Shown piece after piece: positions 1 through 64,000 of a stretch of DNA of 64,000 nucleotides (position 1 is the stretch's first letter; each line of letters starts with the position of its first letter). The notes under the pieces are model-generated. The model was not told the DNA's origin and did no database searches. It worked only from the letters and a program-made list of their open reading frames with translations. The stretch is from positions 32,001 through 96,000 of IMG/VR virus record IMGVR_UViG_3300025101_000019. One strand, 5' to 3'. This DNA comes from a virus. The position numbers and the translations under genes were made by a program.

Positions 1-3000
1 GATATCATACACTTAGCAACTGTATATGAGGTATGTGATTGTCTTTCTTCGTAAACTGGACTTGAACCACTAAATGAAGTTACCACCCACTCTGATGGTT
101 GTTTCATTAGATAACCAGGCGTATCTGATGAACATAGTAAATCTCCTTTACTTACATCACCACCTTGGTTACACAATTTAAAACCAGGTAAAACAAATGA
201 ACCTGATTCATCCTGCGTTACACTATCCCCAATCGAAGCCACTTTCCAAATTTCTTTAGAACCTGTTTGACTTACAGGAATATAATCGCCAAATGAATCT
301 TTTCTTGATGCGGAGTAATATTCCTCAGGTGGGGTAAGTTCGTCTGAATCACTTGTTTTATTTTTTCCTAACGCAAATCCTTCAAATTTCTGAACATAGT
401 TTAATTCAAGTTTTTCCCACAGAATTCCAACAACATTAGTGTCTTTTGCAGTTGTGACTTTATGAAGTTCATTATTTGCACCTAATTTAACCAAGTCACC
501 AGAATTAATATCTGATGTTATATCTTTTTTGTATTGGTGTCCAAGTGTTGTTTCCTGACCGGAAAGTCCACTTGGTGCGGGTGATAATTTTGAAAGTGTG
601 TTGTGTGAAAGTATCCCATTTGAAACATAGTTGTGAACTATATCCAATTCATAATTCCAAACCTCAACTTCTTCGTCAAAAGTTTCTACACTTTTTATTT
701 TATCAATGAATATTTTTTCACCATCGACAACATATAACTCACCACCAACTCCAAGTTCATCTATTGCAATTTCAGAATTTGGATAATCAGGATGATATAG
801 TAAATGTGAGTTAGAACATTTTAATTCTTTGTCTGATTCTGTTTTTATCAAACTCCACCCTTTAACTTTATTAGTAGTAATTTCATCAATAGGTGACCAT
901 CCCCATTCTTTAGTTTCAAAGTTAAATACTTTTATTATATCATCGTTTTTGGTATCTTCTATATTTATCTCACCTCTTTTAGTAATTATTTTAGTACCAG
1001 GCAATACACAACTATAACTTCCACCCGATGAAATCGCAGATGAAATAGAAGTCAATTCAGTATCAATATCATCTTCAAGGTCTGTAAATCTTGTAGCAGC
1101 ATTTCTAACAGTTCCATCACTATCTCTAAATCTTGGTACTTTTAGAATTAAACCAGTTGAGTCTACACCAAACATGGTATTAAATGCTTTTGTTGTACTA
1201 CCAGACTTGAAAGTTGCGGTATCTTCAAGAATTCCTTTAAATGTTGCAGTACCATCTTGTGCAATTTTAAATTGAGGTGCTGAAATATATCCTGAAGAAC
1301 CTAATGTAAAATCACCATAAGTATCATTTGAGGTTGCAGTTCCTTTTATTCCAATATGCGATGAACCAATTGTCCACCCACCAATAGAACCAGCTCCTGC
1401 GGTTACTGTACCATCAATGGATAATGTAGTTCCATCAAATTCAAGTTTTGGTGAACTTGTACCACCCATTTTAAATGTTCCTTTATCAAGACTTATTATA
1501 GAACCTTGGGTAGTACTTAAATTGTTAGACCTAATTGTTCCTGTCTTAATTGAATCACCACTAATTGTAGTAGAACCACCACCACCTGCGAACTCGGTAA
1601 CTTTTATATAATCTATATATGTCTTACCTGCTGCGCCATTATAGTTTACAAGAATCATTGGTGCAAATGCGTTTGTTGTAGTCCAAACTTGACCTGGGTC
1701 ATGAATGTTTGGGTGAACGCCACCAGTCTGGTAATATCCTGCAGTACCCTTAAAGTAACCTTTGTATATTACCCATTCACCAATCGCTGGTTGTGCACCA
1801 CTTGCAGCAAAGTAGTGTTGACTACCATAATTACCCCCCGTACCAGTAGTATTACCTGCAGCATTAATTGCGGTAAGTTTCGTACTACCATCTGTATGTA
1901 ATGAAGATGAGAAGGCGGTTATACCTGCGTAAAGGTAATTATAAGCACCTGCAGCTCTCTGTACTCTAACTTCTATTTCATATAATGAGTTTGGATTAAA
2001 TGGCATAACAGTATTTGAACTAAGCCAGGCCATGTCGTCAGTACCAGAATTATTACCAATTATAGCGACTGGCCCAAAGAATTGTCCGTAGTCTGTATCT
2101 GTAATTGAATCGTTTGCGGTGATAGCTCCACCAACAATGGCCATTCCTACACCTGAACCATCTAATTTTGGATTTTTTCCTTGGTCTATATATGAGGGTC
2201 TTGCTTCTCGTGTTGCTGCGTTAAAGTCTTCAAAGTATAATGCTTCTGGTTGATTTCTACCTACAAGTTCAACATCACCACTAATTTTAATATTACCATT
2301 AGAACCACTAATAGATGTTAGTCCTCTACCAAAATAAAATTCTTGTACTGCGAAGTCAACACCTGAACCTGATATCAATAATGTTTTAGACCCATTGTCC
2401 CATGCGAAGTAACCTGCTCCTAATGCACCCGAACCACTACCTAAATAGAAGTTACCATCATTATCCATAAACGCACTCATGTCGTTTATTGTAGCTGCGG
2501 AAGTTAATGCATTATGGTATCCAAGAACTTCACTATTCATTACCAACCCAGCTGGCGCAGGGAATGGAATTGCGGATAATGTATCACCTAAGAAACTAAA
2601 GTCTTGATTGTCTGCACCTTGAGCTCCTGTAGCTCCTTTTGCACCATTCGTACCATTCGAACCTGCCGAACCTTTTCCACCTTTAGCACCTTTTCCACCT
2701 TGAGCACCTTGACCACCTTGAGCACCTTTTCCACCTTGAGCACCTGCCGAACCTTGTTTAGATTTAGAGAACGACATGGTTTTTGCAATTATTACTTTCT
2801 GTGAACCACTACCACTAATTGCATTAATTTCTAATGAACCAGAATCTTGTGTTAGGCCTGTTATAGTAAAGTGATTATGTCCGTTTGTTGTTGCATTACC
2901 CGATGACCCACCTGCGTTTTGAAGTTGACTAAATGAAACTCCAGATGAACCTGTACCTGCGTACTTGTATGAATTAGTTTTATCAGTAATACCTTCAAAT

Positions 3001-6000
3001 ACAATCATATCGGTAATTGCACCATTCAATCCTCCAGATGCAATCGAACCTGCTGCGTTTGCAGGAATTGTATGTGATTCATTTGTAAGGAAACCTGTTA
3101 CTGCGTCAGAACCATCTGCACCTGGCGTTCCATCCGAACCACCTTCTACTTTGAATATTGTAATTGAATCAGATAAATCACTTGCATTGTTCGATACCTC
3201 AATTGTAATTGGAAATTGATTTTTATTGGTAACTTTCCCTGCTGCATTGGATGCACCATTGTCAAATGTTAATGTAAATGTTTGAGTACCTGTACCATTT
3301 GTTACCGTACCACTTAAATTTGGAGTAGTAATCGAATTACCACCACCTTTAGTGATTGTAATATCATTCTTATCGATTGTATGTGCTAAGTTCTGCTGAA
3401 CTACACTCATAGTAATTGTAGTAGGAGTTGAAGTTGTATCACTTGAGTCATCAAACGCAAAGGTTTGAGAATCCGAAAGTAAAGTTAGTGACCTTGCCGT
3501 TGAACCATCTAAACCATCATCACCTTGTCTTGCTACTGCAACCGACATAGTTTTTGCAATTTGAGTACTTGCACTTACTGCCGTCAATACAATAGAACCA
3601 CTAAATGGTGAAGTTGTATTTGTAATGGTTACTGGATTAGTACCACTCGTTGTTATATGTGCTGATTTAGTAACAGATATACTATAATCACTTGTACTAT
3701 CAGTCACACCCTCAAATACTATCATCTCAGTACTTGCGCCTGCGAATGAAATAACTTCATCAGATGAACTTAATGGAAGTGTATGAGAATCGTTTGTTAA
3801 AAGCGCTGAAACTGCGGATGTACCATCTGAACCTGGCGAACCATCTGAACCACCTTCGACTTTAAATATTTTTACTGAATCAGTTAACCCATCTTTGGTA
3901 CAAGAAATTTCAACAGGTAAAAATCCTTTAGTTTGTTGCATCCCACCTGCGGATTGTCCCCCGACCCACTTTAAACTACCACTTACAATACCAGTTCCAT
4001 TTGAAACATCACTATTATCAAAATCAAATCCCGTTACTACCGAACCACCATTTCTTGTAATTGTAATATCACTTGCTCCAATAGTACCTGTAAGATTTTG
4101 TTGTTGGAAACTAAATATAATATTAGATGGTGTAGGGTCGTTATCAGAAGAATCATCAAAAGCAAATACAGGCGAATCTAAACTACCAATTAGTAATTTA
4201 GCGGATGTACCGGGATTACCATCTGCACCTTGTTTAGTTCGTGTAAGTGACATTGTTTTAATCAATCGTGTACTTGAACTAACTGCGTTAATTGTTAGTG
4301 ACCCCGAATCAGCATTTAGGCCTGTTATACTAAAATGATTATGACCTGCCGTTGTTGCATTACCTGACGAACCACCTGCTGATTGTAAATGTGAAAATGT
4401 TGTTCCTGTCGATGCCGTAGCAGAGAATAAGTAATTAGATGATTTGTCTGTAACACCTTCGAATACTTTTACATCAGTTACACCACCTGCGAATGATGCA
4501 ATACTACCACCCGAATCTGCAGGGAAGTTATGATTCTCATTTGTTAAGAAAGCGGTAACTGCATCTGTTCCATCTGTACCAGATGTTCCACCTTCTACTT
4601 TAAATACTTTTATACTATCTGTAAATGTGTCTTTACTTACTTCAATTGTAATTGGTAAATGAGTTTTAGATACGACTTTACCTGCCGCCGGAGTTGCCCC
4701 ATTATCAAATGTAATACTACCACTTAATAAACCAGAACCATCACTTACATTACCACCTAATGATGGTGTTGTGATTGTTCCACCACCATTCTTAGTAATG
4801 GTAACATTACCTGTTGAAAGTGCCCCACTTAAATTTTGTTGATTGATAATAAACGATATTGAACTTGGTGTTGCAGTAGTATCTGCAGATGTATCAAAAG
4901 CGTAAACTTGAGAATCAACAGTAACTTGTAATGTTTTAGCATTAGAACCTGCGAGACCTGCAGTACCTTGTTTTGATTTAACCAAGGACATTGTTTTTGC
5001 AAGTTGTGTACTTGCACTAACTGCGGTGATTATTATCGAACCACTATCGTGTACCATGGCTGATATTGAAACTATATTTCCGTTTGTACCACTTAAAGTT
5101 GATTCTGTTTGAAGACTACCTGTTCTACTATAAGTGTAGTTTGCAGTTACATTTGTAGTACCTTCAAATACTTGCATTGAAGAACTTGCGTCAGTAAAAC
5201 TAACAATAGTTCCGTCTGATTGTGCAGCGAAGGTATGTGCTTCATTAGTTAAGAATGCCGTTACTGCGTCAGTACCATCAGAACCTGGTGAACCATCTGA
5301 ACCACCCTCTACCTTAAATAATTTTATTGTATCGGTTAATCCATTTTTAGTTGCTGATATTGTAATTGGGAAATGTGATTTAGTTCCTTCTATACCACCT
5401 GCATTTAGATTATTTCCAAACACAATACTACCACTTGCTATACCACTAAACTTTCCATCAGTAGAAGTTACATTAGTATTGTTGAAAGCAAAGTTTGTAA
5501 TAGCATCATCACCTTGAGTTGTGATTGTAATATCACTACTTCCAATTGCGGCGTTTAAGTTTTGTTGGTTAAATGAGAATATAACATTTGTAGGTGTAGC
5601 CGTATTATCTGATGCACTATCAAATGCCATCACTTGTGAATCTAAACTTGCTACTAATGTTTTAGCATTAGAACCTGCGAGACCATCTGCACCTTTTGCA
5701 CCTGCAGCACCTGCGGTTGATTTTGCAAGTGACATAGTTTTAACTAATTGAGTACTTGCACTAACTGCGGTTACTGTCAATGACCCACTATCGTGTCCCA
5801 TTGCGGTTATACTAAATGTATCTGTATCTTGACTAAAACTAACACCCAATGAACCTGTACCACTAAATGAATAGTTTGATGTCTTGTTGGTGATACCTTC
5901 AAAGACAACCATATCAGTAACACCTTGAGTGAAGTCAGATACTGTTCCTGATGGGTTTGCAGGGAATGTGTGTGATTCATTGGTTAAGAATGCCGTTACT

Positions 6001-9000
6001 GCATCTTGACCATCCGTACCAGGCGTTCCATCTGCACCACCTTGTACTTTAAATATTGTTGTACTATCAGTTATATCATCTTTAGTAACCGATAGTGTTA
6101 ATGGTAAATCAGTTTTACTTAATGTCAATCCACTAAAAGATAAACTACCACTTTGTTGTCCTGACCCCGATACTACTCCCGAAGTCCCACCTAATGATGG
6201 TGTTGATATTGGCGAACCACCTGCTTTAGTGATTGTGATATCACTTCCTGCGATTGTAGCTGACAGGTTTTGTTGACTGATTGTAAAGTTGATTACATTC
6301 GGAGTTGCGGAATCATCCGTTGAATCATCAAATGCGTATACCGATGAGTCGGTTGTTATTTGTAATGACTTTGCAGTTGCAGATTCCGTTACGGCGTTAA
6401 TTGCTTCTTCTACTGATTGAAATCCACCTTCTGGTGCAGTTATTTGAATAGTACCTTTTACTACTAAGTTAGTACCATCCCATGTAAATTTATCACCTAA
6501 TGAGAATTTTGAATCTGAACCTAAAAAGAATCCTGTGTTTGTATTACCATGTGTTCCGACACCTGTAAACAATTTGGAATCTTGCATTTTGATTCCACCA
6601 ATAGAACCTGTGTTTGCTATTATACCACCTTGAAGGAATACATTATCAGTTGCCAATCCAAATCCTGGATTTGAATTACCGAATACATAAGATGAGTTAG
6701 CCAACCCACTTAAGTCACCCAATCGAACTTTTAATCCAACATCATATAATCCACTACCTGTTCTTTCAACAATATCCATAAACGGAGTATTGGTGTCTCG
6801 TGGATTTGCATTCATTTTAATGTAACCACTACCACTCAGTCCAGTTGATACTATCACTTGACCTTCATCGTATGGTTGAGCTGCTGATGCTAAATCACCA
6901 ACAAAGTCACCTTGTGACCCACTTCCATATCCTCTTGTTACATATAGTCTACCATGTACTTCGTCTGCGCCAGAATTATCACCATCAAGTGATGCCGAGT
7001 TTACTAAAATATATTCTGTTTGGAATCCTGTACTATCTACTTTTTTAGCTAATAGAATTTCACCAACAGTAAACCCACTTGCGTTCTTAACTGACATTGT
7101 TGTGTCATTTGCAGTAATGTTTGACCCTGTTAATGTTGTTGCGTTAGTAACCCATAGTTGACCACCAACTGCGTTTACAGATTCTTTTTCAAATGTAGTT
7201 GTTCTTAGAGTACCTCTAATTCTTACATTTTCAAACTCTGCAGTTCCATTACCTTCTGAAGATATTTTCCATCCTTTAAAATTACTTGCGAAATCTTTTG
7301 TCTGTAAAATACCTTCTGGTTTCATTATAAGATTACCACCCTCAATGGATGATGTTGTAATGTCCCATCCACCAATAGATGCCGATTGGAATATAGCAAA
7401 TCCATCAGCGTCAATAGATGACGAGGCGTTTTGTCTTGTAGAAGGGTTTCCACTAATTTGTGCAGGAGTACGAATGTTGTTTGCAGTAACTGCCCCTAAG
7501 ATAGTTACACCATCTGTAATCGTACCACCTTCTATTAATACTTTTGATGCGGTTATATCACCTTGAGCTTTTAATCTTAATGAATTGTCTGATGACCTAA
7601 TCTCATCTGAAACAACCTCAAATCCTGCAATAGATGCAGATGCAAATCTTGCAAAACCATCTTGGTCAATTGACGATGATGCGTTTGCTTTAGTTGAAGG
7701 AGCTCCATTAACTACGGCAGGAGTCCTAATTTGATTTACTGTAAGTGATGATTTTATTGTTGCGTTTGTACCAATTATCAATTGACCTGTGTTTGGGTCT
7801 AAGTGAAAGTCAGATGAACTAATTTCAATCTTACCATCCGAACCACTCATAAATTGACTACCCGGCGTACCTATAAAAAACTTCTCTGCTTTTACATCTA
7901 ATAAACCACTACCTGATGTTGTGAATATAAGGTGACTCTTATCATTCTCAGATACGAACTCAAATCCGACACCTTCCATTAAGTCACTACCAACTACCAA
8001 GTTACCACTACCAGAATATATTAAAAATCCACCTGGCCCTTTTCCTTCGGATGCGGATGTAAATCCTTTATATCCAACAGACCTTAAGAATCCACTACTT
8101 GCTCCACCGATTTCAATACCACTACCTAATGCGTTTGATATAAAAATAGAACCTGTTATTAAAGAACCCTTACCACCAATGAAAGTAGTAGAACCTGGAA
8201 ATACTACATCTTCTATTATAATGAAAGTTTCCGATGGTTCGTTTTTACTATTTAAGAATTCTATTCTAATAGTCTTGGGGTCACCAATATGTTGAGATGG
8301 TATTGGTATTGTAAATATGAAGTCTGAACCATCAGTTGGTTCTATATATCGTGTTGTTGCAATTGTTTCGAAATCAGTACCAAGTCCTTGTGATTTAACA
8401 GAGGTTCTTAGTAATTCAATTTTACCTGCAACTGGGTCGGCACTTGTGATTGTAAATGTAGATACTGTTTGTAGGTTTTGTGATGTTCCTACCGATGCCG
8501 ATGAAAAATATTCAATGTGAGCAGGAATTGTTGCTGCATCACTAAATCTGTACTGGTGGTCTCGACTACCCGTTATAGGGTCTTTTATTTGTAATATGTC
8601 ACTACTTGATACACTTAAGATAGATGATGTAAAGTTTGTTGGTTGTGCAACACCTTTTTGTCTTGGGAAAATAGTTTGTGATGATAAATCTAATCTTACT
8701 TCACCACCAATCATCATACTATTAAATCCAGTACCAGTCGTTTTGGTTAGAATTACATCATCACCAAAAGTTGACCTTTGATACTTGACACTATGTGTAT
8801 CTGTTGTTAATGTTAGGGTTGCGTTTCTACCCTGACCCAATTCATCTTCAGTTTCTTGATTTAATTCAAATGTACTAAATGGTTGTAAACTTGCAGATAT
8901 TGATGCGAGTGGTAAAATCTTTTCATCAAAAATAATATCGGAAGAAGACCCTTGATTTACTCTTACAGGAATATCTCTATTCCATCTTACTGCGTTTCCA

Positions 9001-9425
9001 TTTCTAGCCGTACCTACAATTGTTACTTTTGCAGTTCCAGATGCGGTATTTTCTGATGGGTCTGTTCTATCTGTATAAACCCAAATACTAACTATCTTAC
9101 TTCCATCTCGTTCCTTTCCATTCATTATCTCAAAATAGATTGGATTTCCTTTTGAATCAAGAACCTCTATTTGTATTTCAGAGTTTCTTTTAAGTGAGTT
9201 GGAACCTGTTAGTCGTATTGTGTTTTTACCTGACCCAAAGAATTCGGGCACTTCCGTTACATTAAAAAATGTTGAGGTTGGATTGGTATCCTCTACAACA
9301 GGCGGTTTCGCAGGTGAAAATCGTGGGGTCGGTCCAGACCTTGCATCTCTCAAACTCGCACTTGTTCTTGGTGCGAATTGTTTGTTTAGATTTTTCTTAC
9401 CTCTTCTTCTGAATGGTATTGCCAT
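1..9425 (-). CDS. Giant tail fibre/adhesin (>3140 aa, 3' end beyond window): repeated beta modules, collagen-like segment, CBM-like domain, Hint domain, C-terminal chaperone-like domain
   Basis: Not in ORF track because it runs off the edge. ATG at 9425 after GGAG (MAIPFRRRGKKNLNKQF...). Same frame confirmed by hand translation at 9425, 2753, 1010 and 59, ending ...GYLMKQ...SHTSYTVAKCMI. Rich in Ser/Thr/Gly. Confidence 0.9.
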   Translation of the reverse strand, partial: MAIPFRRRGKKNLNKQFAPRTSASLRDARSGPTPRFSPAKPPVVEDTNPTSTFFNVTEVPEFFGSGKNTIRLTGSNSLKRNSEIQIEVLDSKGNPIYFEIMNGKERDGSKIVSIWVYTDRTDPSENTASGTAKVTIVGTARNGNAVRWNRDIPVRVNQGSSSDIIFDEKILPLASISASLQPFSTFELNQETEDELGQGRNATLTLTTDTHSVKYQRSTFGDDVILTKTTGTGFNSMMIGGEVRLDLSSQTIFPRQKGVAQPTNFTSSILSVSSSDILQIKDPITGSRDHQYRFSDAATIPAHIEYFSSASVGTSQNLQTVSTFTITSADPVAGKIELLRTSVKSQGLGTDFETIATTRYIEPTDGSDFIFTIPIPSQHIGDPKTIRIEFLNSKNEPSETFIIIEDVVFPGSTTFIGGKGSLITGSIFISNALGSGIEIGGASSGFLRSVGYKGFTSASEGKGPGGFLIYSGSGNLVVGSDLMEGVGFEFVSENDKSHLIFTTSGSGLLDVKAEKFFIGTPGSQFMSGSDGKIEISSSDFHLDPNTGQLIIGTNATIKSSLTVNQIRTPAVVNGAPSTKANASSSIDQDGFARFASASIAGFEVVSDEIRSSDNSLRLKAQGDITASKVLIEGGTITDGVTILGAVTANNIRTPAQISGNPSTRQNASSSIDADGFAIFQSASIGGWDITTSSIEGGNLIMKPEGILQTKDFASNFKGWKISSEGNGTAEFENVRIRGTLRTTTFEKESVNAVGGQLWVTNATTLTGSNITANDTTMSVKNASGFTVGEILLAKKVDSTGFQTEYILVNSASLDGDNSGADEVHGRLYVTRGYGSGSQGDFVGDLASAAQPYDEGQVIVSTGLSGSGYIKMNANPRDTNTPFMDIVERTGSGLYDVGLKVRLGDLSGLANSSYVFGNSNPGFGLATDNVFLQGGIIANTGSIGGIKMQDSKLFTGVGTHGNTNTGFFLGSDSKFSLGDKFTWDGTNLVVKGTIQITAPEGGFQSVEEAINAVTESATAKSLQITTDSSVYAFDDSTDDSATPNVINFTISQQNLSATIAGSDITITKAGGSPISTPSLGGTSGVVSGSGQQSGSLSFSGLTLSKTDLPLTLSVTKDDITDSTTIFKVQGGADGTPGTDGQDAVTAFLTNESHTFPANPSGTVSDFTQGVTDMVVFEGITNKTSNYSFSGTGSLGVSFSQDTDTFSITAMGHDSGSLTVTAVSASTQLVKTMSLAKSTAGAAGAKGADGLAGSNAKTLVASLDSQVMAFDSASDNTATPTNVIFSFNQQNLNAAIGSSDITITTQGDDAITNFAFNNTNVTSTDGKFSGIASGSIVFGNNLNAGGIEGTKSHFPITISATKNGLTDTIKLFKVEGGSDGSPGSDGTDAVTAFLTNEAHTFAAQSDGTIVSFTDASSSMQVFEGTTNVTANYTYSRTGSLQTESTLSGTNGNIVSISAMVHDSGSIIITAVSASTQLAKTMSLVKSKQGTAGLAGSNAKTLQVTVDSQVYAFDTSADTTATPSSISFIINQQNLSGALSTGNVTITKNGGGTITTPSLGGNVSDGSGLLSGSITFDNGATPAAGKVVSKTHLPITIEVSKDTFTDSIKVFKVEGGTSGTDGTDAVTAFLTNENHNFPADSGGSIASFAGGVTDVKVFEGVTDKSSNYLFSATASTGTTFSHLQSAGGSSGNATTAGHNHFSITGLNADSGSLTINAVSSSTRLIKTMSLTRTKQGADGNPGTSAKLLIGSLDSPVFAFDDSSDNDPTPSNIIFSFQQQNLTGTIGASDITITRNGGSVVTGFDFDNSDVSNGTGIVSGSLKWVGGQSAGGMQQTKGFLPVEISCTKDGLTDSVKIFKVEGGSDGSPGSDGTSAVSALLTNDSHTLPLSSSDEVISFAGASTEMIVFEGVTDSTSDYSISVTKSAHITTSGTNPVTITNTTSPFSGSIVLTAVSASTQIAKTMSVAVARQGDDGLDGSTARSLTLLSDSQTFAFDDSSDTTSTPTTITMSVVQQNLAHTIDKNDITITKGGGNSITTPNLSGTVTNGTGTQTFTLTFDNGASNAAGKVTNKNQFPITIEVSNNASDLSDSITIFKVEGGSDGTPGADGSDAVTGFLTNESHTIPANAAGSIASGGLNGAITDMIVFEGITDKTNSYKYAGTGSSGVSFSQLQNAGGSSGNATTNGHNHFTITGLTQDSGSLEINAISGSGSQKVIIAKTMSFSKSKQGSAGAQGGKGAQGGQGAQGGKGAKGGKGSAGSNGTNGAKGATGAQGADNQDFSFLGDTLSAIPFPAPAGLVMNSEVLGYHNALTSAATINDMSAFMDNDGNFYLGSGSGALGAGYFAWDNGSKTLLISGSGVDFAVQEFYFGRGLTSISGSNGNIKISGDVELVGRNQPEALYFEDFNAATREARPSYIDQGKNPKLDGSGVGMAIVGGAITANDSITDTDYGQFFGPVAIIGNNSGTDDMAWLSSNTVMPFNPNSLYEIEVRVQRAAGAYNYLYAGITAFSSSLHTDGSTKLTAINAAGNTTGTGGNYGSQHYFAASGAQPAIGEWVIYKGYFKGTAGYYQTGGVHPNIHDPGQVWTTTNAFAPMILVNYNGAAGKTYIDYIKVTEFAGGGGSTTISGDSIKTGTIRSNNLSTTQGSIISLDKGTFKMGGTSSPKLEFDGTTLSIDGTVTAGAGSIGGWTIGSSHIGIKGTATSNDTYGDFTLGSSGYISAPQFKIAQDGTATFKGILEDTATFKSGSTTKAFNTMFGVDSTGLILKVPRFRDSDGTVRNAATRFTDLEDDIDTELTSISSAISSGGSYSCVLPGTKIITKRGEINIEDTKNDDIIKVFNFETKEWGWSPIDEITTNKVKGWSLIKTESDKELKCSNSHLLYHPDYPNSEIAIDELGVGGELYVVDGEKIFIDKIKSVETFDEEVEVWNYELDIVHNYVSNGILSHNTLSKLSPAPSGLSGQETTLGHQYKKDITSDINSGDLVKLGANNELHKVTTAKDTNVVGILWEKLELNYVQKFEGFALGKNKTSDSDELTPPEEYYSASRKDSFGDYIPVSQTGSKEIWKVASIGDSVTQDESGSFVLPGFKLCNQGGDVSKGDLLCSSDTPGYLMKQPSEWVVTSFSGSSPVYEERQSHTSYTVAKCMI
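600..1010 (-). other. Mini-intein / Hint domain (137 aa) within the tail fibre
   Basis: CVLPGTKI (C1, block A) ... KCSNSHLL (block B) ... VWNYELDIVHNYVSNG (block F) ILSHN|T (block G, +1 Thr). No endonuclease insert. Confidence 0.88.
2610..2753 (-). repeat. Collagen-like (G-X-Y)16 segment in the tail fibre
   Basis: GSA GAQ GGK GAQ GGQ GAQ GGK GAK GGK GSA GSN GTN GAK GAT GAQ GAD. Confidence 0.9.
2760..6380 (-). repeat. Five tandem ~240-aa (~725 bp) two-domain repeats in the tail fibre
   Basis: Recurring KIFKVEGG-(GxxG)-DAVTAFLTNEsH motif near 6000, 5270, 4560, 3820 and 3100, with recurring KTMSL and DSQVxAFD motifs. Confidence 0.85.
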
Positions 9426-9444
9426 TTATACTCTCCATATATAA

Positions 9445-12400
9445 CTATAAATATGAAACTTTTGAGAACCCACGAACTTTACTGATATCTATTATTTGGT
9501 CTACCATGTCTCTCGTTTTGTCAATATGACTTATTGTTACAATAAAATCAAATTGTGTCTTAAGGTAATCAAATAATAAATATAGAGAATTAAAGTTATC
9601 AGTATCTAAAGAACCGAATCCTTCGTCAATGGCGATAAAGTTTGGTCTTGGTAAATTAGATACATTTATTAACGCAGTTCTTATTGCGATAGAAGATATA
9701 AACTTTTCCATACCACTTGTTAATTCAAGAGGCCAGTATTCATCAGTACCATATGCGATATATGAATTGATGTTTTTACCATCTGTATTTAGTAATACTT
9801 GGAAGTCTACTATCGGTTGTAGTATGTTGTTTATTTCTATTTCTAATTTTGGTAATACTTCGGATATTAGTTGATACGGAATTCCATCTCGTCTAACACA
9901 CTTAAGATAAAACTCATATCCATCGTACTTGATTTCCATATCACGAAGTTTTTCTATTGATTCATTAACTTGTTGTATAGACTTTTCTGCTAATTTTATA
10001 TCAGAGTTAATCGACATTACTTCTTCGTTAACCTCGGATATTTTGTCTTTTAAACTTTCTCGTGTGTTTTTAAAAGAATCAATTCTTTCATTTACTAGCT
10101 TGTTGTGCTCAACTGCTTGTTGTTGCTTATTTGCTTTGTCAATTGTTTTAGATAAAGTCTGTATTTCGGAGTTGTATTTATCTACTAACTTAATACACTC
10201 ATCATAAACCTTTGTTGCATCTAACCACTCTTTACCCAAATCCAATTGTTCATCTACCAAGGATTCATAGTCTTGTAGTTGATTTCTAACATCAAAGTCA
10301 TTTCGGTCTTCTAATACTTTTATTTTAGTTTTAATTAACTTTTCATATTTTGTATTTTGACTCTTAATGTCTTTCTGTAATTGTTCTGCTTGTTTGGCGA
10401 ATGGTGTATTTTTATTCTGTACACAATGTTCACAATTGTCGTCAAAGGTTAATTGCCCAATACCATCTAAGTGAGACCTCATATGTTTTAAGTCTAACTC
10501 AATGGTCTGAGATTGTTTTTCTAAATCATTAAATTTTACATTTAAAGTTTCATACTTAATATTCTTACCTTTAAGTTCTTTGATATTTAATTTCTTTAAT
10601 TTAGATTCTATATCTTTTTGTTTGGCTTCGATATCATTAATCTGTAATTTATTGAAATCACATTCTGAGTTTTGATTGTCTAAAAGAACTTTGACCTCGT
10701 CTAACTTAGATTCTAAGGTTTCTATATCACCGATATCCTCGACTGGTTTTAAAGTTCTCATTTCAAACTCCATTTTCATATTGGTGTTATCTAACTTTAA
10801 TTCGAGTTCATCTTTTCTTTCTTGTAACTCATCTAAAGAACCTGTGATTGATGTTAGAGATTGTTCTGCTTCAATTAACTGACTTGGAAAGTCTTCTTTC
10901 TTATATTCTCTAAGTAATGTGTTTAACTCTCTAATCTCTTCACTTGCTATCGCCCATAAATCTTCGAATACATCCATATCCAAAAATTGTGCTAATAGTT
11001 CTTTTCTTTCCTTTTGAGATTTTTCTATGAACCCACTACTATTAGATTGTGTTGACATCGCAGTTAAAACAAAGTCTTCATATGTTCCAATGTACTCACG
11101 AATGATTGCGTTGGTCTCTCTTCTTTGTTCACCATTAAGTGATTGTCTTTCACCATCTACAATACGATAAAACTCCACATCAACTTTTACAGTTCCTCTT
11201 TTTGGACTTTTCTTTGCTTTTCGTTCTATAAAGTATTGTACATTATTTAATTCAAATTGGAACTTACAATCAAATCCCATTTTAGAATAGTTTAGAACAT
11301 CCTCTGCTCTGATTGTCCTTGAACATTTATCAAACATACAAAAAGACAATGCGTCCCATAGAGTTGACTTACCACTTGCGTTTGGTGCGAAGATTCCATA
11401 TGCACCTTTCATGTTTGTAAAGTCAATTACATTGTTAGTTCCATATGAGAACATATTAGAAAACTCAAATCTTCTTGGAATCCAAGTTGAATTACTAATA
11501 ACATTATGTTTACCAAGTTTATCGTTTATGTCATTATTAATCTGAGTAACTACTTCAAGTTGTTCTTTTGTAAGATGGTCAGTCTCTTCTAAATATTCAG
11601 AAATTAATTTGTTTTGAAATCCTGTATCTCTTACATTTTGTAAAACTATTGATTGGTGTTCTACATCTCTTTTTCGAGTAAGAACTTTCTGTACTGTTAG
11701 TTCTTGAACATCCCTACCTTTTTTTATTTCTGCTATAAGTTTGTTTAGTTGTGATGTCTTAGTATCTTTTACCCTTACTCTTATTCTTGGTTTATTTGGA
11801 ATGTAGTTATCAGATACTATCTTACCATTCTCAATATCAATAGTAACATAACCATAATCATTGTGAACTTCGATAAACTTACTTTGTAAAGTTTCCATGT
11901 CCCAAACTAAAATACCATGCTTTGGATATTTAGCCTCACCATGATTTTGAACTATAAGAGAACCTGGATATTTTATATGTGAATTACCCATTACTGAATT
12001 ATTAGGTTTATGAATATCACCTAATAAAACTAAATCAAAATCAGTAAAGTGAGATACTTTAACATTTTTGTTTTGAATCACAAATCCATGTTCCGTTTCT
12101 ATATTATCTACGGGGCCATGGAATACACCAATTCTACCATTATTCTTTTTATAGTCTTTTGCTTGTGGGAATCCTTCAGAAGTATCCCATATTGATTTAT
12201 GTATAAATGTATAACCACCAATACCATAACCACCTGTATCTCTTAGGTAGTAAAGGTTTTTGTGGTCTAATGCTTTCATGATTGGACTGAGTGCATCAAG
12301 TCTTGATGTGTTGTTTAGATTTGCATCGTGATTACCAGGAATTACAATAGTTGGTAATAAGTCTGCTAACTTACAAAAGAATTCTTGAGTTAAATCTACA

Positions 12401-12615
12401 ACCTCAGGTGACATATCTGTTTTTGCGTGAACAATATCACCTGCAATATAGATGATATCATTTTCACCCATAGTAGATAATATGTGTCCGTACAATTGTG
12501 AGAATACCTCACGATACTCTTTATGTCTTTTTAGATTTCTAATATGAACATCGGCAATATGATATATCTTATCAATTTTCTCAACACCGATGTCGATGTA
12601 TTTTATTTTTCTCAT
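9445..12615 (-). CDS. Mre11/SbcD nuclease - Rad50/SbcC ATPase fusion
   Basis: N-terminal DVH, GD, GNHD, GDIH phosphoesterase motifs; Walker A APNASGKS; coiled coil with CEHC zinc hook; TSGMEK signature; Walker B IDEGFGSLD; H-loop ISH. Confidence 0.92.
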   Translation of the reverse strand: MRKIKYIDIGVEKIDKIYHIADVHIRNLKRHKEYREVFSQLYGHILSTMGENDIIYIAGDIVHAKTDMSPEVVDLTQEFFCKLADLLPTIVIPGNHDANLNNTSRLDALSPIMKALDHKNLYYLRDTGGYGIGGYTFIHKSIWDTSEGFPQAKDYKKNNGRIGVFHGPVDNIETEHGFVIQNKNVKVSHFTDFDLVLLGDIHKPNNSVMGNSHIKYPGSLIVQNHGEAKYPKHGILVWDMETLQSKFIEVHNDYGYVTIDIENGKIVSDNYIPNKPRIRVRVKDTKTSQLNKLIAEIKKGRDVQELTVQKVLTRKRDVEHQSIVLQNVRDTGFQNKLISEYLEETDHLTKEQLEVVTQINNDINDKLGKHNVISNSTWIPRRFEFSNMFSYGTNNVIDFTNMKGAYGIFAPNASGKSTLWDALSFCMFDKCSRTIRAEDVLNYSKMGFDCKFQFELNNVQYFIERKAKKSPKRGTVKVDVEFYRIVDGERQSLNGEQRRETNAIIREYIGTYEDFVLTAMSTQSNSSGFIEKSQKERKELLAQFLDMDVFEDLWAIASEEIRELNTLLREYKKEDFPSQLIEAEQSLTSITGSLDELQERKDELELKLDNTNMKMEFEMRTLKPVEDIGDIETLESKLDEVKVLLDNQNSECDFNKLQINDIEAKQKDIESKLKKLNIKELKGKNIKYETLNVKFNDLEKQSQTIELDLKHMRSHLDGIGQLTFDDNCEHCVQNKNTPFAKQAEQLQKDIKSQNTKYEKLIKTKIKVLEDRNDFDVRNQLQDYESLVDEQLDLGKEWLDATKVYDECIKLVDKYNSEIQTLSKTIDKANKQQQAVEHNKLVNERIDSFKNTRESLKDKISEVNEEVMSINSDIKLAEKSIQQVNESIEKLRDMEIKYDGYEFYLKCVRRDGIPYQLISEVLPKLEIEINNILQPIVDFQVLLNTDGKNINSYIAYGTDEYWPLELTSGMEKFISSIAIRTALINVSNLPRPNFIAIDEGFGSLDTDNFNSLYLLFDYLKTQFDFIVTISHIDKTRDMVDQIIDISKVRGFSKVSYL

Positions 12616-13547
12616 ACATTAAAAAGCTGATACTCCATTAACTTTCTTAAGTCTAATGATGGTGTATCATAAATTTTTTGGTTTATATTTTCATAACCCA
12701 TATCGGATGCGTCTTCCTCACCCATATCAACCAAATGCGTATCTATCCCATACGACATAAACTTCTTTGAAAGACCTATGGCATTAGATAGAGCATCGGA
12801 ATCTAAACAAATATACAACTTTTTTACTTTATTTGCAACTATTTTCTTTTCTAATTCCGATTGGATTGATTTTCCGAATAATGGTATTGCGTTTCTTCGT
12901 ATTGCGATTGCGTCAAACGCCCCCTCACATAATACCAATGGTGTATCCCAATTTATTAAAAGGTCAAACCCTATAATGTTTTTAGATACCTTTGGATTCT
13001 TATGTTTAAATTTGCTTTGATAGAATGACCTACCTACAAAAAAGTTTAGCCGCCCTCTGTCATCATACGATGGTATAATAATCTTATCTTCATATTCTCC
13101 TGTTTCACAATATCCAATATTGTATTTAATTATATCTTCGGGTCTCAATCCCCGTTTTAACAAATAATTTAATGCGTGTTTATACTTGAAAGAATCTGAC
13201 TTCTTATAAAGTGGTTTAAATTCCTTTGGTAATTCTACTTGCTCTACGATAGTATCAGTTTGATAATCTGAATTGTATCGATTTACCCTGCTGAATATAC
13301 TATTGTACTCATCCCATGTTGATTTGGATACACGAAGTTTCTTGAATAAGGTTTTAATTGTACGACCCTTTTCATCCGATATCCAACAATGCCATGGATT
13401 CTTACCATCAGAAGTAATTTTAATATTTACTTCTAACTTGGGTTTATAGTGGTCAACAAATGGTGAGTAAAACGCATAGTTATCACCTGATGTTCTCTTG
13501 GATTTACCAAGAACGGACTCCAATAATTGCAGTAGTCTATCTTCCAT
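12612..13547 (-). CDS. DNA primase (DnaG/TOPRIM type)
   Basis: IIIPSYD..GRLNFFVGR; TOPRIM CEGAFDA and CLDSDA; DASD. Confidence 0.85.
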   Translation of the reverse strand: MEDRLLQLLESVLGKSKRTSGDNYAFYSPFVDHYKPKLEVNIKITSDGKNPWHCWISDEKGRTIKTLFKKLRVSKSTWDEYNSIFSRVNRYNSDYQTDTIVEQVELPKEFKPLYKKSDSFKYKHALNYLLKRGLRPEDIIKYNIGYCETGEYEDKIIIPSYDDRGRLNFFVGRSFYQSKFKHKNPKVSKNIIGFDLLINWDTPLVLCEGAFDAIAIRRNAIPLFGKSIQSELEKKIVANKVKKLYICLDSDALSNAIGLSKKFMSYGIDTHLVDMGEEDASDMGYENINQKIYDTPSLDLRKLMEYQLFNV

Positions 13548-13563
13548 TTAATATAAAGTTACC

Positions 13564-13594
13564 TTAATATACGAAATTATTTCGAGAATGCAAA
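13564..13594 (-). promoter_or_regulatory. Bacteroidota sigma-A-type promoter for primase
   Basis: TTTG-N19-TATATTAA on the minus strand. Confidence 0.6.
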
Positions 13595-14011
13595 GAAATT
13601 TTGTGAAGGTTTTTCATCTATCCATTCTTGTGGGATTTCCTTCTTTGCCCATTTGAACCCATTCTTCTCACACCACTCGGCGTAAGTAGTTTTAGAACCT
13701 TTGTATATTTTACCATTCGGTGATTGTAATACAAACCTTAAATCCATCTCTGGATTTTGTTCTTTTATTAATAAATGTTTTTTTCTATCTTCAGGTAAAA
13801 ACCACCCTTTCGATTCTATATAGATTCCATTTGGTAATTTAAAATCTGGTTTGTAAGTATGGTGTGTTGCTGGTATTGTATATGATACTTCGTGTTTTTC
13901 ATATTCACCATCGATACCTTGAGCTTGAAGTTGTTCATCAATTCGTGTCTCAAGGCCGGACTTATGTCCTTTTTGTTTTTGGATGTGACTCCAATTGCCT
14001 TTTTTATTCAT
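13577..14011 (-). CDS. T7 endonuclease I-like Holliday junction resolvase
   Basis: KSGLE, YKPDF.LPNGIYIESKG, DRKKHLLIKEQNP, TTYAEWCEKNGF. Confidence 0.9.
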   Translation of the reverse strand: MNKKGNWSHIQKQKGHKSGLETRIDEQLQAQGIDGEYEKHEVSYTIPATHHTYKPDFKLPNGIYIESKGWFLPEDRKKHLLIKEQNPEMDLRFVLQSPNGKIYKGSKTTYAEWCEKNGFKWAKKEIPQEWIDEKPSQNFFAFSK

Positions 14012-14013
14012 AA

Positions 14014-15735
14014 CTATTCAAAATCTAATCGAACATCAATCGTTACATCAACATCTTGTCGTTTCTTTAATGGCGAACCTAATTTACCTATTGCGAGTAA
14101 ATCACCCGTATCATTGTATAAACCTACTGATGTTATATATGGTCTGAAATCTGACCCTGTTACAAACGCTTTTAATTCGTGATTATCTTCTGTACCACCT
14201 TTTCTTAAAGTGTTATTTTGTGATACATTATATTCATTTTTTCCAATCTCACATAATATGGATTGCATTTCTATTTTCTTTGTTGACTTATATGTAAACT
14301 CGTATCCCTTGTTTGTATAATCAAAGTCACCATTTCCTAAGAAACAATTTTGATATTTGGGTCTTGGGTCTGTTACTACTATTATTCCTTTTTGATAATA
14401 TACATAACCAACATCTCGTGTTTGATATGCCGACCCACTTATCACATGATTGTTTGATAAAGAACCTACATGCGCAGGTGTTAAATGTCTATTATAAATT
14501 CTAACCTCATCTACTGACCCACTTGTTCCTGTGAATTTTCTTAATCCCCCATTGTCACACATTATAGTAATATCAGCTTCATTTGCAAATGTTCGTCTTG
14601 TTGATGTTTGTACATTTCCAACTAAAGTACCATCTATATAAAAGTTAAATCTATTCTGAGATGCTACCTTGGAATTGTTATGAGTTACTATAATATTATG
14701 CCAGTTATTATCATTATACTTTGTAGATGAACTTAAAGTCATTATAGGTTTTTTGTCTTCCCTACCATCACTGTACTGAAAAACTATCTGTCCGTTTTTT
14801 GCACCTGCCGTTTGATTGTGTACACTAATATCAAATGGGAATTGTCCATCTGTTGAAGTATCTAATCGTCTCGTCATTGACGGGTCGGTTGAATACGGGT
14901 CTACTTTTTGATTTGATTTCTTTATAAGAGTATTAGTAGTATTATCTGTAAAAGATTGACTTGGTGGTAACTTTACCCATAAAGAAATACCAAAGTCATT
15001 TTGTGGTGTAAAGAAAGTATAATAGGAAGTTCCCATTGTTGAGTATAAATGGGATTGTTGTGTCATATGTACACCATACCCACTTGAACTAACTTCTCCT
15101 GTTGTAGTAATACCAGGAACAACTTTTGCTTTACTTATGTAAACATCTCTTCCATCAGGCCCATCGTCTTTAGACTTTTTATAAAATGTATTAAATGTAC
15201 CATCTTGAAATCCTAAGTAAAACTTTAAATTCTTTTTAGGTACAAAGTTAGTATCGTCTATTACTGTATCTCGTAGGATACCACATTCGTTTGTATGTTT
15301 TGATTCACTTAAGAATAAAGAAGCAGATGCGGCTAATTTAGAATGGTCTGTTACTGTTACTGAACCTGGCTTTATTCCCAACCCAAATTTATTTTGAGGT
15401 ATCGATATAATAGATGCCGTTGGGTGTAACAAGTGACCACCATGTCCATGTTTAAAACATGAGGTATTAATAGTGTCCCACATAATTTTCTGTGGAATCT
15501 TATTCATAACAGGAACTACTGCTCTTGATTGAGTAAGTAAGTCACTATCAAATTGTATACCTTGATGTTTAGATTCAGAAACTTCTGTTCGAATACCATT
15601 TGGTGATATTGCTCTAAATGTAGATATTTCAAAAGATGATGAATGATTAGTATCAGTCACCACATAATTTTTATATGCCGTATAGGGATACTTGGTTATC
15701 CCTTGGTTGAATATCCTTTTGAAAACTTGACTCAT
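14014..15735 (-). CDS. Virion/baseplate protein with LamG-like domain
   Basis: ISLWVK, NDNNWHNI, FYIDG, GSVDEVRIYNRHL. C-terminal PYITSVGLYND..LLAIGKL shared with the next gene. Confidence 0.7.
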   Translation of the reverse strand: MSQVFKRIFNQGITKYPYTAYKNYVVTDTNHSSSFEISTFRAISPNGIRTEVSESKHQGIQFDSDLLTQSRAVVPVMNKIPQKIMWDTINTSCFKHGHGGHLLHPTASIISIPQNKFGLGIKPGSVTVTDHSKLAASASLFLSESKHTNECGILRDTVIDDTNFVPKKNLKFYLGFQDGTFNTFYKKSKDDGPDGRDVYISKAKVVPGITTTGEVSSSGYGVHMTQQSHLYSTMGTSYYTFFTPQNDFGISLWVKLPPSQSFTDNTTNTLIKKSNQKVDPYSTDPSMTRRLDTSTDGQFPFDISVHNQTAGAKNGQIVFQYSDGREDKKPIMTLSSSTKYNDNNWHNIIVTHNNSKVASQNRFNFYIDGTLVGNVQTSTRRTFANEADITIMCDNGGLRKFTGTSGSVDEVRIYNRHLTPAHVGSLSNNHVISGSAYQTRDVGYVYYQKGIIVVTDPRPKYQNCFLGNGDFDYTNKGYEFTYKSTKKIEMQSILCEIGKNEYNVSQNNTLRKGGTEDNHELKAFVTGSDFRPYITSVGLYNDTGDLLAIGKLGSPLKKRQDVDVTIDVRLDFE

Positions 15736-15749
15736 ACTTCATCGCTTTA

Positions 15750-17093
15750 TTAGAAATCTAATTTAACTTTTATTAAAATTTCATTAGAGAAAGATTTCAA
15801 TAGAGGTTTAGAAAGTTTAGCAATTGCCAACAACGCGTTGTCGTTATTATATAAACCAACACTTGTGATATAAGTTTTAGGGTCACCAATATAAGTAGTT
15901 TGTGCTAACTTACCTTCTGAACCTGAAATATATGTTGGGTTATTACTAAAGTTATACTCTGCATTTTTAGCTCTAACAAAATAAAATGTAGACTTTATCT
16001 CTTCTTCATTTCTTGCTTGGAATCCGTTTGCAGCATCTGCAGCCGCAGCCCCACTAATTGCGGTAAACAATCTATTGTGGTTTTGATTATCTGCTTGTGT
16101 TCTAACTGTTCCTAAAGATGCTGATGTGTCAAGTAATGCTGCACTTAATACAATGATACCATGTTGTGGATAAACTTCACCAAATACTCTACTTGAGTTT
16201 TGAATACCATTTAGTAAAGAACCACTTACAATATTGTATTTAGTTTGTCTTGCGTTACCTGATTGGTCTCTATCACCACTATCGTCAATTAACCTTAACA
16301 TATCGTTTCCGCCAGAACCTGAGATACATAGTTCCCAATTTCCAGGGTCAAGTCTATCTTTTAATCTTGCTCTGTTTATTGCGATTGCGTAGACATCGTT
16401 TTGGTTCGTGTCATTAAATCTAAAGAACTTTTGAGAAGATGGTAATAAGACTTGTTGTAGTTGTGAGTAAATCGCTGATGAAGGTGAATCTTCATTCGTT
16501 CCTGCTGACCCACTACCAGCGTAGTGACCATATGAGATTGAGAACTGAGGTTCGTTTGTTGATACAGTCGGGTCGCCATTATAGATTTCATAATAATATG
16601 CTTTTTGAGTAGCTGATTGAAATGATGATGTATGGAATACTGTTAGTTCTCCACTATTACCACTCCACAATCCTCGTGTTACTCTTTTAGTCCCACCTTC
16701 TACAATGTCTTCATTTGTAAATGCGGTATATACTTTACCACTACCGAAGTCGTATGCACCTGCTCCGATTACTGGTGTTGTGTTATTTTGGTTGTCGTCT
16801 CTTACTATATCTACAACGGGGTCTGTAACTACTACTGAACCACCACCTGTGTTTCCACTTGTTACACCGACAGATACGGATGAACCACCGCCACCGCCGC
16901 CTCCATTTTGCATGAGGACATTACCACCGAGGCCGAGGTTACCATAATAAGGTTGGTCTCCACCCATACCGAAGTTACCAAAACCACCACCATATCCTAA
17001 CATTCCGTCAAATGCTGATGTGTTTCCACCGAGTAAACTACTGCCACCTAAGTTGTTACCAAAACCACCACCATAAAAATTTAATAATGCCAT
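15750..17093 (-). CDS. Virion/baseplate structural protein with Gly-rich N-terminus
   Basis: C-terminal YITSVGLYNNDNALLAIAKLSKPL (tail-collar/fibre-attachment-like motif); structural gene context. Confidence 0.65.
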   Translation of the reverse strand: MALLNFYGGGFGNNLGGSSLLGGNTSAFDGMLGYGGGFGNFGMGGDQPYYGNLGLGGNVLMQNGGGGGGGSSVSVGVTSGNTGGGSVVVTDPVVDIVRDDNQNNTTPVIGAGAYDFGSGKVYTAFTNEDIVEGGTKRVTRGLWSGNSGELTVFHTSSFQSATQKAYYYEIYNGDPTVSTNEPQFSISYGHYAGSGSAGTNEDSPSSAIYSQLQQVLLPSSQKFFRFNDTNQNDVYAIAINRARLKDRLDPGNWELCISGSGGNDMLRLIDDSGDRDQSGNARQTKYNIVSGSLLNGIQNSSRVFGEVYPQHGIIVLSAALLDTSASLGTVRTQADNQNHNRLFTAISGAAAADAANGFQARNEEEIKSTFYFVRAKNAEYNFSNNPTYISGSEGKLAQTTYIGDPKTYITSVGLYNNDNALLAIAKLSKPLLKSFSNEILIKVKLDF

Positions 17094-17104
17094 AATTTAT
17101 TCCT

Positions 17105-17749
17105 CTATGCGTTTGATGTTACTTTAGGCGTTACCGTTACATCAATCTCAGCTCTACCACCTGTTTCATTACCAATGATAACAATTCTTGTAGAAGTTGT
17201 TTGATTGATTGGTAAGTTTGTAGTTGGTTGAAATTGAAATGCAGTTCCTGTTACAGAAATTGCTTTTGCGGTTGCGTAAGTGTTAATATTAATAATTGCA
17301 GATTGTTTACCAGGTACTGCCCCTAATCCTGCGATAGTACCGACATCACTATTTAATAGTATTGCAGTATATCCTAAGTTTTCATTACCACCATTTTTAG
17401 TTGTTACATTGATTGGTACAAGAATACTTTCCTCACTAACATTAATCGATGTGATAGATGTTTCTAAGAAAGGTAACTTAATAGTACTCTTTGGTAATGA
17501 TAATAATTTATATTTCATTAGATATGATTCATCAGTAATTGCCTCTAACACAGGCATATTCTCTATAACGATACCATAAAAATCACTACCTAATGAGTGT
17601 GCTGGATTCCAAAGGTCGTAATCAACCTCATCGTCAGCCAATGCAAATTGTGTTATTGCAAATTTGTCTCTGCCTTCAGCTAATAGCTCTCTACCCTTCT
17701 TGGTAAGTATTGCGTCTACTGTTACAGATGAATTATCTAAAAATCCCAT
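17105..17749 (-). CDS. Virion structural protein (baseplate/fibre attachment)
   Basis: AILTKKGRELLA..ITQFALADDEVDY motif; TATTTATA motif upstream. Confidence 0.6.
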   Translation of the reverse strand: MGFLDNSSVTVDAILTKKGRELLAEGRDKFAITQFALADDEVDYDLWNPAHSLGSDFYGIVIENMPVLEAITDESYLMKYKLLSLPKSTIKLPFLETSITSINVSEESILVPINVTTKNGGNENLGYTAILLNSDVGTIAGLGAVPGKQSAIININTYATAKAISVTGTAFQFQPTTNLPINQTTSTRIVIIGNETGGRAEIDVTVTPKVTSNA

Positions 17750-17770
17750 AGTTGTTTCCTCTTTTACTTA

Positions 17771-17778
17771 TATAAATA
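17771..17778 (-). promoter_or_regulatory. Putative late promoter TATTTAT(A), representative copy
   Basis: Also found upstream of genes at 9446, 28297, 33465, 36811, 44917, 54650, 55564 and 63567. Confidence 0.5.
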
Positions 17779-17832
17779 TAGTTTTTTTTATTTTTAAATC
17801 ATTTTTCTAATATGATTCTAATTTTATCTATT

Positions 17833-20800
17833 TTAACCACCTCGGCGATTGTTTCTTATAAACCCACCTAAAGTTGTATTTGGACTTGCAGCCCCTGTTG
17901 AATTAGGATTGGTTTGATTAAAAAATCCACCTTGTTGGTTTGGTCGTTGTTGTCTGCCACGATTTCTGTTTATCATATCATTAGCAGCATTTGTGTTAAT
18001 ACGAACTGCACTACCATTTGGTGTAACTGTCGTGGTTGTTTGTGTACCTCTCGGTCTTGCCCTTACAACAGGGTTTGTTGTACCTAAACCTAAACCAGGT
18101 AAACTTCTAAATATATTATTTTCTAATACAACTGTTTTCCCTTTAGACTTTACCTCATTATTATTGTTACTGAGAATGTGTTGTTTTACACTTACTAAAG
18201 TATCTGGGTCTGCAATTTTAACTGTATCTGGCAAGTCACCTTTAACTTCATCACCTTTTACTACATTATCAGTATTGTATACTAATACATCTGATTCTAC
18301 TTGAGTTACTATAACAACGGGTGAATTATCAGGAGTATCAGGAGATTTGGTTGTCAATGAATCACTTGATATTTTACATCCTTCAAAAAATAAGTTCTTT
18401 AAATTACCTGTTAATCTATCATCTTGAATTTGTGAAAAATGGAATGATGCCGAACTTGCAAATTTAATTCCTAATGAAGCACTAACATCATTAGAATAAA
18501 AATACTTTGGTTCTAATGCGTACCTTGAAGGTCTTGAATTTAAGATTGTTGAACCTGTTGGTGAATATTCCCAATAACCATTTGAACCTGTAAAGTATGC
18601 ACCAGATGCCGTATTAAATAATGCGATGTCGGTGAACTTATATATTGATGGTTTAAATGGGTCTCGTTCAATACTTGAAGTATAAGTTAAGTAAGAACCT
18701 GATACAACATTCAGTACACTAATTCCAGGTGCCTCATATTGATGTTGTGTGTAATCAATATTATCAGGCCTTTTGTAATTGTTTCTTTCAAAGACATGAG
18801 GTTCAATCATTATACCTTTATGCCAATCTGCTCTCGCAGGTACAAGTTGTCTCATACTATCAAAGACAGACATATCATATCTTGACAACATTCCTATTAT
18901 AATATTAAGAGCCGTTCCTCTATTATATTTTTGGAAATAGTTTCTTGCTCTAAAATCTAATAAATCATATCCATCAATATTTCTAACATCAGTATCACCA
19001 ATTAAATCATCAACCTCAAAATATCCTTCAGATGCATAAATATCAAAGTTTACAGTATCAGTTGTTGAAAAGTAAGTTCCTAATAAGTTTGAATCATTTG
19101 GAGCTCTATCGTATTGACTTACTTCATTTGACTTATCTCTTTGTAATGGTCCTTGTAATGATGATGACTCTACCCTTACTTTATTATTACTAAGGTTTAA
19201 GGCGCCTGCTGATGGGATTGATACAAAGTATGTATCAACTTCACCAGAAAGATTATCTGGCTGACCATGTTCATATGACGCTGATAATATAAATCCTCTA
19301 TCTGAAGATGTGAAGTGTTGGTTAGGGTGTCTTGATTGAATTGACCCACTAACATTATTAAATACACTATCAGGGAATATTCTATAAAGAACATTTTCAT
19401 ATGATGTATCTAAGTCTAAATCAGTTGTGTTGGCGTCAGAGTAATATGCTTCTCTATTTGCCGCATGTCCTTCGAGAACCTCGGATGCTAATTTTGTTTT
19501 GTAGTATCTAATCTCTTGAATACTTGCAGTTGAGGTTGTTCCAAGATAAGGCGCCATCAGTTTGTTGTTGTCCGATGAACCACTTGAGTTCCAAATAAAG
19601 TTCCAATTATTATTAGTTGTTGATGCGGTTGCATGAACCAATACATCACCAAAGTCATCTACATATGTAGCTCCTAAATGATATCCACCCGATGCGGATG
19701 AAAATCCTATAACAACATCTCTCTCTTGTATATAAGGGAAGTAGTCTGAACTTACTGATATTATTGGCGAACCACCTCTTAGTCTTACTCTAGCTTTCTT
19801 TGTTGTTTTTTGGTAATCCCAATGTAAGTCAATCTGTCCACCATCTTTTTGATTCAGTCTAAATACCGTATGATTATCTGTTGGAAGTTTACCAACATAC
19901 TCAATAGTCTTTGGTCTAATATTGTTTATAGTATCCCAAATATGTTCACTTCTATTTTTACCATCTAATTGTAATTTGTAAACATATCTATCGTGTTCAT
20001 AAATGTTCTTTTGAGATTCTATTCTTGGACCACCATATTCTCTAATCTTTAAGAATGAACTTGGTATTCCGTATGATGATATTAATGTTTTAAATGAACG
20101 AGCCGTACCTTTTGTCTTGTAAATACCTGGCACATTATTTAACAATCGTCTCCAAGTCTCTTGTACAATTTCTTTAGTTGGTTTAGAATACAACGACCCT
20201 GATTGTTGTGGAGTACCATTTTGGTCAACACCAAATTCATATTGCCATAGGCCTGTATCTGCGTATCCATTGTATAGTTTCCAACCAAATGATTCTGCTA
20301 TTATGGATATTAGGTCATTTGCTAAACCATCTGCCGGGTGTTCTTCTCTTTCATTGATTGTTGTCAATGATTTTATGTAGTTCCAAGAAATGTCAAAATG
20401 TTGTCCTAACATATCTACAAATGTTTGATACTCTTCATTAAGTTTATCATCATTTATATTTACAGGAATAACACTTCTTAATTTTGTTGGGTTTTGGGCG
20501 TCATATAAAGACGCACTTGATAGTGTCTCAGTTAACCACGAAGTACCTTGACTTGATGTACTATGATACAATACATCAGGATTTCTTGTTTCTTTTGGAT
20601 ATGGATTAATAGTAAATGCTGAAGATGAGAAGTGAGTATAAATCTGTGCTTCATGATTGTAATACAACCAATACTCAAAGTCATCGAATGTACCTATAAG
20701 TTCTATCTTTCTTCTGTTAGAAGAAGATATGTTTGTTAATGCCTCAGAACCACTTACATTATTTAATACACCAATTCTTCTATCAAATGCTTCAACTTGT

Positions 20801-22209
20801 TGTAACTTGTAATAGAAGTTTCTAACTCGTTCTTCTGCTGATGAGAAGTTTACAAAGTTTTTAAAATCAGAATAATCTATATTTAATTTTACATTTCCAA
20901 GAGAACCACTAAAATATCTATCTATTATTTTTTGTTGTGTAGGTGCGCCAGAGTCTAATAAACTACTCCATGTTTCGTAGTCACTACTTGCCCCACTACC
21001 ATCACCTAAATCTATATTAAAGTTTGGGTCTGAGAAAAACTCAGTATTGTCTTCACCTAATTGGTTAAATACTATAACTCGTTCTATGTAAGATTTTTGT
21101 AGTTGTGCAGATGTTCCAATTGTATCATTTACATTTACTTCATCTGGTAGTGGACTATAAAGTTTTAATATAGCGGTGTCAACTGAAGTTACCGTCATAT
21201 CGAGTCTTTTGTACTGCATACTCCAAAAACTTGGAGCACTTAATGGTACACCAACTCCACCACCTGGACTTCCGTTGTTCCAAGTACCTGCCAACTCTAC
21301 TGACTTTCTAATACCTTCTTCAGTAACATCTAATGGTAACGACCCTGATGTTGATACACTTCCTAAAGAAAACTTTCGTACCCAACTTAAAGTAGTGTCG
21401 GGGTTTTGTTTAAGTTTAAATTCATCAAATCTACCAGTAACCTCAAAATGCCAGTTGCCTGTAACAGGAGCGGTTTGTTCTGTTTTCTTTCTTACGAGTA
21501 CTTCAGTAAATGTATTGTAGTCCGATTCACCATCTAAATTCAATGAAGCTTCAATACCACCTGATTCAACTGGAAACCAAATACTATCTGGCGTATCACC
21601 TGGTGGATATGGTAAGTAGTCTTGTACTTCACCGACAATTGTACCATCAAATGCGGCGTTGATAATTGGTATTAAATTATTCTCACCAAGATTAAGCATC
21701 AATGGTGTGTAAGTTGTACTTGGGTCTGTGAATGAGTTTGCTTGTATTTCTTGATTTTTTCTATACAATGATGCAAATGCAGAAAGACCATCTTGAATAA
21801 ATCCTTGAGCACCAATTACTTTAATTTCTTTTCTGTCCCCTGATATTTCTACAATCTTCACATTTGGTAGGTTGTGAAGGAAATTATAAACTATGTTGTA
21901 TGTTCCTTGATTGAACCCTGCGGCTCTAATATCTGACTCTGGTTTTACATATACAGTATAACCATTTTGTTCATCACCAATTTTTTGGATATTTCCATTT
22001 GTACTTGCGACAAGAGTTGCACCTGCGTAGAAGTGTTTTTCAACTATGGGAGTTGATACTCCTGGAACACCAACAATGTCAGCATCTCTAAGAGGCACTC
22101 TGATTTGACCACCATCAAGTATTGCTTGGTCACCATTATCAAAAACTTGACCAGTAACTGGTTGTTTCGATAAAACCTCTTCTTGATTATAAAATCTATC
22201 TAATGCCAT
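17833..22209 (-). CDS. Large baseplate wedge-like structural protein
   Basis: IYKTKGTARSFKTLISSYG resembles the P2 gpI/T4 gp7-like wedge motif; lies in the baseplate cluster. Confidence 0.6.
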   Translation of the reverse strand: MALDRFYNQEEVLSKQPVTGQVFDNGDQAILDGGQIRVPLRDADIVGVPGVSTPIVEKHFYAGATLVASTNGNIQKIGDEQNGYTVYVKPESDIRAAGFNQGTYNIVYNFLHNLPNVKIVEISGDRKEIKVIGAQGFIQDGLSAFASLYRKNQEIQANSFTDPSTTYTPLMLNLGENNLIPIINAAFDGTIVGEVQDYLPYPPGDTPDSIWFPVESGGIEASLNLDGESDYNTFTEVLVRKKTEQTAPVTGNWHFEVTGRFDEFKLKQNPDTTLSWVRKFSLGSVSTSGSLPLDVTEEGIRKSVELAGTWNNGSPGGGVGVPLSAPSFWSMQYKRLDMTVTSVDTAILKLYSPLPDEVNVNDTIGTSAQLQKSYIERVIVFNQLGEDNTEFFSDPNFNIDLGDGSGASSDYETWSSLLDSGAPTQQKIIDRYFSGSLGNVKLNIDYSDFKNFVNFSSAEERVRNFYYKLQQVEAFDRRIGVLNNVSGSEALTNISSSNRRKIELIGTFDDFEYWLYYNHEAQIYTHFSSSAFTINPYPKETRNPDVLYHSTSSQGTSWLTETLSSASLYDAQNPTKLRSVIPVNINDDKLNEEYQTFVDMLGQHFDISWNYIKSLTTINEREEHPADGLANDLISIIAESFGWKLYNGYADTGLWQYEFGVDQNGTPQQSGSLYSKPTKEIVQETWRRLLNNVPGIYKTKGTARSFKTLISSYGIPSSFLKIREYGGPRIESQKNIYEHDRYVYKLQLDGKNRSEHIWDTINNIRPKTIEYVGKLPTDNHTVFRLNQKDGGQIDLHWDYQKTTKKARVRLRGGSPIISVSSDYFPYIQERDVVIGFSSASGGYHLGATYVDDFGDVLVHATASTTNNNWNFIWNSSGSSDNNKLMAPYLGTTSTASIQEIRYYKTKLASEVLEGHAANREAYYSDANTTDLDLDTSYENVLYRIFPDSVFNNVSGSIQSRHPNQHFTSSDRGFILSASYEHGQPDNLSGEVDTYFVSIPSAGALNLSNNKVRVESSSLQGPLQRDKSNEVSQYDRAPNDSNLLGTYFSTTDTVNFDIYASEGYFEVDDLIGDTDVRNIDGYDLLDFRARNYFQKYNRGTALNIIIGMLSRYDMSVFDSMRQLVPARADWHKGIMIEPHVFERNNYKRPDNIDYTQHQYEAPGISVLNVVSGSYLTYTSSIERDPFKPSIYKFTDIALFNTASGAYFTGSNGYWEYSPTGSTILNSRPSRYALEPKYFYSNDVSASLGIKFASSASFHFSQIQDDRLTGNLKNLFFEGCKISSDSLTTKSPDTPDNSPVVIVTQVESDVLVYNTDNVVKGDEVKGDLPDTVKIADPDTLVSVKQHILSNNNNEVKSKGKTVVLENNIFRSLPGLGLGTTNPVVRARPRGTQTTTTVTPNGSAVRINTNAANDMINRNRGRQQRPNQQGGFFNQTNPNSTGAASPNTTLGGFIRNNRRGG

Positions 22210-22780
22210 TCTTTAAATCCAAAAACTTACCATTATAAATATTTTCTCTCATTCGTTTCTTTACTTTAGAAGTTGTATAGTAATCGTACCCTTCTATTTC
22301 GTATAGACCCGTTGTCAATTCAGTTACATTTAAACTATCAGGCAATATTCTTTCTTGTAGAGTAACCCCGTTAAATGTTTTTAAACTTCGTTTATGATTC
22401 TTAACTCTTTTAAACTTGTTTCTTGCTTTAGATGGTCGTTCACATTTGTTTCTAAGACCTAAGTGGTCTTGCCATAATGCCTCATTTGACCATTTAATAT
22501 CAATAAACATATTTCTTTGGAATCCTAAAATCATAGCCGTATCTAAAATATGTTTTAAGTATTGATGATTTTTTATTTCATTTCGTAAAACAATATCTAC
22601 ATCCATAGTTGGAATATTTGCACCATAAACATTTTCTGCAAATGCACCAACCAAATAAACTTTATAGTCTGATAAATCAACTTCTTTGTTAAAGTTGTTC
22701 CACCACCCTTTAAACTTATCGTACCTTGGTCTTTCCCATGGTGTTGTAGTTTCGATATTTCCTATTTTAAAATAAAACAT
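22196..22780 (-). CDS. Pol-beta-superfamily nucleotidyltransferase-like protein
   Basis: VYLVGAF...TMDVDIVL (hG[GS/A]...DxD) and a third Asp in FIDIKW. Confidence 0.55.
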   Translation of the reverse strand: MFYFKIGNIETTTPWERPRYDKFKGWWNNFNKEVDLSDYKVYLVGAFAENVYGANIPTMDVDIVLRNEIKNHQYLKHILDTAMILGFQRNMFIDIKWSNEALWQDHLGLRNKCERPSKARNKFKRVKNHKRSLKTFNGVTLQERILPDSLNVTELTTGLYEIEGYDYYTTSKVKKRMRENIYNGKFLDLKNGIR

Positions 22781-22788
22781 ATTTTTTC

Positions 22789-23391
22789 CTATGAATCTAA
22801 GTATCCACCACCACCAAACATACCATTATAATATGGGTTGTTAGGGTTGTATGTTGTTTGATTTCCACTTCCTGCTCCAGCTGGCGAACCTGCAGAGAAT
22901 TCGTCATCGGTTACGACTCCACCACCACTCGTACCACCACCTCCAGAAGAGTTAGCAGTTTCACCTGTTGATGTTCCTACAAAAGAGTTGACTTGTGTAG
23001 GGTATGCATCGGGTGGAAACCCATATCCATTTGGAACTCGTGTACCATCATCTAATTGAGCAATCGGTGGCCATGGAATTTGCCCGTCACCTTGGATTTC
23101 AGTAAAAGGTCCTGATAAATATATAGAACCTAATTGTGCTCCCATCCTAGCTCTTTGTTGAACTGATTGATTTGGAACAATTCCTCTTTCTGGAAAACTT
23201 AATTCTTTTATTTCAATGTCAAAATTATTAACAACATCTGATTGTTGATATCTGGCTACTTTTGTTTTTGAACCATCATCTTTATCAACAAAGTAGATAT
23301 TACCATATTGTTCCCCTTGTTGTTCAATGGGGTACGATACTATCTGTCCTCTGACATTTCTGTTTATATCTCTTATTCCTTGTACACTCAT
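22789..23391 (-). CDS. Hypothetical structural-module protein
   Basis: Tightly packed ORF with a Gly/Ser-rich C-terminus. Confidence 0.55.
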   Translation of the reverse strand: MSVQGIRDINRNVRGQIVSYPIEQQGEQYGNIYFVDKDDGSKTKVARYQQSDVVNNFDIEIKELSFPERGIVPNQSVQQRARMGAQLGSIYLSGPFTEIQGDGQIPWPPIAQLDDGTRVPNGYGFPPDAYPTQVNSFVGTSTGETANSSGGGGTSGGGVVTDDEFSAGSPAGAGSGNQTTYNPNNPYYNGMFGGGGYLDS

Positions 23392-25466
23392 TATCGTACT
23401 ACCTTAAAGTAAAAGTTGTCATCGTAATATTTTATGTCACTTCCTTGGTCAACCCTAAAACAGAATTTATAAAATCGTTCAGGTTGTAATCCGTTAAACC
23501 AAAAATTGAAATAGTTACCACTTGCGTCACAACTTAACTTTGTGTAGTTTGTATCGAATGGAATGATAACTTGTTCGGTTTGGGAATCTACTACTGAGTA
23601 ATATGATGTAGTTGGTAAATATTTTATCGTCTTTAAAGGTGACGATTCAAATGTCCTTGTTGGATATCGGTCTCTACCAAATACTCTAATCTTAGCTTTA
23701 GAACTTTCTTTATATTCTGTTGAAAGATTCTTCACATATAATATAAGGTCATCGCCTGTTAGTGCGTTTAGAGACCCTGTTACAAATGTAGAATCATCCC
23801 ACCTTGCTTCTAATACAGGTGGATAGATTGTATGAGTATCAGATGAAAAGAACTTTATTGAACCGAATTTTTTATCTGATGCTTCATCATTGTTAGACTT
23901 TTTAATAATAAGTCCGTTGTTCGTCCTTGTACCATTAATCATTTCGTTTACATACTCTGTAACTGGCACATCTAAATTGTCAGTTGATTTTGTAAACACT
24001 TGTTTGTAATGTATGCCTGCACTAAAAGATGATGTGAACCATGTTCCACCACCACTTGTTTTAACAAACGATGCTTCCCATAATGTATCATGGAATGCCG
24101 ACCCTGTTAGGTCGTGGTCTGTTGATAATATTTTAAAGTTGTCAATAGATGCACTTGATTGTATTGAACTTCCACTTGCAAAGTATGACCATCTAAATAA
24201 ATGTTGTCCTGATTCTCTTGCTTGGAATTTTACTGTTGGTGTAAAACTTGATGTAATATATCTTATTGCATTATCAAAATCGTTAACATCAACTAATCTA
24301 CCTGTTGGTGTTTGTATTGTAAACTCAACACCCAATGATTGACCTTCTGCATTTACTCTTGGGAAACTTCCTGTGTCTATTGAAAAACTAGCAGTATAGT
24401 TTCTACCTTCTTGTAATGAAAACTTTCTATTTAAAGTTGCACCACCATTATCGGATGCGCTTATATTTAAAACATCGTTAGCTATAAAGGCTGACCCTGT
24501 GATTCCTTGTGAGTTATCTATTCCCTCATTTATAAAATATGTAGATGGTAATCCACTTACATTTACAGAGAACTGGTCATTTACCAATGTTGATGAAGGT
24601 TCATCTTTAAAGAATAAGAAATTGTCAATTGAACCTGCTGACCCATCCGAACCATTTTGGTCAAAGAAAGAAAATTGTAATTTATGAAGTCCAGAAGCAC
24701 TTGCCGTAAATGCCATTTTATATGTTGCGGTTGATATTAGTGATTCTTGGAATCCTGCAATCTCGTTATTCAATAAATCCCCTGCAGGGTTTACTACATT
24801 GAAGTCAACGCCTGATAAGGACTCTCTATTGAAATCAAATTCTACTTTGTATATTTGTCCTGCATCTAATGACGCTGATAAGTTTGCCGTACCACCACTA
24901 AACTCAGATGCCGACATTGCCATCTTACCACCTGAAACAAATAACAATGGTTCATCACCATTTTGTCCATTAATTTTATCTACTAACTCAAACCCACCAA
25001 GACCTGATACAAAGTCTATTGAGGATATTAATGAGTTTATTAAACTTGAATCTTTTATCTCACCGACCAATGCACCTGTTACATCCCAAGTTTGACCTGT
25101 ATTAGGTTCAACCCACGAACATCCCTCTTCGTGATGTGGTGTATCTGCTTCTTGTCCTAATCCCTCTACCCATGCTTGTTTGATTGGATAAACAAACAAT
25201 TCGAAATCTTCTTGTAAGTCTGCACTTTCAACATTCTCTAATCGTAATCTATATTCAGGTGATGTTATTGTTCCATCTGAAACTGAACTTGAGATTTCAG
25301 CTAAGTCGAATTGAACCAATGCCCTACTATTTCCTAACAAGTTAGTATTAGATGGGTCATACAATTTATTGACCTCAAGAATTTGGTCTTTACCTGTATT
25401 CTGGTCCTTACGATTTGAATCTTCGTAAATTGTAGTATCTTTATTTGCGTATATTCTATAAATCAT
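23391..25466 (-). CDS. Virion protein with split DNRLRE-like domain and inserted CBM-like repeats
   Basis: KDTTIYE..NTG.D.ILEV, RALVQFDL, NNGLIIK, FFSSDTHTIYPPVLE; internal SIDNF repeats. Confidence 0.6.
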   Translation of the reverse strand: MIYRIYANKDTTIYEDSNRKDQNTGKDQILEVNKLYDPSNTNLLGNSRALVQFDLAEISSSVSDGTITSPEYRLRLENVESADLQEDFELFVYPIKQAWVEGLGQEADTPHHEEGCSWVEPNTGQTWDVTGALVGEIKDSSLINSLISSIDFVSGLGGFELVDKINGQNGDEPLLFVSGGKMAMSASEFSGGTANLSASLDAGQIYKVEFDFNRESLSGVDFNVVNPAGDLLNNEIAGFQESLISTATYKMAFTASASGLHKLQFSFFDQNGSDGSAGSIDNFLFFKDEPSSTLVNDQFSVNVSGLPSTYFINEGIDNSQGITGSAFIANDVLNISASDNGGATLNRKFSLQEGRNYTASFSIDTGSFPRVNAEGQSLGVEFTIQTPTGRLVDVNDFDNAIRYITSSFTPTVKFQARESGQHLFRWSYFASGSSIQSSASIDNFKILSTDHDLTGSAFHDTLWEASFVKTSGGGTWFTSSFSAGIHYKQVFTKSTDNLDVPVTEYVNEMINGTRTNNGLIIKKSNNDEASDKKFGSIKFFSSDTHTIYPPVLEARWDDSTFVTGSLNALTGDDLILYVKNLSTEYKESSKAKIRVFGRDRYPTRTFESSPLKTIKYLPTTSYYSVVDSQTEQVIIPFDTNYTKLSCDASGNYFNFWFNGLQPERFYKFCFRVDQGSDIKYYDDNFYFKVVR

Positions 25467-25477
25467 ATTTTAACCCT

Positions 25478-27400
25478 TTAAAATAGTGGTACTACTTTTC
25501 CTCTAATATCTTGTTCTGGGAATTTTATCTCAAATATAGATGGGTCTTTAGGTGGATATACAACTCCCTTTCTTGTTGCGGTTACAATATCATATCGTTT
25601 GTTGGAATAACTTCCACCATACTTGTTAATGACTTGTAAACCACCAAGACCATCTTTATCAGGTCGTACCACACTTTGTACCCCATCCACTTCATCTAAC
25701 ATTACATATATATCAGATAATAATATCGGTTGATTAATACTTCTTTTATTAATTGCAAAATAGTCCTTTATCTTTTGAATACATTTTAAAAGTACATCAT
25801 TAGAATTAAAGTTAGGTTTAACTACGATTTCAAAATCAATACCTACATTTACAATGTAACCATCTTTAATATTGATTGCGTCAGTTAATATTCTATAATA
25901 CGATAAATAATTTCTTAAATTTTGTTTAGTTGCCGGATTTAAAACTGTTAACTTTTTGTTTGCGTCATATCCTAAACAATAAAAGTTTATAGCTAATGGA
26001 TTTAAAACACTTTCGTTTGTTAACGGACCATCATCAAGTGGTGTCTTGATTTGAAAATCAGGAGCAACAAACGCTTTTGCTATTGAACCAAATTGTGGTG
26101 GTAATGCGTATGCTCTTACTAAGTAATCTTCTCGTGTCACATTTCTATTCTGTGCACTAAAGTAAGCTTTTGCGTTTTCTCTTACCTCTTCAATCTCTTC
26201 TTCAAACTTACCACCAACCGCAGGTCTCTCATTTATTACTGCGATGGATTGTTTGATTTCGTTAAACAACGCTGAATCTAATCCGATGCCTGTTGTTTCT
26301 ATTTCAACCTCGGCTACTTGGTTTAGGTCACCTGCGATTACATTATCAATTACACCAAGACCAACTCTGTAAGTTACTGTTAGTTCTTGATTTGCAGGAG
26401 CGATTCCATATGTTTTACTATATAAAAAGTTTGATGGGTCTAATCCTTGATTTAGATTTCCATTTGCGTTATATAATGCAGAACCCACATTGTCTGGATT
26501 AGGAAGTAACTCTTCATCTGCGTTTGCAGATACGCCTGCACCAAACTGAACTATGATTTCACCCTCATCACTTATACGAGTTATATATCTTTTAGGAACT
26601 CTTTTTAGTTTTAGTAAAGCGGGTGTATCATTACTAAATGCAGAATATGTTAATGAGTAGTCTGCCGTATTTGGACTTTCTGTAAATACAGTATCTTGTC
26701 CAAGGTAATCTACCTTAGTCCAAGTTTCACCATCATCGTCTGTTATTTTGATTACATCAATTAACCCATCCTCATCTTGAAGTTTTATCTTGTCATAAAT
26801 CTTTGGTGAACCAAATGTAAAAGTCTGAGTCTTTTCTTTACCACTTGTTGCCTGTACATATTTCTTTAAAAGATATTTTACAGGTAAGTTTGTATTATCA
26901 TCTACTTGGTATACTGATATTTCAGTTGGGTCAAACGATGATGAGTAATTAAATCTAACTTTTTGATTTGTGCTAAACTCGATATCACCATTTGATTCTG
27001 CGGTTATTTTTGCACCTTCTTTTATATTTAATGCGTATCTAAAATCTGGTCTTACATTTGCACCACTACCAATTGCTGGTACTAATTGGAATACTGCCAT
27101 ATTTGTTGTTGCGGGTACATTTAATTTTGGTTTGTATCCATACGCCTGTGATATTGCAAATATGTTTTTCTTTTCTTGTGCTTGTTCTAATATAGATTCT
27201 CTAAGTTGAACATCAGTATAATATGAAAGTACATCCCCAACATATGAAGATAGTTCCAACATCATCATACCTGGAGAGGACTCGTTAAAGTCGTTAAAAG
27301 TTTGAGGGAAATAAGTTTTTGTAAAGTCTACAAGATTCTGTCTTATAGAACCAAACTCTCTTCCTATTAACTTAACATCTTTTTTAATTTTATCTGCCAT
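25478..27400 (-). CDS. Baseplate wedge subunit (T4 gp6/baseplate J-like)
   Basis: FNDFNESSPGMMMLELSSYVGDVLSYYTD; FSAQNRNVTREDY. Confidence 0.85.
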   Translation of the reverse strand: MADKIKKDVKLIGREFGSIRQNLVDFTKTYFPQTFNDFNESSPGMMMLELSSYVGDVLSYYTDVQLRESILEQAQEKKNIFAISQAYGYKPKLNVPATTNMAVFQLVPAIGSGANVRPDFRYALNIKEGAKITAESNGDIEFSTNQKVRFNYSSSFDPTEISVYQVDDNTNLPVKYLLKKYVQATSGKEKTQTFTFGSPKIYDKIKLQDEDGLIDVIKITDDDGETWTKVDYLGQDTVFTESPNTADYSLTYSAFSNDTPALLKLKRVPKRYITRISDEGEIIVQFGAGVSANADEELLPNPDNVGSALYNANGNLNQGLDPSNFLYSKTYGIAPANQELTVTYRVGLGVIDNVIAGDLNQVAEVEIETTGIGLDSALFNEIKQSIAVINERPAVGGKFEEEIEEVRENAKAYFSAQNRNVTREDYLVRAYALPPQFGSIAKAFVAPDFQIKTPLDDGPLTNESVLNPLAINFYCLGYDANKKLTVLNPATKQNLRNYLSYYRILTDAINIKDGYIVNVGIDFEIVVKPNFNSNDVLLKCIQKIKDYFAINKRSINQPILLSDIYVMLDEVDGVQSVVRPDKDGLGGLQVINKYGGSYSNKRYDIVTATRKGVVYPPKDPSIFEIKFPEQDIRGKVVPLF

Positions 27401-27411
27401 GTTGTATTACC

Positions 27412-27846
27412 CTATGCTATTGATAGACCACCTTGTTCATCTATCCCTACTATAATTATCTTGTTTGCTCCAGTTTCTCCTACTGAAAATGAAAATGAAA
27501 AGTTTACTCTGTTATTATCTGCTTCAGTATCAACTCTAATTTCTTTCATTTTAATATAAGGTAACCAAAACTTAATATCTTTTTCAAGTCCACCTTTTAA
27601 ACTTTCGATTAATTCGTCTGTTATATTTTCAAAAAGAAATGAAGGTAAGTCTGTTCCAAACAAAGGTTGAAAGGGTCTCTCACCCTTTCGTGTAAGTAAT
27701 AAGTTTTTAAGATTTGATAACGCCTGTTCTTCTGTTGTCATCGTACTACGAAATATTGGAGCACCACCCAATGGGAATGGAATCCCAATTGCAGTATTCT
27801 TTTTTAAATCTAATGGATTTATTTTTTTCGTAGGTCTTGTAGCCAT
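27412..27846 (-). CDS. Baseplate gp25-like protein
   Basis: NLKNLLLTRKGERPFQPLFGTDL. Confidence 0.9.
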   Translation of the reverse strand: MATRPTKKINPLDLKKNTAIGIPFPLGGAPIFRSTMTTEEQALSNLKNLLLTRKGERPFQPLFGTDLPSFLFENITDELIESLKGGLEKDIKFWLPYIKMKEIRVDTEADNNRVNFSFSFSVGETGANKIIIVGIDEQGGLSIA

Positions 27847-28292
27847 TATACTCTACCCTTCTTTTTGTTTATTGCTTTCATTAAACCTGAATAATCTTTT
27901 GTTAATGCGTTTCCTACACCAGAACTCATCACTGCGTTTACATCAACTGCTTTACCATCAGAATCTTTTGTTGGTATCATTGATTGTGGTGTTGATGGAC
28001 TACTAAGTCCCATCATAGATGCCATAGTTGCTCTATCCATTCCTTGTGCATTATTTGCAGTCATAGTTCCACCACCCATTGTTGGCCAATGGTCAACTGT
28101 TTCATTTAATAGGTCTGAGAATTTCCCACCCTTAAATTTAACATTTGGCTTCTTAACCTTTTTTGTTGGTTGAGGTGTACTCATTTCTTGAATAATAGAT
28201 TCACGAATGGCAAGTTTCTCTTTTGCCACCTGCTTCTTTACTTCTTCTTTTATTAACAATCGTATTGCTTTTACAAATTTATTAGTGTCCAT
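27846..28292 (-). CDS. Hypothetical protein
   Basis: ORF with upstream TATTTAT motif; C-terminal ALTKDYSGLMKA. Confidence 0.6.
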   Translation of the reverse strand: MDTNKFVKAIRLLIKEEVKKQVAKEKLAIRESIIQEMSTPQPTKKVKKPNVKFKGGKFSDLLNETVDHWPTMGGGTMTANNAQGMDRATMASMMGLSSPSTPQSMIPTKDSDGKAVDVNAVMSSGVGNALTKDYSGLMKAINKKKGRV

Positions 28293-28315
28293 AATAATAA
28301 ATAGTTTTATTTTAA

Positions 28316-29374
28316 TTAATTTTTCATTAAATTTAACTCTGTCGTTATTTTAGCGATTCTTGCTTTGATTCCAGTACATTGTCCTTTCAATGCACCACCT
28401 GCGGAAGCAAGTGGGGCGTTTACTCCTACATATTTGTTAGGTGTTGTACTAATGTTTGGAATAGCTCCATTTGAAGCAAATCCACTAACCGCATTATTTA
28501 ACGCATCGAGTTCGTTTTTAATTTCGTCTATTTGTGTAAACATATTATCCATCGCAGCTTTCCATGCTGGTGTTGATATATTCACATCTTCTGTTCCTGC
28601 CAATATAACTCTATCCTTTTTAGCATTTAATAATACTCGGTCAGAGTTAACCATAAATTGTGGGTCACCCCATAGGTTAGCAGGTGTTACTCCTAAAGAA
28701 AATGGATGTGCTTGACTTAAGGATATAGTTTGTTTGGATGTCATATATAATGAAGTATCATCCTCATCAACTTCTTCTATAACAAACTTATTCCAACCAC
28801 TTGAATTTTGAGTATTTCTTAGTATTGTAATTGGTGATGTAGAGTCACCTTTCCAACTTGGTTTTTCAGTTGTCTTAGCACCTTGTGGAGTATATCCAAG
28901 TCTGATTGATTGTCCAAACCTTCCTTCAACTATCACATCACCACTAAATGGTTGTAGTGCGGATACACCACCCACCTCTTCAAATCCAAAATCAAATTGA
29001 AAAGGTTTAGTAGAACTTGCTTGTGGATTACCTGCAGATGCTTCTGCATATCCACCCGAGTTAGCTGAATCACCTTCAAGTGTTGTATATCCTGATGGTA
29101 ATGCGTTATGATTTGTATTCCTTTGTAATGACAACGGAGTTACATAATACATTCGTGTTCTACTTGATAGTGCGTTGGAATCAGGACCTCTTTCATTAAT
29201 GAGGTATACCATTTCCCCTGCAACGGGTACTCTTTTTATGTTGGTATCCAAAGGCCATGCAATTTTTTCGACCTTACTTCTACCTGATGCCATGTTTACC
29301 TCAACCTTAATTGAGTAAAGTAAATCGGAATCAGAGTCTTGTAGTTTTACTTCTGTAACGAGACCTGTGGCCAT
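28316..29374 (-). CDS. Baseplate hub/spike-like protein (gp5/gpV-like, no lysozyme seen)
   Basis: OB-fold-like PVAGEMV, GDVIVEGRFGQSIRLG, beta-repeat NSDRVLLNAK; next to gp25/gp6. Confidence 0.55.
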   Translation of the reverse strand: MATGLVTEVKLQDSDSDLLYSIKVEVNMASGRSKVEKIAWPLDTNIKRVPVAGEMVYLINERGPDSNALSSRTRMYYVTPLSLQRNTNHNALPSGYTTLEGDSANSGGYAEASAGNPQASSTKPFQFDFGFEEVGGVSALQPFSGDVIVEGRFGQSIRLGYTPQGAKTTEKPSWKGDSTSPITILRNTQNSSGWNKFVIEEVDEDDTSLYMTSKQTISLSQAHPFSLGVTPANLWGDPQFMVNSDRVLLNAKKDRVILAGTEDVNISTPAWKAAMDNMFTQIDEIKNELDALNNAVSGFASNGAIPNISTTPNKYVGVNAPLASAGGALKGQCTGIKARIAKITTELNLMKN

Positions 29375-29733
29375 TATACTTCTCCTGTTTCTTCTTTAGG
29401 TAGGTCTTTTTCAACCTCGTCTATGGCGTCCATCAATTGTCTTTTCTCTTCATCAGACAACATATAGTTTCCACCATCGGTGTTATTATCTTTCATCATT
29501 CGTTGAACAATTGCTGCAAGTTTTATTAATGCGTCATCATTCCTAACGGATATGTCGAGATACTCCTTTATTAAAGGAACAACTACTGAGGCATCATTTA
29601 GATTCTTGACCATTGGTTCAAGTTGTGCAATCAGTAGTTTTATTTGTCGGTCTTTCTTTTTCTGATTAGAATAAATGTCAGCCATTACATCTGAAAAAGA
29701 TTTACCTTTAAAAATTTCATCGTCTTTGGTCAT
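29374..29733 (-). CDS. Hypothetical helical protein
   Basis: Tightly packed ORF. Confidence 0.55.
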   Translation of the reverse strand: MTKDDEIFKGKSFSDVMADIYSNQKKKDRQIKLLIAQLEPMVKNLNDASVVVPLIKEYLDISVRNDDALIKLAAIVQRMMKDNNTDGGNYMLSDEEKRQLMDAIDEVEKDLPKEETGEV

Positions 29734-30448
29734 TGAATTCCTCGATTCTATGATTTATTTCTAAGTGTCCTTTTGAGACAAAATCGATGTACAACTCTTT
29801 ATATACATTTTTTAATTTACCAATTACTTTTGTAATATATTGGGTTTGAACACCAGTTCTCTCTCTAATAAGTATGTAAAGAGCCTTTTTGTTGTAAGAA
29901 TATAAATCATGTCTTGTTCTAAATAACTCTGTAACTGAGTCTGCTATTTTCTGTTCTCTATCTTTAGAAAACAACTTGTATAGATTTGCGTCAACATATC
30001 TAACATAGAAATCAAAAAAGTCTGCTATTGATTCTTTTAACTCCTTATCGTAAACTTCGTTACCTATATTTCTTGAACTATCAATATACTTTACTTCGGT
30101 CTTTTGTTTCATTCTTTGATAGTTCTGATTATTCTCATTGAATAAATAGTTTCTTGCTACCACAGTAAAATAAGAAAACGCCCTACCATTAGCTCCATTA
30201 AATTTATGAATCTTTTGGTTTAGGAACGCAACAACATTAGCTTTGACATCATCATATGGGACATCGAAATAGTATGTCTTATATGTGTGAATAACATTTT
30301 CAGCTAACTTGTCAAATGGATAATGAATAAATCTATTGTAGATTTTATTCTTCATCTTGTAGTCGTCTGAATTGTTGTATGCGTTAATAGCTATTTCAGT
30401 AATCTTCGTGAAATACCTTTTACTCCTTTTCCTTCGTTTCCTCGGCAT
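29717..30448 (-). CDS. Phage late sigma factor (T4 gp55-like)
   Basis: KLAEN...YDDVKA...IHKFN...RAFSYFTVVARNYL resembles sigma region 2 of gp55-type proteins. Start taken at MPRKRRK. Confidence 0.65.
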   Translation of the reverse strand: MPRKRRKRSKRYFTKITEIAINAYNNSDDYKMKNKIYNRFIHYPFDKLAENVIHTYKTYYFDVPYDDVKANVVAFLNQKIHKFNGANGRAFSYFTVVARNYLFNENNQNYQRMKQKTEVKYIDSSRNIGNEVYDKELKESIADFFDFYVRYVDANLYKLFSKDREQKIADSVTELFRTRHDLYSYNKKALYILIRERTGVQTQYITKVIGKLKNVYKELYIDFVSKGHLEINHRIEEFNDQRR

Positions 30449-30707
30449 AATAATTTTCAAGTTTTTCTATGATTGTATATAACTGCTTAAATACAAATCC
30501 AGTTTCATCATCATTTTCAAATGCTCCTTTAGTATCTAAGTCCTTCATCTTTTGCATTGAGTCATCTATTTCCTTTGCAAAGTCAGATATAAATTTTTCT
30601 TGTTCTTCAACAACTTCTTCAGCAGCTTCATTCTTTCTCAGTAAATTCCAAGTAGTGAATGCAAATACTATTGTTGTTAAAGACAATATAATAATTGTTT
30701 GTACCAT
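30420..30707 (-). CDS. Small membrane-anchored protein
   Basis: N-terminal TM helix followed by a coiled coil. Confidence 0.6.
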   Translation of the reverse strand: MVQTIIILSLTTIVFAFTTWNLLRKNEAAEEVVEEQEKFISDFAKEIDDSMQKMKDLDTKGAFENDDETGFVFKQLYTIIEKLENYYAEETKEKE

Positions 30708-30711
30708 AATT

Positions 30712-31503
30712 TTAATCTTCTACGATATCTTTAAATGCATCAAATACTTTTTTAGTATCCTCAGTCGATGTCTTTGAGGTATTAAATGTATCTGATAATT
30801 TTCCTTTTGTAGATGGTCTTCCGTTTGGATTACGAGTTGACTTTACTGGCGCCATCTCTTTTTGCCATCTTTCATACTCATATCTAGCTGCGTTGATATC
30901 TGCTTGATGCATGATATGAGGTAGAGGTGTTTTAAGGGTTTGGTCTTTATTGAAAGTAATATAATACTTTTTATTAGACTCATCATACAACCCATCTGTA
31001 AGTTGTATTCCTATCCACTCCTCTTCACTACACTTAACTCCAAAATAGTTTAGAAGATAAAAACTTCTAAGACTATGGTCCATATAATTTAGGTTTGGAT
31101 TTGTTTTGTAAATCTTACCTTGGTTTTTAACATGCCACTCGGAGTCGTTTTTAATATAGTGGTCTTCTTCAACCGAACCAAGTTTACCTAAGTCGTGGTG
31201 TAACGCCGTAAATATAAGAGACTCCTTACTGAGTCCTTCTAAATCAAGACCCCACTTTTCTTGTAGGTCATATATACTAAGTGCGTTTCTTGTAACTCTA
31301 AGTACATGGTCAATGTATCCACCAGGAAATGCATTATGATAATGTTCAACTGATGATGCAGGTGTATAAATTATTCTCTCTTCAAAATGGTCATACATTT
31401 TGTTTAGTGATTCTAATCTCTCACCTGTAAATGTTTGGTTGATTAATTTTCTAAATTTTTCGTAATTACTTACTAATTCTTCTGCAGTAAAAAAGTTTGT
31501 CAT
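30712..31503 (-). CDS. HD-domain phosphohydrolase (YhaM-like)
   Basis: HYHNAFPGGYIDH, ALHHDLGK, MDHS, HQAD. Confidence 0.85.
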   Translation of the reverse strand: MTNFFTAEELVSNYEKFRKLINQTFTGERLESLNKMYDHFEERIIYTPASSVEHYHNAFPGGYIDHVLRVTRNALSIYDLQEKWGLDLEGLSKESLIFTALHHDLGKLGSVEEDHYIKNDSEWHVKNQGKIYKTNPNLNYMDHSLRSFYLLNYFGVKCSEEEWIGIQLTDGLYDESNKKYYITFNKDQTLKTPLPHIMHQADINAARYEYERWQKEMAPVKSTRNPNGRPSTKGKLSDTFNTSKTSTEDTKKVFDAFKDIVED

Positions 31504-31504
31504 T

Positions 31505-32173
31505 TTATATTATTTTATCTATTATTCCAAGTTCTAATGCTTGTTCTGAAGATATAAAGTAATCATTGGATGATATACTTTCCCAATGTTCTTTATCTTT
31601 CTTTGTACACTCAGCCATAAGTTGATTACAATCACTTTCTAATTCTTCACTAAATTTAGCATTTGATTTTACATCACTTAGTTTACCTACTACAACAGTA
31701 GACAATTGGTGTACCATAATCTTTGAGTGTTTGGATGCCATACGAGTACCCGTACCACACGCCAGTAATAATGCTCCTGCGGACATCGCAGCTCCTCTAA
31801 CAATGATATTGTATTTGATACCTTGTTTTTCTTGAGACCTCATAAAGTCAATTAACCCAAGAGTTTCAATCACATCACCGCCTGGTGTATTCAATAAGAT
31901 ATTGAATGTCTTAACATCACCACCATTGAGTTTGTTTAGTAATCTTGATTTTGATATAACATCAAATGTCATACCAGATTGGATTTCACCTTCTATAATA
32001 ATAACATTATCTTGAGTGTCTATTCCATAATCAAAATGTCTGAAGTGTTTTCTGTCAGGGTCTTTATCTGGTGCTGATGCTTGTTTTCTTTCAGCCTCAC
32101 TTAACTCTTTATCATATCTAACTTCAAGTTCGTCTTGACTTGTAGTTGTCTCATTTCCGTATAATTCGTCCAT
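31505..32173 (-). CDS. clpP: ClpP-like protease
   Basis: LNTPGGDV, GAAMSAGALL (Ser), IMVHQ (His), DYFISSEQALELGIID. Confidence 0.85.
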   Translation of the reverse strand: MDELYGNETTTSQDELEVRYDKELSEAERKQASAPDKDPDRKHFRHFDYGIDTQDNVIIIEGEIQSGMTFDVISKSRLLNKLNGGDVKTFNILLNTPGGDVIETLGLIDFMRSQEKQGIKYNIIVRGAAMSAGALLLACGTGTRMASKHSKIMVHQLSTVVVGKLSDVKSNAKFSEELESDCNQLMAECTKKDKEHWESISSNDYFISSEQALELGIIDKII

Positions 32174-32193
32174 AGGTTTAATTATAATTTATA

Positions 32194-32225
32194 CTAATAT
32201 ACAACATTTATTTGTAATTACCAAA
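32194..32225 (-). promoter_or_regulatory. Bacteroidota sigma-A-type promoter
   Basis: TTTG-N20-TATATTAG upstream of clpP. Confidence 0.65.
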
Positions 32226-32240
32226 TCTTATTGATGTTAT

Positions 32241-33368
32241 TTAAAGATTTCTCCATGCAGCGGTCTTCGAAGTACCCTTAGTTATATTTTCAGAAGGTAC
32301 TTTTTTAATTACAGGTGGTTCATTCTCACCATATAGTTCTTTTGCATCTTCGTTTGGTACAAATCTAACTTGTTCATTATCATCAAAAGTTCTTACTTGA
32401 TTTTCTGGTTGACTTTCTTCCAAAACTTCTTGTACTTCTTCTTGTTGAGGTTCTGATGGTTCTTCCTCATCTTCTTCATCTTCTTCAACAATGGGTTCGT
32501 GAGAATCACTATCAGGGGGAGTCCCACCATTCCCATCATGTATAATATTGCCTGTGCCGTTGTCATCTTTTCTTCCTAATAATTTATTTAATGCAATTAC
32601 CATAGCGATTGCTAATGGGTCAAAAACAAATACTATTAATAATGTAAACCAATTAACAATTACATTCATTGGCTTCTCAGTTAACTCTGCCATATATCTA
32701 AGTGGACCTATCTCAGCTGCCACTTCGTTATTTGATTCAATATCTAATACTTGTAATTCAAGTTTTGTAATTGAGTCAGTTAATTGTTCAAGTTTCACAT
32801 TTATACCTGCCCTTGTTTCTACTGCGGTATTTAATTCTTTCGTTAACAACTTTCGAGTTGAGGAAGATTGTGTTGTAATAATTCTACCCAATGTATCTGT
32901 ATATTGTATTTTGTTATTAGAGATACCATTCCTCAAGTCAAGGATAGATTTTGTTAAATTACTTTTTTCTATATTGTAATAATCAAGTTGTTCTTGGAAT
33001 CGGTCTTTCTTTAACTCAATTACTTTAACTTGTTTTTCTACAATTCCCAATTGGTCTGCGGTTGTTTGATATGCTGATGTTAAGAATCCGTAGATACCTA
33101 ATGATGTAATCACCATCAGTATACCAACTGCAAGAGTTAGATACCATTTCATCCACCCTGCTTTACTCCAATTATTATGTAGGTATGATGCGGTAACAAG
33201 TTTTGCTACTTCTAATGCACCTGCCATAACGATAACTTCAAACTTAGCCCCTGCGAACAAAGAACTCAATCCAAATACTGAATAATAAGCTGCAGAACCT
33301 GCTACTGAGAAGGTACTGATAATCATTAATAGGATGAACCCATTTGACCTGTTGAAAAGTTTTTTCAT
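32241..33368 (-). CDS. Membrane protein with coiled coil and acidic tail
   Basis: Three N-terminal TM segments, coiled coil, TM VFVFDPLAI. Confidence 0.7.
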   Translation of the reverse strand: MKKLFNRSNGFILLMIISTFSVAGSAAYYSVFGLSSLFAGAKFEVIVMAGALEVAKLVTASYLHNNWSKAGWMKWYLTLAVGILMVITSLGIYGFLTSAYQTTADQLGIVEKQVKVIELKKDRFQEQLDYYNIEKSNLTKSILDLRNGISNNKIQYTDTLGRIITTQSSSTRKLLTKELNTAVETRAGINVKLEQLTDSITKLELQVLDIESNNEVAAEIGPLRYMAELTEKPMNVIVNWFTLLIVFVFDPLAIAMVIALNKLLGRKDDNGTGNIIHDGNGGTPPDSDSHEPIVEEDEEDEEEPSEPQQEEVQEVLEESQPENQVRTFDDNEQVRFVPNEDAKELYGENEPPVIKKVPSENITKGTSKTAAWRNL

Positions 33369-33528
33369 TTTTTTTCCTAAAAATTGGTTTTACTAACTTT
33401 TAAAATTGTACTTATATAAGACAAAGTCGCTAAGTCGCTAAGCTTCACCCGTACTTAAGTACTCTATAAATATCAAAAGTAAAAATAATAAAACAAATAA
33501 AAACAAGCTTTCCCCATAGTTGTGCCCT

Positions 33529-34431
33529 TTAGTGTCTACTAAAATTGGAAAGATAATTTAGAACTGTCAGTTCTTTTGCCTTAGCTTCAACCACAATATC
33601 AAGGTCATGACCATAAGTTTTGATTTCAGAGTACAAATAATCTGAATGTGCCTGTGCTCGTGCAGTCTCATCCTCAAGTGTTTTTGACTCAGAGTAATGA
33701 ACAACTGGTTTGATATCACCCCAAGTGGACATCGCCAACTCCAATGCCTCTTGTTCTGATAACCCACCTGTATTGAATGTATGGTGGTGATAATCAAAGA
33801 CAATTGGAATACCAATCCTTTCGTGTATATACATTAAGTCCTTGACAGAATACATACTTGCCTTGTCATCATTCTCAACAGTAAGTCGTGTCTGAACAGA
33901 TTCAGGCAACTTCTCAAAGTTTTTACAGAACCTATCCATAGCGGACATCTTATCACCATACACACCATTACAATGAATATTGATTTTGTTGTAAGGAGTA
34001 CGAGACAATCCCATCAAGTCAAATATCTCACCATGAATGGTTAAGTCTCTAAGAGTATTGTTTACTACTCGTTCATTTGGTGATACAAGAACATTGAATG
34101 GGCCAGGATGAGATGTGATTCGTTGACCATACTTTTCTGCCAGATTACCTGCTCCCTTGAGGAGTGTAGATATCTTACGATAATCAGGCATATCTGATAA
34201 CTTGAACTCACTAGCCCAAGGAACTAAATCAGAGGTCATACGGAACAGATTGAATCCGTTCTGATGATTCCACTTGATAATCTCAATAAGGTCTCTTGTG
34301 TTTTGTAATGCGAGGTCTGATGACCTTGTGATTCCTTCCTTAAGGAATGTTCGTTTAATCATACTACGATTTGTAGTAATCTTGTTTTTGCGTAGTGTCA
34401 TATTGATACACGCGTAACCTAAGTTTGTCAT
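33529..34431 (-). CDS. uvsE: UV damage endonuclease
   Basis: LGYACIN, FRMTSDL, SHPGPF, LTVENDD, VFDYHHH, HYSES, AHSD, VEAKAKE. Confidence 0.93.
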   Translation of the reverse strand: MTNLGYACINMTLRKNKITTNRSMIKRTFLKEGITRSSDLALQNTRDLIEIIKWNHQNGFNLFRMTSDLVPWASEFKLSDMPDYRKISTLLKGAGNLAEKYGQRITSHPGPFNVLVSPNERVVNNTLRDLTIHGEIFDLMGLSRTPYNKINIHCNGVYGDKMSAMDRFCKNFEKLPESVQTRLTVENDDKASMYSVKDLMYIHERIGIPIVFDYHHHTFNTGGLSEQEALELAMSTWGDIKPVVHYSESKTLEDETARAQAHSDYLYSEIKTYGHDLDIVVEAKAKELTVLNYLSNFSRH

Positions 34432-34452
34432 TTTTTATTATTTAATTATTAT

Positions 34453-34484
34453 ACAATATACGAAAATTATTTTACAATTCCAAA
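34453..34484 (-). promoter_or_regulatory. Bacteroidota sigma-A-type promoter
   Basis: TTTG-N20-TATATTGT upstream of uvsE. Confidence 0.65.
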
Positions 34485-34485
34485 T

Positions 34486-34932
34486 TTAAAAGTTACCATC
34501 TGCAACTTGAAAACAAGTAATACCATTTGCTCTCCACATATCGACAACTTTGTTTCTATCATCGAATGTACAGAGAACATTGTCTTTACCAATATCGTTT
34601 AACCAATCTTGTTTTAAGATATCATCGGGAGTAAAATCCTTCAAAGGTCTCATAAACAATCTGCTCCAAGGAACTTTGTGTTTGTTTAACCACGACTTGG
34701 TAGTGTGAATAGTACCTTTACTTCTACCACTAAAGATAATAATCTTGTGGTCAGTAGACGCCAACATCTGTGCCATCTTTATAACAGGTATATTAGGTTT
34801 ATCTAAATTTATATTTTTTGGGTCAAAGAATTTATCCCAATCCATTTTCCCATTTGGTTTAGTAGATATCTTTCTTCTATCATCGATAAGAGCGAGAGTA
34901 CCATCTAAATCAAAAATTACTATGTTCTTCAT
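34486..34932 (-). CDS. HAD phosphatase (T4 PNKP 3'-phosphatase-like)
   Basis: FDLDGTL, FSGR, MRP..D..PD.ILK, FDDR, FQVADGNF. Confidence 0.88.
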   Translation of the reverse strand: MKNIVIFDLDGTLALIDDRRKISTKPNGKMDWDKFFDPKNINLDKPNIPVIKMAQMLASTDHKIIIFSGRSKGTIHTTKSWLNKHKVPWSRLFMRPLKDFTPDDILKQDWLNDIGKDNVLCTFDDRNKVVDMWRANGITCFQVADGNF

Positions 34933-34950
34933 ACTATTAAACTTTACATA

Positions 34951-35007
34951 GTAAAGATAATAAAAAAAGGGGACTCTGGCAAGCCCCCTATGTTAAGAAA
35001 TTGTTAA
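34951..35007 (-). promoter_or_regulatory. Promoter with phased TTAACA-N5-TTAACA box
   Basis: TTAACA-N5-TTAACA-N7-CTTG-N20-TATCTTTA. Confidence 0.65.
34962..34988 (-). terminator. Rho-independent terminator overlapping a promoter spacer
   Basis: GGGGGCT-TGCCAG-AGTCCCC followed by T7 on the minus strand. Confidence 0.7.
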
Positions 35008-35207
35008 ATCTCATCGTACTCTACATCTGTAACTTCTTGGAGAAAATAGAAGTAACCATCACTTCCTTTGAGTACCATATCGCAGTTTAGATATTCTTTC
35101 CATGTTTCCACAATCGGTCTTCTTTCTTCATGGATTTTTCGAATGATTAAATATAGCGTATCATTATGTTGTAACTTCTTATATCTAAACCACGAATATG
35201 CTGACAT
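35004..35207 (-). CDS. Hypothetical protein
   Basis: Tightly packed ORF. Confidence 0.5.
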   Translation of the reverse strand: MSAYSWFRYKKLQHNDTLYLIIRKIHEERRPIVETWKEYLNCDMVLKGSDGYFYFLQEVTDVEYDEI

Positions 35208-35212
35208 CTAAA

Positions 35213-35563
35213 CTACTTAACTTTTACTGTAATATTCTTTGCTTTCCTATCTTCATACTTTGGAATCTCAATATTAAGAAGACCATCCTTACAAACGGCT
35301 GATGTAGAACCTAAGTCGAAAGACTCGTGAATCTTATACTTTCTTTCAAGTTTACGATTATCCTTTTCAGCTTTGATTAAAAGATATCGGTCTTCAGTTT
35401 TCACATCAACATCTTTGTTTGATAGTCCAGGAACTTCCAACTCAATTTTCAAAACATCATCCTTAACCCAAGATGTTGGTGTTGAAATACTTTTTGCATC
35501 GGTGTCCCAATTTAACATTGAATCCATAACAGTATCAAAATTGCTATAAAATAAATTTGTCAT
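35213..35563 (-). CDS. Small heat shock protein (Hsp20/alpha-crystallin)
   Basis: ELEVPGL...DVDV, SAVCKDGLLNIEIPK. Confidence 0.85.
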   Translation of the reverse strand: MTNLFYSNFDTVMDSMLNWDTDAKSISTPTSWVKDDVLKIELEVPGLSNKDVDVKTEDRYLLIKAEKDNRKLERKYKIHESFDLGSTSAVCKDGLLNIEIPKYEDRKAKNITVKVK

Positions 35564-35668
35564 AATAACCTTTTTTTAATTAAACATTAATTTCTTTGAT
35601 TATTATAGTACCAATTGTGTACCAATCAACTATTTAGGAAATTTTGTCAGTTATAGTATGACAAAGTG

Positions 35669-36055
35669 TCAGTTTAAGGATATAGCTGGCCCTTGTTTTA
35701 TGACACGATACTTTCTTGTGTCCTCGAAACTCTCTTCAAGTTCTAACATTAAACCATCCATTTGAAACATTCGGATAGTATCATTCATCATCTTTTCGTT
35801 ATCACAAGTTATCCAAAGAGAATCGAAATCAAGTATAACACTAACCTTTGTAGTTTTAGGTTTGTCTTCGGGCTCTGGAATGAATTCGAACATAGGTTCA
35901 TCGAAATCCTCATCTTCGAAATCATCGTCCTCAAGTTCACCATAAAGGTAGTCATGCATATAATAGACTTTCGTCATATCATCTAAACTCATGAAGTAAT
36001 TAAATTCTGGCTCGTCCCATTCCATGATACTCCTTTTATTATAAGTATGACTCAT
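35669..36055 (-). CDS. Acidic hypothetical protein
   Basis: Start reassigned to the ATGA overlap at 36055. Confidence 0.55.
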   Translation of the reverse strand: MSHTYNKRSIMEWDEPEFNYFMSLDDMTKVYYMHDYLYGELEDDDFEDEDFDEPMFEFIPEPEDKPKTTKVSVILDFDSLWITCDNEKMMNDTIRMFQMDGLMLELEESFEDTRKYRVIKQGPAISLN

Positions 36056-36474
36056 GGCTTGTCTTTCCACAATTTATTTAGATATTCTAAACCTTCTTTA
36101 TTGATAATCGTATTATCTGCTTTTATAAAATCAATGTAGATATCAATTATGGTTTGTACAAACTCGCTGGTAAACCTATCCTTCATCTGGTTAAGTTTTG
36201 CCCCCATATTAACAACATAGTTAGTATCAGGCGCCTGCTCTGAGTCTATAAGAGAATGAATCTTGTTCTTAGCGATTGTGTAGTAGGGTTCTTTCTTAGC
36301 GACAACAACATCCCTAACTGATGCGACATAGGTTTCAAGGTCAGACTTCTCACCAAGCGTATCATCTGCCAACATATCAAATATGTCGGATGACGCGAAG
36401 TTCAAGTAATACTTGTCGTGCCTACGAGACTCCATTATCGAGTCTAAACAGAAAGGTAAATTTTTATCATTCAC
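36052..36474 (-). CDS. Hypothetical protein
   Basis: Tightly packed ORF. Confidence 0.55.
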   Translation of the reverse strand: MNDKNLPFCLDSIMESRRHDKYYLNFASSDIFDMLADDTLGEKSDLETYVASVRDVVVAKKEPYYTIAKNKIHSLIDSEQAPDTNYVVNMGAKLNQMKDRFTSEFVQTIIDIYIDFIKADNTIINKEGLEYLNKLWKDKP

Positions 36475-36486
36475 TAATAAAAGATT

Positions 36487-36783
36487 TTATAATCCTAATC
36501 TATATTTTTTCTTAGACAACTCAACTGCCTCAAAACAAGTCATGGCTAATTTATTTAACTCGGCCATTGTTACTTCAAATTCCTTATTGTCTATTTGAAT
36601 GTAACCTACCTTAGTAGCTCCATGTGGGTGGTTTGAGAAATCAAATTGTTCGTGTACACGAAAATCTAAAGTGTTGTAGATATTTCCGTACTTCTTTTCG
36701 TTTCGTTCCTGTCTTTCTTGAGGAACTCCAAATGAGTGGTTTACATTACCATGCCTCACTTTGGTTTTATTATACTTTTTCAT
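36487..36783 (-). CDS. Hypothetical protein
   Basis: ORF with upstream TATTTAT motif. Confidence 0.55.
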   Translation of the reverse strand: MKKYNKTKVRHGNVNHSFGVPQERQERNEKKYGNIYNTLDFRVHEQFDFSNHPHGATKVGYIQIDNKEFEVTMAELNKLAMTCFEAVELSKKKYRLGL

Positions 36784-36838
36784 AAGTAACTAATTGTTGG
36801 TTATATACCAATAAATAGTTTTCTCAATACTAATAAAG

Positions 36839-37141
36839 TTAATTTTTCTTACGATTTCTTCGAGAAATTCTATCAAACTTTTTTTCATCGAATTTCATGT
36901 CTTGTTTAAGTGGGTGTGTTCTGTTAAAATGTTGCTCTATCTGACAAGACCTACTTGCCCAATACCATGCATCATACACCTTCGATTGTGGTGGGATAAA
37001 TAACTCTTCACCCACCACAGTACCAATACCACTCGATATGTAAAACATACCACTTGAATTCATTTGAACCTTTGCGTTAGGATACTTCTTCCTAACCTTT
37101 CTTTGGAATGACTTAAACTTCCTCGTCTGAACTTTGTCCAT
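36839..37141 (-). CDS. Basic hypothetical protein
   Basis: Tightly packed ORF. Confidence 0.55.
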   Translation of the reverse strand: MDKVQTRKFKSFQRKVRKKYPNAKVQMNSSGMFYISSGIGTVVGEELFIPPQSKVYDAWYWASRSCQIEQHFNRTHPLKQDMKFDEKKFDRISRRNRKKN

Positions 37142-37352
37142 TTACTTTGTTTTTTAAATTCTTAGTAAGACCTTTATGAATATGGCAGGTTGACAACTCC
37201 TTATTTACAGAGCATCTGTCAACCTTCTTACCATTTTCAAGGAGTACTTCATATACCAAACCTCGTTTTAGTTTAGTTCGTTTCGTCACCATTCCAACTC
37301 TAAAGTGGCCGTTTACTTTTAATATAACACTATCTCCTTTTTCGAATACCAT
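37113..37352 (-). CDS. Small SH3/KOW-like protein
   Basis: FEKGDSVIL...GMV...YEVLLENG beta pattern. Confidence 0.45.
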   Translation of the reverse strand: MVFEKGDSVILKVNGHFRVGMVTKRTKLKRGLVYEVLLENGKKVDRCSVNKELSTCHIHKGLTKNLKNKVNGQSSDEEV

Positions 37353-37552
37353 TACTTTATAACCTTAATTATTTTTGTCTCAATTACAGAACCAACTTCG
37401 AACTCAATTCCTGAACCTTCGAAATCCTTTGTAACTTTCACCTCTGCGTCTGTAACAGACACTGCGTTAACAACATATTGTTCAGTTAACTTTTTTACTT
37501 TACCTTTGTCATCTGTGTGATGTACTTTTACTTTTGCGATGTAATACTTCAT
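37352..37552 (-). CDS. DUF4494-like protein (Bacteroidota family)
   Basis: KVK...DKGKVKKLTEQYVVNAVSVTDAE. Confidence 0.7.
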   Translation of the reverse strand: MKYYIAKVKVHHTDDKGKVKKLTEQYVVNAVSVTDAEVKVTKDFEGSGIEFEVGSVIETKIIKVIK

Positions 37553-37561
37553 AATTTAATT

Positions 37562-37780
37562 TTAATTGTTTAACATATTATCTAATTCTTGTTCATCAAC
37601 AAGTTTATATTCCCCATTTGGATTTTCCGAATGAGCGTCTTCATATATAGTGTGGTAGAAACTCACGAAGTGTCCTTCACCGATATCTACCTTTCCTGCA
37701 GGTATCACTACATACCCATAGTTCCCACCTTGGTCTTGCCAATACTTAGCATCCCTTGGGAATTCATTTAATTTTGCCAT
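37562..37780 (-). CDS. Hypothetical protein
   Basis: Tightly packed ORF. Confidence 0.5.
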   Translation of the reverse strand: MAKLNEFPRDAKYWQDQGGNYGYVVIPAGKVDIGEGHFVSFYHTIYEDAHSENPNGEYKLVDEQELDNMLNN

Positions 37781-38111
37781 CTTTCATTTTTTTAATTAAT
37801 GTTCCTAAATCTCTACCTTTGTCGGTAGTCTTGTATGCTAACTTGCCATCTTCATTGACTACCATACTAACCAATCCTTTGTCTACTAAATTAGACAACG
37901 CCATATCAGTTTCGTATCTTTGATATGATTGGTACGCGTCCACAATAACTTCAGAAAGAAAGTCTTGTGATTGTGATGTTTTTAAACCTTGTTTGATATA
38001 GTCTGCGAACACATCCCAATCGTTTATATCAAAGTTACCTTCCATAAGTTCTGAGACTATTGTTGAGGTAAACTCTCTAAGTTCTGATTCACTCCACCTC
38101 ATCATGTTCAT
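37764..38111 (-). CDS. Hypothetical protein, possible winged helix
   Basis: ALSNLVDKGLV...YKTTDKGR. Confidence 0.5.
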   Translation of the reverse strand: MNMMRWSESELREFTSTIVSELMEGNFDINDWDVFADYIKQGLKTSQSQDFLSEVIVDAYQSYQRYETDMALSNLVDKGLVSMVVNEDGKLAYKTTDKGRDLGTLIKKMKDGKIK

Positions 38112-38277
38112 CTTTAAATTCTACTAAACTATCTAAATATTCCATTGAGTCAGAACTGCCTATTAGACAATCCACCTTCGGTCCGTTGTATCTATTCAAC
38201 ACCGACTCGGCGCCCCAATCTTCAACCATCTTTTTAAGTTCTTCTATGGTTGGTAAATGTACTTTATTAAATCCCAT
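38089..38277 (-). CDS. Hypothetical protein
   Basis: Start reassigned to MGFNKVHLP. Confidence 0.5.
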   Translation of the reverse strand: MGFNKVHLPTIEELKKMVEDWGAESVLNRYNGPKVDCLIGSSDSMEYLDSLVEFKDEHDEVE

Positions 38278-38548
38278 CTTTATTTTTTTTATCCCAAAAA
38301 TGTTTCTCGTTTTCTTTTCCCATCTTCTTGATTGAATCCCATTTCTTTTTATCAATAGTATCACCTCTAAGTGATGCGTCAAGGAAACTTATCTTTTTTA
38401 ATTCGTGTGAATTTAAAGGTCGACTCTTTGTTTTTAGATATGCTGATTTTGAATCGAGATATTCTAAGAACCAATCAAAATTATGTTGAGCCATCTCGTC
38501 AAGTTCTTTATCCGTAAGTGGATTTTCAGGGTCGTACTTTGTAGTCAT
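38267..38548 (-). CDS. Hypothetical protein
   Basis: Preceded by a TTTG-N20-TATATTTA promoter (38554-38585). Confidence 0.55.
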   Translation of the reverse strand: MTTKYDPENPLTDKELDEMAQHNFDWFLEYLDSKSAYLKTKSRPLNSHELKKISFLDASLRGDTIDKKKWDSIKKMGKENEKHFWDKKNKDGI

Positions 38549-38569
38549 AACTTTAAATATACAAAAATT

Positions 38570-39016
38570 TTACTTATTTACCAAACTTTGTCTCTTCAAT
38601 TTTTCAACGAGATAAAACTCATAGACTTGTTCTGCGTCCATTAGTCTACTCTTCATAACCTTATCCCAAAGACAAAATCCAAATTCTTTTTCTAATTCTT
38701 TTTTGAGAAGGTCTAATGTTTTTATTTCGTCACGATGACCTTCCTCATCTAATTTATTTGCTCGGACATTTTTCATATAAGACTTTTGTCTAGCCTCATT
38801 CACATATCCCCAATAGTCATTTGAATTTGGATTCTTATAGTAACCTTCCATCACCTCATCGTAAATGGCAGAGGCCAGCTGTCTTGCTGCCTCTGCCTCT
38901 GAGTAATAATGAGAGTAATCGAAATCACCATTGTTAATTCTTTCTATCAAGGATTTTTTTACTGATAGTTTTTTCTTCCTACCATTTGTCCACCATCTAA
39001 ATTTGTTATATCCCAT
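38570..39016 (-). CDS. Hypothetical protein
   Basis: Tightly packed ORF. Confidence 0.55.
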   Translation of the reverse strand: MGYNKFRWWTNGRKKKLSVKKSLIERINNGDFDYSHYYSEAEAARQLASAIYDEVMEGYYKNPNSNDYWGYVNEARQKSYMKNVRANKLDEEGHRDEIKTLDLLKKELEKEFGFCLWDKVMKSRLMDAEQVYEFYLVEKLKRQSLVNK

Positions 39017-39019
39017 ATC

Positions 39020-40279
39020 TTAGTAAGGAGCTTCTACTTCATCAGTATTAAACAAATCTTCATTCTCTGGAACCTCACCCAAAAACTTTTGGATGAATTG
39101 TTTCATATAAACTCTTTCAGACTGAGCCCCACCACTTTGGTCAAACATTGGGTAGATAGTAATCTCAGCGGCTTCACCTAATTCGAAACCATCGTAGAGT
39201 AGAGAACCAATCTCAACTGCCGTTCTCGTAGACAATGCGTTACTAAGTTTTGGATTTTCAGACATCAAGTCACTTCTTGTCATTGAAGTAATCTCAGCAA
39301 CATTAGACAAAATGTTTTCATCAACCGAAGGATACATCATTTGAAGAAGTTGAGTTTCCTCTTCGTGAGTTAGAGTGTCCATTTCGATAACAGTAAATCT
39401 GTCTAACATCGCTCTGTCAAGAGCTCTTGTAGCGGTGTACTCATTACCGATGTTAGCCGATGCGATGAACGAAACACCATCAGCGACCTTGACAACAGGA
39501 GCGTCAGCCGCCTCATCTAATCTCAAGTATCTTTGACCTTGGTCAAGAACCGTCATCAGAATGTTGTGAGCCTCAGGGTGAGCTCTCGTCAACTCATCAA
39601 GAATGATAACAGTATTTGGTGTTTGAATTGCCTTAACAAAAGGTGAAGTGTTGAACACCGTACCTTGTTTGGAATCGAACTGAGTGTTACCAATCAGAGT
39701 TGTTCTTGGGTCTTGAGTAGAACCAAGGTTGATGATGAAGGTGTTATAACCTTCGAGTGAATTAGCCGCTGCTTTAGCCGCCATAGTTTTACCACAACCG
39801 GCAGGGCCAGTCATCATAATGTTTTTACCTCTAAGAATGTTTCTTACTAAGTACTTCCACTTTAGGGACTGCATGAATAACATCTTAGGTTTTAGACCTT
39901 CTGACTTTTCGTGAATGAAACTAAGAACATCAGAAGTCATCGCTTCAGTAGCGACAGAAACAGGTTCAGGTTTAGAATACTCAAGAGCGACAAGACCACC
40001 ATTAGGAGCGGTGAAGTTACCAACTGGCTCAAGGTTTTCTTCTACCTTAGATGCCGGAACTCTTGTGAAGTCAATCTTACCATCACTTAGTCTACCACTA
40101 ACTCTAACTTTGAACCCATACTTGTCGGGTCTTTTGAAGGATTGTCTTACCCTTTTGTAAAGGTTAGTACCTTCTTCATTGAACTCAGGAATCAAGAACT
40201 GCTTTCCTGCCGAATCTTCAAATAGAAACTTTCCATCTACTTGAACAATCTTTCCGAATACTGATTTTTGTGCTTTCAT
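39020..40279 (-). CDS. MoxR/CbbQ/NirQ-family AAA+ ATPase
   Basis: GPAGCGKT, IILDELTR, FIASAN, LDRAMLDRF, STR. Confidence 0.88.
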   Translation of the reverse strand: MKAQKSVFGKIVQVDGKFLFEDSAGKQFLIPEFNEEGTNLYKRVRQSFKRPDKYGFKVRVSGRLSDGKIDFTRVPASKVEENLEPVGNFTAPNGGLVALEYSKPEPVSVATEAMTSDVLSFIHEKSEGLKPKMLFMQSLKWKYLVRNILRGKNIMMTGPAGCGKTMAAKAAANSLEGYNTFIINLGSTQDPRTTLIGNTQFDSKQGTVFNTSPFVKAIQTPNTVIILDELTRAHPEAHNILMTVLDQGQRYLRLDEAADAPVVKVADGVSFIASANIGNEYTATRALDRAMLDRFTVIEMDTLTHEEETQLLQMMYPSVDENILSNVAEITSMTRSDLMSENPKLSNALSTRTAVEIGSLLYDGFELGEAAEITIYPMFDQSGGAQSERVYMKQFIQKFLGEVPENEDLFNTDEVEAPY

Positions 40280-40326
40280 TATTTTTACTTTTTAATTATT
40301 AATTACTCTTATTACTTATTACTCTA

Positions 40327-40382
40327 CTAAAGTACGACATTAATTTGACAATTCCAAATTTCTAATGTTAAGAAATTGTTAA
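40327..40382 (-). promoter_or_regulatory. Promoter with phased TTAACA-N5-TTAACA box
   Basis: TTAACA-N5-TTAACA-N7-TTTG-N20-TACTTTAG. Confidence 0.7.
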
Positions 40383-42526
40383 ATTTTCACCTCGAACTTT
40401 TTATTTAATGTTTTGGCTAACTGAGTCATATTATCAACAGAGATGAACTCTGAATCCTTACCATACATTTCCTCAAACTGAGTCTTACTACTTCCATAGT
40501 ATCCATCAGAGATAAAGTAAGATAGGACACCGACACCTGCGTTTCTAACTTTCTTAACTTGGTCAGCCGTATGTTTTACTGCGTAGTCACCACCATAACT
40601 AATTTCTTTGTTGTCAAAGCCAGGCCATCCATCTGAGAAATTGATTAGGTAACTTTCTACACCATTTTTTGTATTGGTCAACTCTTTTAGAATCGCTTCA
40701 AAACACAACCCTTCAGGAGTAGTTCCACTTGGTGAAATATATTTAAACAAGTTTACAATTTTAGAAAACTTATCTTTTCTTGAATCATATGCAATCATCA
40801 TTAGAGGTTGACATCCACTTCCACTATTGTAGTAGATACCTCTATAAGAAATCACTACATTCATATTGTCGGTCATCGATGCCGCCTTTGCAATCGCTAC
40901 GGCTGCCGTTTGAGTGTTGTACCATTTGTCACCACCCATAGAAGAACTTGCGTCAATCGAGATGTGTACTAAACAAGGAGTCGCCGTATTGATATTGATT
41001 TGGTCAAAGATTTGAAAGTTACCGAAACCAATCTCGTGTAACATTCTACCATTTAACTTACCACTCTTCATTCTTGGAGTGTTGTCGATTCTCTCTTCGT
41101 TTCTTGTCTTAAGTTTCTTACCTAAGATAGTTCCAAGTGTAATACCTTTTCTAACTGCCTTATCGTTTGAATCAACTCTCCAACTTCCTAAGTGACCAAT
41201 CATGCCTGAGTCAATCAATGATTGATTTACATTTCTGATTACATAAGTCTGAACACCTTGAGATTGATTTCTCCAATAACCTTGGTCAAGTCCTTTGCCT
41301 GTAACCTCAGTTTCGATATCAGCTTTATCAAGAACATCGATTTTCTTTTTGTCAGCCTTAGTGATTGTAGTTTTTTTGATATCACCATCTAAGAACTTCT
41401 TTTGTTTCTTGATAGCGTTATCTAACATTTTCTTTTGTTTATCATTCAAAGGTTGGTAGTCACCGCCAGCACCATTCTTGTTACCGAGGCCAGTTGGTTG
41501 AGGACTACCTTCTTCGGTAGAAGCATCATCCTTACCATCATCACCCTTAGAGTCTTTACCTTTACCACTTCCGTTACCTTCCATTGGTGAACCATCAGAA
41601 GTTGGTTTGTCATCAGAAGACATCTCAGACTTACCATTAGTATCATTGTCATCACCACCCATTTCTTTTTCAGATGACTTAGACTCATACTCAGCGTCTT
41701 GTACATTTTCGTGGATAATCATATAAATCTGACCTGCCACTTCGAGTGCGTCATTTGATGTTCTTAGTCTTGAAATATTTTTAAGGTCAAGAAGATTCCA
41801 AATCTGTTTCAATCCTTTAAGAGCTTTGAGGTCTCTGTTAGAGTTAGTGATGTTAATCAATCTAAACATATAAGAATCCCAAGTCTCGTCTCTATGTTCT
41901 GAAGACTTAAGACCTTTGTCCACTACATTAGAGTGGAAGTACTTGTTATACATTGACTCATAGTACCCTCTATAACCAGGCGCTGATTTGTAAATGTAAT
42001 TGTCAATTCGTCTGTCCTCAACATAGTTAAGTAAATCTTTTAACTTACTTACAATGTCTCTTCTTTTTGACCACCATGCGGTAGAATACTCATCACCATC
42101 TTCAACCATTTGAATATATGATGATAAAGTTTTTACCCAAGGTAACATAGATTTTGGAAACCCTTGAAGACCATTGTTGTCCATCAGAGTTTTTAACATT
42201 TCGAAGTCAGTAAGTTTGATGTGAGAACCTTCGTGAAGTGCTAACCCAACCACAGGGTCGAATTCTTTGTCATTCATTTTAGCTGATATAACAACCTCTT
42301 TACCATCGGTGTAACTATCATCACCCCTACCATTAAAGGTAACGGGAATAGGTTGGCCTGTAACGATACTAACGAAGTTACTGATTGACTTTTTGTATGC
42401 CATCAACTTCATTAAGTCATTAGACTTCTTCTCAATTTTGTTAGGTTCATTATCCGTATCCCATATTGACTTGTCAAGCCAGAAGGAAGAATAATTCATG
42501 TGGTTTGTATTTCGCATAATTCTCAT
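40379..42526 (-). CDS. vWA protein with N-terminal HExxH domain (CobT-like partner of the AAA ATPase)
   Basis: LALHEGSH, NYVEDRRID, acidic linker, MIDAS DASSSM, TPEG, FSDG. Confidence 0.85.
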   Translation of the reverse strand: MRIMRNTNHMNYSSFWLDKSIWDTDNEPNKIEKKSNDLMKLMAYKKSISNFVSIVTGQPIPVTFNGRGDDSYTDGKEVVISAKMNDKEFDPVVGLALHEGSHIKLTDFEMLKTLMDNNGLQGFPKSMLPWVKTLSSYIQMVEDGDEYSTAWWSKRRDIVSKLKDLLNYVEDRRIDNYIYKSAPGYRGYYESMYNKYFHSNVVDKGLKSSEHRDETWDSYMFRLINITNSNRDLKALKGLKQIWNLLDLKNISRLRTSNDALEVAGQIYMIIHENVQDAEYESKSSEKEMGGDDNDTNGKSEMSSDDKPTSDGSPMEGNGSGKGKDSKGDDGKDDASTEEGSPQPTGLGNKNGAGGDYQPLNDKQKKMLDNAIKKQKKFLDGDIKKTTITKADKKKIDVLDKADIETEVTGKGLDQGYWRNQSQGVQTYVIRNVNQSLIDSGMIGHLGSWRVDSNDKAVRKGITLGTILGKKLKTRNEERIDNTPRMKSGKLNGRMLHEIGFGNFQIFDQININTATPCLVHISIDASSSMGGDKWYNTQTAAVAIAKAASMTDNMNVVISYRGIYYNSGSGCQPLMMIAYDSRKDKFSKIVNLFKYISPSGTTPEGLCFEAILKELTNTKNGVESYLINFSDGWPGFDNKEISYGGDYAVKHTADQVKKVRNAGVGVLSYFISDGYYGSSKTQFEEMYGKDSEFISVDNMTQLAKTLNKKFEVKI

Positions 42527-42543
42527 TTTTTAATCTTACAATA

Positions 42544-42599
42544 TAAAGATAAGACATTTTTGTCTAATTGCCAAATTTCTAATGTTAAGAAATTGTTAA
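42544..42599 (-). promoter_or_regulatory. Promoter with phased TTAACA-N5-TTAACA box
   Basis: TTAACA-N5-TTAACA-N7-TTTG-N20-TATCTTTA. Confidence 0.7.
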
Positions 42600-42736
42600 A
42601 TTTTGCCTTTATGTTTTTCTTTACGAGTATAGTGTTTTTTGCTTTTATGTGGCATTGGGACTCGGAGTGAATCTTTCCACTCTTGAAAAGTAAGCGTTAC
42701 TTGCTTTAATTTAATATCTTTCTTTTCTTTACCCAT
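42596..42736 (-). CDS. 46-aa basic protein, ArfA-like C-terminus
   Basis: Not in ORF track. MGKEKKDIKLKQVTLTFQEWKDSLRVPMPHKSKKHYTRKEKHKGKI; has its own promoter. Confidence 0.55.
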   Translation of the reverse strand: MGKEKKDIKLKQVTLTFQEWKDSLRVPMPHKSKKHYTRKEKHKGKI

Positions 42737-42762
42737 ACTGCCGTATCTCTTTCTTTACTATG

Positions 42763-42818
42763 TAAAGATAGTGAATTATATCGGTATTGCCAAACTTTAA
42801 ATGTTAAAATTTTGTTAA
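42763..42818 (-). promoter_or_regulatory. Promoter with phased TTAACA-N5-TTAACA box
   Basis: TTAACA-N5-TTAACA-N7-TTTG-N20-TATCTTTA. Confidence 0.7.
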
Positions 42819-42846
42819 AGTTTTCAACACTATATGTTAATAACTA

Positions 42847-43197
42847 TTATAGTTTACCCGCGTCTCGTAGTTTTTTACGGATTTTGGTGGCGGATATATC
42901 GTGAATATCGCCTGGTGGAATGTGTTCTATTATATCGTAACCAACACCACGACCATAGTTTACAGATTCAATATCAGGTATTATTATTATTCTAACTCTA
43001 CCATCATGTATAAGGTCTTGAAGTTCTATATGTAGATTGTCGTATACTTCTTGTGGTGTATATGGTTGGTTCTCATTTGGTTCAACATCACGAATGGCAA
43101 TACATACATTCTTGCCTTCGTTTAATCTTTGGTCAATCAACCAACGATGACCATCATGCCAAGGTTGCCATCTACCTATGAATAGTGAGTACTTCAT
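42847..43197 (-). CDS. Cytidylyltransferase-like (HxGH) nucleotidyltransferase
   Basis: FIGRWQPWHDGH; ISATKIR. Confidence 0.8.
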   Translation of the reverse strand: MKYSLFIGRWQPWHDGHRWLIDQRLNEGKNVCIAIRDVEPNENQPYTPQEVYDNLHIELQDLIHDGRVRIIIIPDIESVNYGRGVGYDIIEHIPPGDIHDISATKIRKKLRDAGKL

Positions 43198-43609
43198 TTA
43201 ATGTTTGTATTGGTAGTTTATCATCGGTACATAACCATATATCGTCTGTACCTATTTCCATTGCGTCTGTATGGTAGTGTTCTCGTCCTCTAACTTCTTG
43301 TGTAAATAAGTAAAACATTTTAGGGTTTAAATCTAATAGTTCATCTCGTACATCTTTGTATGGGCCAACAACTGATATGACTACATGAAAGTTTTTATGG
43401 TGAAGGAATCTGGCAATAGTAGTAACCTTTCTCATATTGTTCTTACGACCCTCTTCACTATAATCAGTATTACTAAATACCTCTCTCATAAAATCACCAT
43501 CGATATGTATTACGGGATTACCAATTGTCTTATACTCGAAGTGTTCTTTTAAAAGTTTTGCTATTGTTGTCTTACCTGCGCCGGGTTGACCATAGAACCA
43601 ATATATCAT
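43172..43609 (-). CDS. cysC: Adenylylsulfate (APS) kinase-like protein
   Basis: WFYGQPGAGKTTIA, IDGD.MR, DYSEEGRKNN, VGPYKDVR. Start at the ATGA overlap. Confidence 0.75.
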   Translation of the reverse strand: MIYWFYGQPGAGKTTIAKLLKEHFEYKTIGNPVIHIDGDFMREVFSNTDYSEEGRKNNMRKVTTIARFLHHKNFHVVISVVGPYKDVRDELLDLNPKMFYLFTQEVRGREHYHTDAMEIGTDDIWLCTDDKLPIQTLNEVLTIHR

Positions 43610-44241
43610 TCGTACAACCAATTGTCAAGTTCTTCGACTTGAATTAAACCTAAGTCTTCTTCTCGATTTGCATCCATGATATTAAACTCATAAAATGGAT
43701 TGTGTCTTTGTACGAGTGGTGTATCCATAAAGAAATTATTTTGAACAATACCAATACCCCAATCAGTATCTACTACACAAACTTTTAAATCTCTTCTACT
43801 TGTTCTTAACTCGTATATTGCTTTCCATACCGTACCATTCCATGGTTGATACTCACCATCTACCATATAGTTTTCTCTTGCCATATGAGCTGATGGTGGA
43901 TTACAATCGTGTAAAAGAATATAACCATTTGGATTTAGATATCTAAGAGAGTTGTGAATGTCTTGTTTTACTTGATACGATTTGTGTAACCCATCTATAA
44001 AGATAATATCAAATTTATCGTTAGGTCTTCTATCATCCATAAATCTAAAAAACTCATCAGAGGTCATTTGATGGTCAACGGGATTCTCTTCAAACTCAAC
44101 GCCAGGGTCAACACCTTCTTTGTGTTCACATTGTACTTGGTCAAAACAATGAACAGGATTACATACACCAATTTCAAGATAACTTTTGAAGTCGTTCTCT
44201 TTTATTAGTTTGTTTATAATATCAAATCTATAAGTATACAT
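43606..44241 (-). CDS. Class I SAM-dependent methyltransferase (Methyltransf_24-like)
   Basis: YLEIGV, GVDP, FDIIFIDGLH, LNPNGYILLHD. Start reassigned to 44241 because the ORF-track extension overlaps tRNAs. Confidence 0.8.
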   Translation of the reverse strand: MYTYRFDIINKLIKENDFKSYLEIGVCNPVHCFDQVQCEHKEGVDPGVEFEENPVDHQMTSDEFFRFMDDRRPNDKFDIIFIDGLHKSYQVKQDIHNSLRYLNPNGYILLHDCNPPSAHMARENYMVDGEYQPWNGTVWKAIYELRTSRRDLKVCVVDTDWGIGIVQNNFFMDTPLVQRHNPFYEFNIMDANREEDLGLIQVEELDNWLYE

Positions 44242-44255
44242 ACTAAATTTTATTG

Positions 44256-44327
44256 TAGCCCCTAGGAGAATCGAACTCCTCTTTCCAGGATGAAAACCTG
44301 GCGTCCTAACCGATAGACGAAGGGGCC
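44256..44327 (-). tRNA. tRNA-Glu(TTC)
   Basis: GGCCCCT/AGGGGCT acceptor, CCAGG-TTTTCAT-CCTGG anticodon arm, TTCGATT T-loop. Confidence 0.93.
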
Positions 44328-44337
44328 AGTATATTAG

Positions 44338-44409
44338 AGCGGAAAGGTGGAACTGCCCCACCATCTCCACATTGGTAATGTGGCGAGTTTCTTTTAACTC
44401 TTTTCCCGC
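44338..44409 (-). tRNA. Non-canonical tRNA-Gly-like RNA, anticodon ACC
   Basis: GCGGGAA/TTTCCGC-T; D arm GAGT-TAAAAGAA-ACTC; CCACA-TTACCAA-TGTGG; T arm GGTGG-GGCAGTT-CCACC. Confidence 0.85.
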
Positions 44410-44413
44410 TTAG

Positions 44414-44485
44414 AGCGGAAGGTTGGAACTGCCCCAACTCCTTTGTACTGGATGTACAACGACTTTCTTTTAAGTCTTCTCCCGC
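44414..44485 (-). tRNA. Non-canonical tRNA-Gly-like RNA, anticodon TCC
   Basis: GCGGGAG/CTTCCGC-T; D arm GACT-TAAAAGAA-AGTC; TTGTA-CATCCAG-TACAA; T arm GTTGG-GGCAGTT-CCAAC. Confidence 0.85.
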
Positions 44486-44495
44486 GATTGTTTAC

Positions 44496-44527
44496 ACAAT
44501 ATACAAAATAAAATTGACATGGCCAAA
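44496..44527 (-). promoter_or_regulatory. Sigma-A-type promoter directly upstream of the atypical tRNA-Gly pair
   Basis: TTTG-N20-TATATTGT ending 10 nt before the first tRNA. Confidence 0.7.
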
Positions 44528-44534
44528 TTTTTAG

Positions 44535-44608
44535 TGGAGAATATCGGAGTCGAACCGATGACCTCTTCGGTGCAAGCGAAGCGCTCTAGCCATCTGAGCT
44601 AATTCCCC
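44535..44608 (-). tRNA. tRNA-Ala(TGC)
   Basis: GGGGAAT/ATTCTCC with G3-U70; CTTCG-CTTGCAC-CGAAG; TTCGACT T-loop. Confidence 0.95.
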
Positions 44609-44617
44609 AATAAAGAT

Positions 44618-44887
44618 TTATCCTTTTAACAATTCCTTTTCATCCGATTCGGATACAGGAATGTCGTGACCATATTCTTTACCAAAGTTTTTAGTAAGTA
44701 CCGACAACTTGCCAGTTGCGGATTCTAACTTACCTAATAACTTATCGATTTCTTCTGTGTGTTGTGGATGTTCACCTATCGCAACAGGTGATTCAAAGTA
44801 GATTGATAATGTCGCCCTTGCGTCCATTATTTCTGCAGTATACTTTGCCTCTAAGGCTTGGTATAATCTTCTTGATAATTTACTCAT
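44618..44887 (-). CDS. Hypothetical protein
   Basis: ATLSIYFESPVAIGEHPQH motif; TATTTATA upstream. Confidence 0.6.
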   Translation of the reverse strand: MSKLSRRLYQALEAKYTAEIMDARATLSIYFESPVAIGEHPQHTEEIDKLLGKLESATGKLSVLTKNFGKEYGHDIPVSESDEKELLKG

Positions 44888-44935
44888 AACAAATTTGTTT
44901 TTAATAGTTAACTTTATATAAATATAATTTTATTT

Positions 44936-45235
44936 TTAATCAACGCTATATAGATTATATTTTAGCGTTATCTCTTCATCACTTGGGATTGGTCTAAGTG
45001 TAAACAACATTAGATTCCCATCGATATCTTGTCTTACTTCACAATTGGGAGTATCACTATGATTTATGAATCCACCCAATGGTGTTCTGATATATCCGTT
45101 TTCAAACTTATCGTTAGGTATATGAGTGACTCCTATGAATCTTGCGTGTGGTAACGACTCAGTTGAATACAATCCTAACCCTTCAATTTCAGATTGTTTA
45201 ATTGTAACTTCTTTTGGTAGTGGTCTATATGTCAT
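44936..45235 (-). CDS. SET-domain protein (putative lysine methyltransferase)
   Basis: SEIEGLGLYS, GFINHSDTPNC, TLRPI..DEEITLKY. Confidence 0.85.
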   Translation of the reverse strand: MTYRPLPKEVTIKQSEIEGLGLYSTESLPHARFIGVTHIPNDKFENGYIRTPLGGFINHSDTPNCEVRQDIDGNLMLFTLRPIPSDEEITLKYNLYSVD

Positions 45236-45983
45236 GTGGTTGGGTTAATGAGTTATTATACATCTCTGTTCTGTATTGTACACCGACACATTCATTCAAT
45301 GCGAATGTAATCAAGTCTTTTTCAAAGATATAGTTGAGGTCTGTTCGTGGTGTTTCACAATATAATGCAGGTAGGAATTCGTCAATAACAAATATCATTT
45401 TTTTATACTTATCTAAATGATTCTCTACTAACTTTTTAATTCCGTTCTTACTTAACAACAATGCGTGAGTTTGATATGAGTAGCCAGGTTTACATATCAT
45501 ATCATCTATTGGAGTATCTTGAACACCTTGAAATCCTGTTTGAAGTAATCTACCTAAATAAAATAAATCATAGTTCATAGATTTTACTTTATCAAGTTGT
45601 GACCAATCCATAGGTTTTTCAAATACAAAGTCATCTTCATATACAAGTATATTATCATATCCATTCTTGTATGCATCTTCCCATACAGCGATATGAGATA
45701 GTGTACATCCAATCTCACCCAATGTGACATCTCTTTGCCAGTAACGATTAGCATTATCTTTTACATGGACATCACTTGTATTTAAGTTCCAATCTTTATA
45801 TGCTTCAATCCCCATCAATTGCATATGATGAGTTGTCAACTTCCTACCATCAATACCAAGTACTTCAAATGGAACTTCGTGTGGTAGTCCAACCTTGTCT
45901 ATCTCTTTTAGAATAGATGCGATGTGTTCATCACTCCAATCTAAACTAATAATGTATATCTTATCTATCGCCTTTTCGGTCAT
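45225..45983 (-). CDS. Glycosyltransferase family 25
   Basis: IYIISL, GIDG, GEIGCTLSHIAVW, VYEDD, DLFYLG, YSYQTHA, IDEFLP. Confidence 0.85.
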   Translation of the reverse strand: MTEKAIDKIYIISLDWSDEHIASILKEIDKVGLPHEVPFEVLGIDGRKLTTHHMQLMGIEAYKDWNLNTSDVHVKDNANRYWQRDVTLGEIGCTLSHIAVWEDAYKNGYDNILVYEDDFVFEKPMDWSQLDKVKSMNYDLFYLGRLLQTGFQGVQDTPIDDMICKPGYSYQTHALLLSKNGIKKLVENHLDKYKKMIFVIDEFLPALYCETPRTDLNYIFEKDLITFALNECVGVQYRTEMYNNSLTQPHDI

Positions 45984-46086
45984 GTAACTCCTGTTGTAGT
46001 TTCTGAATTTGTAGTTTGTCCTTTTGAGTTTGAGGTTTTTTCATTTTCAACTCAAGAATCTTCGCAATGATTTCTTTGTCACTCAT

Positions 46087-46437
46087 TTAGTTTTTCTTTT
46101 TTAATTGTGTTATTATATCAGTTACAAACTCACCTGCGTAAACCTTAGAACCAACACTCCACTTAGTGTTAAATGTTTCAGCGACAGTCAACGCATCCCC
46201 ACTTCTATATTGTTTGTCGGTTTTAAAATCATAGATGGTAAAACATGCGCCGTCCATTTCTCTTTTAAAGACCCATTGTTTTTGAACCTTACCATCAGCA
46301 CTTGGTTCATTGAATGTCGGTTCACCGAATGCTTGAATTAATTGTTTATAAGACCATCCAATAAGATAATCCTTTTTACTCGTCCCATCACATAAGGTGG
46401 ACGCTAGTTGTTTGTCTCGAATTAAATTGTATTTCAT
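46087..46437 (-). CDS. Hypothetical protein
   Basis: SYKQLIQAFGEP..DGKVQKQW..FTIYDFK motif. Confidence 0.6.
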   Translation of the reverse strand: MKYNLIRDKQLASTLCDGTSKKDYLIGWSYKQLIQAFGEPTFNEPSADGKVQKQWVFKREMDGACFTIYDFKTDKQYRSGDALTVAETFNTKWSVGSKVYAGEFVTDIITQLKKKN

Positions 46438-46514
46438 AGTGTGTTTTTTTTAAATTTTTCGTGTGAAAAGGAAACTTCGTTTCCACCTTGCACCTTTGCA
46501 CCTTGGCGGCTTAG

Positions 46515-46745
46515 TCACTTTTTCATATTGTCGAACCACGATTTCCAAAAGTTGTACCAAAATATCCATGCCGTTATCGGCCATAGAAGGAACGCCCAAA
46601 CCCTTTGTTCGTTTGAGGGGTTGTAAGGTTGACTCAATGCTCCCTTTCTATCTGCCCAATCCAATATAAGATTTATTATGATTGTACTGATACATCCTAC
46701 TATGATATACATAGATATATAATCAAATGTTGTTAATGTGTTCAT
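46515..46745 (-). CDS. Small membrane protein
   Basis: Two hydrophobic segments; LLWP. Confidence 0.5.
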   Translation of the reverse strand: MNTLTTFDYISMYIIVGCISTIIINLILDWADRKGALSQPYNPSNEQRVWAFLLWPITAWIFWYNFWKSWFDNMKK

Positions 46746-47003
46746 ATTATTAATTTAGTTATCTATAATTATCTGAATCGGATATAGTTGTACATAGGTT
46801 ACTTTGGATTACTCGTAGGTACGATACCTTGTCTATACGCTGGAGTATTAGTATCATATCTTTGAATTCACCAAAATTTATACCATGGTTTAGGCGTCAA
46901 CTCAATCTCATCTATCAACCACTTCAATCTCTCACCTGCCATCATTGAACAATCCGATTCACATAACTCTGCGATTTGTTTCAATTGTTTTACTATCTTA
47001 CTA

Positions 47004-47510
47004 TTATCCATGTGATGATGAGTATGCCGAGTTCGTTGCTTTCTCTAACAACCAACTCGATGATTGAACTTTATCTCCAAGATTCCATACCATATCTACT
47101 CCCATAGAATTACAATAGTCCTCTTCTGGTACATTACCTTGTCCTCTATCACCACCATTTCCAAATGCCATAGGTAGTTTATCACCAATGAATCTATCAT
47201 TAGTTCTATCTTTATATTCTCTACGGAAGGTATTCACCGCAGAATAAATTCCATCACACACCGATTTGTCTGTTGGTGTTCTTGGATTACATATAATAGT
47301 TTTAGTTACTCCCTTTATACGAGACATAATATATTCTCGTTCTTTCTCATCCATAAAAGGTTTCCCTTTCTTTTGAGTTAACCAATGGTCGTTATTTAGA
47401 ATCACCCAAACTTCATCTGCCATCTCATGAGCTCTCTCAATCATTTCGAGATGTCCTTTATGTACGGGGTCAAAACCACCACTAACTAACATTACTTTAA
47501 ACTTCTTCAT
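47004..47510 (-). CDS. Cytidylyltransferase-like (HxGH) nucleotidyltransferase
   Basis: SGGFDPVHKGHL, LNND, KKGKPFM..ER, FGNGGDR, KVQSSS. Confidence 0.85.
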   Translation of the reverse strand: MKKFKVMLVSGGFDPVHKGHLEMIERAHEMADEVWVILNNDHWLTQKKGKPFMDEKEREYIMSRIKGVTKTIICNPRTPTDKSVCDGIYSAVNTFRREYKDRTNDRFIGDKLPMAFGNGGDRGQGNVPEEDYCNSMGVDMVWNLGDKVQSSSWLLEKATNSAYSSSHG

Positions 47511-47679
47511 CTAATGCCTGTTTAATTTGTGTTAATGCTATTTGATATGAGTCAACCTTACCTAAGTCTTTATCTTCTTCTTGTAACTTACTGGCTAACT
47601 GCATTACTTCTAATCGTATACCATATGCGTGTGCTTCGAATAGTATCTCTTCTATATGTTCTTCGTTATTCCAACTCAT
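47497..47679 (-). CDS. Hypothetical protein
   Basis: Tightly packed ORF. Confidence 0.5.
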   Translation of the reverse strand: MSWNNEEHIEEILFEAHAYGIRLEVMQLASKLQEEDKDLGKVDSYQIALTQIKQALDEEV

Positions 47680-47819
47680 AGTGATTCCATGTATTGATGA
47701 ATTAATATTGATATCCCAACAACAATCATTACGATTAAAGAAACCTTAATCCCAAAAAAACTACTTTCGTATTGTTGTCGACTTCTTCCCTGCCTTAGTT
47801 CTATATCTTCTTTTGTCAT
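47676..47819 (-). CDS. 47-aa single-TM protein
   Basis: Not in ORF track. MTKEDIELRQGRSRQQYESSFFGIKVSLIVMIVVGISILIHQYMESL; fills the gap with an ATGA overlap. Confidence 0.45.
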   Translation of the reverse strand: MTKEDIELRQGRSRQQYESSFFGIKVSLIVMIVVGISILIHQYMESL

Positions 47820-48009
47820 TTCTTTTTTTTCTTTTATCGTATTCTACAATTTCCTTATCCCAATTGTTATGTCTATTATAATAACCTCTCAACTCAGGGT
47901 CATTTTCCATATCTCTTCTTTGAGAGTTATGTCCCCATCGTATTGCGTATAATAAACCAAACAAGTATAGTGAGAATATTACGAATCCTATTATAAACAT
48001 TCCTACCAT
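47761..48009 (-). CDS. Small membrane protein
   Basis: N-terminal TM helix. Confidence 0.5.
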   Translation of the reverse strand: MVGMFIIGFVIFSLYLFGLLYAIRWGHNSQRRDMENDPELRGYYNRHNNWDKEIVEYDKRKKRNDKRRYRTKAGKKSTTIRK

Positions 48010-48218
48010 TATCTTCTTCGTTTATAGTTATCGTTTCTTCTCTGTCTGATAGCTACTGATGCTGCCAGTATTGATGGTACCCAGATACCAACGAATATCC
48101 CTTCTAACTTCAATCCACTAAACCATAGTGATACTGAATATAAGAATGATATGAATGCTAAAACTATTGGATAGTATACTTCCCAAAAGTCCATAATTAA
48201 TTTTAATTTCTTTTTCAT
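48009..48218 (-). CDS. Small two-TM protein
   Basis: SVSLWFSG..EGIFVGIWVPSIL. Confidence 0.6.
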   Translation of the reverse strand: MKKKLKLIMDFWEVYYPIVLAFISFLYSVSLWFSGLKLEGIFVGIWVPSILAASVAIRQRRNDNYKRRR

Positions 48219-48223
48219 AATTT

Positions 48224-48628
48224 TTAATTTGAATTTAATGCGTAATCACTTACCTTTCTAAATAGCCATGCTTGACCTGCCCCACCTGCGGAGTCTGGCT
48301 TCATAACTACCATTTGCATTCCCTTTAGAAAGAACATCAATCTATATTCCTCATTTTCTTTTTGGACATATAGATACTCTTCTTCTATTGTGAATCTTCC
48401 TGTTGAGGTTTCTTTACCATCTTCTGTATGTGATACTCTTACAAAAGTGTCAGCCGAATCCCCATAGTTCATATACAGAATACTTGACCCATCCCACGAT
48501 GACCAAGTTCCATAAATGTTTTCATTCGATGATTGGAAACCCATCTTAGGTTTCTCATTCTGTGCGTGTGTATTAAGACAATATGTTAGTGTCAATAATA
48601 CAATCATAAATGTGTAAACTTTTTTCAT
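48224..48628 (-). CDS. Secreted beta-barrel (lipocalin-like) protein
   Basis: Start reassigned to MKKVYTF (signal peptide ending THA-Q); IYGTW motif. Confidence 0.5.
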   Translation of the reverse strand: MKKVYTFMIVLLTLTYCLNTHAQNEKPKMGFQSSNENIYGTWSSWDGSSILYMNYGDSADTFVRVSHTEDGKETSTGRFTIEEEYLYVQKENEEYRLMFFLKGMQMVVMKPDSAGGAGQAWLFRKVSDYALNSN

Positions 48629-48918
48629 TACATTAGTGTTTTTACAAAGTGAATCGTCCATGCGATTAATCCATTTAGTTGTAGGGCTACTAAGTTCCAT
48701 TGTTTCCTACTGAATACTTGAACTAATACACAAATGAATCCCATGATAAATAATATAGGTTCAACAGTCCATTGACCTGCCATCAAGAATCCTGCTCCCA
48801 TGTATCCAACTCTTGATGACATTCTTTCCGCGGCAGTAAGCTTTCGTTCTTTAACGAGAGTCTCTAAAAACTTTCGCCATGCTTTTGCTCGTAAGGTCTT
48901 TTTCTTTTTAGATTTCAT
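48628..48918 (-). CDS. Small membrane protein
   Basis: Three hydrophobic segments; KQWNLVALQ. Confidence 0.55.
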   Translation of the reverse strand: MKSKKKKTLRAKAWRKFLETLVKERKLTAAERMSSRVGYMGAGFLMAGQWTVEPILFIMGFICVLVQVFSRKQWNLVALQLNGLIAWTIHFVKTLM

Positions 48919-49498
48919 ATCCTAAATCTCTTCTAATATCTTTTTTAACAACTTGTAAATACTTCCATCGTTTCTTATCACTCACAAATGGTACAGACCA
49001 AAATTGTCTTGTCTTACGCCATCTTGAAAGTTTCCATCCGAATACAAATGTAAATACACCTAGCACCAATCTCAACTTGACTGAGTTGAGATATAAGGTT
49101 CTAACAGGTAGAGATGGTGCTCCATGTGTGATGTATGTTCTTACTTTCTTATCCTTAAGGAATGGTTTAGGATATGCATATAGTTTAGTAATGTTAATAA
49201 ACTTGTATGCGAATCCTGGAGTCAATACCTCATCAAAGAATACTTCCATTCGAGGTGTTAGTCTGAACCACCAAACAGGTGATATAAAATAAATTCTATC
49301 AGACCAAGTTACCAAGTCTTGGTAACCTTTCATTAATTCTTTTCTATCTTCCGAGTGGAAAGTATCTCGGTATAGGTCGATTACTTTTAGCTCTTCCTTA
49401 TCCTTATGCTTTCTCAGTTCTCGTTTAAGAGTCTTGAGAATACCATTGTAACAGAATGACTTCTTATCAGGATGTCCTATAACTATTAGATTCTTCAT
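48908..49498 (-). CDS. Flavodoxin-fold NAD(P)H-dependent oxidoreductase
   Basis: IGHPDKKSFC, DLY, SPVWW, FDEVLTPGFAY, THGAP. Confidence 0.85.
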   Translation of the reverse strand: MKNLIVIGHPDKKSFCYNGILKTLKRELRKHKDKEELKVIDLYRDTFHSEDRKELMKGYQDLVTWSDRIYFISPVWWFRLTPRMEVFFDEVLTPGFAYKFINITKLYAYPKPFLKDKKVRTYITHGAPSLPVRTLYLNSVKLRLVLGVFTFVFGWKLSRWRKTRQFWSVPFVSDKKRWKYLQVVKKDIRRDLGYEI

Positions 49499-50382
49499 TA
49501 GTTGTTTAAAGGTGCTTTGATTCTTGGGTGTGACTGATAGTTGATTAATTCATAATCAAACTCCCCATTCATTATATCTACATTAGATACCTTTAGTTGT
49601 GGCAAGTCGTAACCAATTCTTGTTATTTGTTCTTTTGCTTGTTCAATATGATTATTGTATATGTGTACATCACCCAACGAACCAATCAGTTGGCCAGGTT
49701 TGTATCCAGTTTCTTCACATAGTAATAGTAATAGTGTACCATACGATGCTATGTTGAAAGGTAACCCAAGGAAGACATCAACGCTTCGTTGATTCCATTT
49801 AAGTGATAACTTGTTTTCTGAGTCTACATAACATTGGAATCCATAATGACAGGGAGGTAGTTTCATTAAGGAAAGTTCTGAGACATTCCATGCGCTGACA
49901 AGGTGTCGTCTTCCATGTGGGTCTTCTTTCAATGATTTAATTAAGTTCTTAATTTGGTCATGACCATCCCAATCCTTCCATTGTTTACCATAGATAAACC
50001 CAAGGTTACCCCATTGTTTTGAGAAGCCATCATCCTCTAATATTTTTTGTTCGAATTCTTTGACATCATATTCAGGTTCTTCTAAGTCCCAATGATGTAC
50101 TCGTTCATATACTTTGTATGCATCGCCAGTCCAGATGTGACAATTGTTTTGTAACAAGTATCTCAAATCAGTCCTACCTTTTAAGAACCATTTAAGTTCA
50201 GTCATTACAGATTTGACTGCCATCTTCTTGGTAGTTAACAAAGGAAATCCATCACACATACAATGTCTGATTGTGTAATCAAATAAAGATTTAGTTCCGT
50301 AGCCAGTTCTGTCGGGCTTATCGTAACCGATATCTAAAATTTCATCTATTAGGTCTATGTATTGACTATCTATTCTATTCAT
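49498..50382 (-). CDS. thyA: Thymidylate synthase
   Basis: DRTGYGT, GFPLLTTKK, YGKQW, RRHLVSAWN, LPPCH, QRSVDVFLGLPFNIASY, GDVHIYNNH. Promoter at 50401-50432. Confidence 0.96.
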   Translation of the reverse strand: MNRIDSQYIDLIDEILDIGYDKPDRTGYGTKSLFDYTIRHCMCDGFPLLTTKKMAVKSVMTELKWFLKGRTDLRYLLQNNCHIWTGDAYKVYERVHHWDLEEPEYDVKEFEQKILEDDGFSKQWGNLGFIYGKQWKDWDGHDQIKNLIKSLKEDPHGRRHLVSAWNVSELSLMKLPPCHYGFQCYVDSENKLSLKWNQRSVDVFLGLPFNIASYGTLLLLLCEETGYKPGQLIGSLGDVHIYNNHIEQAKEQITRIGYDLPQLKVSNVDIMNGEFDYELINYQSHPRIKAPLNN

Positions 50383-50433
50383 GATTCTATATTACATTGT
50401 GTAATATACAAATTTATTTTGACTTATCCAAAT

Positions 50434-50712
50434 TTATTTTTGGTTTTTTGATTTGAATCTTTTTGCTTCAGATGTTTTACTATGTTTAGTCTTTCTACCC
50501 TTGACTCTTTTACGCCATCTTTCAAACGAACTCCTCTTCAGATTCTCTCTCATAATCTTACGGACATCATTCTCTTTGATTCCGAACTGATGTTCAATTG
50601 CCTCAAAGGGAGTCCTATCTTCCCATGCCATTTCTATGATTCTATCTATATCTAAAGTGTAACTCATAACCGATGATAGTCCCGAGTAGGAACAATTAAA
50701 TTTTGATTCCAT
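50434..50712 (-). CDS. TIGR03643/DUF2805-like protein
   Basis: IDRIIEMAWEDRTPFEAI..QFG....VRKIMR..LKRSSF.RWRKRV. Confidence 0.8.
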   Translation of the reverse strand: MESKFNCSYSGLSSVMSYTLDIDRIIEMAWEDRTPFEAIEHQFGIKENDVRKIMRENLKRSSFERWRKRVKGRKTKHSKTSEAKRFKSKNQK

Positions 50713-50887
50713 GTTTCTTTTTATATTTTTCTAAGAATGATTCACCAACTCCGACATCTAATATCTTACTACCGATTGGTATCTTTGTACTACGAGGAGC
50801 CAGTAACTTATCGACATGAATGTCGAATGACTCTACTCTAACCTTCCTACCTCGTGGTGGAATGTATGCTACTATTGTTTTATTCAT
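50696..50887 (-). CDS. Hypothetical protein
   Basis: Tightly packed ORF. Confidence 0.5.
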   Translation of the reverse strand: MNKTIVAYIPPRGRKVRVESFDIHVDKLLAPRSTKIPIGSKILDVGVGESFLEKYKKKHGIKI

Positions 50888-51162
50888 AAGTGTTTATTTT
50901 CTAAATGAATTATTTTTCCTAAATGAAGTTCCCACTTGTCTGTAAGTTTTTTATCGATACACTCGACTACCATATGTGTGGGGTTCTTGTGATATGCGTA
51001 CTGAAAGTATATGTACTTGATATGTTTATCTTTCAGCCGTTTAGTCCAATAGGGTGTGTTGTCTCTGTACTCTATTGGTTTAGTCCCATTCATGATTCTT
51101 TCAAATGGGTCTCTCATCAAAACTAAATGTAAAACTTCTTTATCTTTCCAAATCATTTCCAA
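50884..51162 (-). CDS. ASCH-domain protein
   Basis: LHLVL..PFERIMNGTKPIEYR. Confidence 0.75.
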   Translation of the reverse strand: MEMIWKDKEVLHLVLMRDPFERIMNGTKPIEYRDNTPYWTKRLKDKHIKYIYFQYAYHKNPTHMVVECIDKKLTDKWELHLGKIIHLENKHL

Positions 51163-51389
51163 GGTAGCATTGTCATGCCGATTTTATTTAGTAAGGTTTC
51201 TAATATACAGAAGAATAACATTCCTACTCCTACTTGCCACATCCACCATTTCCATCCTGTTAGTCCTAATGACCATTTACGAATTGGTGACTTCATCGCC
51301 CATTCATATAGACCAGACCTTTCACCAATCTTGGTTGCCCAATAATTAGGGTCAACTATGTTCTGTATCCGTTCTAATATTTTTTTCAT
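51153..51389 (-). CDS. Trp-rich small membrane protein
   Basis: C-terminal hydrophobic helix. Confidence 0.5.
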   Translation of the reverse strand: MKKILERIQNIVDPNYWATKIGERSGLYEWAMKSPIRKWSLGLTGWKWWMWQVGVGMLFFCILETLLNKIGMTMLPWK

Positions 51390-51508
51390 TTCTTTTTCTT
51401 TTTTGGAATTACATTTCCGTTCTCGTCAACCTCAGGTGCGATTTTCATTTCATAAAAAATCCATAACCAAATAACACCTAATGTTATAAATACTACTTTT
51501 GCCATAAT

Positions 51509-51925
51509 CTAATCTTTGTATCTTTTTTTCTTTGGTTGGAATATAGGTATCGTTACCGACATACTTATTCCACCAAGACCTGTTGCGAATATATCTCTTT
51601 CATCGAAATCACCACCCCTTATATTATCAAGTAATTCTTTTGCAACTCCTGCAGCCAATGATGTACATAAGCCAGTTATCATCGCCCTCTTTTTATCTTG
51701 ATGTTTATTGTAAGACCATGTGTAACCTAATGCTGATGTAACTACCCCTGCACTAAAGTGTAATTGTTTATCATTTTCTTTTAACAATACAAATGGATTG
51801 TATGTTGTTTGACCAAACATTGTGGTCTTAATAAATAATATAAGTGTGATTATGAATAGTGTTCTCAAGATGATTGCCCCTATTTGTTTGAGATTCACCA
51901 TAACTTGTTTATTATATATATTCAC
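51509..51925 (-). CDS. YfiM/DUF2279-like membrane protein
   Basis: DKQLHFSAG, AGVAKELLD, GDFD..DIFATGLG. Confidence 0.65.
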   Translation of the reverse strand: MNIYNKQVMVNLKQIGAIILRTLFIITLILFIKTTMFGQTTYNPFVLLKENDKQLHFSAGVVTSALGYTWSYNKHQDKKRAMITGLCTSLAAGVAKELLDNIRGGDFDERDIFATGLGGISMSVTIPIFQPKKKRYKD

Positions 51926-52044
51926 TTTTCGTTATTACTATTTGTTAATATAAAATTTTTTATATAAAAACTCTACCCCCTGCGCGTAGTATCATTTCAT
52001 CACCTGTGACGACTTACGGGGTTCGAGTTAAAGTTTGTTTATTC

Positions 52045-52236
52045 TTATAGTTCGTTTATCTGTCCTTGGCCAGTCCTATCTACCTTGAAACCAATAACAG
52101 GTTTGTATCCAGTCAACTTGTTTTGATGTTGCTGAATCAGTTGTTTAGTTAGTACTAACTTCTCAACATCCTTTTCCGTTTCTATCCAATCCATGAATAG
52201 TTTAGTTAACATATAATTCTTAATTGTTTTAATCAT
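52045..52236 (-). CDS. Hypothetical protein
   Basis: ORF with C-terminal PVIGFK. Confidence 0.45.
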   Translation of the reverse strand: MIKTIKNYMLTKLFMDWIETEKDVEKLVLTKQLIQQHQNKLTGYKPVIGFKVDRTGQGQINEL

Positions 52237-52339
52237 AATTTTTAATTTTTATTTATAGTGTTCGTCTAATAACATCATAGCGACCTCTTCACTAATCATG
52301 TTTTCGTTATATAGTTTCCAAATTAATTTTGTCATAATA

Positions 52340-52738
52340 TTAAATAAATAATTTGTAATCCTTTTCAGCTTTGGTAGCCGCTACCTCATATGGGTGAGAC
52401 ACATAGTCGTGACCCATATTGTAATATCTCTTAAACCAAATTGGTGATTGTAGATAATGTTGGTACTCGTGAATCAGAGTCTCGACTATCATCTTTCTAC
52501 TTTTCATATTAGGATAGTAGATAGTAATCTCATTCATCATTGAACAATACTCAGCGTGACAACCATCCTCATCACCTTGAGCACCTTCTTCACCACTATA
52601 CTTTTCGTATATGTTTTTGTGAAGTTCTACATAAGGAGTACATTCTTGAAACTTGGAAAAGCCATAATGCTTTTCAATCTTAGGATAAATTTCCTCAATT
52701 ATCTGTTTTACTTTTTTTTCTGTCATAGACTTAATCAT
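52340..52738 (-). CDS. Zincin-like HExxH protein
   Basis: TLIHEYQHYLQ, HPYEVAA. Confidence 0.7.
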   Translation of the reverse strand: MIKSMTEKKVKQIIEEIYPKIEKHYGFSKFQECTPYVELHKNIYEKYSGEEGAQGDEDGCHAEYCSMMNEITIYYPNMKSRKMIVETLIHEYQHYLQSPIWFKRYYNMGHDYVSHPYEVAATKAEKDYKLFI

Positions 52739-52748
52739 TATTACAATA

Positions 52749-52804
52749 TAAAAGTACGCAAAACATTTGACTTTTCCAAATTTTCAATGTTAAGAAATTG
52801 TTAA
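52749..52804 (-). promoter_or_regulatory. Promoter with phased TTAACA-N5-TTAACA box
   Basis: TTAACA-N5-TTAACA-N7-TTTG-N20-TACTTTTA. Confidence 0.7.
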
Positions 52805-54201
52805 ATTTTGCCTACAATCTTTGGACCTGATAGAGGCATCTCTACATAACCAAACTCTGGATACCTAAGTAGGTGTTCCATCTCGTCATAGTAAACCTTG
52901 TCCAAGTGTTGTGGTCTCGTTAACCTCATCCATAACTTAGTCCAGTTCTTCTGATTCTTAATCGTGTTGTGATATACAACTACTTTGATTCGAGTCTGTA
53001 CTGACTTACCACTAGCGATTCTCTGAACTTGTTCATTAATGTACTTGTCCATCCATCTATCAAGAGTCGGTGCACCCGATGCGCCATAGATAACAAACAC
53101 ATCATCGTTAGTTAGTCTTGCAACTTTCTTCAAGACTAAATCCTTGTGAGTGTCTTCGTAATCATAAACCATTTGATTACTATCTTCCAACAACTTCTTG
53201 TCGAGGTTGTCTTGTACTTTGTCAAATACACCATCAACTTGTCCTGATGTTAATCCCATCAACATGAATCGTTGTCTCATACCAATAGTCTTCCACGAGT
53301 GTCCTGCCTTGTGGTGTTCCATACACTCATCAATAGCATCTTGTTTACTGAATGACTTACCTACATTAAAGTCTGCGTTGAGGTTATTACCTAACATCTG
53401 AACTTCAGTCTCTTGCATCAGAGAGTGAATGTCCTCATCAAGTATGAGACACTTTATCATAGTGTTCTCGGTGTGACCGATGTTCTCATCTCTCGTCTTC
53501 CAATATGCAGTCCTTGTGTGATTACCACTAATAAGGATTAACTCATGAAACTGACCATTGATAGTGACATCCTTTAATAATACAGGCATATCGTAGTTAC
53601 CGATTTTGTTTCTTAACCTATCAACAATCTTTGATAGATTGTCGTGGTCTATCTCAAGTTTACGAACTTGCCACTTACCTACATGGTACAAATCCTTGAC
53701 AGACATTTCAACAATGTGTGTCTCGTTAATGTATTCAAGTTCTGAATCTAAGATGAGGTTGGTGTGTTTACGAAAGTCATCGATTTCTACCATCAACCTA
53801 TTTACTAACTTCATGTTCAGTTCCTTCTTACCAGGATGACCATTGTGTTTGTTGTAGTACTTAGGGTTGTTCTTAGCGTCAACCTTTGTCAACAACTCAT
53901 ACTCAACTTGTTTACACTCTTCTACCGAACCCCAATATAGGATATGGTATTCGAATAAACCAACTGCGTCACTTGCGAGAAGTTCTTTGAACACTTTGTT
54001 AGTAGATGATGTACCATAGAGTTTGTTACCTTCTTTGTGGTAACCAATGTAAATCATCTTGTCTTGTGTATTGACTATCATATACACATAAGAGTTACAA
54101 CCATTTTTTGTACGAGGCCCTTCAGGTCGTAAGAAGATTTCGGGCCTTGTGGTATCGTCAAACATTAGTTCGAGATTCCACCCATTAGCTGTTCTAGCCA
54201 T
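52801..54201 (-). CDS. GIY-YIG (Seg-like) nuclease fused to a ParB/Srx-like domain
   Basis: YVYMIVN..DKMIYIGYH..YGTSS...E.ELL...YYN; later PVLL...LISGNHTRTA. Promoter at 54256-54287. Confidence 0.6.
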   Translation of the reverse strand: MARTANGWNLELMFDDTTRPEIFLRPEGPRTKNGCNSYVYMIVNTQDKMIYIGYHKEGNKLYGTSSTNKVFKELLASDAVGLFEYHILYWGSVEECKQVEYELLTKVDAKNNPKYYNKHNGHPGKKELNMKLVNRLMVEIDDFRKHTNLILDSELEYINETHIVEMSVKDLYHVGKWQVRKLEIDHDNLSKIVDRLRNKIGNYDMPVLLKDVTINGQFHELILISGNHTRTAYWKTRDENIGHTENTMIKCLILDEDIHSLMQETEVQMLGNNLNADFNVGKSFSKQDAIDECMEHHKAGHSWKTIGMRQRFMLMGLTSGQVDGVFDKVQDNLDKKLLEDSNQMVYDYEDTHKDLVLKKVARLTNDDVFVIYGASGAPTLDRWMDKYINEQVQRIASGKSVQTRIKVVVYHNTIKNQKNWTKLWMRLTRPQHLDKVYYDEMEHLLRYPEFGYVEMPLSGPKIVGKI

Positions 54202-54291
54202 AATTTAAGTATTAAAATTTATAATTAACCGCCTGCCTTTCTGACAAACTTAGTACTAATATACAACAATAAAATTTAACTGGCAAGCTTT

Positions 54292-54630
54292 TTAGATAAA
54301 ACTTTTAAATAAAGTTGAGGTGTGACCTTCTTCCCATCCTTTATCTTTATAAAACTGATGTGTAGTAGGAAGGCAATATGTAATTACTTTATATCCTTTT
54401 AGATTTTCTTGACACCATTCCCATCTTGCATCCCACAACATTCTGTAAATACCATTACCTCGGTACTTCTCTTCTACATATGCGTTTGCGAACTTGATGG
54501 TATTGTCAGATAAGAATAATAGAGAGTTCCAACCAATAGCTTGATTGTTATATAACGCAATCCATCCACACTCGTCCTTCGGAGTGGGTACAGACTCGGG
54601 CAACTTGTAGGGTACTATCGTTATATTCAT
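54292..54630 (-). CDS. GNAT-family acetyltransferase
   Basis: AYVEEKYRGNGIY; FYKDKGW. Confidence 0.8.
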   Translation of the reverse strand: MNITIVPYKLPESVPTPKDECGWIALYNNQAIGWNSLLFLSDNTIKFANAYVEEKYRGNGIYRMLWDARWEWCQENLKGYKVITYCLPTTHQFYKDKGWEEGHTSTLFKSFI

Positions 54631-54687
54631 TCTCGTTTCTCATAAAGAAATAAATATATGGAAAAGTTATTAACAGGTTATTAACAA

Positions 54688-55557
54688 TTAGTTTCCACCT
54701 CTTTTACTCGAAGATACATTTGAACGCCCACCTGATGACCTTGAACTATTATTTCTTATAACAGGAGTACTCGTGTTTATCCTTGTTGGATTTTGACGAG
54801 GTGTCCAATTGTTGTTATTGTTGTTCGATGGTGGATTAACTCTGATGTTGTTATTAGTATCAGTTGGTTTTATATATCGAGTCCCATCTTGAGGAACTAC
54901 ATAATTGTTTACAGGAATGTTATTGTCCCTGCTCCATCTGATAACATTATTGATTTCTCTATTTGCATTTGAGTTAGGTCTTACTCTGTTAACTCTATTA
55001 GTGTCTTGGATGTTTTGGATTCGAGAACCTCTATATCCATTTACAAATGAATAGTTAGTTGATGCAATCAATGGTTCTGTATAATGAGAGTATCCGTAAT
55101 GATTCCAACTATACCAACCTTGTGGATGTGGATAATACCATTGGTAGTATCGGTGATGTCTAACACGATATGGATGATAGTATCCAAACCAAGGATAGTT
55201 AAACGCCCAATCGTTCCAGTATTGGTGTGAATTAAAATAAAAATCAAAAGATGTTTGAGGATACCATATACCATTATAACGAGGATGTCTATTATACCAA
55301 TACATAGAGTAAGGTTGATTACTCATATACTGAGCAAAGTCCCATCTAAAGTTAAAATCAGTTCTTAGTTTTCTTCTCAGTTGAAATAGATTAGATATAG
55401 TATCTATCTTTGTTGAATCAGGAACTACAATAGTATAATCGTTAGTTCTGTAAATACCATCAATGTTACCAGCGGTGTTAAGAGTACTATATTGAAATTG
55501 TAATCCACAACCACTTAGTAACAAGACGATAAAAATAAGTTGAATAAGCTTTCTCAT
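54688..55557 (-). CDS. Lipoprotein with aromatic-rich core and N/R/S-rich disordered tail
   Basis: Signal peptide II lipobox LLLSG-C; Y/W/H-rich middle; low-complexity C-terminus. Confidence 0.7.
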   Translation of the reverse strand: MRKLIQLIFIVLLLSGCGLQFQYSTLNTAGNIDGIYRTNDYTIVVPDSTKIDTISNLFQLRRKLRTDFNFRWDFAQYMSNQPYSMYWYNRHPRYNGIWYPQTSFDFYFNSHQYWNDWAFNYPWFGYYHPYRVRHHRYYQWYYPHPQGWYSWNHYGYSHYTEPLIASTNYSFVNGYRGSRIQNIQDTNRVNRVRPNSNANREINNVIRWSRDNNIPVNNYVVPQDGTRYIKPTDTNNNIRVNPPSNNNNNNWTPRQNPTRINTSTPVIRNNSSRSSGGRSNVSSSKRGGN

Positions 55558-55585
55558 ATAATGATAAATATGAGAATTTTATTAA

Positions 55586-55765
55586 TTACATCTTAAAGGT
55601 AAGAATGTTAGACTTTAAACTATAAGATTTAGCAGGTACACCAAATCGCCAGAAACAATACTTTGTTGCCTCATCCACTTCGGACTTTGTTATGTTACCT
55701 ACCTTCTTATACATTACCACCTTTTTAGACTTCGGCTTCCAAGTTACATTTACACCTTTTAGCAT
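55586..55765 (-). CDS. 59-aa basic hypothetical protein
   Basis: Not in ORF track. MLKGVNVTWKPKSKKVV...NILTFKM. Confidence 0.45.
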   Translation of the reverse strand: MLKGVNVTWKPKSKKVVMYKKVGNITKSEVDEATKYCFWRFGVPAKSYSLKSNILTFKM

Positions 55766-55816
55766 ATTATTGATTTATTAATTGACATCTCATTATGGGG
55801 AGATGAATACCCTTAG

Positions 55817-55902
55817 TACCGATGGGCGGATTCGAACCGCCACGAACATTACTGCTCAAAGGATTTTAAGTCCTTCGTGTCTACCAGTTTCACCACATCG
55901 GC
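55817..55902 (-). tRNA. tRNA-Leu(TAA)
   Basis: GCCGATG/CATCGGT; AAGGA-CTTAAAA-TCCTT; long variable arm; TTCGAAT. Confidence 0.93.
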
Positions 55903-55910
55903 ATCTCGTG

Positions 55911-55984
55911 TGTTCCCAAGAGGACTCGAACCTCTGACCTATCCGTTATGAGCGGAGTGCTCTAACCAACTGAGCTATGAGAAC
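55911..55984 (-). tRNA. tRNA with CAT anticodon (elongator Met or Ile2)
   Basis: GTTCTCA/TGGGAAC; TCCG-CTCATAA-CGGA. Lacks the initiator 3 G-C pairs. Confidence 0.9.
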
Positions 55985-55995
55985 GACAACGATAG

Positions 55996-56069
55996 TGAAC
56001 GAGACAGGATTCGAACCTGTGACCGTCTGCTTAGAAGGCAGATGCTCTATCCAACTGAGCTACTCGTCC
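55996..56069 (-). tRNA. tRNA-Arg(TCT)
   Basis: GGACGAG/CTCGTTC; TCTGC-CTTCTAA-GCAGA; A20. Confidence 0.94.
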
Positions 56070-56176
56070 ATGATTTCAAAGAACAAAAATTGTGTGGACA
56101 TCAAAGATACTAATACTACTACATAGGTATAGACTAATAATAATCCAGCTAACAATTATAAGGTATAGTATATAGA

Positions 56177-56407
56177 CTAATAAAACATTCTATTCCAAGT
56201 TAACCAAGAAGGTTCACTAACCTTAACTCCACCTCTAAGGACAATACATCTGTTACCATCCTTACTCACACTAACCAACTTATTGTCTCCACAATAGTCT
56301 TGACCGATAGCAGCTCTTAACTCTCCTATCTTATCAAACCCATCAATAGGGTCACTTATACTTAAATTTATCATATTCATTCGTTTAAAGGTTTTACTCT
56401 CACTCAT
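56177..56407 (-). CDS. Hypothetical protein
   Basis: Start reassigned downstream of the promoter at 56416-56471. Confidence 0.5.
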   Translation of the reverse strand: MSESKTFKRMNMINLSISDPIDGFDKIGELRAAIGQDYCGDNKLVSVSKDGNRCIVLRGGVKVSEPSWLTWNRMFY

Positions 56408-56415
56408 TAACAATA

Positions 56416-56471
56416 CTAAGATACGCAAACAATTCCCAAATTCCAAACTTTTAATGTTAAATAATTGTTAA
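56416..56471 (-). promoter_or_regulatory. Promoter with phased TTAACA-N5-TTAACA box
   Basis: TTAACA-N5-TTAACA-N7-TTTG-N20-TATCTTAG; upstream of an ORF and the tRNA cluster. Confidence 0.7.
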
Positions 56472-57649
56472 GTTTTCAACAAAGTTATTAACATTATACA
56501 GAATGAGGCAAAAGAAAGGTGGCTAATTCAGTAGAATACTGGCTCAGAGGGGACTTTCCTATGGACTAAAAAACCGACCCCGGTATAAGAACGGCTCACA
56601 GGCGACTGTAACTTGCTGATTACCAGTGGATTACACGAAAATACCCGCCCCCTTCGCTCAGTCACATGCGTTCCTTCGCTCCGTAGGCCTGTGATTTCCC
56701 CCTTGGGTTGTCCTACCTCATCTGGCTCAGAGGCCTGAATAGGGTTAAATAAGGTTAAATTCGGGCTTGGGTGTCTCTCCCTATACCTATGTATCCGTAT
56801 ATACTGGCTTTTTTAGCTACTTTTTTTTTATATCACTTTTGCTTTTAGTGTCACCGCAGGGTTTTTTAAACCAGGCCCCCCCATAAAGATACGAAAAATA
56901 TTTTAAATGGCCAAATAAAAAGTGTTAAATCGGCAATAAAGTTATCAACATGACACGATGTCAGTTGCGTTGAGGGCAAAGTTATTAACAATTTTATTAA
57001 CAATTTAAAGTTATTAACAATTAAATGCTAACAGTATGACATAATGTCCGACTTATCAGGCGGTGACATAACCCCTTGAGCGTCAACGCTTTAAGCCCTT
57101 TTACTTAAAGTATCCCTCGAACATGACAATATGACCGAATTTTTATGGCTAAAAAGGGCAAAATACACCCCAAAAATACTTTTTCCTCAGGAAATTTTGG
57201 TTTGCCGCGAGAAACGGACTTGTGCCTGTCTATAATTGTGGTAAATTTAGACCCATAGGGGTTATCTAAGTAGAGTTTAACAGAATTGTGGGAAATCTTA
57301 ATGATTTAGCGCTGAAATCCCTTTACCTCATCTTATCCCTCATCTTCCAATAAAGAAATAGACGCATTAAATAAGGTTAAAATTATTCGGTGTTTACCAT
57401 TAAGTGGGAAAAAGTGGTAGAAAAGGGTGGAAAAGTGGGGGTTACTTATCAAGGTAATGGAAGAATCGGTTCATTATAAACCAAAAGCATAAGAATATAA
57501 GAATTATCTTTATGATTAACATATCTGAAGATAAATAGGGGTTAACGAGCATAAAAAAAGTCCTCGTCTGAGAACTTGTTTCGATGACTTATATAAGTAA
57601 ATATTAGGGGATTTTACCCTTGTTAAACTTTCGTGGGTAATTAAGGACT
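56472..57649. other. ~1.2 kb ORF-free control region (candidate origin/terminus/ncRNA)
   Basis: No ORF >=60 aa; contains a promoter, TTAT(T/C)AACA clusters, IHF-like palindromes, TGACA-N3-TGTC boxes and GTGG repeats. Confidence 0.6.
56884..56928 (-). promoter_or_regulatory. Promoter (single TTAACA) firing into an ORF-free region
   Basis: TTAACA-N7-TTTG-N20-TATCTTTA. Confidence 0.6.
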
Positions 57650-57874
57650 CTACCCTACGATAATTGTCTTACCTTGATTCCAGCTCTCTATATGGTATCT
57701 GAAGTCGTGTAGGTCGAGAAACTCGTGAACTATTCTCCTCATCTCAGGGGAATTACCATGAATGATTTGTGTGTCAAGATAAGGTTTGTCGTACCCTAAA
57801 AGGTTTTGCTCTAAAATTAAACTAGCGTCCTTATGTCTTATACCATGTAAATCTATTATCTTCATAACATTCAC
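57650..57874 (-). CDS. Stand-alone Smr-domain protein
   Basis: IDLHG, IIHGNS, NQGKTII. Confidence 0.75.
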   Translation of the reverse strand: MNVMKIIDLHGIRHKDASLILEQNLLGYDKPYLDTQIIHGNSPEMRRIVHEFLDLHDFRYHIESWNQGKTIIVG

Positions 57875-57883
57875 ACCCTACAA

Positions 57884-58153
57884 TTATTTATTCCATTCAT
57901 CATTGAAATAAGTGTCGTTTGGGCGTTTAACCTCATCTCTATTGTCTATTATATCATCACTAAAAAGGGATTTAGGCGCCTGATAGAATTTATTCTTCTT
58001 ATCGTCAAATTGGTAAGCTTGAAAAGAAATTGTCTCCAATTGGGTACGATACGCTTGATAAAATGGATTGTGATAATGTATCTTCTTTATACCCTTATCC
58101 GTATGTATCGTTATAATACCTTCGTTATCTATTGTGATTGATTTAAGTTCCAT
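57884..58153 (-). CDS. Hypothetical protein
   Basis: Tightly packed ORF. Confidence 0.5.
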   Translation of the reverse strand: MELKSITIDNEGIITIHTDKGIKKIHYHNPFYQAYRTQLETISFQAYQFDDKKNKFYQAPKSLFSDDIIDNRDEVKRPNDTYFNDEWNK

Positions 58154-58169
58154 TGTTTGCTATATTTAC

Positions 58170-58320
58170 TTTATCGTGTTTTGAGTCACCGCAAGGTTGT
58201 CTTGGGTTGGGATATCTCTCAAAGCCAGAAGAGAGAATCGCATATAAGAAACATTTTGGATTCATTCAAAATTTTCTTTCGACACACGATATCGTCCCAT
58301 CTCGGAAGGTCGATGTACCC
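58170..58320. ncRNA. Candidate structured RNA element
   Basis: Several nested stems (TATCGTGT/ACACGATA, TCTCTC/GAGAGA, AAGAAA/TTTCTT, ATTTTG/CAAAAT, TGGGA/TCCCA, GGGT/ACCC) in an intergenic gap. Confidence 0.4.
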
Positions 58321-58323
58321 TTA

Positions 58324-58518
58324 TTAATCTTGGTTAGTTTGTAAGTCTTTATATATATCGTCTTCGGTAATGTCGATTGACATATCGAATCCTATATGGG
58401 GTCTTTGGGCGTTTTGTGCAAACCACATTCCTACATCACATAGAGAATCTACGATTGACCCTGATACTACTTCTTTAACTTCTTTCTTGCTCTTGTTTCC
58501 TACTTGTTTAAATGACAC
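58324..58518 (-). CDS. Hypothetical protein
   Basis: Tightly packed ORF. Confidence 0.45.
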   Translation of the reverse strand: MSFKQVGNKSKKEVKEVVSGSIVDSLCDVGMWFAQNAQRPHIGFDMSIDITEDDIYKDLQTNQD

Positions 58519-58523
58519 TTCTT

Positions 58524-58925
58524 TTACTCCGATTTCTTGTTTAAAAATAATTGATAACTTCCTTTAATAATATATAGTATTTTTTTTGTTATTGGCGTAA
58601 AGTCATAATCACTTATTTCATCTAAAGTAATCCACTTGACTTTTTGGTGTTCATTTAGTCTTGGTTTACCACTCTTGTATTTGATTAAATACGGATATAC
58701 CATTAACCCATGGAGTTCTCTTTCTGGAATGAGATAATATGTTTTTATCTCTATATCCAACTCCTCTTTCCATTCTCTCACGATTGCGTCATCGGGAGAT
58801 TCACCTTCTTCTACTTTTCCACCAGGTAGTTCCCATTTATTGGGAAATTTTGGGTTTGATTCTAATCTCTGACCTATAAGGAATTTATCCTCGTCCAGTA
58901 AAGTCCCACATACTATCTTCATCAT
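58524..58925 (-). CDS. NUDIX hydrolase (MutT-like)
   Basis: WELPGGKVEEGESPDDAIVREWKEELDI. Confidence 0.92.
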   Translation of the reverse strand: MMKIVCGTLLDEDKFLIGQRLESNPKFPNKWELPGGKVEEGESPDDAIVREWKEELDIEIKTYYLIPERELHGLMVYPYLIKYKSGKPRLNEHQKVKWITLDEISDYDFTPITKKILYIIKGSYQLFLNKKSE

Positions 58926-59082
58926 TGTCCTTACTATCTTCTCGGATTATTCCGAGGTCTTTGTAGTTGAATGGTAGGTCGTATTTCTTACACATGACAA
59001 TCATCACTTCTACTGCCTTTATCATTTTATTTGTGTTTTTATTCCACAAAAATGATTGCATTATATTGTCATCCATAATCAC
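58885..59082 (-). CDS. Hypothetical protein
   Basis: Tightly packed ORF. Confidence 0.4.
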   Translation of the reverse strand: MIMDDNIMQSFLWNKNTNKMIKAVEVMIVMCKKYDLPFNYKDLGIIREDSKDNDEDSMWDFTGRG

Positions 59083-59711
59083 TATCTTCTTATATTAGGT
59101 ATTTGAAAGTCTGACCAATCTCTACCTTTTAGGTTTTTATTATCGAAGTAGAATGTCCACTCGTGTTGTCCTGCCCATATTTGTTTTGTGAATCCACTCG
59201 GTATAAGTGCTCCACCCTCAACATATTCGGGTTCATTATCAAAGTGTATTGTTACATTCACTTTTACTGTTTCAAATACCTTGGATAAGTCTCGTTCAAA
59301 TCTTTCGAGTTCTTTCCATGGTCCTCTGTTTAGTGATTCGTGTTGTAATGCACAATTTAGATAATTAAATGTTTCTCTGAGTGTTTCCCTATCATAACAA
59401 TTGAATGCTGCTGCGGGTGCCATATGACCTTTGTCATATACATTTGCTTTATAGTCATTATTGTCTGAAGTTATATATCCCTTTGGTTTCCAAAAATCCA
59501 TCCCACTTCTACTGATTTCTCCTGTTGGACACATTATCTTATATGTCACTTGAAGTGGTTGTTGATAATCTTCACTATATACAACATCGTAGAGTTCACC
59601 ATCATAATGTTTGATTTGTGCATTTAATGTTGTTGCGAAACCAATAAGAGTGAAATATACCAATGCGAAATACATCAGTACATTTATAGAGTCAAATTTA
59701 TTGTTTTTCAT
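59082..59711 (-). CDS. Exported DNA/RNA non-specific endonuclease (NucA/EndoG-like)
   Basis: Signal peptide ending LNA-Q; YDKGHMAPAA, TFNYLN, LNRGPWKELE, IPSGFTK. Confidence 0.85.
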   Translation of the reverse strand: MKNNKFDSINVLMYFALVYFTLIGFATTLNAQIKHYDGELYDVVYSEDYQQPLQVTYKIMCPTGEISRSGMDFWKPKGYITSDNNDYKANVYDKGHMAPAAAFNCYDRETLRETFNYLNCALQHESLNRGPWKELERFERDLSKVFETVKVNVTIHFDNEPEYVEGGALIPSGFTKQIWAGQHEWTFYFDNKNLKGRDWSDFQIPNIRR

Positions 59712-59869
59712 TTTCTTGCTAAAACTTTATACTTAAGTGGTGGTCTGTTTCTCTGATATTGATTCATAGTCCACCTAAGTCTATCTGTTTTTACTATGAA
59801 TATATTATCTTCACCCTGTTCTGGGTCAAGGTAGGTTATTTGTACTTTGTATGATATTTTTCTAGCCAT
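59708..59869 (-). CDS. 53-aa hypothetical protein
   Basis: Not in ORF track. MARKISYKVQITY...WTMNQYQRNRPPLKYKVLARK; overlaps both neighbours. Confidence 0.5.
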   Translation of the reverse strand: MARKISYKVQITYLDPEQGEDNIFIVKTDRLRWTMNQYQRNRPPLKYKVLARK

Positions 59870-60380
59870 CGAATTCTAATTTTCGTTCAAAATATTGGGC
59901 AGCGTCCTGTATTTCAGGATTCTGTTTGATTGTCTGCATCGCAATCATATCTTTCATTTTAGTTGTTGACCATCCATGAGCTCTCGTTGTATATACAACT
60001 CTCGGTGGTAGGTCATCACCTGTAAAAGACTTGTTGATATAATCCTCACCTAAGATTCTTACATCGGGTTTAAAGAACTTAATTAAGTCATAAAGTTCTT
60101 CTTCTGTTTGATATACATATACTTCATCGATATATTGTATTGCCATCAATGTTCTATATCTTTCGTATAATGGTATAACTGGTTTGTATTTCGATTTCCT
60201 ATGAAGACTTGGGTCTTTCTGAAGAAATACTATAAAGTGGTCACAATGTCTTTTTGCTTCTTGAAAAGTATAAATATATCCAGGATGTAACAAATCAAAG
60301 TTACCTGCAACACACCCTACTATTTTTCGTTTACCTCTCATAGCCACATCGAATCGTTCTTTTTCTAAATCTCTATCCAT
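59862..60380 (-). CDS. TagD-like cytidylyltransferase
   Basis: AGNFDLLHPGY, KPVIPLYER, LGEDY, RAHGWSTT. Confidence 0.85.
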   Translation of the reverse strand: MDRDLEKERFDVAMRGKRKIVGCVAGNFDLLHPGYIYTFQEAKRHCDHFIVFLQKDPSLHRKSKYKPVIPLYERYRTLMAIQYIDEVYVYQTEEELYDLIKFFKPDVRILGEDYINKSFTGDDLPPRVVYTTRAHGWSTTKMKDMIAMQTIKQNPEIQDAAQYFERKLEFDG

Positions 60381-60714
60381 AAGTGTTTAATTGAGTATTA
60401 ATTTTATCTACTAACTTTTGATGTTTATTCAATCCATCATCTGTTAGTGTAGTTTTTAATTCTTCTAACAACTCAACAACTCTTCGTTTACCTCTGACTT
60501 TGGCGAATCCTCTGTTTTCTCTTTCTACTTGATATAAGAGAAATGCGATTTCGTCAGTTTGTCTCAACTTAGTTTCGTATTTACTGATTCTTGAGTCTAC
60601 TATCCTATTATCCGTTGAACTCCAATGTGGAACATATCCTTTGTACAACTCGTCTAATCTACCCTTGAGATACTGAATCTCCATCAGTTTGTTTAGTATT
60701 TTTGTTTCCATCAC
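60373..60714 (-). CDS. Hypothetical helical protein
   Basis: Tightly packed ORF. Confidence 0.5.
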   Translation of the reverse strand: MMETKILNKLMEIQYLKGRLDELYKGYVPHWSSTDNRIVDSRISKYETKLRQTDEIAFLLYQVERENRGFAKVRGKRRVVELLEELKTTLTDDGLNKHQKLVDKINTQLNTYG

Positions 60715-61350
60715 TTAATAGTTTTGCTTCTTCTTTTTGTAAATCCTTTGGTAAATCTTTATTCTTTACCTTTAGTTTAGTTTCTTCTTCTACTCGGTTA
60801 ACACAATATAGTCGTTGTTCTTTATTTCCTTTACCCCACAACCATCCAATAGTCCCTTTGATTTCTTCAATCTCAGTTAAAATCCTATTTGTGTTGTTAT
60901 CGAGTATTTTTTCATCATTTTTATCTAACTTGTAATTCACATCGAATTTACCTGCCAATTCCAACATCGTTGCCAAATCTTGTTTCTCATATGCCTCTTT
61001 TACTGACTGAAAAACCTCATGTCCATCTTTTAATTTATCAGGATGAGTTTTGGCTGCGAGTCTCTTATAGAGATTCTTTACCTTTGTTGGCGCATTCTTG
61101 AGGAGTTGTTTTTGTTCGTCAATTTCTTTTTGTCGTTCCTCTTGCTCTCTCTTTGCGTTTTCAAAGTGGGTTGCTGGATTTTCGAAATTCGTCTGATTAT
61201 TATCATTATTAGTTTTTACTGCTTTATCGTAGTACTTCTTGAAATAAGAATCAAAATCTTCAGTATATTTATCAAAATCTTCCTTGACATCTTCAAGTTC
61301 TAATTTTAAATAATCTAATTTTAATTTTAATATCTTAAGTTTTCGGTTCA

Positions 61351-61351
<1 letters not shown>
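60659..61351 (-). CDS. J-domain (DnaJ-like) co-chaperone
   Basis: VKNLYKRLAAKTHPDKL...FQSVKEAYE. Confidence 0.8.
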
Positions 61352-62952
<1,601 letters not shown>

Positions 62953-63561
62953 TTATTTACCTTTTTTTTGTTTTTCTCTTGCTTGTTTGATTTGTTCTGC
63001 TCTCCATTGTGGTTGTTTACCTCTAAGATTACCTCTTAGATTATGAAAACAGTTATAACATAAAAATCTGATATTATCTCTTTTGTGATTTGTCCAATCA
63101 TCGTCCATATGGTCAAGAATCAATGGAATTGTTCCATCTGTAACTCTTTTCTCATTGTAACCACAATTATGACATTCATGCGGAAATTCTAATTCAGGTT
63201 TATGTGAATTATTAATTAGTCTCTTCTTTAGTAAGAAAACAGGATACTTAGGATGTTTACCATCTAATATATCATTCAATGCGTATTTACCTTGAGTTAC
63301 ATTATATGGTTTCTTAACACCCTTACCTCTTTGATTCTTGTGTAAGTCCCAAAGATTTTTACCTGATTCTTCGTCTTTATATAATTTTGAATATTTTTGA
63401 TATGTAGTCAAGGACACATTTAAGAATCTTGCTGCGCCTGAATTTGACTTGGAGTTCTTCATCGCATACCGAATCTGTGCTTCAGTTAGGTTCAAAGGAG
63501 TTCGTCCTTTTCCTAATACATAACCATTTGGCAATTTAGTACCCTTTTTCATATCCTTCAT
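62953..63561 (-). CDS. HTH + HNH-like zinc-binding protein
   Basis: SNSGAARFLNVSLTTY (HTH); CHNC...LILDH...NIRFLCYNC. Confidence 0.7.
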   Translation of the reverse strand: MKDMKKGTKLPNGYVLGKGRTPLNLTEAQIRYAMKNSKSNSGAARFLNVSLTTYQKYSKLYKDEESGKNLWDLHKNQRGKGVKKPYNVTQGKYALNDILDGKHPKYPVFLLKKRLINNSHKPELEFPHECHNCGYNEKRVTDGTIPLILDHMDDDWTNHKRDNIRFLCYNCFHNLRGNLRGKQPQWRAEQIKQAREKQKKGK

Positions 63562-63578
63562 TTATATATAAATATGGT

Positions 63579-63803
63579 CTACCCATATTTTTCTACTATA
63601 CTCTCTAAAAATTGGAATTCTCTGAAAGTTAGTGTTTGTTGATTCTTTTGAATCTTTTCTTTTAAATCGTATAATCTTTTCTTGTCTCTATATGCAAATA
63701 ATCCTTTTATATGTTTTGGATTTGAGTAGACTATATCTTCTGCAACCCTAACAAAGTGAAAGTGTCTGTATAATTCTCTTTTAATTATTTTCATTGTTTC
63801 CAA
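63579..63803 (-). CDS. Hypothetical protein
   Basis: Tightly packed ORF. Confidence 0.45.
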   Translation of the reverse strand: METMKIIKRELYRHFHFVRVAEDIVYSNPKHIKGLFAYRDKKRLYDLKEKIQKNQQTLTFREFQFLESIVEKYG

Positions 63804-64000
63804 AATAATTGTACTGCTAATAAAGTAGATGCCAATACCAATGATACTGCCACCTTTGGTGTTATTCCTTGTTTAAAGAAATATGCGACACCGAATGCGT
63901 ATACTACCATTCCGATTGAAAATCCTAAAAACCTTGCTGGCCATAGTTGTCCATCAAATCCCTCTACTGCGTATTTAGTTCCCCATATATACAAAAATGA
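63791..64000 (-). CDS. Multi-TM membrane protein (5' partial)
   Basis: Frame open to the window end; hydrophobic helices. Confidence 0.55.
   Translation of the reverse strand, partial: SFLYIWGTKYAVEGFDGQLWPARFLGFSIGMVVYAFGVAYFFKQGITPKVAVSLVLASTLLAVQLFWKQ

Follow-up and report, generated by a model that had tools for sequence, protein, structure and literature searches.

In staphylococci, the non-proteinogenic (NP) tRNA-Gly NP1-NP3 are donors for the GNAT-fold enzymes FmhB, FemA, and FemB, and they are described as a lineage confined to staphylococci (PMC7826273, PMC3239215). [quoted passage not shown] A third system, reported in 2011, is a 76-bp tRNA-Gly-like ‘pseudo-tRNA’ with anticodon DCC that lies inside the mom homologue of Dehalococcoides ssrA islands, for which no donor function was proposed (PMC3146451). 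A literature search covering few subscription journals returned no report of a phage-encoded tRNA-Gly dedicated to Mom.

The window analysed here is a stretch of 64,000 nucleotides, bases 32,001-96,000 of a single 173,350-nt viral contig that is 95% complete by CheckV. By sequence, the phage is T4-like: its capsid protein shares 58% identity with the one from Microcystis phage Mel-JY01 and 52% with the one from Flavobacterium phage immuto. The best match of its Mom among isolates is Polaribacter phage P12002L, and the sequencing runs holding this stretch are marine. Its promoters resemble the Bacteroidota TTTG/-7 type and, together with the capsid relatives and the P12002L match, make a Bacteroidota host likely. 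The features of the locus, all on the minus strand, are as follows.

44534..44608 (-): canonical tRNA-Ala(UGC), the upstream neighbour of the tRNA-Gly pair
44496..44527 (-): phage promoter of the class TTTG-N20-TATATT, 10 nt before copy 1
44414..44485 (-): rewired tRNA-Gly copy 1, with anticodon UCC, A33, A8/U14, A18, T-loop GGCAGTT, U51-A63, and U73 (95.7 bits with model R1)
44338..44409 (-): rewired tRNA-Gly copy 2, with anticodon ACC (A34) and the elbow and T-stem features of copy 1, including U51-A63 (91.5 bits with model R1)
44255..44327 (-): canonical tRNA-Glu(UUC), the downstream neighbour of the pair
43606..44241 (-): Methyltransf_24 gene, starting at ATG 44241

Each copy measures 72 nt counting U73, lacks position 47, and lies 4 nt from the other. 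Folded alone, each yields a cloverleaf (z ~ -4; 0 of 200 shuffles equally stable), as a preliminary description made from the sequence had proposed; the stem sequences, pair 7, T-loop GGCAGTT, A8/U14, A18, G19, and C56 are likewise as first described. That description also took the tRNAs to be hidden beneath a spurious ORF extension. The extension, 44370-44242, covers copy 2 and tRNA-Glu; the homologous methyltransferase of the sister phage G026 begins directly after tRNA-Glu, and the long ORF is therefore spurious, with its true start at ATG 44241. Low or pseudo scores from tRNA finders had been anticipated, and ARAGORN at default settings missed both copies, a lowered threshold being needed before it called them Gly(UCC) and Gly(ACC), while the Rfam tRNA model scored copy 2 alone, at 23.6 bits versus a cut-off of 29; no other Rfam family matches the two RNAs. 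Contigs from marine RNA libraries match copy 1 together with the promoter over 151 nt (depth 2) and a portion of copy 2 over 82 nt (depth 9), in neither case with mismatches; as they may stem from DNA carry-over and reveal neither ends nor strand, they are not taken as evidence of expression.

CCA is encoded in neither copy. The genome specifies a 1205-aa protein (28,285-31,902; L056:8289-11903) that joins a cytidylyltransferase-like domain to a PolyA_pol domain of the CCA-adding type and could, from its domains, mature CCA-less phage tRNAs; its presence profile is not specific to RNA-positive genomes. The Methyltransf_24 gene is also found in RNA-free relatives and thus falls outside the module formed by the RNAs and Mom. 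Around the tRNA cluster (window 39020-45983) lie a MoxR-like AAA ATPase and vWA pair and cytidylyltransferase-like, APS-kinase-like, methyltransferase, SET-domain, and GT25 genes, which occur in RNA-negative G026 as well, the SET gene being undetected there.

The preliminary description assigned the pair its own promoter. The promoter is real, but it is not particular to these RNAs: the minus strand of the genome bears the motif 19 times, mostly before genes, and the HTH-Mom operon, the second Mom, the polymerase, and the clamp/DruA-like genes each have a promoter of this class upstream. It precedes the RNA in many relatives too. Because the motif is common to both, co-expression of the RNAs and the Mom module is plausible.

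Relatives of the RNAs are found by structure. A first strict pattern gave six chance matches, none tRNA-like; blastn with the pair as query, run on 50,697 phage records, returned chance matches only, and a model search of the cultured relatives Mel-JY01, immuto, and RM378 found no family member. A search pattern with all stem interiors free located the RNA in 30 viral contigs, usually as two per locus (27 of 31 loci). Across 33 distinct sequences, a set filtered for pairing although the unfiltered hits already pair fully in the acceptor and T stems, all 693 of 693 stem cells are paired, with 130 two-sided changes. Twelve of the 21 pairs change on both sides, the covariation score is reached by 0 of 500 shuffles, and compensatory changes occur in all four stems, in line with the initial view that the fold is under selection rather than in decay. 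Later scans of viral and metagenome contigs raised the family, which is one of aquatic phages, to at least 147 distinct members; figures per 147 below refer to the members listed.

The family has the 7/4/5/5 stem layout of the cloverleaf and carries the glycine identity and consensus set, (G10-Y25):G45, G1-C72, C2-G71, C35, C36, and U73, as defined for bacteria by experiment and by the tRNA-Gly consensus (PMC9976931). The preliminary description had seen this set in both copies, and it extends to the family: G1-C72, G3-C70, C35, C36, U73, G10, and Y25 are present in 147/147 members listed and C2 and G45 in 146/147, where many invariant columns are set by the search patterns (G1, G3, C35, and C36 are fixed by them; 70-73, 10, and 25 lie outside the second pattern). 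G19 and C56 are kept. Elsewhere, canonical residues are replaced by A8, U14, A18, G54, G55, and G58, and the family departs from the elongator features U8-A14, G18G19, U33, T54-Psi55-C56, and A58. A8/U14 and the GGC start of the T-loop, looked for in homologues following the first description, are family features. Positions 33 (A 81, U 61, G 4, C 1) and 34 (U 126, A 21) vary freely among the 147 members listed and are fixed by no pattern, whereas U51-A63 is present in 147/147 of them while the adjoining pairs vary. Selection appears to preserve the features read by the synthetase and to drop those needed by the ribosome.

The core has a parallel in E. coli tRNA-Sec, in which G8 lies with A21 and U14 (PMC7609411). 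U14-A21 is invariant in the family, and by this analogy A8 may form a triple with it, a purine-8:U14-A21 arrangement replacing U8-A14; unlike tRNA-Sec, the phage RNAs have neither the long acceptor stem nor the long variable arm. A few intermediates with a near-normal T-loop exist (L035:5445-5516 and L503:4964-5035), which suggests descent of the family from an ordinary tRNA-Gly(UCC). Many relatives carry a separate, fully canonical tRNA-Gly(GCC) beside the rewired RNAs.

EF-Tu binding was calculated with the published three-pair T-stem model, under which bacterial tRNA-Gly average -10.8 to -11.0 kcal/mol and the staphylococcal non-proteinogenic tRNA -9.5 kcal/mol (PMC3239215). The values for the 147 members listed are -9.5 (117 members), -8.1 (29), and -8.6 kcal/mol (1), and those for the canonical phage tRNA-Gly(GCC) in the same loci -10.1 to -11.2 kcal/mol; the penalty relative to the phage's canonical tRNA-Gly is thus a calculated and modest 0.6-1.7 kcal/mol. 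Given U51-A63, the loss of the TTC loop, G18, and U33, and the free variation at 33-34, the rewired RNAs are predicted to bind EF-Tu and the ribosome poorly.

The resemblance to the staphylococcal tRNAs is extensive: both keep the glycine identity set, lose the T-loop TTC, have a weak 51-63 pair, and occur in several copies beside a canonical isoacceptor; calculated EF-Tu binding is -9.5 kcal/mol or weaker in 147/147 members listed, and the proposed partner is again an aminoacyl-tRNA-dependent GNAT-fold enzyme. The differences lie in the details and the setting. The T-loop starts with GGC here, apart from two intermediate members, and with TGC or TGT in staphylococci; the T-stem has G49-C65 and U51-A63 rather than A49-U65 and A51-U63; and the A8/U14, A33, and A34 variants belong to the phage family alone of the two. 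Unlike their counterparts, the phage RNAs are virus-encoded in a genome without Fem proteins (PF02388/PF13480). As the staphylococcal lineage is confined to staphylococci, we regard the phage RNAs as its analogue. The Fem-type route raised in the preliminary description has no candidate enzyme in this phage: Fem (PF02388), Acetyltransf_6 (PF13480), and MprF-type acceptor families were not found in the 95% complete genome.

A profile search of the genome identified different GNAT genes, which surround DNA polymerase B, outside the window.

Genome 131,002-132,192 (L051:3006-4193), minus strand: DruA/DUF4338 gene (PF14236)
Genome 132,940-133,554: Mom gene (PF25680)
Genome 136,099-136,887: Mom gene (PF25680)
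Genome 136,874-137,626: Mom gene (PF25680)

The three PF25680 hits have E-values of 3e-34 to 3e-47, and one paralogue aligns to Mu Mom (PDB 8bv8) with an E-value of 6e-12. Like Mu Mom, the three homologues have the catalytic residues: all keep equivalents of H58, Y59, R111, S124, D149, and Y159, with R151 replaced by Lys or Pro. Mu uses host tRNA-Gly and one Mom, in contrast to the two or three paralogues, DruA-like GNAT, and rewired tRNAs found here. The third Mom paralogue, between polymerase and clamp (L051:4944-5555), is absent in the very close relatives L234-L238 (polymerase 95-99% identical), and the number of paralogues therefore varies from 1 to 3. DUF4338 has been described as a GNAT (PMC10853773). 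The DruA-like protein has no sequence match in PDB; its model (pLDDT 81) is a GNAT whose top match in two structure searches is Mu Mom (Foldseek E 3e-4; Z 10.9, rmsd 3.9, 169 aligned), a Z-score within 1 of ordinary GNATs. The ORF is single-copy and 58-75% conserved. The DruA-like protein is a candidate for a second tRNA-dependent modifier.

The RNAs and these enzymes are inherited together. Among 23 genomes at least 70% complete, 14 (this phage included) have both the RNA and Mom, nine have neither, and none is discordant; the DruA-like gene follows the same split. This agrees with the co-occurrence with Mom and GNAT genes that the preliminary description had suggested looking for. Most of the 23 genomes were recruited by capsid or polymerase and five through the RNA; several RNA-positive genomes are near-duplicates, and the Fisher p of 1e-6 for the 14/9 split ignores kinship and is not relied on. 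In an ORF profile, four of 193 ORFs, namely the three Mom genes and the DruA-like gene, occur in 7/7 RNA-positive and 0/3 RNA-negative genomes. Of 47 full-length polymerase loci, 33 have Mom together with the DruA-like gene and 14 have neither; the two never separate, and either could be the consumer of the RNA. In this genome, the RNA lies at 76.3-76.5 kb and the Mom genes at 132.9-137.6 kb. A distance of 55-87 kb between RNA and enzymes makes their co-inheritance notable. The tally does not include four RNA-positive, Mom-negative fragments, all without the polymerase region (G005, G016, G066, G067), or four Mom-positive, RNA-negative ones (G030, G032, G035, G051), which, judged by gene distances in complete relatives, appear to stop short of the tRNA cluster.

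The RNA-negative genomes do not form one clade (p-AU 2.5e-111). The trait changes four times, but branch support is good for only two of these phylogenetically independent contrasts, and a sign test would need more. G026 is a sister in the polymerase tree (87% identity): an HTH gene abuts its polymerase, Mom is missing, and the interval from tRNA-Ala to tRNA-Glu holds unrelated ORFs and no RNA pair. The filling of that interval, ~1.7 kb of small, unrelated ORFs, follows a promoter of the class described above (L353:14025-15790), and the place of the Mom genes is taken by a methyltransferase and a protein of 496 aa that matches no Pfam family (L242:8542-11406). In G029, whose tRNA cluster persists without the RNA, methylase-like and amidotransferase genes occupy the Mom slots; encoded there are an asparagine-synthase-like amidotransferase, N6/N4 methylase-like proteins, a PRTase, and a phosphorylase (L378:13088-19406, L379:2709-5387). 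The fillers in Mom-free relatives are candidates for other DNA-modification genes, and given those of G029 the Mom slot acts like a DNA-modification cassette open to exchange. This RNA is not a general requirement of Mom, since Mu and the Mom-bearing Polaribacter phage P12002L, in which a model search found no member, do without the family.

We consider it likely that the two RNAs are a phage-encoded, ribosome-avoiding glycine donor for Mom-type DNA hypermodification. The dedicated non-ribosomal Gly-tRNA pool first suggested has thereby gained support from the three PF25680 genes, the DruA-like GNAT, and their co-occurrence with the RNA. In general terms, the proposed pathway has three stages. 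(i) Supply: the RNAs and the replication/Mom operon would be transcribed from a shared promoter class, the RNAs processed at both ends and provided with CCA, as the retained G19-C56 and the phage's CCA-adding-like domain suggest, and charged by the host glycyl-tRNA synthetase, as expected from the complete identity set. (ii) Diversion: weak EF-Tu and ribosome binding would keep this Gly-tRNA away from translation, so that its activated glycine would be available to the GNAT module for DNA modification encoded beside the DNA polymerase. (iii) Modification: the two or three Mom paralogues, by homology, would glycylate adenine N6 to 6-NcmdA, and the DruA-like GNAT may act as well, so that phage DNA would be shielded from restriction without competing with translation.

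An unlikely alternative is that the RNAs are non-ribosomal donors mainly for the DruA-like GNAT, acting on another target (a base, a protein, or the RNA itself), while Mom uses host tRNA as in Mu. The DruA-like gene shares the perfect profile of Mom (33 loci with both, 14 with neither), and its single copy, conservation, and Mom-like model fit a consumer of the RNA. Against this, tRNA use is not known for DruA-family proteins, the Z-score does not stand apart from that of ordinary GNATs, the need for Gly-tRNA has been demonstrated for Mom, and in Dehalococcoides islands it is mom that contains a tRNA-Gly-like gene (PMC3146451).

We give slightly less credence to an unusual yet working translational tRNA-Gly that tops up a pool drained by Mom, co-inheritance then reflecting demand. 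A full-length, L-shape-compatible cloverleaf with G19-C56, A37, and a seven-base anticodon loop would suit such a role, as would the position among canonical tRNAs, the match of the UCC and ACC anticodons to the phage's two main glycine codons (GGT 2269, GGA 1015), and the acceptance of all isoacceptors by Mu Mom. A top-up role would, however, favour canonical sequences, whereas U33 is replaced in 86/147 members listed, 54, 55, and 58 are G, U51-A63 is fixed, and many relatives keep a canonical tRNA-Gly(GCC) alongside.

Phage tRNAs are known to counter tRNA-cutting defences, and the preliminary description had also entertained decoys. It is improbable that the RNAs act in this way, as decoys or repair-resistant stand-ins facing host anticodon nucleases or tRNA-sensing defences: variability at 33-34 and the CCA-adding-like domain are compatible with such a role, but it does not account for why the glycine identity set at the acceptor end is strictly retained, why the weak EF-Tu pair is fixed, or why the RNAs are lost together with Mom and DruA genes 55-60 kb away, and the analysis yielded no positive support for it. 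Decaying pseudogenes or integration scars, a reading that the failed ARAGORN and Rfam thresholds might invite, are refuted by the covariation (693/693 cells, 130 two-sided changes), besides the fixed length, conserved promoter, and at least 147 distinct members.

The locus contributes a family of full-length RNAs whose elbow is distinct and which, though physically unlinked from Mom, are lost together with it. It also contributes a profile across the genome that singles out four GNAT genes, and a syntenic empty site. If the ribosome-avoiding donor reading is right, a phage class tied to DNA hypermodification would extend dedicated non-ribosomal tRNAs from the staphylococcal cell wall to viruses and would answer how Mom-type enzymes draw much Gly-tRNA without starving translation. 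It would also give some phage tRNAs a concrete function, in an abundant family missed by standard tRNA finders, point to DruA/DUF4338 proteins as candidate tRNA-dependent GNATs, and offer naturally ribosome-avoiding tRNA bodies testable in a simple coupled GlyRS-Mom assay. More tentatively, a widespread aquatic T4-like clade may possess a complete private donor channel. In it, an orthogonal tRNA-Gly class with a new elbow (A8:U14-A21, A18-G55, G54/G58) would evade EF-Tu and be recognised selectively by several GNATs, among them the DruA-like protein as another tRNA-dependent DNA modifier, whose product would be a base different from 6-NcmdA; the Druantia DruA family would then also have a biochemical role.

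Related tRNAs occur in other settings. The Dehalococcoides pseudo-tRNA, compared by its description, is likewise tRNA-Gly-like, flagged as pseudo, and mom-associated, but it is embedded in mom, whereas the RNAs here lie 55-60 kb away in a tRNA cluster. Two incomplete bacterial MAGs, in which Mom or DruA was not detected, carry a tRNA-Gly(GCC) with the A8/U14/GGCAGTT elbow, placed next to tRNA-Cys and a canonical tRNA-Gly(UCC) in arrays of 21-26 tRNAs in 8 kb with an HNH gene (L484:5649-5720, L477:4139-4210). A 484-kb phage (LR756508) with weak Mom-domain hits encodes two differently deviant tRNA-Gly with weak 51-63 pairs (L314:1501-1575, L315:1501-1572), possibly a case of convergence. Finally, the tRNA cluster of one relative (G031) encodes a tmRNA (L352:1242-1636).
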